Below are positions 1-36,768 of a DNA stretch of 36,768 nucleotides, one piece after another. Position 1 is the first letter of the stretch. The number at the start of each line of letters is the position of its first letter. This stretch comes from a bacterium (GTDB lineage: Bacteria; Patescibacteriota; Minisyncoccia; UBA6257; UBA9933). The stretch covers positions 1 through 36,768 of the forward strand of contig JAJYWO010000016.1 of NCBI GenBank assembly GCA_021791445.1, written 5' to 3'. The notes below the pieces were generated by a model. That model worked only from the letters and a program-made list of their open reading frames with translations, was not told the DNA's origin and did no database searches. The position numbers were made by a program, and so were the translations under genes.

Positions 1-759
1 ATGAAAGACATTATTTGCCCCGAAGATTTTATTGACTTATACGGCTTTAAAAACGTTGAAGAAGACATTAAATATGTCAAAAAGATGGAAGATAAGTTTA
101 AGCAAGAAGAGTCTCTCGAAAAAAAAGAATTAAAAAAAATCGCCTCGGTGCTTGAAGCGGTTGTTTATGATCAAGTGGAAACCAACGATTGGCTTGGTCC
201 CGATGCGACCAGCATTAAATCATCGCGCTATGACGATATTAAAAATGGCGTTGATAATATTGTGGAATTTTATAAAGAAGAAGATTTTTCATCGTCCCAT
301 ATGGCGCTCGCGATTGATGAAACTTTTTCTTCCGATGTTAATGAAAAATTTGAACGCATTAAAAAAGAAATAAAGCAAGGCGAACTCGCGCAAATCAAAT
401 ATTTTGTCTCTGACCAATTAAATATTCGAGGCGAATTGTCTAAAATACCCCGCGTTGTTATCGGCGCCGATACAAAAATAATAAAAGAAGTTGGCGAATT
501 ATGGCTTGAAAAAAATAATAAAGATTTAGCCAAACATCCTATCCAATTTCTCATTATTGAAGAAATGCTATTGCAATTGGAAGCTTTTAAAAATTACGCT
601 CAAAAAGTAAACCAACCGGATATCGCTCTAATTTATGAAAAAACTCAAAAAATACTGCAAAAAATCCATGATGATAAAAAGGATTTAAAAAATTCACAAA
701 AATCCCTTGAAAACGACAAAGTTTATAACGCCATAATAGATAATTTAAAAAACTTCTAA
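1..759 (+). CDS. hypothetical protein (possibly 5'-partial at window edge)
   Basis: 252-aa ORF with coding-like composition; charged helical protein with motif SRYDDIKNGVD...LAIDET; no family recognised with confidence. Confidence 0.75.
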   Translation: MKDIICPEDFIDLYGFKNVEEDIKYVKKMEDKFKQEESLEKKELKKIASVLEAVVYDQVETNDWLGPDATSIKSSRYDDIKNGVDNIVEFYKEEDFSSSHMALAIDETFSSDVNEKFERIKKEIKQGELAQIKYFVSDQLNIRGELSKIPRVVIGADTKIIKEVGELWLEKNNKDLAKHPIQFLIIEEMLLQLEAFKNYAQKVNQPDIALIYEKTQKILQKIHDDKKDLKNSQKSLENDKVYNAIIDNLKNF

Positions 760-761
760 AT

Positions 762-837
762 TGGAGCCAGTGGCCGGAATCGAACCGGCGACCTTTGCTT
801 TACGAAAGCACTGCTCTGCCGACTGAGCTACACTGGC
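762..837 (-). tRNA. tRNA-Thr(CGT)
   Basis: Reverse complement GCCAGTG-TAGCTCAGTCGGCAGAGCA-GTGCTTTCGTAAAGCA...GGTTCGATTCC-GGCCACTGGC-TCCA; anticodon CGT; CCA encoded. Confidence 0.95.
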
Positions 838-872
838 ATATATTTTAGAAATTAGCAATTAGATATTAGAAA

Positions 873-3251
873 TTAGGAGCGTAAGCGACCCAATATCTCT
901 TCCTCCACTTCATAACGATTGCGGCCGTATTTAAGGCGCGAAAGTTCTTTGATTTTTCCCGCCAATTCTTTATTCCCCTTTTCCGGCGGCAAGGTTTTAA
1001 TGTTAAACGGCTTTGTTGTGGCGCCGGCCACAAGAATTTTGGCGTAAGCGTTGAAATTGTCAATATTGATTAAGTCATTCTCGCTGAATATCGGCTCAAA
1101 TTGTTTAATTAAAAATTCCGCGTCTTGCGCTCCGACTCTGAAAGCAACAATGCTTCCCACGTTGCCGAAAACCGCGTCGCGAATTTTTTCCGTCAACTGA
1201 GCGATAAATTGATGAGCAATCGTCAGATTAAGCCGATATTTTCTCGCTTCGGACAAAATTGTGGCAATAGAATCCGTGGTGAAATTCTGAAACTCATCAA
1301 TATAAAGGTTGAAGTCGCGGCGTTTTTTCTCATCCGCGATGTCCACGCGCGACAAGGCTGCCATTAAAATTTTCCCGACAACGATCATGCCGAGTAAATT
1401 GGCGTTCAAATCGCCTATTTTTCCTTTTGACAAATTCACCAGCAAAATTTTTCCTTCATCCATCAGTTGCCGAAAATTAAAAGCGGATTTTGTCTGCCCG
1501 ATAATCGGCCGCACATAATCATTGGCGATAAAATTGTTGAATTTTGAAGTGATGTACGGCGCTATATTCGCCAGCGAGCCCTCGCCTTTCACATTCGCCA
1601 CTTCTTTTTCCCAAAAATCAAGCACAACCGGATTTTTGACGCGCGCCAATTTTTTATTTCTGAATTCCGAATCCGTAAGAACGCGCGCCACTTCAATTAA
1701 AGTCGCGGGTTCTCCGCCGGCTGACGGACTTGAGTCTTCCATCAAGAGTAAAAGCGTATTTCTCATATATTGCTGGAAAACCGGACCCATCGCTTCCCCG
1801 CTTTCGGGAAAAAGCCTGTTAAAAATACTTTGCATCTCGTCAACGATAAAAGTTTTTTGCTCCGGCCGACTGAAATCGTAATCAAGCATATTCATCCCGA
1901 ACGGCCTTTGAATATCGCCCGGGTCAAAAAGCACGACATCATTAATCCTATTTTCCGGAATCCGAGTCAAAATCTCATCAATCAGCGGACCATGCGGGTC
2001 AATCACCGCCACGCCTTTGCCGGCTTTAATGTCTTCGGCAACCATATTGGTCATTAAATTTGACTTACCGGTTCCGGTCTGACCAATTATATAAACATGC
2101 CTCCGGCGGTCGTCTTCGGTAATGTAAACCGGTTTTCTTTGGCTTCTGAAAAAACTTTCTCCGATTAAAGTGCCGGATTTGGGAAGTTCCGCGGGTGGTT
2201 GAGCTTCTTTTGATTTTACCCATTTCAATCTCGGAATGTCGGTGGTGGAAGCCGGAAAATGGAAAATTGACGCCAATTCTTCGGTATTTAAAATCATCGT
2301 CTGACTGTCGTCAAATTCGCGAAAAGCGAATTGATACGCCAGTTTTTTGGAATCGCGCGGTTTAACCAGTTTTAATTCCTGCCGGCGCGGAGCGGAAAAT
2401 TGCGAATAGCCGCCGCTGATGCTTTCCAAAACCATATCCGCCTGATATTGGCTCGGCGCGGAAACCATAATGCGGACGCTTGCTTCCAAAAGCGGCTTGG
2501 AAATTTTCATTTCCAGCGCTTTTACGGCTTCATCGTCAATCACTTTGTTTTCCATTTTCTTTTCTTTGTCTTCCGGAGCCAAAGCGCTTTTAACGTCTTT
2601 CAGTTTGAAACCGACGCCTTTTGAAATATCTTCCAATTTGGCGCCTTTTTTCAAATTATTGATGTTTTGGAAAATACTTTTCTTGGCGGATTTGCCGGCC
2701 GGTCTGACTAAAATTTGAATTCCCGCTCCCTCGCCCACTTCATTTATTTTTGACAACCCGCTCAAAATCGGACTAAAAGTGTCAATATTCGCTTCAACAT
2801 AAGAACGCAGCGGCAAAACATAAGAAGTTTTTTGTTTTAAATAAATTCCTTGGTTCACTCCGGCCGGATTGAATATGTTATACTCTTCCGCCGGTTCAAC
2901 CTGCGCGTCTTTCCACAAACCTTCAATCTGCCTGCTTACAAAATCAATTGATTCATTCGGCACGGCAATATAAAAATGAATTTCCTCGCCAATATGATGC
3001 ACCGCCGCCTCAAAACAAAACGGAGATTTCAATCCGGCCAAAATTCCAAAAAGCTGGGCGGAAAGATTTATTTCGTCTTTGAAATCGCCCTGCTGTTCGC
3101 CGGATTTTTCTTTTTTCGGCAACCGCACCGAAAGCAGTTTCAAGCCAAGCGCGTCTTTCAATCTTTTTTTGCGCAAACTCCTGAAAACAAAAAAGAACGC
3201 GGCGTAAACGGCAACAATGATAAAAATTGAAATTAGATAAATAAAAAACAT
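873..3251 (-). CDS. membrane-anchored TraD/TrwB/VirB4-like (HerA-FtsK superfamily) ATPase
   Basis: N-terminal TM helix; Walker A GQTGTGKS; VIDPHG; Walker B LYIDEFQNF; LSEARKY and AHQFIAQL motifs. Confidence 0.85.
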   Translation of the reverse strand: MFFIYLISIFIIVAVYAAFFFVFRSLRKKRLKDALGLKLLSVRLPKKEKSGEQQGDFKDEINLSAQLFGILAGLKSPFCFEAAVHHIGEEIHFYIAVPNESIDFVSRQIEGLWKDAQVEPAEEYNIFNPAGVNQGIYLKQKTSYVLPLRSYVEANIDTFSPILSGLSKINEVGEGAGIQILVRPAGKSAKKSIFQNINNLKKGAKLEDISKGVGFKLKDVKSALAPEDKEKKMENKVIDDEAVKALEMKISKPLLEASVRIMVSAPSQYQADMVLESISGGYSQFSAPRRQELKLVKPRDSKKLAYQFAFREFDDSQTMILNTEELASIFHFPASTTDIPRLKWVKSKEAQPPAELPKSGTLIGESFFRSQRKPVYITEDDRRRHVYIIGQTGTGKSNLMTNMVAEDIKAGKGVAVIDPHGPLIDEILTRIPENRINDVVLFDPGDIQRPFGMNMLDYDFSRPEQKTFIVDEMQSIFNRLFPESGEAMGPVFQQYMRNTLLLLMEDSSPSAGGEPATLIEVARVLTDSEFRNKKLARVKNPVVLDFWEKEVANVKGEGSLANIAPYITSKFNNFIANDYVRPIIGQTKSAFNFRQLMDEGKILLVNLSKGKIGDLNANLLGMIVVGKILMAALSRVDIADEKKRRDFNLYIDEFQNFTTDSIATILSEARKYRLNLTIAHQFIAQLTEKIRDAVFGNVGSIVAFRVGAQDAEFLIKQFEPIFSENDLINIDNFNAYAKILVAGATTKPFNIKTLPPEKGNKELAGKIKELSRLKYGRNRYEVEEEILGRLRS

Positions 3252-3252
3252 T

Positions 3253-3663
3253 TTACAAAATCCCTTTTTGTTTCAATACGCCGTGTAATTTGTCCGTCAG
3301 GGCGTCGTGAAAAGCGTCCAAAACAAAAGCGTTTGTTTTCCCCGCGGCTTTGACGGCTTTTTCAATCCCCTGATGCAAAGTCAAATCAACAAGCTCCTCA
3401 ACTTGAAGTTTCACATCCGCGGAAGAATCTTGAAGATAGTCGGGCAGAACATTCGATTGCGCCGGCGACGGCTGGTTTGCCGCGGCCTGCGACTGAACAA
3501 CCGCCTGCTTAATTATCGGATGTAAAGTTTGTTTGACTAATTCCCTATCGGGCAAATCTTTGTGTTCCAATAAACTCCGCTTCTCGGCGATTTCCTTGCT
3601 TAATCTTTCAATATCCGCTTCCAAAACTTTATGCTCTATATTTTGAGAATTTAATTCAGACAT
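3253..3663 (-). CDS. hypothetical protein, coupled to the ATPase
   Basis: 136-aa ORF ending 1 nt before the ATPase start; C-terminal LDAFHDAL motif. Confidence 0.75.
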   Translation of the reverse strand: MSELNSQNIEHKVLEADIERLSKEIAEKRSLLEHKDLPDRELVKQTLHPIIKQAVVQSQAAANQPSPAQSNVLPDYLQDSSADVKLQVEELVDLTLHQGIEKAVKAAGKTNAFVLDAFHDALTDKLHGVLKQKGIL

Positions 3664-3677
3664 GGTAAAATAAATTT

Positions 3678-5357
3678 ATGAAAAAATTCTTTTCCAAAAA
3701 CCTTACTACTAACTGCTTACTGCTTACTGCTATTATAATAATAGCCGCTTTTTTACGCCTTTACAATATAACCGGATTGCCGCCCGGACTTTATCCGGAT
3801 GAAGCAATGAACGGCAATAACGCGCTGGAAGCTATTTCAACGGACAATTTTAAAGTTTTTTATCCGGAAAATAACGGCCGCGAAGGCTTGTTTATAAATA
3901 TTCAGGCCATATCAATCGCCTTATTCGGCAATTTCCCGTGGGCGCTGCGAATTGTGAGCGCGTTTTTCGGAATTTTAACAGTATTGGGAATTTATTTTTT
4001 AACAAAAGAGTTATTCGCCGGTCGCCTATTTCCTACCGGAACCGGCCGTCCGCTCGCTCCAGCGGCGAGCGGCGGCCTTGACTCTCGCTCCAATGGTCCC
4101 GCCTTCGGCGGGAACCAAGCCCATTGGAGCTCCGAGACATTCCGCACGGAAACAGACGGCCGGCTCTTTTATGTTGAAAGCATATCTTTATTAGCCGCCT
4201 TTCTAACCGCAACTTCATTTTGGCACATCAATTTTTCTCGCATTGGTTTTCGCGCGATAATGGCGCCATTCTTTCTGACTTGGGCAATTTATTTTTTATT
4301 AAAATCCTTAAATTCAACATTAACGACGTCCGACGTCGTTAATGTTCTAAAAGCTAAAAGCCCTGGCCGGACAAGCTATAAGCTAAAAGCTATTTTAGGA
4401 GGAATTTTTTACGGTTTAGGATTTCATTCTTATATAGCCTATCGCGCCACTCCGCTTTTGATTTTAATAATCATCGCTCTATATTGGTTTAAAAATCGCG
4501 GTTGGCAAATACGCAAAAAGCTTTTACTTTCTACTTTATACTTTATACTTTTCACCATTATCGTCGCCGCTCCTCTGGGATTATATTTTTTGAAAAATCC
4601 CCAAGATTTTATGGGCCGAACAACCCAAGTTTCGATTTTTAATTCACCAACTCCGCTGAAAGATTTGGGGGGGAATATCTTAAAAACCGCGGGAATGTTT
4701 AATTTCAGCGGCGATTATAATTGGCGGCACAATTACGCCGGCAAACCGCTGCTATTTTGGCCGGTGGGAATACTTTTTATTATCGGCGTCATAATGTCAA
4801 TCCGCCGCTTATCTTCTGAAAGCATAATTTTATTCAGCTGGCTAATCATCGCCGCTCTGCCTATTGTTGTTTCCAATGAGGGCCTGCCGCACGCCTTGCG
4901 CGCGATTATTATGATTCCGCCGATATTTATTTTGGCGGGATTCGGCGGAATTTATATTTATGAAAAGATAAAAAACACTGCTCTCATCAATGAGAGCAGT
5001 GTAAGAATAAAATTTCTGCGCTTGGCTACGGCGGTTTTTTTGATAATTTTGATTATCCAAGGATACAAATCTTATTTTATTGACTGGGGGAAAAATCCCA
5101 ATGTCCAAGGCGCGTTTGCGTCGGATTATGTCCAAATCGGCCGTGAATTAAACGCTTTACCGAAAGAATTGCCAAAATATGTAATTGTGGAAGCCGGCGG
5201 CGTTAATGTGCGCGACATTCCTATGCCGACGCAAACCGTAATGTTTATCACCGACACTTTTACGCCGGAAAAACAAAAAGAAAAAAATATATTTTACGTT
5301 TTACCGAATGAAAAAAATAATATTCCAATAAATAGCTATACGATTTCACTTCACTGA
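3678..5357 (+). CDS. GT-C fold glycosyltransferase family 39 (ArnT/PMT-like), carrying in-frame repeat insertions
   Basis: LRLY...PPGLYPDEA motif after TM1; multiple TM helices; WHINFSR motif. Confidence 0.85.
   Translation: MKKFFSKNLTTNCLLLTAIIIIAAFLRLYNITGLPPGLYPDEAMNGNNALEAISTDNFKVFYPENNGREGLFINIQAISIALFGNFPWALRIVSAFFGILTVLGIYFLTKELFAGRLFPTGTGRPLAPAASGGLDSRSNGPAFGGNQAHWSSETFRTETDGRLFYVESISLLAAFLTATSFWHINFSRIGFRAIMAPFFLTWAIYFLLKSLNSTLTTSDVVNVLKAKSPGRTSYKLKAILGGIFYGLGFHSYIAYRATPLLILIIIALYWFKNRGWQIRKKLLLSTLYFILFTIIVAAPLGLYFLKNPQDFMGRTTQVSIFNSPTPLKDLGGNILKTAGMFNFSGDYNWRHNYAGKPLLFWPVGILFIIGVIMSIRRLSSESIILFSWLIIAALPIVVSNEGLPHALRAIIMIPPIFILAGFGGIYIYEKIKNTALINESSVRIKFLRLATAVFLIILIIQGYKSYFIDWGKNPNVQGAFASDYVQIGRELNALPKELPKYVIVEAGGVNVRDIPMPTQTVMFITDTFTPEKQKEKNIFYVLPNEKNNIPINSYTISLH
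4017..4164. repeat. GC-rich structured palindromic element inserted in-frame in the GT39 gene
   Basis: Imperfect terminal IRs gccggtcgcctatttcc / ggaaacagacggccggc and two internal hairpins; encodes a hydrophilic low-complexity peptide between TM segments. Confidence 0.75.
4316..4346. repeat. perfect 15-bp-arm palindrome inside GT39 (second copy in ychF at 7685-7705)
   Basis: aacattaacgacgtc-c-gacgtcgttaatgtt. Confidence 0.85.
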
Positions 5358-7036
5358 GATGACGGGGGCGCAAATTCTCCGGTTGGATATTGCATTTGTC
5401 CTTGTGGCGGCATTTGATAATCTTGCGGCAAATAATTCTGCGGCGCTTGCCGTATTATCTGCTGCTGCATTATTTGTTGAATCATTTCCGGATTCGGAAT
5501 AATTCCCTGCGGCGTTATTCCTTCGGGAATTTTTATTCCCTCGGGCAGTTGTATTCCTTCCGGCATTAATTTTTGCAATATTTCTTTATTTAACATTTCT
5601 CCCTGAAAAAATGGCTGCGCTTCCTGAGGTTGAAACGGCATTGGTTGATTTTGCGGCATTTGCTGATTTTGCGGAATGCCGCATTCTTCCCGATGCTCAA
5701 TGCAATATTTTTGGCATTCTTCCGGAGAAGAACAACCTCCCGGACCTCGAAATTCACCCTGCGGCGGCATTATTTGTCCTTGCGGCCCTTCGCCAGGACC
5801 GCCAGGCATTCTTGGCGCGCCTTCTGGCGGTTTTGGCATAAATTGTTCAAAACAATTTTTCATTTGTTCGCCAATTTGCGGTCCCGGAGTCAATGTTCCT
5901 TCTCTAATCTTTTCTATAATTTCCGTTCCTATTGACGACTCTAAACAACTTTTTACTTCCGGCGGCGCCATATCGAAACCCTCTTTCATTTTCTCCATTC
6001 CCTGCTTCATATTTTTAATTTCTTCCGCCGGAATCAACCCGTGCTCCTTGGCAAAATTAAAACAAATTTCTTGGTTGTCCGAATTATTACAAAACGCCTC
6101 GCATTGCTCTTTCCCCTTGCAATCGCCAGGTCCCTTGCCGCCGGTTTTTCTAAACATTTCCGCTTCTTCCGGCTTCATAAAACCGGCTTTAATGGCGAAA
6201 TTGGCGCATTCTTCCGCATGCGATTCATCGGCGCAATACGCTTCGCACTGTTCTTTGCCTCTGCAGCCTCCGGGCATTTCACCTTTCAGCATCAAAGGCA
6301 TTATTTTACGCGCGTTTTCCGCTTCTTCAGGAGGAATAAATCCGGCGGCCACGGCAAAATTCAAACATTCTTCCATATGTTCCGTTTGAGAACAATAAGC
6401 GTCGCACTGTTTTTTGCCGCGGCAATTTCCCGGCGGTTTAATGCCGGATTTCATCGCTTGCGCCGCTTTTTTGGCCTCAGTTAATTCTTCCGGAGGAATA
6501 AATCCGGCTTTTTCGGCGAAAGCAAGGCATTCTTCCATATGCTCCGGATTATCGCAATACGTTTCACAATCGCTTTTTCTCTTGCATCCACCCGGAAGCT
6601 GCGCGCCTTCTTTCAGCGCCTTGGCAACTTTTTTCGCTTCTTCCAATTCATCGGAAGAAATTAAATCGTTTTTCTCGGCAAACGCCAGACATTCGTCAAT
6701 ATGAGCATTATCGTCACAATACGCCTCGCATTCGTTTTTCCCCTGACATCCGCCCGGCCCTTCGTCTATTCTGGCAAATTGCTTGGCTTGCTTGACTTCT
6801 TCTTTGGAAATTAAATCATGCTGTTCGGCGAAATTAATGCAAGGAATCATATTATCTTTCACTTCGCAGAAATTTCGGCAAGCGATTTCATCTTTGCAAT
6901 TTCCCAATTCTTTTACCGGATAAGAAATATTTTCTATCTGCGCCTGAACGATTATCAAAGAACTGACAAAAATCCCCAAGCCGACAATAATCGCGAGAAG
7001 AAAAAATTTTTTATATTTTCGCGTTTTTGTAATCAT
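5351..7036 (-). CDS. exported cysteine-rich repeat protein with Pro/Gln-rich tail
   Basis: Signal/TM segment; six Cx5Cx3Cx8CxxFA repeats plus one shorter repeat; C-terminal PQ/PEGI low-complexity region. Confidence 0.85.
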   Translation of the reverse strand: MITKTRKYKKFFLLAIIVGLGIFVSSLIIVQAQIENISYPVKELGNCKDEIACRNFCEVKDNMIPCINFAEQHDLISKEEVKQAKQFARIDEGPGGCQGKNECEAYCDDNAHIDECLAFAEKNDLISSDELEEAKKVAKALKEGAQLPGGCKRKSDCETYCDNPEHMEECLAFAEKAGFIPPEELTEAKKAAQAMKSGIKPPGNCRGKKQCDAYCSQTEHMEECLNFAVAAGFIPPEEAENARKIMPLMLKGEMPGGCRGKEQCEAYCADESHAEECANFAIKAGFMKPEEAEMFRKTGGKGPGDCKGKEQCEAFCNNSDNQEICFNFAKEHGLIPAEEIKNMKQGMEKMKEGFDMAPPEVKSCLESSIGTEIIEKIREGTLTPGPQIGEQMKNCFEQFMPKPPEGAPRMPGGPGEGPQGQIMPPQGEFRGPGGCSSPEECQKYCIEHREECGIPQNQQMPQNQPMPFQPQEAQPFFQGEMLNKEILQKLMPEGIQLPEGIKIPEGITPQGIIPNPEMIQQIMQQQIIRQAPQNYLPQDYQMPPQGQMQYPTGEFAPPSSQ

Positions 7037-7046
7037 TTATGATAAA

Positions 7047-7337
7047 TTATCCCCCAAAAGGATTTTTATAAACGTCTTTAAATGGATTCGTTTTCGCTTC
7101 TTCAAAAGGATTGGTTTTCGCTTCAAAAGGATTAGTTTCGGGTATTTTTTCCGCGGGATTTTGTATTTGTTCGTAAATTTGTCCGCCCAAGGTTTGCGGT
7201 TGTTCCGTTGCCGGCGCTTTTTGATAATATTTTTTATAAATAAAAAAACCGCCAATAATCAAAACAGCGGCAATAATGATTGTTATAATTGCCAACAACG
7301 TTTTTTTGCTTTTTATCGGCTGAACAATTTGTTCCAT
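7047..7337 (-). CDS. small single-TM protein with C-terminal NPF repeats
   Basis: 96 aa; one TM helix; tail TNPFEAKTNPFEEAKTNPFKDVYKNPFGG. Confidence 0.8.
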   Translation of the reverse strand: MEQIVQPIKSKKTLLAIITIIIAAVLIIGGFFIYKKYYQKAPATEQPQTLGGQIYEQIQNPAEKIPETNPFEAKTNPFEEAKTNPFKDVYKNPFGG

Positions 7338-7388
7338 TTGTTCATATTCATTATAACACGCTTTTTTAATTCCACCTGTGGAAAACTT

Positions 7389-8411
7389 TTATCCGTGCCT
7401 GATTACCATCGTATCCCCGTCTTGCGCCACATAATCTTTTCCTTCCAAACGGAGCCAGCCTTTTTGTTTGGCTTGGGCCCAACCGCCGGCCTCTAATAAT
7501 TTCTCGCAATTTATCGTTTCCGCGCGAATGAATTTTTTCTCAAAATCAGTGTGAATTTCTCCGGCTGCCTGCGGCGCCTTACTCCCTTTTCTTATTGTCC
7601 AAGCTCGCGTTTCGTCCTCGCCGGTCGTAAAAAAACTCATAAGCCCGAGGATTTCATAAGCTTTTTTGATTAATTCTCCAATCATAACGACGTCCGACGC
7701 CGTTAAATCCATAATTAAATAATCGATGTTCAAAGATTTTATTTTATTTTTCAGCTCCCCGCTCACATCGCTTTCTTTTCCGTTTAATAAATAAATCTGC
7801 GGTTTGGCTGTTAATAAATTAAGCTCGCTTATTCCACTATTCGCGCGAATTAAAGATAAAAGATTTTCCGATAAAGCGAGAATATTTCCTTTTCCAAGCC
7901 ACTGTTTAATTTCGTTAAGTTCGTTAAAAAGTTTAACCGCGTCTTTATTGCCGCTTCGCGATTCCGATTCCGCTTTCCCTAATCTTTTTTCAACTGTTTC
8001 CAAATCTTTTAAAACAAGTTCCGTATTGATAATTTCCAAATCGCGCAAAGGGTCAACTTTTTCTTCAACATGAATAATCTCCGCGTTTTCAAAAACGCGA
8101 ATCACTTCTATAATGGCGTCCACCTCGCGGATATGGCTTAAAAATTGATTTCCCAAACCCTCGCCTTTATACGCGCCTTTTACCAATCCCGCAATGTCGT
8201 AAAATTCCACAACCGCCGGAATGATTTTTTTTGATTTGCTCATTTTCGCCAATTTTTGCAAGCGCTCGTCGGGAACGGCAACCACGCCCACATTCGGGTC
8301 AATGGTGGCGAAAGGATAATTGGCGATATTAATCTCCTGTTTGGTGAGAATTTTAAAAAGCGTGGATTTACCGACATTTGGTAACCCCACTATTCCGATT
8401 GATAATTTCAT
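7389..8411 (-). CDS. ychF: redox-regulated ATPase YchF (Obg family)
   Basis: GIVGLPNVGKSTLF, NYPFATIDPN, DIAGLVKGA, GLGNQFL and C-terminal TGS domain (FFTTGEDETRAWTI). Confidence 0.97.
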   Translation of the reverse strand: MKLSIGIVGLPNVGKSTLFKILTKQEINIANYPFATIDPNVGVVAVPDERLQKLAKMSKSKKIIPAVVEFYDIAGLVKGAYKGEGLGNQFLSHIREVDAIIEVIRVFENAEIIHVEEKVDPLRDLEIINTELVLKDLETVEKRLGKAESESRSGNKDAVKLFNELNEIKQWLGKGNILALSENLLSLIRANSGISELNLLTAKPQIYLLNGKESDVSGELKNKIKSLNIDYLIMDLTASDVVMIGELIKKAYEILGLMSFFTTGEDETRAWTIRKGSKAPQAAGEIHTDFEKKFIRAETINCEKLLEAGGWAQAKQKGWLRLEGKDYVAQDGDTMVIRHG

Positions 8412-8482
8412 AATTTAATCACAAAAGAAGGTTAATCCCGCCTTGGCGGGACCAACAATTCCGATAAAAAGTTTCATAGATT

Positions 8483-8851
8483 TTAATACTCTTCTGCTAT
8501 CGCCTCAGCTTTTGTCTTTTGAACCCTGTCCGCGGGATGGTGTGCCGGAGAGTAAATCGTGTAAAGTTTTAATGCGGTTGCGCCGGTATTTTTGAAATTA
8601 TGTTTGATTCCGGCGTCAACGAAAACCAAGTCGCCCTCTTTGAGCGGCGACGCGATGTCTTCAATCACCGCTTCGCCGCTCCCTTCCGCAAAAACTAAAA
8701 CTTGGTCAACGGTTTCGTGGATTTCCTCGCCGATATCTTCGCCCGGCAACAAGCTCATCAAAACCACCTGCGAATGTTTGCCTGTATTCACAACCTGCCG
8801 AAAATTTTCATTTTGTTTGGCAAGTTCAATAATATTTTTATGAAAAGCCAT
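8483..8851 (-). CDS. cupin domain protein
   Basis: GEEIH...DQ motif 1 and GDLVFVDAGIKHNFKN motif 2. Confidence 0.9.
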   Translation of the reverse strand: MAFHKNIIELAKQNENFRQVVNTGKHSQVVLMSLLPGEDIGEEIHETVDQVLVFAEGSGEAVIEDIASPLKEGDLVFVDAGIKHNFKNTGATALKLYTIYSPAHHPADRVQKTKAEAIAEEY

Positions 8852-8894
8852 AAATTTAGAATTTTAGATTTTAACTATGCGACCTTTAAAAATT

Positions 8895-8969
8895 TGGGGT
8901 GCCTAACGGGAATCGAACCCGTGTCGAGAGTACCACAAACTCCAGTGTTACCATTACACCATAGGCACC
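8895..8969 (-). tRNA. tRNA-His(GTG)
   Basis: Reverse complement GGTGCCTATGGTGTAATGGTAACAC-TGGAGTTTGTGGTACTCT...GGTTCGATTCC; anticodon GTG; G-1 and CCA encoded. Confidence 0.95.
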
Positions 8970-8983
8970 ATCAATAAATTCGG

Positions 8984-9067
8984 TGCGCGGGAGAGGATTT
9001 GAACCTCCAAGCCCTTGCGGGCGCTACCACCTCAAGGTAGTGCGTCTGCCAGTTTCGCCACCCGCGC
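8984..9067 (-). tRNA. tRNA-Leu(GAG)
   Basis: GCGCGGGTGGCGAAACTGGCAGACGC-CTACCTTGAGGTGGTAG; long variable arm GCCCGCAAGGGC; T loop GTTCAAATC. Confidence 0.95.
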
Positions 9068-9124
9068 ATTATTAAACACATAATTTTTAAATTTCATGCG
9101 CTTTAGCGACGGTCGGACTTCGTC

Positions 9125-9147
9125 CTGCCAGTTTCGCCACCCGCGCA
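9125..9147 (-). repeat. duplicated 5' fragment of tRNA-Leu
   Basis: ctgccagtttcgccacccgcgca is identical to 9046-9068. Confidence 0.85.
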
Positions 9148-9149
9148 AA

Positions 9150-9476
9150 TTACGCCGCCACGCCGATTTTTTGGCGAGAAACTTTTTTGGAAACTTTTCT
9201 CAAAAAATAAAGTTTTGATCGATGAACTTTTTTAGGAGAACTTAGAATTTCAACTTTTGCGATTATTGGAGAATTAATCGGATAATTTTTCTCAACCGCA
9301 ATATCGCCAAACATCGCGCGCACGGTAAAAGTGGCGCCGGTTTCCTTGCCGTGTTTTCTGGCAAGCACCACGCCCTTAAAATTACTGATTCTTTCCTTAT
9401 CTTTTTCCTTAATTCTCTCCGAAACCTTCACAACCGCCCCTGATTTGATTTTTTTCAAAATTTCCTCGTTTATCAT
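9150..9476 (-). CDS. rplS: 50S ribosomal protein L19
   Basis: KERISNFKGVVLARK, TFTVR, RSKLYFLR; ATG at 9476 preferred to TTG at 9485. Confidence 0.95.
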   Translation of the reverse strand: MINEEILKKIKSGAVVKVSERIKEKDKERISNFKGVVLARKHGKETGATFTVRAMFGDIAVEKNYPINSPIIAKVEILSSPKKVHRSKLYFLRKVSKKVSRQKIGVAA

Positions 9477-9515
9477 AAATAACAATTTAATTCAAAAAAG
9501 ATTTTAAGTCAATAA

Positions 9516-10208
9516 CTATTTCCCTAATCTCCTCTCAACGCCTCTGAATTTTTCAACTGTTTTTTTAAATTCTTTTTCCGAAAAATCCGGCCATAGCGTT
9601 TCGGTAAAATAAAACTGGGCGTTTGCGGTATCCCACATCATAAAACCTTCAGACCAATGCGACCAATTCGCTTCTCCGCCGGTACGGACAACCAAATCAA
9701 CCGGCGGCAAATCTTTCGTCCAAAGATTATTTTTAATCGTTGCGTCAATAATTTTTAATTTCGCTATTTTCTTAATCGCCTCTTTCATTTCGTCCATCCC
9801 GCTGTAAGCAAGCAAAAAAGTCAGATTGAAATTTTTGTAATTTTTTGTCGCCTCCATCGCTTCTTTTATGGCGCGCTTCGCTTTTTCCGGAAAAAATTCT
9901 TCCCACCTGCCCAAAACGCGAATTTTCACTTTCCTTTCGTGAATCATTTTGTCTTTTGCCAATCTTTTGAAATATTCTTCAAACAACCTGAACAAAAAAA
10001 CTTTTTCCATTTTCGGCCGCTTCAAAACATTGCCCACCGAACAGCCCCAAAAAGTGAAGTAAGGGATTCCGGAATTGACAGCGGCTTCCAGAATTTTCTC
10101 CGCGGTTTTCGCGCCTTCACGATGCCCAAAAAAAGACGGTATTCGCTTCTTTTTCGCCCAACGCCTGTTGCCGTCGGGAATAATGGCTATGTGGGTTAAT
10201 TTATTCAT
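9516..10208 (-). CDS. uppS: polyprenyl (undecaprenyl) diphosphate synthase
   Basis: HIAIIPDGNRRWAK, GHREG, DLVVRTGGE, LWPDF; start moved to ATG 10208 because the longer ORF runs into tRNA-Ala. Confidence 0.93.
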   Translation of the reverse strand: MNKLTHIAIIPDGNRRWAKKKRIPSFFGHREGAKTAEKILEAAVNSGIPYFTFWGCSVGNVLKRPKMEKVFLFRLFEEYFKRLAKDKMIHERKVKIRVLGRWEEFFPEKAKRAIKEAMEATKNYKNFNLTFLLAYSGMDEMKEAIKKIAKLKIIDATIKNNLWTKDLPPVDLVVRTGGEANWSHWSEGFMMWDTANAQFYFTETLWPDFSEKEFKKTVEKFRGVERRLGK

Positions 10209-10211
10209 TTT

Positions 10212-10282
10212 TGGACCTAGGCGGAATCGAACCGCCGTCTCGTCAATGCGAATGACGCGTGCTGCCACTATACCATAGGCCC
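10212..10282 (-). tRNA. tRNA-Ala(CGC)
   Basis: GGGCCTA...TAGGTCC-A acceptor with G3:U70; anticodon arm CGTCA-TTCGCAT-TGACG. Confidence 0.93.
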
Positions 10283-10284
10283 GT

Positions 10285-10329
10285 TCGGGGTGCCGAGATC
10301 CGCTAACTGGCGGAGAACTCGAGTTTCAT
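10285..10329 (-). pseudogene. tRNA-Pro-like 3' half with its T loop interrupted by a TCCGCC..GCGGA palindrome
   Basis: Minus strand CGAGTTC-[TCCGCCAGTTAGCGGA]-TCTCGGCACCCCGA resembles a T arm plus Pro-type acceptor 3' strand. Confidence 0.5.
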
Positions 10330-10383
10330 AAGTTTCTTACGAAATTTCCAGTGAATGCTTCGCATTCCCGTTCAGAAACTTTT

Positions 10384-10454
10384 TCGGGCCGCCGGGAATT
10401 GAACCCGGTTCTCACGCACCCGAAGCGCGTATACTACCGGTGTACTACGGCCCG
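10384..10454 (-). tRNA. tRNA-Pro(CGG)
   Basis: CGGGCCG...CGGCCCG-A acceptor; anticodon loop TTCGGGT; T arm GGGTTCAATTCCC. Confidence 0.93.
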
Positions 10455-10586
10455 AAAAAGTTTCTGAACCCCAAAGTGTTTATATTATTATACCCCACCT
10501 CAATAAACCAAATAAAATCCTACCAGTTTTTTTATTTTTTTGAAAGAGGTATAATTATTCCAGAACAAAAAAGGAGGTGAAATACG

Positions 10587-10934
10587 ATGGAACCGAAAGA
10601 AATCGAGATAATCAAAAAACTGGTTGAATTTTTAGAAGTCGCCAGAAAATCCAACCATGTGACTTATCACGCGATGGTTGACAGCGAAAATCTGAAAGAA
10701 ATGCTGAAAGCGGTAAAAAAAATAACGCAGTGGAGCGAAGAAGATGAAAAACGAGTTATTGAACTCGCGGAAAAATTCAAAAAAGAAACGGAGGGGAAAA
10801 CGCTGAAAGAAAAAAGCGATAAGTTGAAAAATATTATGAAAACCGGCGGTCGCACCGTATTGATAAGCGCGATAGCCGGCGGTATCGGCTTTGCCACTTA
10901 TCGTTTACTAAAAACAAATGGCGCCAAGAAATAG
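10587..10934 (+). CDS. hypothetical protein with C-terminal hydrophobic helix
   Basis: 115-aa ORF preceded by AAGGAGGTGA (10571-10580) and an upstream TATAAT. Confidence 0.75.
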   Translation: MEPKEIEIIKKLVEFLEVARKSNHVTYHAMVDSENLKEMLKAVKKITQWSEEDEKRVIELAEKFKKETEGKTLKEKSDKLKNIMKTGGRTVLISAIAGGIGFATYRLLKTNGAKK

Positions 10935-10940
10935 GCGCCT

Positions 10941-12419
10941 TTATTTTACATAAAACTTTGATTTTATTTCTTCTTCTATTCCTGATTCAAATTCGTTTTT
11001 TCGTTCCCGCGCGGCTTTCGCCATTTTTTCAAGTTCAACGTCGCTCAATTTCCATAATTTCTCAACTCTTATTTCTAATTTCTTTTTATCGTTTTTCTCC
11101 GGTTTTTCAATCACCTCATCAAGTAAAATTGATAAAATCCAGCCGATTTTATGACCAGGTTTGATTTTCAAAATCTCCATAATGCTGTCACCGTTAATTT
11201 TCAGCATTTTCGGCGAAATCGGGTCGCGCTTCACTTTTTCAATCATAAAAAGCAAATGCCGCAATTTGTAAGGCAGGGCTTTGGGCACGCCGGAACCGAT
11301 TCTGTCCGCCTCGCGCACTTTTATTAAATCGTCTATATTTTCGGCGCCAACACGCGCCAGAAATCTCCGCACTCCGGAAGCGGTCACTTCACCGACATTG
11401 TAATAAAAAAGATGATACCGAACCAAATGAATGACTTTTTCGGCGATGTTGTTGGGAAAGCGCAAATTATCCATAATTTTCGCCGTTATCTTCGCGCCGA
11501 CAACTTCGTGGTTGTAAAAAGTGCAATCCGGGCCTTCGCCGGCTTTTGTTCTCGGTTTGCCGACATCATGAAGTAAGCTCGCCAGCCGAATTTCCAAAGA
11601 ATAATTTTTCTTGGCCGCATAATCCAAGGCCCGCAGATTATGTTCCCAAATCGTGTAAATATGGTGCTTGTTTTGGCCGTTATCAATCCCCTCGCGCAAT
11701 TCCGGCACAATGTATTTCAGCAAACTGGTTTCTTCAAGCAGCTCAACTCCCCTTTTCGCCAAGGGCGTCATTATGATTTTTATAAATTCGTCGCGAATTC
11801 TTTCTTTGGCAATCATTTCAATTAACCCGGCTTCTTTTTTAATCGCCTTGAAAGTTTTTTCCTCTATTTCAAAACCAAGCTGAACCGAAAATCTTATCGC
11901 CCGCATCAAGCGCAAAGCGTCTTCGTTAAACCTTTCTTCCGGCTTGCCGACAGTGCGAATGATTTTATTCTTAATATCTTTTTGCCCATTAAAAATATCG
12001 ATTAATTTGCAATTCGCATGCATTCGCAGATTGGCATCACATTGTAATGCTATGGCATTACAAGTAAAATCGCGGCGGCTTAAATCCTCCTCTACTGTTT
12101 TGGCGAATTTAATCTCATCCGGGTGCCGCTTGTCTGTGTATTTTCCTTCTAAACGAAAAGTTGTTATTTCCACAATTTTTAACCTTTCATTTTCGCTTTG
12201 AGTTTTCACGGCAACGGTTCCAAATTTATTTTCATAAACGCTATCCGGAAAAATTTTCTGAATTTCCTGCGGCTTGGCGTTAGTCGTGATATCCCAATCT
12301 TTCGGCTCCTTATCCATCAACAAATCCCTCACGCACCCGCCCACCAAATACGCTTCAAAACCCGCTTTTTGAAGCTTTTCGCAAATATCCAAAATTTCTT
12401 CGGGGATATTGAATCTCAT
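10941..12419 (-). CDS. cca: CCA tRNA nucleotidyltransferase with HD domain
   Basis: VGGCVRD...DWDITT, EDLSRRDFT, EDALRLMRAIRF, ERIRDE, LLHDVGKP; CCA-adding versus poly(A) specificity is inferred. Confidence 0.9.
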   Translation of the reverse strand: MRFNIPEEILDICEKLQKAGFEAYLVGGCVRDLLMDKEPKDWDITTNAKPQEIQKIFPDSVYENKFGTVAVKTQSENERLKIVEITTFRLEGKYTDKRHPDEIKFAKTVEEDLSRRDFTCNAIALQCDANLRMHANCKLIDIFNGQKDIKNKIIRTVGKPEERFNEDALRLMRAIRFSVQLGFEIEEKTFKAIKKEAGLIEMIAKERIRDEFIKIIMTPLAKRGVELLEETSLLKYIVPELREGIDNGQNKHHIYTIWEHNLRALDYAAKKNYSLEIRLASLLHDVGKPRTKAGEGPDCTFYNHEVVGAKITAKIMDNLRFPNNIAEKVIHLVRYHLFYYNVGEVTASGVRRFLARVGAENIDDLIKVREADRIGSGVPKALPYKLRHLLFMIEKVKRDPISPKMLKINGDSIMEILKIKPGHKIGWILSILLDEVIEKPEKNDKKKLEIRVEKLWKLSDVELEKMAKAARERKNEFESGIEEEIKSKFYVK

Positions 12420-12499
12420 TAAATTTTATTATAAACTAATTCATATTATCCGCAAACAATTCGTCTTTAAACAAGTTATCTGAAATAAATTAAATTTTT

Positions 12500-12874
12500 A
12501 TGCTTCCAAAACCTTACAAAAACGCAATAATCTATGAGGACAAAAAACTTTATGCCTGTTTAGCCAATGAACCTATTGTAGATGGTCATACGGTTGTTGT
12601 CTGGAAAGATAAGGTTGCTGACTTACATTTACTCACCAGAAAAAACTATGAGTATTTAATGGAAAGAGTAAATGAAATTAGAAATGCAATGTTAAAAGCG
12701 CTAAGAGTTGAAAAGGTCTATCTGTTATACATGGACGAGACGAAACAAGTTCATTGGCATCTAGTGCCTAGATACAGCAAAAGGGGTTTTGTAAATTTAT
12801 TACAAAGGCCTGAAAAAATAAAAGACTTCTCACTCGATAATAAAATACGAAAGTATTTAAGCATAAAAATTTAA
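12500..12874 (+). CDS. HIT family protein
   Basis: GHTVVV and QVHWHLVPR (degenerate histidine triad). Confidence 0.85.
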   Translation: MLPKPYKNAIIYEDKKLYACLANEPIVDGHTVVVWKDKVADLHLLTRKNYEYLMERVNEIRNAMLKALRVEKVYLLYMDETKQVHWHLVPRYSKRGFVNLLQRPEKIKDFSLDNKIRKYLSIKI

Positions 12875-13142
12875 TTTACATCCAATAACACCGAATATGA
12901 GGAAAAATGAAATTCGCTTTTATAGATTATGGACTTGAATTTCATTTTTTACCCAAATTTTTGCCCTTTTCTTCTCTTGAAATATAATAAGGAAGCGGGC
13001 AAAAACTTCGTTTATTCGGATACGTTAAACGAAATTTTGTTCAAAAATATTTTTCCTTGAACAATTCTATGGAATTGTTCAAGGATTTAGAAACCGCATC
13101 GGCGGATTTTTTATTGAGCCCTTTTTTGATTTTTTTGGAAAG

Positions 13143-13173
13143 AAAAAAGGTCACTGAGTATTTCAATGACCTT
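13143..13173 (-). terminator. intrinsic terminator for the small membrane ORF
   Basis: aaggtcactga-gtatt-tcaatgacctt hairpin followed by a U run on the minus strand. Confidence 0.6.
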
Positions 13174-13195
13174 GGAATGTGAAAAAAGTTTAAAG

Positions 13196-13354
13196 TTACT
13201 CTTTCTTATCCACTGCGAATCTCATAAGAAATCCAAGTGCTGTGATTCCCCAAAATGTTGCGAATCCGTAGTAAATACTGTGTGAGCCTATTGCCACTGC
13301 AAACGCCGACAATAATGCTAAGACATAACCCATCCCAAAATTAGGATTTTTCAT
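13196..13354 (-). CDS. 52-aa two-TM small membrane protein (absent from the ORF track)
   Basis: MKNPNFGMGYVLALLSAFAVAIGSHSIYYGFATFWGITALGFLMRFAVDKKE*; AGGAGG 5 nt upstream; upstream TTGACA; downstream terminator. Confidence 0.7.
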   Translation of the reverse strand: MKNPNFGMGYVLALLSAFAVAIGSHSIYYGFATFWGITALGFLMRFAVDKKE

Positions 13355-13492
13355 AATAGCCTCCTATGTGATTGTTTATGAACAATTTAACGCCAAATTA
13401 GCATCTAAAATAAAATAACATAAAAATAACTAATTTGTCAAGCCTACGCGTCCCCTACCCAACATCCAAAATATTATTTACACTATGCTTAT

Positions 13493-13564
13493 GTCCTCGT
13501 AGTGAAATGGATATCACGACTGCCTTCGAAGCAGTTATTGGGGGTTCAAATCCCTCCGAGGACG
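13493..13564 (+). tRNA. tRNA-Arg(TCG)
   Basis: GTCCTCG...CGAGGAC-G acceptor; anticodon arm ACTGC-CTTCGAA-GCAGT. Confidence 0.93.
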
Positions 13565-13696
13565 CAAGCGAATGAAATGAGCGCCGAATAAAATGAGTGC
13601 AGTGTCGAGGCTAGGGATTTGAAGGGTTCTACGAGCGCAATCCGCCTTTGGCGGATGAGCACGTATAGAACCCAGGGACATAATCCCTCCGAGGAC
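13549..13696. repeat. tRNA 3'-end direct repeat enclosing a nested hairpin element
   Basis: aatccctccgaggac at 13549-13563 and 13682-13696. Confidence 0.8.
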
Positions 13697-13750
13697 ACAA
13701 ATTTTTCTTGATTTTTAAATTTTAAAATTTTATATTTAAATGTGTTCAGC

Positions 13751-13823
13751 GCATCCCTAGCTCAACTGGCAGAGCAGATCCCTCTTAAGGATAAGGTTCC
13801 GGGTTCGACTCCCGGGGGATGCA
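13751..13823 (+). tRNA. tRNA-Lys(CTT)
   Basis: GCATCCC...GGGATGC-A acceptor; anticodon loop CTCTTAA. Confidence 0.95.
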
Positions 13824-13866
13824 CAAAAATTGAAAAATTAAAAATAAAAATGTAAAATAACCAAAC

Positions 13867-13940
13867 GCGGGGTTAGTATAGTGGTAATACACCTCCTTGC
13901 CATGGAGGAGACGCGAGTTCGATTCCCGTACCCCGCTCCA
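13867..13940 (+). tRNA. tRNA-Gly(GCC)
   Basis: GCGGGGT...ACCCCGC-TCCA; anticodon arm CCTCC-TTGCCAT-GGAGG; one A-C mismatch in the T stem. Confidence 0.93.
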
Positions 13941-13992
13941 AGATTTCACTTTCATTTGACTTGTTAACATTTTACCCTTTTAATCGTTATAT

Positions 13993-14499
13993 ATGATAGA
14001 TGGTGAAAAACAACTAATTCAAGATGCCATCGGTGGCGAGGCTTCGGCTTTTGGCCTGCTTTATGATAGATATCAGCCGCAAATATACCGGTTTATCTAT
14101 CTTAAGGTCAGTCATCGTGAGGAAGCCGAAGACCTCTGCCATCAAGTATTTCTGAAAGCTTGGCAGAACATTAAAACCTATAAGCATAAAGGATTCCCCT
14201 TTTCCGCTTGGCTTTATGTTATTGCCAGAAATAAGGTAATTGACCATTACAAGCAAAACAGAATAACCATTGATATTGAAACCGTACATTTATCAATTGA
14301 AGACAGAACGGCGGATATGAATGATGCGAAACAAGCAATCGCCAAACTTTCCCCGATTGAACAAGATATTGTCATTATGAGATTTGTGGAAGATTTGCCG
14401 ATAAAAGAAGTGGCGAAAAATTTAAATAAAAGCGAACTCACGATAAGAGTGACGCAAAACAGAGCGATAAAAAAACTGCAAAAAATATTAAATCAATGA
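13993..14499 (+). CDS. ECF (sigma-70 family) RNA polymerase sigma factor
   Basis: AFGLLYDRY, AEDLCHQVFLKAW, FSAWLYVIARN and region 4 HTH. Confidence 0.93.
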   Translation: MIDGEKQLIQDAIGGEASAFGLLYDRYQPQIYRFIYLKVSHREEAEDLCHQVFLKAWQNIKTYKHKGFPFSAWLYVIARNKVIDHYKQNRITIDIETVHLSIEDRTADMNDAKQAIAKLSPIEQDIVIMRFVEDLPIKEVAKNLNKSELTIRVTQNRAIKKLQKILNQ

Positions 14500-14999
14500 A
14501 AAACGATTTGTTTACAACTTTAAAAGGATTAAAAAATATCCAACCTGACAGCGAATACTCAAATAATTCGCGGAATTTTATTTTATCTCAAACGCAGATT
14601 AGCGCCGATTTAAATACTGATTTACGCGGATTTAAAAATTGGTTTGATTTGAAACATTCTTTGATGCTCGCCGGAGCGCTGGCCAGTTTCATTTTTATAG
14701 TTTTAATCGCTGTTTCCTATCTTCCGGGCAATAAAAACAGCCTTGTTGCCGAAGCGAACGAAATCAACGCTTCCATTCAAGTCAAACTGGATGAAATCGG
14801 CTACCAACTGGATAACCAAAAAATAGATTTTTCAATGGCGTCAAACATCCAGAATATCCTCAAAACAACCGTTGACGAACTCGCCCAAGCCCAGGAAGAA
14901 CTGAAAAACAACCCGGACAAACTCAAAGAATCGGTGAAAAAAATCAAAAAAGCCGAACAAGATATAGCCAAAATAAACGAACTTCTGCAAAGCAAATAA
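14496..14999 (+). CDS. putative membrane anti-sigma factor
   Basis: ATGA overlap with the sigma stop; one TM helix then a helical domain; function inferred from position. Confidence 0.65.
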   Translation: MKNDLFTTLKGLKNIQPDSEYSNNSRNFILSQTQISADLNTDLRGFKNWFDLKHSLMLAGALASFIFIVLIAVSYLPGNKNSLVAEANEINASIQVKLDEIGYQLDNQKIDFSMASNIQNILKTTVDELAQAQEELKNNPDKLKESVKKIKKAEQDIAKINELLQSK

Positions 15000-15027
15000 A
15001 AATCCCGCCATTAGCGGGATTTTTATT
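14995..15027. terminator. bidirectional intrinsic terminator
   Basis: aaataaaaatcccgc-catta-gcgggatttttattt between convergent genes. Confidence 0.8.
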
Positions 15028-15057
15028 TAAATGCTTAAATATTTAAATCTTTAAATA

Positions 15058-15333
15058 TTATTTAACGGCCTCTTTCAAAGCTTTAGCGGCTCTGAATTTC
15101 GGCTTAATGGAAGCAGCGATTTGAATCCTTTCTCCTGTTTTCGGATTGATTCCCATTCTTGCCGCTCTTTTCGCAACCTTAAAAGTTCCGAAACCGGCAA
15201 TAGCCACTTCTTCTCCTTTGGCCATCGTCTTGGTAATGGTGTCAAAAATAGCGTTAATCACTTCCGCCGCGCGCTTCTTCACTTCAATTTCGCCGGCTTT
15301 CATTACCACTTCAACAAGATCTTGCTTCTTCAC
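15058..15333 (-). CDS. hup: DNA-binding protein HU
   Basis: GFGTFKVAKRAARMGINPKTGE...PKFRAAKALK. Confidence 0.95.
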   Translation of the reverse strand: MKKQDLVEVVMKAGEIEVKKRAAEVINAIFDTITKTMAKGEEVAIAGFGTFKVAKRAARMGINPKTGERIQIAASIKPKFRAAKALKEAVK

Positions 15334-15477
15334 GAGTTTATAAAGTTTATAAAGTTATAAGGTTATAAAGTTTTTTTACTTTATAACTTTATGAACTTTA
15401 TAACTTTTAACTAACTCTTTCGACCTTTATTTATTTGCTTTAATTATACAGATAAAACCTAATCAAAACAACCCCCT

Positions 15478-16998
15478 CTATTTCGCGTATTCCGCCGACC
15501 TTGTTTCCCTGATAACATTCACTTTTATCTCGCCGGGATATTTTAATTCGGCCTCAATCTTGTTCGCGATGTCCCGCGCCAATTGCAAAACCCCAAAGTC
15601 ATCAATTTTTTCCGGAACCACAAAGACTCTAATTTCCCTTCCCGCGGAAAGCGCGTAAGCGTTTTTCACGCCTTCAAATCCGGTGGCGATTTTTTCCAAT
15701 TCCTCCAAACGCTTAATGTAATTTTCTAAAGTGTCTCGGCGCGCGCCCGGCCTGGAAGCGGACAAAGCGTCGGCAGCCGCCACAATAAACGATTCCGGCG
15801 TTGAGAACGGATATTCCTCGTGGTGCGCTTCCATCGCCTTGATTATTTCGTCTTTGATTCCGAATTTTCTCAAAATCCTCTGTCCCACTTCAACGTGTTT
15901 CCCTCCGACTTCCTGATCAACGGCCTTGCCGATGTCGTGCATTAAAGCGCCGGTTTTGGCTATTTCCACATTGAGCCCTAATTCCTCCGCCAATAAACCC
16001 GCAATATGAGCGCATTCAATGGAATGATTTAAAACATTCTGGCCGTAACTGGTGCGGAAATGAAGCCGCCCCAAAAGCTGGATTATTTCTTTAGGCAGAT
16101 TGTAAACGCCGACTTCGTAAGCCGCTTCCTCGCCTTTTTCCATCATTCTTTTCGCGATTTCCTGCCTCGCTTCTTCCACTTTTTCCTCGATTTTCGCCGG
16201 TTGAATCCTGCCGTCTTTCACAAGCTTTTCCAAGGCTGATTTGGCGATTTCCCGCCTCAACGGATCAAAAGAAGAAATAATTATCGCGCCCGGCGTCTCG
16301 TCAACGATAAATTCCACTCCGGTTTCGCGCTCCAAAGCCCTAATATTCCTTCCTTCGCGGCCGATAATTTTTCCCTTCATATCCTCGTCTTCAAGATTAA
16401 AAACGCTGGTGGTAACTTCGGCGACATGCGAACGCGAAAGCCGCTGTATTGCCGCCGTCATAATTTCAACTCCCTTGCGTTCCATTTCCTCATTCCGCTC
16501 CTTAATCATTTTTTGCGCAACTTGTGCCAAATCATCCTTAAATTTCTCCCTTACGCTTTCCAAAAGCTTTTCCTTCGCCTCAACTTCGCTGAGTTTGGCG
16601 ATTTTTTCAAACTCCAAAGAAAGTTTTTGTTTATCTTCGTCAAACCGGACTCTGGCGGCTTTTATTTTTTCAACATCTTCCTTAACTTGCCCCTCCTGGA
16701 AACGAATATCCTGCCATTGCCTTTCCAGCGTTTCTTCCCGCTTTAAAAGGCGCTCCTCAACGCGGTCCAACTGCGATTTCCTTTCTTTTTCTTCTTTTTT
16801 TATTTCCTCGCTTAAATCAACCGCCTTTTTTTGCGCTTCAACGATTATTTCTTTCGACTTTAATTCCGCCTCTTCCAAGCGTTTTTTTATTATTTGCTCA
16901 ACCGACCCTTCCTTTTTGGCGGAAAGATATTTTTTAGCGATATAGCCGGCAAGAAACCCGGCTAAAATTAAAACTGCCCAAAAAATTGGATTCTGCAT
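15478..16998 (-). CDS. rny: ribonuclease Y
   Basis: N-terminal TM, coiled coil, KH (KGKIIGREGRNIR), HD (RTSYGQN..HS, MHDIGK, ADALSASRPGAR); ATG 16998 preferred. Confidence 0.96.
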   Translation of the reverse strand: MQNPIFWAVLILAGFLAGYIAKKYLSAKKEGSVEQIIKKRLEEAELKSKEIIVEAQKKAVDLSEEIKKEEKERKSQLDRVEERLLKREETLERQWQDIRFQEGQVKEDVEKIKAARVRFDEDKQKLSLEFEKIAKLSEVEAKEKLLESVREKFKDDLAQVAQKMIKERNEEMERKGVEIMTAAIQRLSRSHVAEVTTSVFNLEDEDMKGKIIGREGRNIRALERETGVEFIVDETPGAIIISSFDPLRREIAKSALEKLVKDGRIQPAKIEEKVEEARQEIAKRMMEKGEEAAYEVGVYNLPKEIIQLLGRLHFRTSYGQNVLNHSIECAHIAGLLAEELGLNVEIAKTGALMHDIGKAVDQEVGGKHVEVGQRILRKFGIKDEIIKAMEAHHEEYPFSTPESFIVAAADALSASRPGARRDTLENYIKRLEELEKIATGFEGVKNAYALSAGREIRVFVVPEKIDDFGVLQLARDIANKIEAELKYPGEIKVNVIRETRSAEYAK

Positions 16999-17150
16999 AA
17001 TTAAAAAATCTGCGAATTGCAAATTCGATACGAATATACGAATTTTTCATATGGTCGTAAGTATTCCGCATTTCGCAGTTTATTGGTTTTTATAACTTAT
17101 AATCATTTGCGACAAATCAATTATAAGGTTAAAATAAAACAAAGTAAAGT

Positions 17151-18689
17151 ATGAAACAAACTATTGCCTTAATCATTTTGGACGGCTGGGGAGTGGGACG
17201 AAGCGACCAATCCAACCCCATTTTTGCCGCCAATCTTCAAAATATCAATTATATTAAAGCCAATTTCCCTTTGGCCAGTTTACAGGCGTCCGGAATCGCT
17301 TCGGGAATCCCCTGGGGCGAAGAAGGAAACAGCGAAATCGGCCACCTCACTATCGGCGCCGGCAAGGTTGTTTACCAAAACTATCCGATGATTACCATGG
17401 CCGTCAGAAACGGAGATTTTTTTAAAAATGAAATCATTAAAAATTCTTTCGAATCAGCCAAAAAAAACGATGCCGCGGTTCATTTAATCGGACTTTTATC
17501 GGACGGCAATGTCCACGCCTCATTGGAACATCTTAATGCCCTAATCCGATTCGCCGAAAAAGAGAAACCGAAAACGCTCAATCTGCATTTGATCACCGAT
17601 GGCCGCGACAGTTCGCCGACCGCTTCTATCGGATTGATTAAACAGCTCAACGAAACCATAACCGCTTCTCCGAACGCCAATTGCCGAATCGCCAGCGTCA
17701 GCGGCCGCTATTACGCCATGGACCGCGACAAGCACATGGATAGAACGGAAAAATATTATCAAACAATCACCAAAGGAGACGGAGTTTTTGTCGATATTGA
17801 AAAATACATCCAAGAAAATTACGCCAAAGAATTGACCGACGAATACATTCTCCCCGCCATCAGTTCGCCAGACGGACTTATTAAAGAAAACGATTCCGTT
17901 TTTTTCTTCAATTTCCGCGAAGACAGAATGCGCCAGATGGTGGAAATGTTTAGTAAAAATTCCCCAAATTTACAAATCGCGTCAATGGTAAGTTATGACG
18001 ACAAATTCAACATTCCGGTCGCTTTCAGAAAAGAAATTATCACCAATCCGTTAAGCAGGATTCTGTCGGAAAATGGCAAAATCCAATTTAAAATCGCGGA
18101 AACCGAAAAATACGCCCATATCACTTACTTTTTCAACGGCGAAACAGAAGCGCCGTTCAACAACGAATACCGCGTTTTGATCCCCTCGCGAAACGACATC
18201 AGCCACGATGAACATCCGGAAATGATGGCAAATGAAATCACCCAGCGCCTCGTGAGCGCCATTGAAGAGCAGACTTACGATTTCATACTGGCGAATTACG
18301 CCAACGCCGACATTATCGCCCATACCGGAAATTACAACGCCTGCCTTAAAGCCGTATCGTTCATTGACGAACAAATCGGGGAAATAACAGCCGCGGCCAT
18401 GGAGCATAACGCTGTCGTCATTATCACTTCCGACCACGGCAACGCCGAAGTGATGTTTGACCCGAAAACCGGAGCCATAGAAACAAAACACAACGCCAGT
18501 CCGGTGCCTTTTTACCTTGTCGCCAAACAATTCCAATTAAAACAGCCGAGGCAGGAAGCCGAAGTTTCCCATTTGGAAAAAATAAGCGCCGGCGTTTTAG
18601 CCGACGTCGCTCCGACTGTTTTAGAGTTAATGCAAATTCCCAAACCGAAAGAAATGACCGGCCAAAGCCTGTTGAAACAACTTATTTAA
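17151..18689 (+). CDS. gpmI: 2,3-bisphosphoglycerate-independent phosphoglycerate mutase
   Basis: LIILDGWG, GNSEIGH, GRYYAMDRD, AETEKYAH, TSDHGNAE. Confidence 0.97.
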   Translation: MKQTIALIILDGWGVGRSDQSNPIFAANLQNINYIKANFPLASLQASGIASGIPWGEEGNSEIGHLTIGAGKVVYQNYPMITMAVRNGDFFKNEIIKNSFESAKKNDAAVHLIGLLSDGNVHASLEHLNALIRFAEKEKPKTLNLHLITDGRDSSPTASIGLIKQLNETITASPNANCRIASVSGRYYAMDRDKHMDRTEKYYQTITKGDGVFVDIEKYIQENYAKELTDEYILPAISSPDGLIKENDSVFFFNFREDRMRQMVEMFSKNSPNLQIASMVSYDDKFNIPVAFRKEIITNPLSRILSENGKIQFKIAETEKYAHITYFFNGETEAPFNNEYRVLIPSRNDISHDEHPEMMANEITQRLVSAIEEQTYDFILANYANADIIAHTGNYNACLKAVSFIDEQIGEITAAAMEHNAVVIITSDHGNAEVMFDPKTGAIETKHNASPVPFYLVAKQFQLKQPRQEAEVSHLEKISAGVLADVAPTVLELMQIPKPKEMTGQSLLKQLI

Positions 18690-19083
18690 CCAATTCAATC
18701 ACTTTGTCGATTCCCGCGGGCGCGGTTATTGTGATTAAGCCGGTTTTGTCTTCCGACGCCAATAAATCGCGGCCGACAATTTCATCTCCATTCATCCAAA
18801 CAAGCTCCAGATCCAAATGCGTGTTTTTGTTCCAAAACGTCGGTTTGCTTCCGGGCGCAAAAAAGAAAACCATTCCGTCCGCGCCTTTCAATTCGGAAAT
18901 TCCCGAAAGTCCCCTTGCCCGCTGTAAAACCGTGCGCGCGGTGTATAAAACATAATCCTTGCCCTCTATGTTTAAAACGATTTTTTCGGCGTCATTCGCC
19001 AAATCCGCTTTGCCGATAAAAAATAAAATAATTCCCGCTAAAATTCCGGCCGCAATCAATAAAATATGTCTGAATTTTTTCAT
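18682..19083 (-). CDS. DUF192 domain protein
   Basis: RARGLSG...DGMVF...FWNKNT..LELVW...IEL; N-terminal TM; ATG 19083 immediately after the argS stop. Confidence 0.8.
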   Translation of the reverse strand: MKKFRHILLIAAGILAGIILFFIGKADLANDAEKIVLNIEGKDYVLYTARTVLQRARGLSGISELKGADGMVFFFAPGSKPTFWNKNTHLDLELVWMNGDEIVGRDLLASEDKTGLITITAPAGIDKVIELVK

Positions 19084-19084
19084 A

Positions 19085-20773
19085 TTACATTTTTTCCGGC
19101 GCTTCAATCCCTAATAAATTAAGCCCTGTTTTTAATACGTTGGCAACGGCTTTGATTAAAGCAAGGCGCGCTTTTTTAATTTCTTTTTCCGCTTTCAATA
19201 CGGGCAATGATTGATAAAAAGAATTTGTCAATTTGGCCAATTCAAACAAATAATCCGCCAAATAATGAGGAAAATAATTTATCGTTATTCTCTCGATAAC
19301 CAAAGGGAATTCCTCCAATTTTAAAATCAAATCCATTTCCGTTTTTTCATTCAAATATTTCGAATTAAATTTTTTAAATCCCGATTTCCGCAAAATGCTC
19401 TTCAAGCGCGCGTATGTGTATTGAAGATACGGCCCGGAATTTCCTTCAAAATTAAGCATTTTATCCCATTGAAAAGCGATGTCGGACTGCCTGTTTTGCG
19501 ACAAATCATTGTATTTCACCGCGCCTATGCCGACGATTTTCGCGATTTTTTCTTTTTCTTTCAAAATTAATTTCGGATTTTTTTCTTCAACTATTTTTTT
19601 CGCTCTGATAATCGCTTCTTTCAACACGTCTTCCAAGGAAATGTGTTTGCCGCCGCGCGTTGATAATTTTTTCATATCCTCGCCGAGAACAAGTCCGAAT
19701 TTTATATGCGCCATTTCCTGATTTTTAATAATGCCCATTTTCTTTACAGCATTGAATAATTGGCTTAAATGGAAAGTTTGTTCGTTGCCGACGACATACA
19801 AAATTGAGTCGGCTTTGAATTTATTTACGCGATATTTAACGGTCGCGATGTCCGTTGTCGCGTACAGATACGCCCCGTCGGATTTTTGAATTATAAAAGG
19901 GGTTTTATCATCATCAATAAAAATAACAATCGCGCCCTCGCTTTTAACGGCGACTTTTTTTCTTAACGCCTCGGAAACAATATCTCCAAGCATCGGATTA
20001 TAAAAGCTTTCGCCCAATTGATGGTCAAATTTCACGCCGAGCAAATTAAAAATATTTTTCAATTCTTTGAATGTTATGCTGCGAAATTTCTTCCATATTT
20101 TCAAATTTTCTTTATTTTTGCTTTGAAGTTTTTTTACTTCTTCTTTGGCAATATCTTCCAATTTGGAATCATTTTTCATTCTCGCCGTATAATCAACATA
20201 CAACTCCATCAACCCCTCTAAAGAAATATCTTTTAATTTTTTATCTTTTTGTTTCTCTTTATATGCCGCTATTAAAACTCCGAATTGCTTTCCCCAATCG
20301 CCCAAATGGCTGTCGCCTATCGCCTTATGTCCGCTAAATTTTAAAATATTGTATAGCGCCTGGCCGATTATGGTTGAGCGCAAATGCCCGATACTCATCG
20401 GTTTCGCGATATTTATCCCGCAATAATCAATCACAATATTTTTCTTAATTTTATTTTTGCTCTTCCCCCATTTCCCGCCCGATTTATAAATATTTTCAAA
20501 TTCATTTTGCAAAACTTTTTCCGAAACCCAGAAATTTACGAATCCCGGCGGAACAATTTCTATTTTCTCAAAAAAATTTGGCTTAGTACTTAATACTTCA
20601 TACTTAATACTTTCCGCAATTTTCATCGGATTCTCGCCGCGGATTTTCGCCAATTTTAAAGCCACATTCGTGGAATAATGCCCAAATTGCTCGTTTCCCG
20701 GTATAGAAATTTCCACTTCAATGTCGTTGCCAATGGTTTTCTTAATTAAATCGATAATTTTTGTCTTAATCAT
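19085..20773 (-). CDS. argS: arginine--tRNA ligase
   Basis: FGHYSTN; HIGH-like SIGHLRS; HLGDWGKQFG; KLSTRGG; GNSGPYLQYTYAR. Confidence 0.96.
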   Translation of the reverse strand: MIKTKIIDLIKKTIGNDIEVEISIPGNEQFGHYSTNVALKLAKIRGENPMKIAESIKYEVLSTKPNFFEKIEIVPPGFVNFWVSEKVLQNEFENIYKSGGKWGKSKNKIKKNIVIDYCGINIAKPMSIGHLRSTIIGQALYNILKFSGHKAIGDSHLGDWGKQFGVLIAAYKEKQKDKKLKDISLEGLMELYVDYTARMKNDSKLEDIAKEEVKKLQSKNKENLKIWKKFRSITFKELKNIFNLLGVKFDHQLGESFYNPMLGDIVSEALRKKVAVKSEGAIVIFIDDDKTPFIIQKSDGAYLYATTDIATVKYRVNKFKADSILYVVGNEQTFHLSQLFNAVKKMGIIKNQEMAHIKFGLVLGEDMKKLSTRGGKHISLEDVLKEAIIRAKKIVEEKNPKLILKEKEKIAKIVGIGAVKYNDLSQNRQSDIAFQWDKMLNFEGNSGPYLQYTYARLKSILRKSGFKKFNSKYLNEKTEMDLILKLEEFPLVIERITINYFPHYLADYLFELAKLTNSFYQSLPVLKAEKEIKKARLALIKAVANVLKTGLNLLGIEAPEKM

Positions 20774-20796
20774 TATTATTTATTATACTTAAACAT

Positions 20797-21231
20797 ATGA
20801 TTATTTCCACCAATAAACGCGCTTATTTTGACTACGAAATCCTGGAAACATACGAAGCGGGAATTGAATTATCAGGAGTGGAAGTCAAGTCAATCAGGGC
20901 CGGCAGAATAAATCTGGCGGGTTCTTATGTTTTGATTCGCGGAAACGATGTCCGACTTTTAAACGCCGACATTCCCCCTTTCCAGCCCCAAAACACCCCC
21001 GAAGATTACGATTCCAAGCGCACTCGCCGCCTGCTTCTGAATAAATCGGAAATCAAAAATCTTATCGGCAGAATACATGAAAAAGGCTTGACTTTGATGC
21101 CGCTGAAAGTATATACTAAAAACCGGAAAATAAAGATTGAAATCGGACTGGCAAAGAGCAGAAAGAAAGCGGATAAAAGAGAATTCATCAAGAAAAGAGA
21201 CATGGAACGGGAGACTGGAAGAAAATTTTAA
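20797..21231 (+). CDS. smpB: SsrA-binding protein SmpB
   Basis: NKRAYFDY..EAGIELSGVEVKSIR, RRLLLNK, DKRE. Confidence 0.97.
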   Translation: MIISTNKRAYFDYEILETYEAGIELSGVEVKSIRAGRINLAGSYVLIRGNDVRLLNADIPPFQPQNTPEDYDSKRTRRLLLNKSEIKNLIGRIHEKGLTLMPLKVYTKNRKIKIEIGLAKSRKKADKREFIKKRDMERETGRKF

Positions 21232-21232
21232 T

Positions 21233-21571
21233 GGGAATGCCAGGATTCGATGGCAGCACTTTCATAAAATGGCAAGCTGAGGATGACTTCTTACCTCAAA
21301 AATCATGAAGTCGAAATCATATCTGCCAAAAACAGATTAGCCAATTTATTGGCTCCTGCATTCGCTTTCGCGTAAGCAGGCATCGCTTGGTTGAAGCTTG
21401 ATAGGCCAGTAAGCGGTGTTATAAATCAAGCTGCGCTTAATTTCTTTTCCGGCGGACATTAAGCGGAGATTCAGTCGGAAAAAATCGTCCCGAGTTTATC
21501 AAAGGACTAAGCTTGTAGAAGTTTTATGGGAATATTGTCAGACGCGGGTTCAACTCCCGCCATTTCCACCA
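21233..21571 (+). ncRNA. ssrA: tmRNA; predicted tag AKNRLANLLAPAFAFA* (21325-21375)
   Basis: GGGAATG/CATTTCC-ACCA acceptor with G3:U; GGATTCGA; T arm GCGGGTTCAACTCCCGC; directly after smpB. Confidence 0.93.
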
Positions 21572-21611
21572 AAACGGATATTTAAATATTTAAACATTTA
21601 AATATAAAAAA

Positions 21612-22118
21612 ATTATTCAACAATACAAAATCAACAATCAAATAAAAGCGCCCGAATTGAGGGTTGTCGACGAAACCGGAGAAAATCTTGGCGTTATGCC
21701 GCTTGAAGCGGCATTAAAATTAGCCGCGGAAAAAGAATTAGACTTGATTGAAATCGCGCCTATGGTCAAACCGCCGGTCGCCAAAATAATCAGTTTTGAT
21801 AAATTCCGTTACCAGAAAGAAAAAGAGCTGAAAAAACAGAAATCATTGCAGAAAATCAGCGAATTGAAAAGAGTGCAAATCACCGCTCGCGCCGCGAAAA
21901 ACGATTTGGAAGTCAGGGCGAAAAAAGCCGACGAATTTCTGAATGACGGCGACAAAGTTGAAATAATGCTTGTTTTGAAAGGAAGGGAAAAATACAACAG
22001 AATTTGGGCGAATCAAAAAATGGACGAATTTATGAAGATGATAACCGTGGAATATAAAATCACGATGCCGCCGAAATTCATCGGTAAAGGAATCGTAATG
22101 CAAATAGCCAAAAAATAA
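21612..22118 (+). CDS. infC: translation initiation factor IF-3 (probable ATT start)
   Basis: Frame extends upstream of the TTG as IIQQYKINNQIKAPELRVV; LDLIEIAP..PPVAKI; ATT starts are established for infC; exact start 21612 or 21615. Confidence 0.93.
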   Translation: MIQQYKINNQIKAPELRVVDETGENLGVMPLEAALKLAAEKELDLIEIAPMVKPPVAKIISFDKFRYQKEKELKKQKSLQKISELKRVQITARAAKNDLEVRAKKADEFLNDGDKVEIMLVLKGREKYNRIWANQKMDEFMKMITVEYKITMPPKFIGKGIVMQIAKK

Positions 22119-22122
22119 TGAA

Positions 22123-22247
22123 CCCCCACACCAAACAAGTTGTGGGGAAAAAATAAATAAAGATAATATAAATAATAAATCAACAAGTGAAATTTCATTA
22201 TTATATAAAAATATAGCATTGAAAATAAGCTTGTTATGGTGTGGGGG
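22123..22247. mobile_element. 125-bp MITE-like insertion with a 4-bp target-site duplication (TGAA)
   Basis: TIRs CCCCCACACCA-AACAAG / CTTGTT-A-TGGTGTGGGGG; TGAA at 22119-22122 and 22248-22251; AT-rich interior. Confidence 0.8.
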
Positions 22248-22414
22248 TGAAAAAGAAAATTTCCAAAAGATTAAAAATAACGAAAACCGGAAAAGTTTTG
22301 AAGCGAACGATGGGTTTGTGCCATTTTCGCGCCAAAAAAAGCTCAAAACAAATTAAAAGAAAAAAAGGAATGAGCGAGGTTGGAATTAAAATGAAAATTT
22401 TACAAAATCTATGA
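22247..22414 (+). CDS. rpmI: 50S ribosomal protein L35 (absent from the ORF track)
   Basis: GTG start; MKKKISKRLKITKTGKVLKRTMGLCHFRAKKSSKQIKRKK...; lies between infC and rplT with an ATGA overlap. Confidence 0.9.
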   Translation: MKKKISKRLKITKTGKVLKRTMGLCHFRAKKSSKQIKRKKGMSEVGIKMKILQNL

Positions 22415-22755
22415 CAAGAGTAAAAAGAGGAAAAACAGCGACAAAAAAACGGAAAAAAATTCTGAAATACACCAAAGGTTTTCGCTGGGGAAGAAAATCG
22501 AAAGAAAGAGCCGCTAAAGAAGCGCTTCTTCACGCTTGGTCGCACGCTTTTCGCGGACGCAAAGAAAAGAAACGCGATTATCGCGCCATGTGGCAAGTTC
22601 AGATTAACGCCGGCGCGCGCGCTTCGGGAATATCTTATTCAAAACTGATTTCCGGATTGAAAAAACAAAATATTATTTTGGACAGGAAAATCTTGGCTGA
22701 CTTGGCGAAAAACGAACCGAAAATCTTTGAAAAAATAGTTGAAAAGATAAAATAA
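22411..22755 (+). CDS. rplT: 50S ribosomal protein L20
   Basis: MTRVKRG, AFRGRKEKKRDYRAMW, LDRKILADLA. Confidence 0.97.
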   Translation: MTRVKRGKTATKKRKKILKYTKGFRWGRKSKERAAKEALLHAWSHAFRGRKEKKRDYRAMWQVQINAGARASGISYSKLISGLKKQNIILDRKILADLAKNEPKIFEKIVEKIK

Positions 22756-22756
22756 T

Positions 22757-22783
22757 AAAAAAACCGCTTAAAGCGGTTTTTTT
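22757..22783. terminator. intrinsic terminator after rplT
   Basis: aaaaaaaccgct-taa-agcggttttttt. Confidence 0.75.
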
Positions 22784-23223
22784 GTCGCCGCAACCGGCTT
22801 CATCAAAAAATCATTCGCCTGCGTCAGTACCCCTTGACTGTCTTTGTGCTTTAAAATTTTTATCGCTTCTTTGTAAGAAAACCAGCCATAGCCGTCGTGT
22901 TCGCGGGAAAGCCGAATCCACGACTTTTTCGTTTCCGCCAGATAAAAAATCACGGTTTTAAAAACTCTTGTCTTTGTCGTTCCCCGTCCCCGCAAAAAAG
23001 TGAATTTTTCATAAACCTTAAACGGACCGGTGAACTTTAAATCATTTCTCTCTAAACCAGTTTCTTCGCGAATTTCCCGCAAAGCGGTTTGAAAACTTCT
23101 TTCCTCCTGCTCTATTTTGCCTTTCGCAAAACTCCAATACCCTCCGCCATGATAAAGCAATAAAAACTTAACTCCTTCGGGAGTTTTCCTATAAATAATA
23201 ATTCCTGCTGATATTTCTCGCAT
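22768..23223 (-). CDS. NUDIX hydrolase (Ap4A hydrolase-like)
   Basis: SAGIII; KGKIE..E....TALREIREETGL Nudix box; LSREH..YGW. Confidence 0.9.
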   Translation of the reverse strand: MREISAGIIIYRKTPEGVKFLLLYHGGGYWSFAKGKIEQEERSFQTALREIREETGLERNDLKFTGPFKVYEKFTFLRGRGTTKTRVFKTVIFYLAETKKSWIRLSREHDGYGWFSYKEAIKILKHKDSQGVLTQANDFLMKPVAATKKPL

Positions 23224-23274
23224 AAAATAATATTACCACAAATTCCAATCAGAATAAAATTTACTAGTTACTAA

Positions 23275-23847
23275 TTAAATCTTCAACAACCTCCATACTC
23301 CCAGCCCCATCAGCCATTTATTTATAAGTATAACAAAAATCGCCAATGGTAGCCACCAATAATACAGAGAAATACGAACGGATGAAGTATTAAGTATAAA
23401 ATATAAAGTATGGATAATCAGATAAATTAAAATCAAACCGATAAAATAAAACAGCAACCCGGGCCAGCCAACAATGAACAACGCCAACGCTCCCAGCCAT
23501 AATTCTTCCTGTTCAAAAAACCGTTCTTCGTATTTCTTGTTCATTTTGCGCGCGATAAAGAAAAAAATGATTCCCGCAAGCAAAGAAATAAAATAAGGCG
23601 CGAAAAATCTGGCGCCAATGTATTTAATGAAATAATTTGCGCTTTGATACGGCGGCAGTAAAAATTTTGTCGGTTCAGCCGACTGCCAAACGGCATATTG
23701 CTGATATGAATAATAAATAAGTAAAGAAAAAATCGCGGCTGCGGCGACTATAAAAATCGCTTTCAACGCTTTAATGCCAAAAGGGCGTCCTTTTAACAAA
23801 GACGCCCCAAAAGCCACAACCAAAATTCCCAAAGAAATAAAGGTCAT
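23275..23847 (-). CDS. multi-pass membrane protein downstream of the pilin
   Basis: 190 aa; about 5 hydrophobic segments; 11 nt after the pilin stop. Confidence 0.75.
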   Translation of the reverse strand: MTFISLGILVVAFGASLLKGRPFGIKALKAIFIVAAAAIFSLLIYYSYQQYAVWQSAEPTKFLLPPYQSANYFIKYIGARFFAPYFISLLAGIIFFFIARKMNKKYEERFFEQEELWLGALALFIVGWPGLLFYFIGLILIYLIIHTLYFILNTSSVRISLYYWWLPLAIFVILINKWLMGLGVWRLLKI

Positions 23848-23858
23848 AAGAAATTAAA

Positions 23859-24407
23859 TTACATCAAATCCAAAGCAGGATCGGTTCCGATTTCATAAAC
23901 CGCGTCAACAGTTCCTCCGTCCTTGGTGTTTGATTCAACGTCAGCCGATCCGCCGGATGCGTATCTCGCGCTTTCCATATTAGCGTTAAATTCATAAGTG
24001 CCGCTCGTGGTAACACTGAAATCATAATGATACGTAGCGCCGTTTGACGGATCTAACGGCAATCTCGCAAGAGGCGAGCCTCCGGGTACAAATGAAAAAT
24101 CAATTCCGTATATCCAACCGGCGCCATTAACAGTCGTAACCTGATTCTGTTGACACGCTCCGGTTCCATCAACTTGCGTTGAACCATATGTACAAGTAGT
24201 GGTCGCAACGGCAATCGATGTGCTGCTCGCGCTCGCGAACCACAAACCAAGAGCGCTGTTGATTGTCCTAAGATCGGACAATCTCTGGCTGTCTCTCGCT
24301 TGCCTCAACAATTCGGCCGGATTTAAAACCAATGCCACAACTGTCGCCAAAATCGCCAAAATGCCGATAACGATAAGCAATTCCAATAATGTAAAACCTT
24401 TTTTCAT
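23859..24407 (-). CDS. type IV pilin / prepilin-type N-methylation domain protein
   Basis: MKKG|FTLLELLIVIGILAIL, ARDSQR.SDL, LPLDP. Confidence 0.93.
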   Translation of the reverse strand: MKKGFTLLELLIVIGILAILATVVALVLNPAELLRQARDSQRLSDLRTINSALGLWFASASSTSIAVATTTCTYGSTQVDGTGACQQNQVTTVNGAGWIYGIDFSFVPGGSPLARLPLDPSNGATYHYDFSVTTSGTYEFNANMESARYASGGSADVESNTKDGGTVDAVYEIGTDPALDLM

Positions 24408-24505
24408 ATTTAACTTATAAACTTTTAAACTTTGAAACTTTAATTATCGACCCTTGTCTTATATTTTATCATATCATATTTCATTTATTATCGCCTGTGG
24501 AAAAC

Positions 24506-24880
24506 TTACTTATTAAAAAAATCCTTTACCCTGTTAACCAAATCATCGATGGATATTTTCGCTTTTATCAGATATTCAACCACACCAAACTCCTGCCCTC
24601 TCTTTATATCTTCTTCCTGCCCAAGATTGGAAATAATTATTACCGGAGTTTTTTTGGCGTGCAGCTGCGGATCCATCCGCATTTCTTCTAAAACTTCAAA
24701 CCCGGTCTTTTTTGGAAGAATAATGTCAAGTAAAATCAAGTCAAAATCCGATTTTCTCAAATTTTCCAAAGCCGCTTCTCCATCAGCCGCCCAAACAACA
24801 TCAAATCCGTTTTTTTGAATTTTAGTTTTTAATAAAGAAGATAAAAACGGGTCGTCTTCAATTAAGAGAATTTTCTTCAT
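24506..24880 (-). CDS. single-domain response regulator (receiver)
   Basis: ILLIEDD, LILLDIILP..GFEVL, IISN, YLIK. Confidence 0.93.
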   Translation of the reverse strand: MKKILLIEDDPFLSSLLKTKIQKNGFDVVWAADGEAALENLRKSDFDLILLDIILPKKTGFEVLEEMRMDPQLHAKKTPVIIISNLGQEEDIKRGQEFGVVEYLIKAKISIDDLVNRVKDFFNK

Positions 24881-24931
24881 ATTATTATAATTATACGAAA
24901 TAAAAAAAACCGCGCAAGAGGGCGGCTTTTT

Positions 24932-24956
24932 ATCAGAACTTTTTTAGTTATCCCAA
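24932..24956 (-). other. 16S trailer arm of the processing stem (pairs with leader 27442-27466)
   Basis: atcagaacttttttagttatcccaa is nearly complementary to ttgggacaactaaaaaaattctgat. Confidence 0.75.
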
Positions 24957-25152
24957 GGCCGAAACTTGAGGCTCCTCGGCTAACGCCTTATTCCGCCAAT
25001 TGGCGGACCGACAACTTTTTTCTAGTTTAATTGTTCCACGCGCAGCTTCCGCTACGCGTGCCTTGTTACGACTTAGTCCATGTCACCGAATTTAGACTAA
25101 CTCCGCCGAAGCGAAGCTTTGCCTACCCCCGGCTCCCTTGACTTGACGGGCG

Positions 25153-26004
25153 ATTGCTTGTTAGAAACTTAACATTGGCGTTCCCACGTAGCGAGCGGAT
25201 TTCCCGCACTACGCGAGCTCTAATGCATTTTTTGTTTTAATTTATACATTTTAATCAATCCTGATTTGGTTAAATGTTCGTTATTTTTTATCCGTTTCAT
25301 TAATCCACAAAATATCTTAAAATCCTTCACTTTTGATTTTAATTTTAATTTGTGTTTTTTGAAAAACGGCATAATTACATTTTCCAAATCTTCTCGTTTC
25401 GTTACTTCATAACGATAACAGTTTTGATGATTAAACCGGTTGTCTTTTTGAAAATAAACATTGCCGCAGCCAAAAAATTTTTTTAATTCATAGAGAATGT
25501 TTTTATCTTTCTCTATAAGTTTAATATAAAATCTTGGTTCCGCTTTTACGCGCCTTTTGATAATTTTATTTTCTTCCGGATTGCGGATAAAAACAGTAAA
25601 ACCGCCTTCTCCGTCAATTAAACCGACAATATAATCTGGATTAATCATTTTAGATTAGAGAGAATCCTTCTCCGCCATCAGGCGGATACTATAATTCAGC
25701 TGACTTCTGACGCTGCGTAAGTTTCATTATACTCCGCCTTAGGCGGAATAACAACGTCAGATCTCCCGAGGTTAGTTAATATTCTGTTCCAAACATCCTA
25801 AACGAGCTTTTTAAATAATCTTCTCCATCCTCACCACCCAATGATGAATCGATTAACTCTTTTTTTGTTTAGGCTGTCTTTTATCTCTTTGCCCTCCGCC
25901 GCCAATCTCGCGATCAACGACTGCAATTTGATTACGTTCCGATGACGAAATCGGAAGAATGGATTTTAACCATTTAGAACAATAACCTGCTCGGCGCGTT
26001 TATT
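25153..26004 (-). mobile_element. 852-nt self-splicing intron in 16S (group II-like) carrying a LAGLIDADG ORF
   Basis: Removal restores TGTACTCAC|CGCCCGTC; domain V-like hairpin at about 25184-25216; ends ...GCAAT; candidate EBS1 GTGAG at 25830-25834. Confidence 0.85.
25220..25648 (-). CDS. single-motif LAGLIDADG homing endonuclease
   Basis: YIVGLIDGEGGF, LKKFFGCGNV, IMPFF.K..L..K.KDF..F. Confidence 0.93.
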   Translation of the reverse strand: MINPDYIVGLIDGEGGFTVFIRNPEENKIIKRRVKAEPRFYIKLIEKDKNILYELKKFFGCGNVYFQKDNRFNHQNCYRYEVTKREDLENVIMPFFKKHKLKLKSKVKDFKIFCGLMKRIKNNEHLTKSGLIKMYKLKQKMH

Positions 26005-26938
26005 GTGAGTACAGGACTCGAGAACGTATTCACCGCGCCATAGCTGATGCGCGATTACTAGCGATTCCAACTTCATGAGGGCGAGTTGCAGCCCTCAATC
26101 CGAACTGAGGCCGATTTTGATGGGATTGGCTCCAGCTTGCGCTTTCGCGACCCATTGTATCGGCCATTGTAGCATGAGTGTTGCCCAGGGTATCAAAGGG
26201 CCATGCGGATTTGACGTCATCCTCGCCTTCCTCCGCGTTAAACACGGCAGTCTCTCGTGACACTTATAACACGAGATAAGGGTTGCGCTCGTTACCCCAC
26301 TGAAGGGAACAATTCAAATCACGAGCTGACGGCAACCATGCAGCACCTGTCCAAATGTCCTTGTGAGACCTCCAACGTTTCCATCGGAGTTCATTTGGAT
26401 TTCTAACCCTGGTAAGGTTCCTCGCGTACCGTCGAATTAAACCTCATGCTCCACCGCTTGTGCGAGTCCCCGTCTATTCCTTTGAGTTTTAAACTTGCGT
26501 TCGTACTTCCCAGGCGGTCTACTTAACGCGTTAGCTTCGCCGCCGAGAGGGTCGATACTCCCAACAGCTAGTAGACATTGTTTAGGGCGTGGACTACAAG
26601 GGTATCTAATCCTTTTTGCTACCCACGCTTTCGCGGCTCAAAGTCAGGAACGTCCCAGCAGAATGCCTTCGCCTTTGGTGTTCCAGCCGATATCAACGGA
26701 TTTCACCCCTACACCGGCTGTTCCATCTGCCTTTAACGCCCTCTAGTTTGGCAGTTTTCAACGCAGCCCCAAGGTTAAGCCCTGAGATTTAACGTCAAAC
26801 TTGCCAAGCCTCCTGCCCGCGCTTTACGCCCAATAAATCCGGATAACGCTTGAGGTCTCTGTATTACCGCTGCTGCTGGCACAGAGTTAGCAACCTCTTA
26901 TTCCCACGGTACAATCACCGTAGTTTTTCCCGTGGAAA

Positions 26939-26977
<39 letters not shown>

Positions 26978-27531
26978 GTCGCTCCATCAGGCTTTCGCCC
27001 ATTGTGGAATATTCTCGACTGCTGCCACCCGTAGGTGTACGAGCCGTGTCTCAGTCTCGTCGTTGGAGGTCAGCCTCTCAGCCCTCCTACCGGTCGTAGC
27101 CTTGGTGAGCCATTACCTCACCAACTAGCTGATCGGACCTAGGCCAATCATAAAGCGTCTTGCGACTTTGCCCTTGCGGGAATATTTGGAATTACCTCAT
27201 CTTTCGACAAGCTATGCCAAACTTTATGGTATGTACCAGGGTGTTACTAACTCGTTCGCCGCTAACACAATTATTGATGTAATCACAAATTGTATTCGCT
27301 CGACTTGCATGCCTTATCCACGCCGCCAGCGTTCATCCTGAGCTAGGATCAAACTCTCAAATAAAAGTAGTTAGTAGTAAGTAATTAGTAGAAAGCAAAA
27401 CGCTAACTACTGGCTACTTACTACATTCTACTCGAATAAAATTGGGACAACTAAAAAAATTCTGATTACTCTCGCTTTTGGAAAAGCGAGTCATTAAATT
27501 ATCAAAGTTCCTTCCATTACAGACAAATACC

Positions 27532-27581
27532 ATTATAAGGACGCGGCGGGACTTGTCAAGAGAAAAAAGCCGTGTTAATAT
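27532..27581. promoter_or_regulatory. back-to-back sigma-70 promoters for 16S (-) and rpmE (+) sharing the -35 region
   Basis: Minus: TTGACA (27554-27559)-16 nt-TATAAT (27532-27537). Plus: TTGTCA (27553-27558)-17 nt-TAATAT (27576-27581) with an extended TG. Confidence 0.75.
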
Positions 27582-27589
27582 GCTTTAAT

Positions 27590-27838
27590 ATGAAAAAAGA
27601 AATTCACCCCCAATATCACCAAAAAGCGAAAGTCCAGTGCGCGTGCGGCGCCCATTTTACCGTCGGCTCCACAAAGCCGGAAATTAAAATTGAAATCTGC
27701 GGCAATTGCCACCCTTTTTACACCGGCAAAGAAAAAATGATTGACACAATGGGAAGAATTGAAAGATTCAAAGCGAGAAGCGCGAAGAAAAAAGAAATCA
27801 CTCCCAAGAAACCGCGAATAAAAAAATCTTCAAAATGA
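27590..27838 (+). CDS. rpmE: 50S ribosomal protein L31 (Zn-binding type)
   Basis: [27 protein letters not shown]; ATG 27590 preferred to GTG 27572. Confidence 0.96.
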
Positions 27839-27839
27839 A

Positions 27840-28571
27840 ATGAATAAGATTATTCTTGAAATCCGCGCCGGCGCGGGCGGAGACGAAGCCGCTATTTTCG
27901 CCGGCGACCTTGTGAGAATGTATCAAAAATACGCCGCCCAAAAAGGCTGGAAATTTTTTGAAATCGACTCCAATCAAACCTCTCTTGAAGGTTATAAAAC
28001 TTTTATCGGTAAAATTTCCGCCGAAGGCAGAGGAGAAAATGTTTACGAATTACTGAAACAAGAGTCGGGAACGCACCGCATTCAAAGAATTCCCAAAACC
28101 GAAAAATCCGGCCGTGTCCACACTTCAACCGCCACTGTCGCCGTTCTTCCGGAAATAGAAGCTAAAGAAGTTGAAATAAATCAAAACGATTTGGAAGTCA
28201 CTTTTTCAAGAGCCGGCGGACCGGGCGGCCAAAATGTCAATAAAGTTGAAACAGCGGTCAGAATTCTGCACAAGCCGAGCGGCATTGTCGTTTCTTCGCG
28301 AACCGAACGTTCGCAGCACGCCAACCGCGAATCCGCGATGTCGATTCTTCGCGCCAAACTTTATGAAATCCAACAGCAAACCGAGGCGCAAAAACTGGGA
28401 ATCGACCGCAAAGAACAAATCGGCACAGCCGACCGCTCGGAAAAAATAAGGACTTACAATTTCCCGGACGATAGAATCACCGACCACCGCTTTAACGTTA
28501 AAGTCCACAATATCGAAAAAGTGCTTAATGGAGACCTTGATATTCTTCTGAAAAAAATCCACAAAAATTAA
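27840..28571 (+). CDS. prfA: peptide chain release factor 1 lacking N-terminal domain 1
   Basis: [26 protein letters not shown] (PxT), [17 protein letters not shown]; only 243 aa. Confidence 0.9.
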
Positions 28572-28621
28572 TACGCATAGGCGGGGCGTGAGCGGGTTGA
28601 AGAAATAATTTTGCGTTTGCT

Positions 28622-29998
28622 TTAACCCGATATTGTCTCTATATCATCCTCAAACTTAACGGCCCTATCCGCCACGCGATAGCCGTATCTGCCCACACTC
28701 ATATAACTCTTGTAATTTTTTCCGGCGTAATATTTGGCCGCCGCGCAATTCTCCTGCGAAAAAGAACTGGAATAAATTTGCTTGCAGGAAGTAAGCCCGT
28801 CTTTAAGGTAAAGCGCGGTCGCCGTAAAAGCGTCAAAATTATTAAACGGCGAAGCTGGGTCGGCGCCGGTAACTTCCGCAACGCGGGATTCGTACAATTC
28901 CCATGTTGTCGGCATAAATTGCGCCGGCCCCATGGCGCCGCCGTAAGCGCCGTCAGACGCTATTGGACAAGAAACAGGGGTAGTATCCGGATTCATTTTT
29001 AATTCTTCCATAAATCGCAAAAACGCCGGCTTTTGAGAATTACTCATCACCGTTTTGCTTCCATTGTTGCGCGGAGTGTTGTAATAGCATTTGCCAAGAT
29101 TGGCGCCGATTGTTCCGTTTATGGCCGACTCTTGGGTAAGAATCGCCAAAATAAACGCCGCGCGCACGCCCGTCGCTCTTTCCGCGGCTTGGGCGATTTT
29201 TACGGCTTCGCCGAACGGCAATTCTCCGCCGCCGAGCATTCTGAATATCCTACTCCTGATTTCAGCCGCGGTTTTTTTCGTTTCCACAAGCATTTTTTGA
29301 TATTCCGATTCCTTGCCTTTGGTGGTTTTTAATAAGCTGTTTTTTTGAGTTTGCGTTTTTTGAACGGTTGATTTCTGAGAATCCATATAATTTTTTAATT
29401 CTTGCGCATCGGTCCGCTCCAGCGCCAATGATTCTTTGGCGTCAACCAAGCCTTGTTTTAAATCAACAATTCTCCTCAAAACGGTTTTCAAATTATCCTG
29501 CACTTTCATCAAGCCGTTCAAATTGTTCATAAAATCCGAAAGATTGTCGTTCGCCAAAAATATCTCAACCGTTCCCCTTCTTTCATTTTCATAAATATTG
29601 CGCAAAACTTCCGCCAGCGCTTTTTGGTTAAAATCAATGTCTTTCCCCGTAGAATTTATTTTTGATTGAGTGAGTTTAATTTCATCATTAAGTTTTTTAA
29701 TGCTAAGATTGGTCGCTTTTATTTTGGCGTTAAGGCTGATGATATTGGCATTCAATTTGTTTATTTCCGACTGCAAAGTGTTGCCTTGTTTTTTCAGTTT
29801 CGCGATTTCCGCTTCCTGTTCTTCTATCTGCTTTTCGTATTTTTCCAATTCCGCTTCAAGCGCCTTACGCTCTTCTTCCAAAACCGGATCTTGGGCGTTC
29901 GCAACAATAAAAAAACCCGCCATCGCGGCAATGATCACGATAAGCGCGTAAAATTTATAAGTCTTAGTGGACCGATGAGTCCTATTGGTCCTGTCCAT
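28622..29998 (-). CDS. coiled-coil lytic murein transglycosylase (MltB/SLT_2-like)
   Basis: TM/signal segment; long coiled coil; LAILTQES and GGAMGPAQFMPTTW. Confidence 0.85.
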   Translation of the reverse strand: MDRTNRTHRSTKTYKFYALIVIIAAMAGFFIVANAQDPVLEEERKALEAELEKYEKQIEEQEAEIAKLKKQGNTLQSEINKLNANIISLNAKIKATNLSIKKLNDEIKLTQSKINSTGKDIDFNQKALAEVLRNIYENERRGTVEIFLANDNLSDFMNNLNGLMKVQDNLKTVLRRIVDLKQGLVDAKESLALERTDAQELKNYMDSQKSTVQKTQTQKNSLLKTTKGKESEYQKMLVETKKTAAEIRSRIFRMLGGGELPFGEAVKIAQAAERATGVRAAFILAILTQESAINGTIGANLGKCYYNTPRNNGSKTVMSNSQKPAFLRFMEELKMNPDTTPVSCPIASDGAYGGAMGPAQFMPTTWELYESRVAEVTGADPASPFNNFDAFTATALYLKDGLTSCKQIYSSSFSQENCAAAKYYAGKNYKSYMSVGRYGYRVADRAVKFEDDIETISG

Positions 29999-30001
29999 TT
30001 T

Positions 30002-30637
30002 TTATTCCGCGGCTTTTTCCTTTTCTCTCGCTTCTTTCTTTTCTTCGGTCTCAACTTTAACGTCTTCCACGCTAACCGCCGGCGCGACTTCTTCCACTTT
30101 CGGTTCAACAATGGTCGCTATCGCGGTTTCCAAGTCAACTAAAATTTTAACGTCTTTGCCTAAATCAATGTCTTTAACCAAAATACTTTCGCCGATCTTA
30201 TCTAATTTCGCCAAATCAATCTCAACGCGGTGCGGCAAATTGGCGGGCAAAGCTTCAATTTCCAATTCATGAATCGCTTTAATCAAAACTCCGCCTTCTT
30301 TCACTGCCGGCGATTCACCGACAAATACAACCGGAATGTTCACGCGGATTTTCTCGTCCATTCTTACGCCGTAAAAATCAATATGCGAAACATTGTCGGT
30401 CAAAGCGTCTTTCTGGACATCATGAATAAGAGCGTTAATTTTTTTGCCATCAACATTCAGCTTTATAATCGTGCTTTCGCCAACTTCCTTGAAAATTTTA
30501 TTGAATTCCTTCGCCGGAACGCTCAAATGCAAATTTTCCGTTCCATGGCCGTAAAATTCCGCCGGAATCAAATTCTGCTTTCTTAAAACGCTTAAATTCT
30601 TCCCCAATATTTCTCTTTTTTGAGCTGTTAATTCCAT
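30002..30637 (-). CDS. rplY: 50S ribosomal protein L25 (Ctc type)
   Basis: LRKQNLIPAEFYG, HIDFY, C-terminal domain with LPANLP. Confidence 0.95.
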   Translation of the reverse strand: MELTAQKREILGKNLSVLRKQNLIPAEFYGHGTENLHLSVPAKEFNKIFKEVGESTIIKLNVDGKKINALIHDVQKDALTDNVSHIDFYGVRMDEKIRVNIPVVFVGESPAVKEGGVLIKAIHELEIEALPANLPHRVEIDLAKLDKIGESILVKDIDLGKDVKILVDLETAIATIVEPKVEEVAPAVSVEDVKVETEEKKEAREKEKAAE

Positions 30638-30643
30638 GTTATT

Positions 30644-32278
<1,635 letters not shown>

Positions 32279-32385
32279 CTAATTTAATAATTTTAAATTT
32301 CTAATTTTAAATTTTAAATAAATAACTTAATGACCTAATTTTAATTTAAAATTCAATCGATTAAAATTTAATTAAAATTCAAAAT

Positions 32386-32676
32386 TTAAAATTCTAAAAC
32401 TGCGAGTATATCTTCTTCCTCTCCGACCAAATATTTTTTCCCTTCAATTTCAATCTCGTCCGGGCCGTATTTTTTAAACAAAACAACATCTCCGGCTTTC
32501 ACGGACATCGGAATCCGCTCGCCGTTTTCTTTCATCTTTCCGGGACCCGCAAAAACAATCTTGCCCTTTACGGGCTTTTCTTTTTCAACGGTTTCCGGAA
32601 GCACAATCCCCGATTCCGTCTTCTTTTCTTCCTCAATTACTTCAATAAAAATATGATTTGACAATGGTTTTATCAT
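32386..32676 (-). CDS. groES: co-chaperonin GroES
   Basis: MIKPL, TESGIVLP, VKAGDVVLF.KY, EEDILAV. Confidence 0.98.
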   Translation of the reverse strand: MIKPLSNHIFIEVIEEEKKTESGIVLPETVEKEKPVKGKIVFAGPGKMKENGERIPMSVKAGDVVLFKKYGPDEIEIEGKKYLVGEEEDILAVLEF

Positions 32677-32683
32677 TTAAACC

Positions 32684-32711
32684 ATTATAATCGGGAGTTT
32701 TTCTTTGTCAA
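32684..32711 (-). promoter_or_regulatory. consensus sigma-70 promoter for groES-groEL (leaderless geometry)
   Basis: TTGACA-16 nt-TATAAT-7 nt-ATG. Confidence 0.8.
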
Positions 32712-32826
32712 TGAAAAAAAGAATTAATATTAAATTACTTCTGGTGATATTTTTTTAATTTCCGACATAAAAAAATCTTTTAATTCATCAATGGTAAGCG
32801 GTTTAACTATTCCGAATTACAAGGAA

Positions 32827-35127
32827 TTATTTCAGGGCGATTTTTAGCACTTCGTCCATATGCTTAACGAATCTGAAATCCAATTTCTTTCTGATTTCTT
32901 CAGGGATGTCCGTTAAATTTTTTTCGTTGTCTTTCGGCAAAACCACCATTTCGACGCCGGCCCGATGGGCGGCCAAAACTTTTTCCTTAACTCCACCGAT
33001 TTCCAAAACTTTTCCGGTCAGCGTAATTTCTCCGGTCAATCCCACTTCTTTTTTAATCGGTTTTTTCTTTAAAGCGGAAACCAAAGCCGCGGCAATGGCA
33101 ATGCCGGCCGAAGGCCCGTCTTTAGGAATGGCGCCGGCCGGCACGTGAATGTGGATATCCGATTTCGCGTAAAAATTCGGGTTAAAATTAAGTTCTCGGC
33201 TTTTTGAACGGACATAGGATAAAGCCGCTTTCGCGGATTCCTGCATAACGTCTCCGAGCTGGCCGGTCAGCGTCAAAGTCCCTTTTCCCGGGACAATCAT
33301 CGTTTCAATCAAAATAATGTCTCCGCCGACCGGAGTCCAAGCCAAACCGGTGGCGATGCCGATTTCATCCTTGGCTTCGGCCATCGTAATCAAAAATTTT
33401 TCCGGCCCCAAAAAATCAAAAATGTTCGATTCGTCGACGATGATTTTCTTTTTAGCTTTCTCCTCGGCAATCCGTTTGGCGACTTTTCTGGCGATTTCCG
33501 ACAATTCCCTTTCTAAATTTCTGACGCCGGCTTCCCGCGTGTACTTATGAATAATTTTCCTGATTGCCGCGTCTTCTATTTGAAGCAAAGAAACAGTTAA
33601 GCCGTTGGCCGACAAAACCCGGGGAATTAAAAACTTTTTGGCGATGTGAAATTTTTCCTCATCGGTGTAGCCTGGAAATTCAATCACTTCCATCCGGTCT
33701 CTCAAAGCCGGCGGAATCGGGTCGAGAATGTTGGCGGTGGTGATGAAAAAAACTTCTGAAAGGTCGAACGGCGCTTCAATATAATGGTCGGAAAAAGCCT
33801 TGTTTTGCTGAGGGTCCAACGCTTCCAAAAGCGCGGCCGAAGGGTCGCCGCGAAAATCGGCGCCGATTTTATCAATTTCATCCATCATAAAAACCGGATT
33901 TTTAACGCCGGCATTTTTCATTCCCTGAATAATTCTTCCCGGTAAAGCGCCGACGTAAGTCCGGCGATGGCCCCTGATTTCCGCCTCGTCCCGAATACCG
34001 CCCAAAGAAATCCGGACAAATTTTCTGTCCAAGGCCCGGGCAATCGACTGGCCGACCGAAGTCTTGCCGGTGCCCGGCGGCCCGACAAAACAAAGAATGG
34101 TTCCACCGCCTTTTCCTTTGGTCAATTTTTGAACCGCCAAATATTCCAAAACTCTTTCCTTGGCTTTTTCCAAACCGTAATGGTCTTCGTCCAAAACTTC
34201 CTTGGCTTTTTTTAACTCCAATTTGGTTTTGCTTTTAGCGCTCCAGGGAAGTTCAATCAACCAATCCAGATAAGTTCTGATAAAAGGCGCCTCGGCGCTG
34301 AAAACCGTCATCGTTCTTAAACGATGAAGCTCTTTTAAGGCTCTTTCTTCGACGGCTTTCGGCATTTTCGCCTGAATAATTTTCTTTTCCAGGTCGGCGT
34401 ACTCTTTTTCTTCTTCGTAGATTCCCAGCTCTTTTTCAATCGCTCTCATCTGCTCCCTTAAAATGATTTCTTTCTGTTCTTTGGTTAATTTCCTTCTGAC
34501 CTCCCGCTGAATTCTTCTTTCCGCTTCAATAATATCCAATTCCTCCGCCAATTTTTTATTAAGAAATTCAAGACGCTTTTTTACGTCCGGCTCCTCGAGA
34601 AGTTTTATTTTGTCCGGAAAATCGATTCTTATGGCCGCCGAAACGATGTCGCCGATTTTTTCCGGCGGAACGTATTCTTTTTGAATTTCGCCGATGACCG
34701 CCCAGGGCAAGGTGCCCTCCAATTGAATCAATCTCTTGAATTGGTCAAAAACGCTTCGGGAAAGCGCTTCCAGTTCCGTCGTGATTTCTTCTTTTTCTTC
34801 CGGAATTATTTCAAATTCCGCCTTGTTGATGTTTTTCTCCGAAAAAACGCGAAGGATTTTTATCCGCTTGGTTCCTTCGACGGTGACGCCGATAATCGAC
34901 GGACCTAATTGCCAGAATTGAAAAATTTTCACGATCGTGCCGATCGGGCTGTTTTCGGCGTTTTTTTGGAAAATTAAAACCAGTTGGCCGTCGCCTTTCA
35001 ACGCTTCGTTGACGGCGCTAATCGCTTCATTGCCCTGCAAAATCAAGGGTATTTTTTCAACCGGAAAAACTACGGCTTTCCTTAAAAGCGTGAAAGGGCA
35101 AATTTTCCTTTCGTTAGGCTTGGGCAT
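32827..35127 (-). CDS. lon: ATP-dependent Lon protease
   Basis: GPPGTGKTS, GHRRTYVGALPG, DEIDK, PKDGPSAG, IGGVKEK. Confidence 0.98.
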   Translation of the reverse strand: MPKPNERKICPFTLLRKAVVFPVEKIPLILQGNEAISAVNEALKGDGQLVLIFQKNAENSPIGTIVKIFQFWQLGPSIIGVTVEGTKRIKILRVFSEKNINKAEFEIIPEEKEEITTELEALSRSVFDQFKRLIQLEGTLPWAVIGEIQKEYVPPEKIGDIVSAAIRIDFPDKIKLLEEPDVKKRLEFLNKKLAEELDIIEAERRIQREVRRKLTKEQKEIILREQMRAIEKELGIYEEEKEYADLEKKIIQAKMPKAVEERALKELHRLRTMTVFSAEAPFIRTYLDWLIELPWSAKSKTKLELKKAKEVLDEDHYGLEKAKERVLEYLAVQKLTKGKGGGTILCFVGPPGTGKTSVGQSIARALDRKFVRISLGGIRDEAEIRGHRRTYVGALPGRIIQGMKNAGVKNPVFMMDEIDKIGADFRGDPSAALLEALDPQQNKAFSDHYIEAPFDLSEVFFITTANILDPIPPALRDRMEVIEFPGYTDEEKFHIAKKFLIPRVLSANGLTVSLLQIEDAAIRKIIHKYTREAGVRNLERELSEIARKVAKRIAEEKAKKKIIVDESNIFDFLGPEKFLITMAEAKDEIGIATGLAWTPVGGDIILIETMIVPGKGTLTLTGQLGDVMQESAKAALSYVRSKSRELNFNPNFYAKSDIHIHVPAGAIPKDGPSAGIAIAAALVSALKKKPIKKEVGLTGEITLTGKVLEIGGVKEKVLAAHRAGVEMVVLPKDNEKNLTDIPEEIRKKLDFRFVKHMDEVLKIALK

Positions 35128-35203
35128 TTCTTTTATTATAACATAATGCCTCGTCAGCTTAAATATATGCCAATAGAAATTTAGAAATTAAAGACTTTTT
35201 TTG

Positions 35204-36433
35204 TTATTTTTGAAGGCAGAAATTAATTTTATTTTCTAACTCTTCTATCTTTTTCTGCTGTTCTTTTATCGCTTCCACTAAAACAGGGGTAATTTTGGAA
35301 TAGTCTAATGATTTATACCCTTGTTCGTCTGCGGAAACGATTTCCGGCAATACCTTTTCAACATCCTGGGCGATAAAACCTAAGGATTGTTTATCGCTGT
35401 CTTTCCATTTGAAACTTACGCCTTGAAGGTTAAGTGTTTTATTTAGCGCGTCCGTAATAATTGAAACATCTTCTTTCTTTCTGATATCGGAAAAGACATT
35501 CCAGGCGTTGGCAATGGCTGAAGTGCCGTCTCCTGAAGCGCCGACCTGTAATTTATATCCCGGCGTCGTCGTCCCGATGCCGACGTTGCCACCCAATGGG
35601 TTAATGCTGTAGGGATAACCGGCTAACTGACCATTGGCTGCATCCCATTTCCCAGATTGCTGCCAGAAAAAATTCTCACCAGCAGCACTTCCAAAAAATA
35701 CATTTCCGTTCCATTGACCATTACCACCAGCCCTAAAATATGCCTTTGACCTAATATCAGAAACTGTTGGTGCGCTATTAGCATTATCTGTACCAATGTG
35801 CAAGGGCACACTCGGCCCCGTCGTCCCGATGCCGACGTTGCCGGTACTACCTTGTAGAAATAACTGCTTCTCAACACCACTGCCTATCGCAAGATCGGTT
35901 GTTGCATCTATGTTAGTTCTTGCAACTATACTGACGAGATTATTGCTAATCTCATCGTTGATATATAACTTTCTACCTTGTCCCTGAAAAGTCGCTAATG
36001 TCCATGCGCCACTATTATCCATAACATGCAACTTCGCCCCCGGCGTCGTTGTCCCGATGCCGACGTTGCCGTTTTTTAAGGTTAAAACATCTGTGCTGGA
36101 AGCGTTGATTATCAAGGCGCTGTCAGTTCCGACTTTGAAAATCACGGGATTAGCGGCGCCGACTCTGTTTAATCCAAGAAGGGAATCAGTGGAACTGGAA
36201 ATAGTAAGGAAATAATTCGGGGTTGTGGTGCCCATTCCGATTCTGTTGTTTGAATCCGCGAATAATGTCTGACCAGCGGGATTGGGTGGAGAAGCAGTCG
36301 GCGGATTCCAGCTAAAAACGAATTTAAGAATCAATAAACTTAGAAATAAAATTGCGAAAAATAAAGAGGAAAAGAAATACGGCTTGTCGGAATGAGATGT
36401 TAATTTTTTAAAAAAATTAAATATTTTATTCAT
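35204..36433 (-). CDS. membrane-anchored fibre-like protein with GNVGIGTT repeats and a C-terminal peptidase S74 (intramolecular chaperone) domain
   Basis: N-terminal TM; four G(N/R)(V/I)G(I/M)GTT units; SDIRKKEDV, GFIAQDVEKVLPE, LVEAIKEQQ. Confidence 0.85.
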   Translation of the reverse strand: MNKIFNFFKKLTSHSDKPYFFSSLFFAILFLSLLILKFVFSWNPPTASPPNPAGQTLFADSNNRIGMGTTTPNYFLTISSSTDSLLGLNRVGAANPVIFKVGTDSALIINASSTDVLTLKNGNVGIGTTTPGAKLHVMDNSGAWTLATFQGQGRKLYINDEISNNLVSIVARTNIDATTDLAIGSGVEKQLFLQGSTGNVGIGTTGPSVPLHIGTDNANSAPTVSDIRSKAYFRAGGNGQWNGNVFFGSAAGENFFWQQSGKWDAANGQLAGYPYSINPLGGNVGIGTTTPGYKLQVGASGDGTSAIANAWNVFSDIRKKEDVSIITDALNKTLNLQGVSFKWKDSDKQSLGFIAQDVEKVLPEIVSADEQGYKSLDYSKITPVLVEAIKEQQKKIEELENKINFCLQK

Positions 36434-36500
36434 TTATTTTTAGATTCTGATATGGCTTTTATCAACTTTTGAAAAAATTCCACGGTTTTTATGTAAATTT

Positions 36501-36768
36501 TTATTTTCCATTTTCTAATTTTTCCAGGCGAAATTTAAGAAAATTGTTTTCTGTTTTTAATTCTTCTATCTGCTTCTGCTGCTCCTTAACAGCCCCCAAT
36601 AAAATTGCGCTGAATTTGGAATAATCAATAGATTTATAGCCTTTGTCGTCTGTAAAAACCAGTTCAGGGAATACTTTTTCAACTTCCTGAGCGATAAAGC
36701 CGATTTGATGTTTTGCGTCGGCGCCATTTTTCCAATTAAATCCTACGGCGCTAATGTTATCTAATTTT
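36501..36768 (-). CDS. C-terminus of a second peptidase S74 domain protein (5'-partial, absent from the ORF track)
   Basis: KLDNISAVGFNWKNGADAKHQIGFIAQEVEKVFPELV...AVKEQQKQIEELK...NGK*. Confidence 0.85.
   Translation of the reverse strand, partial: KLDNISAVGFNWKNGADAKHQIGFIAQEVEKVFPELVFTDDKGYKSIDYSKFSAILLGAVKEQQKQIEELKTENNFLKFRLEKLENGK

Follow-up and report, generated by a model that had tools for sequence, protein, structure and literature searches.

The window, the whole stretch of 36,768 nt that was analysed (contig JAJYWO010000016.1), carries a 16S rRNA gene on the minus strand (Rfam RF00177), which is interrupted by an insert of 852 nt at positions 25153-26004. This was the one 16S gene found in the 98.4%-complete genome, so that getting rid of the insert must matter. 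The genome has a size of 0.48 Mb, and its relatives bear the name Patescibacteria. An earlier reading of the DNA (the sequence-only reading) had called the insert possibly essential if this were the only 16S copy, and the gene count agrees with that proviso. The interrupted gene is laid out as follows, in the 5' to 3' order of the RNA.

26005-27364, minus strand: 16S rRNA 5' exon (RF00177, 1312.9 bits; junction read), with CUCAC, its final five bases (26005-26009), as IBS1
25153-26004, minus strand: the whole intron, 852 nt (intronless allele in the same-genus genome G001; 100%, single copy in G000)
25024-25152, minus strand: 16S rRNA 3' exon, comprising helices 44-45 and the 3' tail (RF00177, 80.4 bits, model positions 1391-1533)

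Excision of 25153-26004 joins ...GUACUCAC to CGCCCGUC..., and these two sequences stand uninterrupted in G001 (locus L141), with 95% identity across the 296 nt upstream. The exact intronless sequence was also found in two same-family genomes (G004 and G005). Because relatives carry the exact uninterrupted sequence, the intron boundaries are fixed to the base, without duplication. The intron begins AAUAAACGCGCC and ends AAU. The sequence CGCCCGUCA begins at base 1399 of the annotated 1541-nt E. coli rrs, which we take to be C1400 in the conventional 1542-nt numbering, and the insertion site is given here as 1399/1400, give or take one base. The placement near C1399/C1400 and the clean restoration of the exons, both proposed earlier from a manual alignment, are matched by the intronless alleles and by the E. 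coli rrs position.

An intron at the same site was found in seven of 60 close relatives, one of the seven being interrupted by a contig end. A 15-nt junction pattern gave at least 20 further copies in a 16S context among the 120 stretches listed; 17 of these were complete and three overran their locus, while the other 100 pattern matches lay outside a 16S context and are presumably due to chance. The introns counted do not include short DNA matches in G007, G021, G043 and G053 and on another contig of G002; these weak matches were 24-48 nt long and fell within the ORF part of the query. Two loci were left out of the analysis: L153, which has just 29 nt of domain V at the start of its contig, and L146, whose 5' part is beyond the contig. 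The comparison set consisted of 24 same-site relatives and seven more distant ones. The parts of the intron are as follows.

26000-26004, minus strand: 5'-terminal extra bases AAUAA, ahead of the conserved 5' motif (alignment of relatives)
25995-25999, minus strand: ACGCG, the degenerate counterpart of GUGYG, directly before the DI(i) stem (alignment of relatives)
25766-25994, minus strand: domain I, with long-range stems DI(i) and DI(ii), hairpins Ia and Ib, Ic with a GCGA loop (25908-25911), and Id (RNAalifold and pair counts)
25830-25842, minus strand: terminal loop AUUGGGUGGUGAG of an Id3-like hairpin, with EBS1 GUGAG at 25830-25834 and GGGUG at 25835-25839 (invariance and covariation with the exon)
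25702-25765, minus strand: domain II (helix 13, 96.6% paired; within the RF01998 match at 25664-25736)
25698-25701, minus strand: J2/3 linker AGCU (GUCAGCU invariant)
25662-25697, minus strand: domain III (helix 14, 99% paired, double changes in 4/4 pairs; RF01998 alignment)
25218-25661, minus strand: domain IV, with a basal stem of CUCUAA (25655-25660) and UUAGAG (25218-25223) that includes the ORF stop codon
25220-25648, minus strand: single-motif LAGLIDADG homing endonuclease of 142 aa, motif GLIDGEG (PF00961)
25183-25217, minus strand: domain V, with the CGC triad at 25213-25215, a 2-nt bulge UC at 25193-25194, an upper 4-bp helix and the loop GAAAU (fold and covariation)
25153-25182, minus strand: J5/6 linker AAC, then domain VI (25156-25179), then the tail AAU (fold and covariation)

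The covariation in this set supports the insert as a group II ribozyme with the six-domain layout. In domains I-III, 79 pairs were 93.2% paired among the 24 same-site relatives, and 65 of them had changes on both sides (RNAalifold and pair counts). None of 500 shuffles equalled the observed covariation, and slid controls were only 35-45% paired, a comparison in which the structure has an advantage because it came from the same alignment used for counting. The 22 pairs of domains V and VI were 97.0% paired, 15 of them with double changes; 0/500 shuffles reached the observed percent paired, the number of pairs or cells changed on both sides, or the covariation score, and slid controls reached 30-46%. 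Because the family shows such heavy covariation, the fold of the insert is far beyond chance. The basal stem of domain IV kept at least five of its six pairs in 18/24 relatives, about 16 of those at the homologous place. The group II assignment of the sequence-only reading thus stands, its six-domain architecture and the LAGLIDADG ORF in domain IV being upheld by the 24 same-site and seven distant relatives.

The hairpin at 25183-25217, 3' of the stop codon, is the minimum-free-energy fold of that stretch. It had been singled out before as domain V-like; its sequence is as described then, and the covariation of the relatives upholds its geometry. The CGC triad lies five pairs below the 2-nt bulge, and the middle G of the triad pairs with U in 19/24 relatives. 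The upper part of domain V usually consists of five pairs and a GNRA tetraloop, whereas here the upper helix has four pairs and the loop 5 nt. In 5/24 relatives, insertions of 47-110 nt lie inside domain V, as two extra hairpins in its 3' strand directly facing the catalytic triad. We know of no precedent for extra hairpins at this place. Domain VI consists of a basal helix of 3 positions, two bulged bases (AA) on its 5' strand, a further 5 bp and a loop of 6 nt.

The Rfam search that had been suggested as a check gave a divided answer. The generic domain V/VI model RF00029 (Intron_gpII) did not detect the insert at E up to 10, whether 961 nt, 96 nt or the whole genome was searched, and its sole match in the genome was an unrelated one of 17.3 bits on contig 14. 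The only match was to RF01998 (group-II-D1D4-1, domains II-III), which scored 33.4 bits in the window, 1.6 bits short of the cut-off of 35; the same model passed the cut-off in 5/10 relatives' loci. The sequence-only reading had named the lack of a domain V hit among the results that would refute it; taken literally, this result was obtained with RF00029, but it is overridden by the covariation, which supports domain V.

A group I intron was also considered and rejected. LAGLIDADG ORFs usually sit in group I introns, and one relative has a group I intron elsewhere in its 16S gene (L090:1625-2143, RF00028, 66.1 bits). With E up to 10, no Rfam group I model matched the insert; the last exon base is C rather than U, the last intron base is U rather than G, and the covariation-backed fold has the group II layout; with these results the chance of a group I intron becomes negligible. 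The lack of group I boundaries, asserted previously from the letters, is borne out by the same end bases and searches.

Both exons would be held by one loop. GUGAG forms the 3' end of the 13-nt terminal loop and is complementary to CUCAC at the exon end, and the neighboring GGGUG can pair, through one G-U and otherwise Watson-Crick pairs, with CGCCC at the start of the 3' exon. The loop stretch GGYGGUGAG is invariant in 24/24 relatives. Five relatives have splice sites displaced by 1-4 nt; with the site of the window intron included, the sites found lie after 1395/6, 1398, 1399, 1400 and 1402/3. In 5/5 of the relatives with a shifted site, the corresponding loop complements 5 nt or more of the sequence that runs up to that relative's own 5' splice site, with loop sequences UGUGU (L147, L151), GUACA (L152), GGUGA (L148) and GCGGU (L150). 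The pairing of EBS1 GUGAG with IBS1 CUCAC, first seen as a complementarity, is supported by a loop that covaries with the exon end. A 10-nt stretch of the loop, made up of EBS1 and the adjoining 3'-exon partner, can span the exon junction. No conserved EBS2 was found: 16/24 relatives lacked any 6-nt stretch complementary to the 17 nt before IBS1, and in the other eight such a stretch lay at non-homologous places. At the other end of the intron, the final base is U in 24/24 relatives, and the A of J2/3 is a candidate gamma partner for it.

Three RNA runs and one DNA run were examined as contigs; six RNA runs contained 5-7% of the sampled words. In the DNA run (X1), positions 24900-26030 were present with the intron and with 0 differences, and there was no intronless joint. 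One RNA contig (X16) skips exactly 25153-26004, joining 25152 to 26005. With 20 nt on its shorter side, and given the intronless relatives, this contig is not assignable to this genome. Two other joints with replaced letters (X15) came from other organisms.

These data bear on a reading in which host RNases or the ribozyme's own hydrolysis remove the insert but the exons are not ligated, so that the ribosome uses a two-piece 16S rRNA. Bacterial intervening sequences that leave rRNA fragmented are known (noted in the available text of Tsurumaki 2024, PMC11270868), and among the runs examined there was no organism-specific RNA read showing ligation. Against this, the loop is complementary to both exon ends and invariant, as is the last U, and these features serve ligation; the break would fall in the decoding-centre strand, and there is the one RNA contig with the exact ligated junction, whatever its source. 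A fragmented 16S rRNA is thus very improbable.

The two ends of the intron depart from the usual form. No GUGYG stands directly at the 5' splice site; AAUAA comes there, followed by ACGCG, and at the position of ACGCG most relatives have AAGCG, with GCGCG in L147, L150 and L151. The 3' end AU fits the group II 3' AY, and the relatives end in AU (17/24) or UU (7/24). No conserved bulged branch A was found on the 3' strand of domain VI, the candidate position being standard-paired in 13/24 relatives and unpaired in 11/24. The atypical 5' end and the missing branch A had both been pointed out before, and the comparison with the relatives bears out both, with extra 5'-terminal bases and no conserved unpaired A.

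Two textbook hallmarks of group II introns, the GUGYG 5' end and the bulged A of domain VI, are missing from this element.

Splicing by hydrolysis is likely. With five bases between the 5' splice site and the GUGYG-like motif, and with no conserved bulged A in domain VI, the first step is most likely hydrolysis. As the same group II element, the intron might instead splice by branching (as a lariat) or form circles, with the A six bases from the 3' end, or another, as the nucleophile. That A faces C in the window and in the relatives inspected, the position is not standard-paired in 11/24 (column pair 159/181), and lariat splicing is stated for rns-952, a LAGLIDADG-carrying group II intron of fungi, in the accessible part of Liu 2026 (PMC13190283). 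The pairing of the same position in 13/24 means that there is no conserved unpaired adenosine, the conserved domain VI bulge (AA) is on the 5' strand, and the GUGYG-like motif comes only after five extra bases. In fungal rRNA introns, splicing 1-33 nt upstream of GUGYG goes together with loss of the branch-site motif (Zimmerly and Semper 2015, in the portion available). On balance we consider branching or circle formation unlikely, though well worth keeping in mind, and retain hydrolysis.

The endonuclease was the only ORF of at least 60 aa in the insert, and there was no reverse transcriptase. Its product matches PF00961 (LAGLIDADG_1) with E 1.2e-15, and both halves of two-domain I-OnuI-family enzymes match it, with a best E of 4.1e-31. 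The ORF is intact in the window; the full ORF is retained in 19/24 introns, and the motif glutamate is invariant in 30/30. The predicted homodimer scored 0.77 versus 0.00 for the best control, a mark attained by 20/30 solved same-chain pairs and 1/23 single chains; the model may reflect memory, like complexes having already been solved. Residues 2-14 form the predicted interface, with contacts that agree in at least 96% of runs and pLDDT of at least 87. The two-fold symmetry of the target was low for a homodimeric enzyme, the best centres matching at 5-6 of 11 positions. Judged from its sequence and the predicted structure, the product would be a single-motif LAGLIDADG homing endonuclease of the homodimeric type, and it is predicted to cleave DNA.

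Taken together, the element is read as a compact group II intron with a ribozyme of ~420 nt, class-C-like, without a reverse transcriptase and with a LAGLIDADG gene in domain IV, at C1399/C1400 of the sole 16S gene, which would splice, most likely by hydrolysis, and home into DNA. We put the probability of this reading at about 0.9. The pre-16S transcript would fold into domains I-VI, and the Id3-like terminal loop would hold both exons, GUGAG pairing with CUCAC and the adjoining GGGUG with CGCCC. Domain V, with its CGC triad and 2-nt bulge, would supply the catalytic centre; hydrolysis as the first step would be followed by ligation of the exons and release of a linear intron. The endonuclease, as a homodimer, would cut an intronless 16S gene at the site, and repair would copy the intron in. 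DNA homing of this kind would explain why the intron is patchily distributed in related bacteria and why some copies have decayed ORFs.

The sole 16S rRNA would be unusable until the insert leaves the decoding centre, and translation would therefore depend on a selfish mobile element that doubles as a ribozyme. The region 1390-1400, where the insert sits, presumably holds primer sites in wide use for 16S, which helps to explain why amplicon surveys miss such organisms. This blind spot has already been raised in published papers, as far as their available text goes. The family is a large natural set of compact ribozymes without a reverse transcriptase, with 5' extensions, no branch A, an exon-spanning loop and neighboring sites, and for that reason it is well suited to tests of 5' splice-site choice and of what enforces the hydrolytic route.

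Class IIC introns have a small ribozyme, a CGC triad in domain V and no EBS2, and the intron in the window resembles them, including the crystallised Oceanobacillus iheyensis intron, in all three respects. An ordinary IIC intron codes for a reverse transcriptase, is inserted downstream of a terminator hairpin and has a GUGYG-type start. The window intron differs from them in having neither the reverse transcriptase nor the GUGYG start, and in a 3'-exon partner that directly adjoins EBS1. A partner directly beside EBS1 is the class IIA arrangement (delta-delta'). Class C introns of the Oceanobacillus iheyensis type splice mostly by hydrolysis in vitro (PMC4748821, in part).

A second comparison is with the group II introns of fungal mitochondrial rRNA genes, for which LAGLIDADG ORFs, 5'-terminal insertions and branch-point loss are recorded (Toor and Zimmerly 2002 and Li 2011, via excerpts in PMC4424553). 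By these accounts they share with the window intron an rRNA host, a LAGLIDADG ORF, a 5' splice site upstream of GUGYG, and the loss of both EBS2 and the branch-site motif. The endonuclease in the window is closest in sequence to fungal mitochondrial enzymes of the I-OnuI family. As excerpted, the fungal introns are organellar, of class IIB1 and mostly with two-motif endonucleases, whereas the window intron is bacterial, has a CGC triad and has a much smaller ribozyme.

A bacterial rns-1396 intron family of giant sulfur bacteria is said to go back to work by Salman in PNAS in 2012. In the accessible part of Liu 2026 (GBE, PMC13190283), this is the rns-1396 IIC-LHE family, occurring in only four Thiotrichaceae genera; the Thiomargarita intron, IIB1 in Zimmerly and Semper 2015, is placed in IIC there. 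By that published description, the likeness to the window intron covers a class-C-type backbone, a single-motif endonuclease in domain IV, a location in the 1400 region of 16S rRNA, a 5'-terminal linker (in all rns-1396 members) and the lack of EBS2. The named site, 1396, is three bases upstream of the 1399/1400 site of the window, and the CPR relative L152 is inserted at 1395/1396. We tentatively suggest, at somewhat less than even odds, that the CPR introns at 1399/1400 and the '1396' introns are one hydrolytic lineage that crept along the strand of the decoding centre in steps of 1-4 bases by retuning the junction-spanning loop, some members tolerating hairpins in domain V. No account of the sliding site, of a loop bridging the exon junction or of hairpins inserted in domain V was found in the literature searched, in its available portions; shifted sites or EBS data may be listed in Table S3 of Tsurumaki 2024 or in Tables S1-S4 of Liu 2026.

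The closest published match is the CPR class '16IS9' at position 1400, group II intron-like insertions encoding LAGLIDADG_1 (Tsurumaki 2024, J Bacteriol, PMC11270868, in part). [quoted passage not shown] The window intron fits the class: on the published description the two have in common the host group, the site, the Pfam family of the ORF, the lack of a reverse transcriptase and the existence of ORF-less copies, with no essential difference. The sequence-only reading had assigned the insert to a rare class of LAGLIDADG-carrying group II introns without a reverse transcriptase; the class holds, but it is not rare in CPR bacteria and has already been published at this same site. The element is a further member of a class already in print, that of the CPR site 16IS9 at position 1400, with the rns-1396 IIC-LHE introns as a putatively related family.

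An insert interrupts the window's minus-strand 16S rRNA gene (RF00177, 1312.9 bits): in the RNA, ...GUACUCAC is followed by 852 nt (positions 26004 to 25153), after which comes CGCCCGUCAAG.... Uninterrupted GUACUCACCGCCCGUC is present in G001, a congeneric genome, and in G004 and G005, which belong to the same family; the limits of the insert are therefore fixed to the single base, where the sequence-only reading had set them. In the annotated E. coli rrs gene (1541 nt), CGCCCGUCA starts at base 1399, which we take to be C1400 in the conventional 1542-nt numbering. The insertion site is 1399/1400, and the E. coli comparison matches the earlier estimate. The genome (480,895 bp in 18 contigs, 98.4% complete) has a single 16S gene, and both the insert and the LAGLIDADG gene occur once. 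Its single 23S gene is on a separate contig from the 16S gene (contig 13, 82725-85718, 2994 nt) and carries no large insert.

Features of the window.
25153-26004, minus strand: the insert in the 16S rRNA gene
25024-25152, minus strand: 16S rRNA sequence after the insert, which alone scores 80.4 bits against the bacterial SSU model, aligning with its positions 1391-1533
25655-25660 with 25218-25223, minus strand: domain IV closing stem, CUCUAA/UUAGAG
25024-25040, minus strand: 3' tail of the 16S gene

The 3' tail reads GGAACAAUUAAACU instead of the bacterial consensus GGAUCACCUCCUU, so this 16S is without the CCUCC anti-Shine-Dalgarno sequence. CCUCC was absent from 21 of 31 distinct 16S tails among the loci compared and present in the E. 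coli control. No 23S gene follows the 16S gene in the window (24886-25040); the next ORF-like stretch on the same strand ends near 24880.

Of 60 relatives searched at the DNA level, 7 have an insert at this site, with 69-90% identity where the whole insert aligned; the ORF region was largely missing in 2 of the 7. When one genome per species was scanned with a 15-nt junction pattern, at least 120 stretches were obtained, of which at least 20 were in 16S context and at least 17 complete, all from Patescibacteria/CPR assemblies among the matches listed. The comparison set consisted of 24 full same-site introns of 529-994 nt. One relative's 16S gene holding the 1399/1400 group II intron also contains a group I intron (L090:1625-2143; RF00028, 66.1 bits), and an AdoCbl-II riboswitch match was seen about 1.7 kb from the 16S gene of another relative (L137:3048-3121; 39.2 bits, cut-off 36.5).

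The layout of the insert is that of a group II intron. MAFFT alignments from the exon to domain III, folded with RNAalifold, gave 79 pairs in domains I-III, and in 65 of these both partners change. In all, 93.2% of alignment cells pair, versus 35-45% with slid partners, a comparison biased towards the structure because it was both derived and counted on one alignment; the observed values were reached by 0 of 500 shuffles. Two long-range stems close domain I. They enclose hairpins Ia and Ib, then Ic, which is branched and bears a GNRA loop, and the long Id arm, whose terminal hairpin has a 13-nt loop. Close to the base of domain II is an internal loop with tandem G-A, and the J2/3 segment (AGCU) between domains II and III is invariant. 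On domains II-III of the window, the Rfam model group-II-D1D4-1 scored 33.4 bits against a cut-off of 35; it exceeded the cut-off in 5 of 10 relatives' loci. At least five of the six pairs of the domain IV closing stem form in 18/24 introns. The endonuclease stop codon is inside this basal stem, with the last two codons just upstream, and the C-terminal Met-His is invariant in 30/30 homologues; protein and RNA constraints may overlap here.

The structure of domains V and VI, drawn by hand with 22 pairs on an alignment 3' of the ORF, is also the fold of lowest free energy for the window's own sequence. It is 97.0% paired (slid controls, 30-46%), with double changes in 15 of 22 pairs. On four of five measures no shuffle of 500 reached the observed value; the fifth, further pair types, was reached by 222/500. 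The domain V triad is CGC, its middle G pairing with U in 19/24; five pairs lead from the triad to a 2-nt bulge, above which are a 4-bp helix and the loop GAAAU. The generic domain V/VI model RF00029, a check that the sequence-only reading had called for, gave no match at the window's domain V, and this membership test failed. For group II identity we judge this failure to be outweighed by the covariation in the alignments. With the domain I-III and V/VI covariation and the LAGLIDADG match described below, the proposed group II intron with a LAGLIDADG gene held up.

In 5/24 relatives (L008, L014, L084, L038 and L122), domain V has 47-110 additional nt within its 3' strand. These fold as two hairpins between the partners of the CGC triad bases, opposite the triad; they are inserted at one of two points, and beyond them the conserved closing pairs CUC/GGG are intact.

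Examples of domain V regions with an insertion.
L038:914-1035
L014:1946-2068

The ORF (142 aa) is a LAGLIDADG_1 protein (E = 1.2e-15), and aligns with each half of the two-domain fungal mitochondrial enzymes of the I-OnuI group (best I-PanMI, 4.1e-31). At E up to 1e-10 the protein has 828 cluster-level relatives, of which the best 120 are 68-100% identical and mostly 142 aa, and the named ones among them are from CPR lineages or unclassified bacterial MAGs. The glutamate of the GLIDGEG motif is kept in 30/30 aligned sequences. A two-copy protein model came through at 0.77 versus 0.00 for the best control, a mark reached by 20/30 solved one-chain pairs and 1/23 single chains. Contacts (interface residues 2-14) agreed in at least 96% of runs with pLDDT of at least 87; since similar dimers are already solved, the model is a likeness and no proof. 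The full ORF is present in 19/24 same-site introns, and 5/24 have kept the ribozyme and lost the ORF, which would fit the usual life cycle of homing endonuclease genes.

GUGAG, proposed earlier as EBS1, is the 3' end of the Id3-like loop AUUGGGUGGUGAG, in which GGYGGUGAG is invariant (24/24). As EBS1 and its exon partner IBS1 are both invariant, the same-site family is unable to test their pairing. A covariance model of domains V-VI, run on 150 other genomes of the phylum, matched in 9, and five of the loci have shifted splice sites.

Shifted splice sites in 16S genes of Patescibacteria genomes, with loop and exon sequences.
L152: after 1396 (or 1395); loop GUACA, exon UGUAC
L147, L151: after 1398; loop UGUGU, exon ACACA
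L148: after 1400; loop GGUGA, exon UCACC
L150: after 1402 (or 1403); loop GCGGU, exon ACCGC

In 5/5 shifted relatives, the homologous loop complements a stretch of five or more bases that ends at the relative's own 5' splice site. At the level of sequence this is natural covariation for EBS1-IBS1, and it upholds GUGAG as the predicted EBS1. In L148 the loop sequence equals that of the window, yet the site lies one base beyond the window's. Immediately 5' of EBS1, the loop complements the first bases of the 3' exon (GGGUG versus CGCCC in the window), with ten consecutive Watson-Crick positions, GGGCGGUGAG, in 8/24 relatives; one loop, complementary to both exon ends, thus spans the ligated junction. 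No consistent EBS2 was found among the same-site introns.

The DI(i) stem is preceded by the five bases ACGCG in the window, by AAGCG in most relatives and by GCGCG in L147, L150 and L151. ACGCG is a GUGYG remnant, after five extra bases (AAUAA), and all five shifted relatives have an A-rich 5' linker. Domain VI has a basal helix of three positions, then an AA bulge that is conserved and lies on the 5' strand, 5 bp and a loop of 6 nt. On the 3' strand its sole candidate adenosine, six bases from the end, forms a standard pair in 13/24 and is unpaired in 11/24. The window intron thereby resembles mitochondrial rRNA group II introns, in which extra 5' bases accompany loss of the branch-site motif (Li et al. 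2011, as related by Zimmerly and Semper, PMC4424553). Within the group II reading, the first splicing step would somewhat more probably be hydrolysis, though Liu et al. 2026 (section 14, PMC13190283) warn that introns with such changes can still branch.

One metatranscriptome contig joins 25152 to 26005 exactly; because it covers 20 nt on the shorter side and the same exons occur in intronless relatives, it is not assignable to this organism. The intron-bearing allele occurs without differences in one DNA run. Contig and run count neither for nor against splicing in this organism. A 225-nt contig of a sediment metatranscriptome (RNA run X16) matches window 25180-25237 (domain V and ORF end) over 58 nt with no difference and has no match elsewhere, so that library holds a related intron, as RNA or carried-over DNA.

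In the literature available, supplements aside, we found no description of a neighbouring splice-site series with matching EBS1 loops, of a junction-spanning loop with the 3'-exon partner beside EBS1, or of 47-110-nt domain V insertions opposite the triad. These features concern relatives rather than the window, and their novelty is provisional.

The window element itself belongs to an already known kind of intron. In CPR 16S genes, Tsurumaki et al. 2024 (PMC11270868) count 53 group II-like insertions, every one at position 1400 ('16IS9'), 39 of which encode LAGLIDADG proteins and none reverse transcriptase. The bacterial 'rns-1396' family goes back to Salman et al. 2012. Liu et al. 2026 (PMC13190283) describe it as IIC-type and lacking EBS2, with a single-motif endonuclease in domain IV and a 5' linker in every member, and as found in Thiotrichaceae only. 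Compared with that published description, the window element agrees with rns-1396 in all but site; with 16IS9, as described, it agrees in every tested respect.
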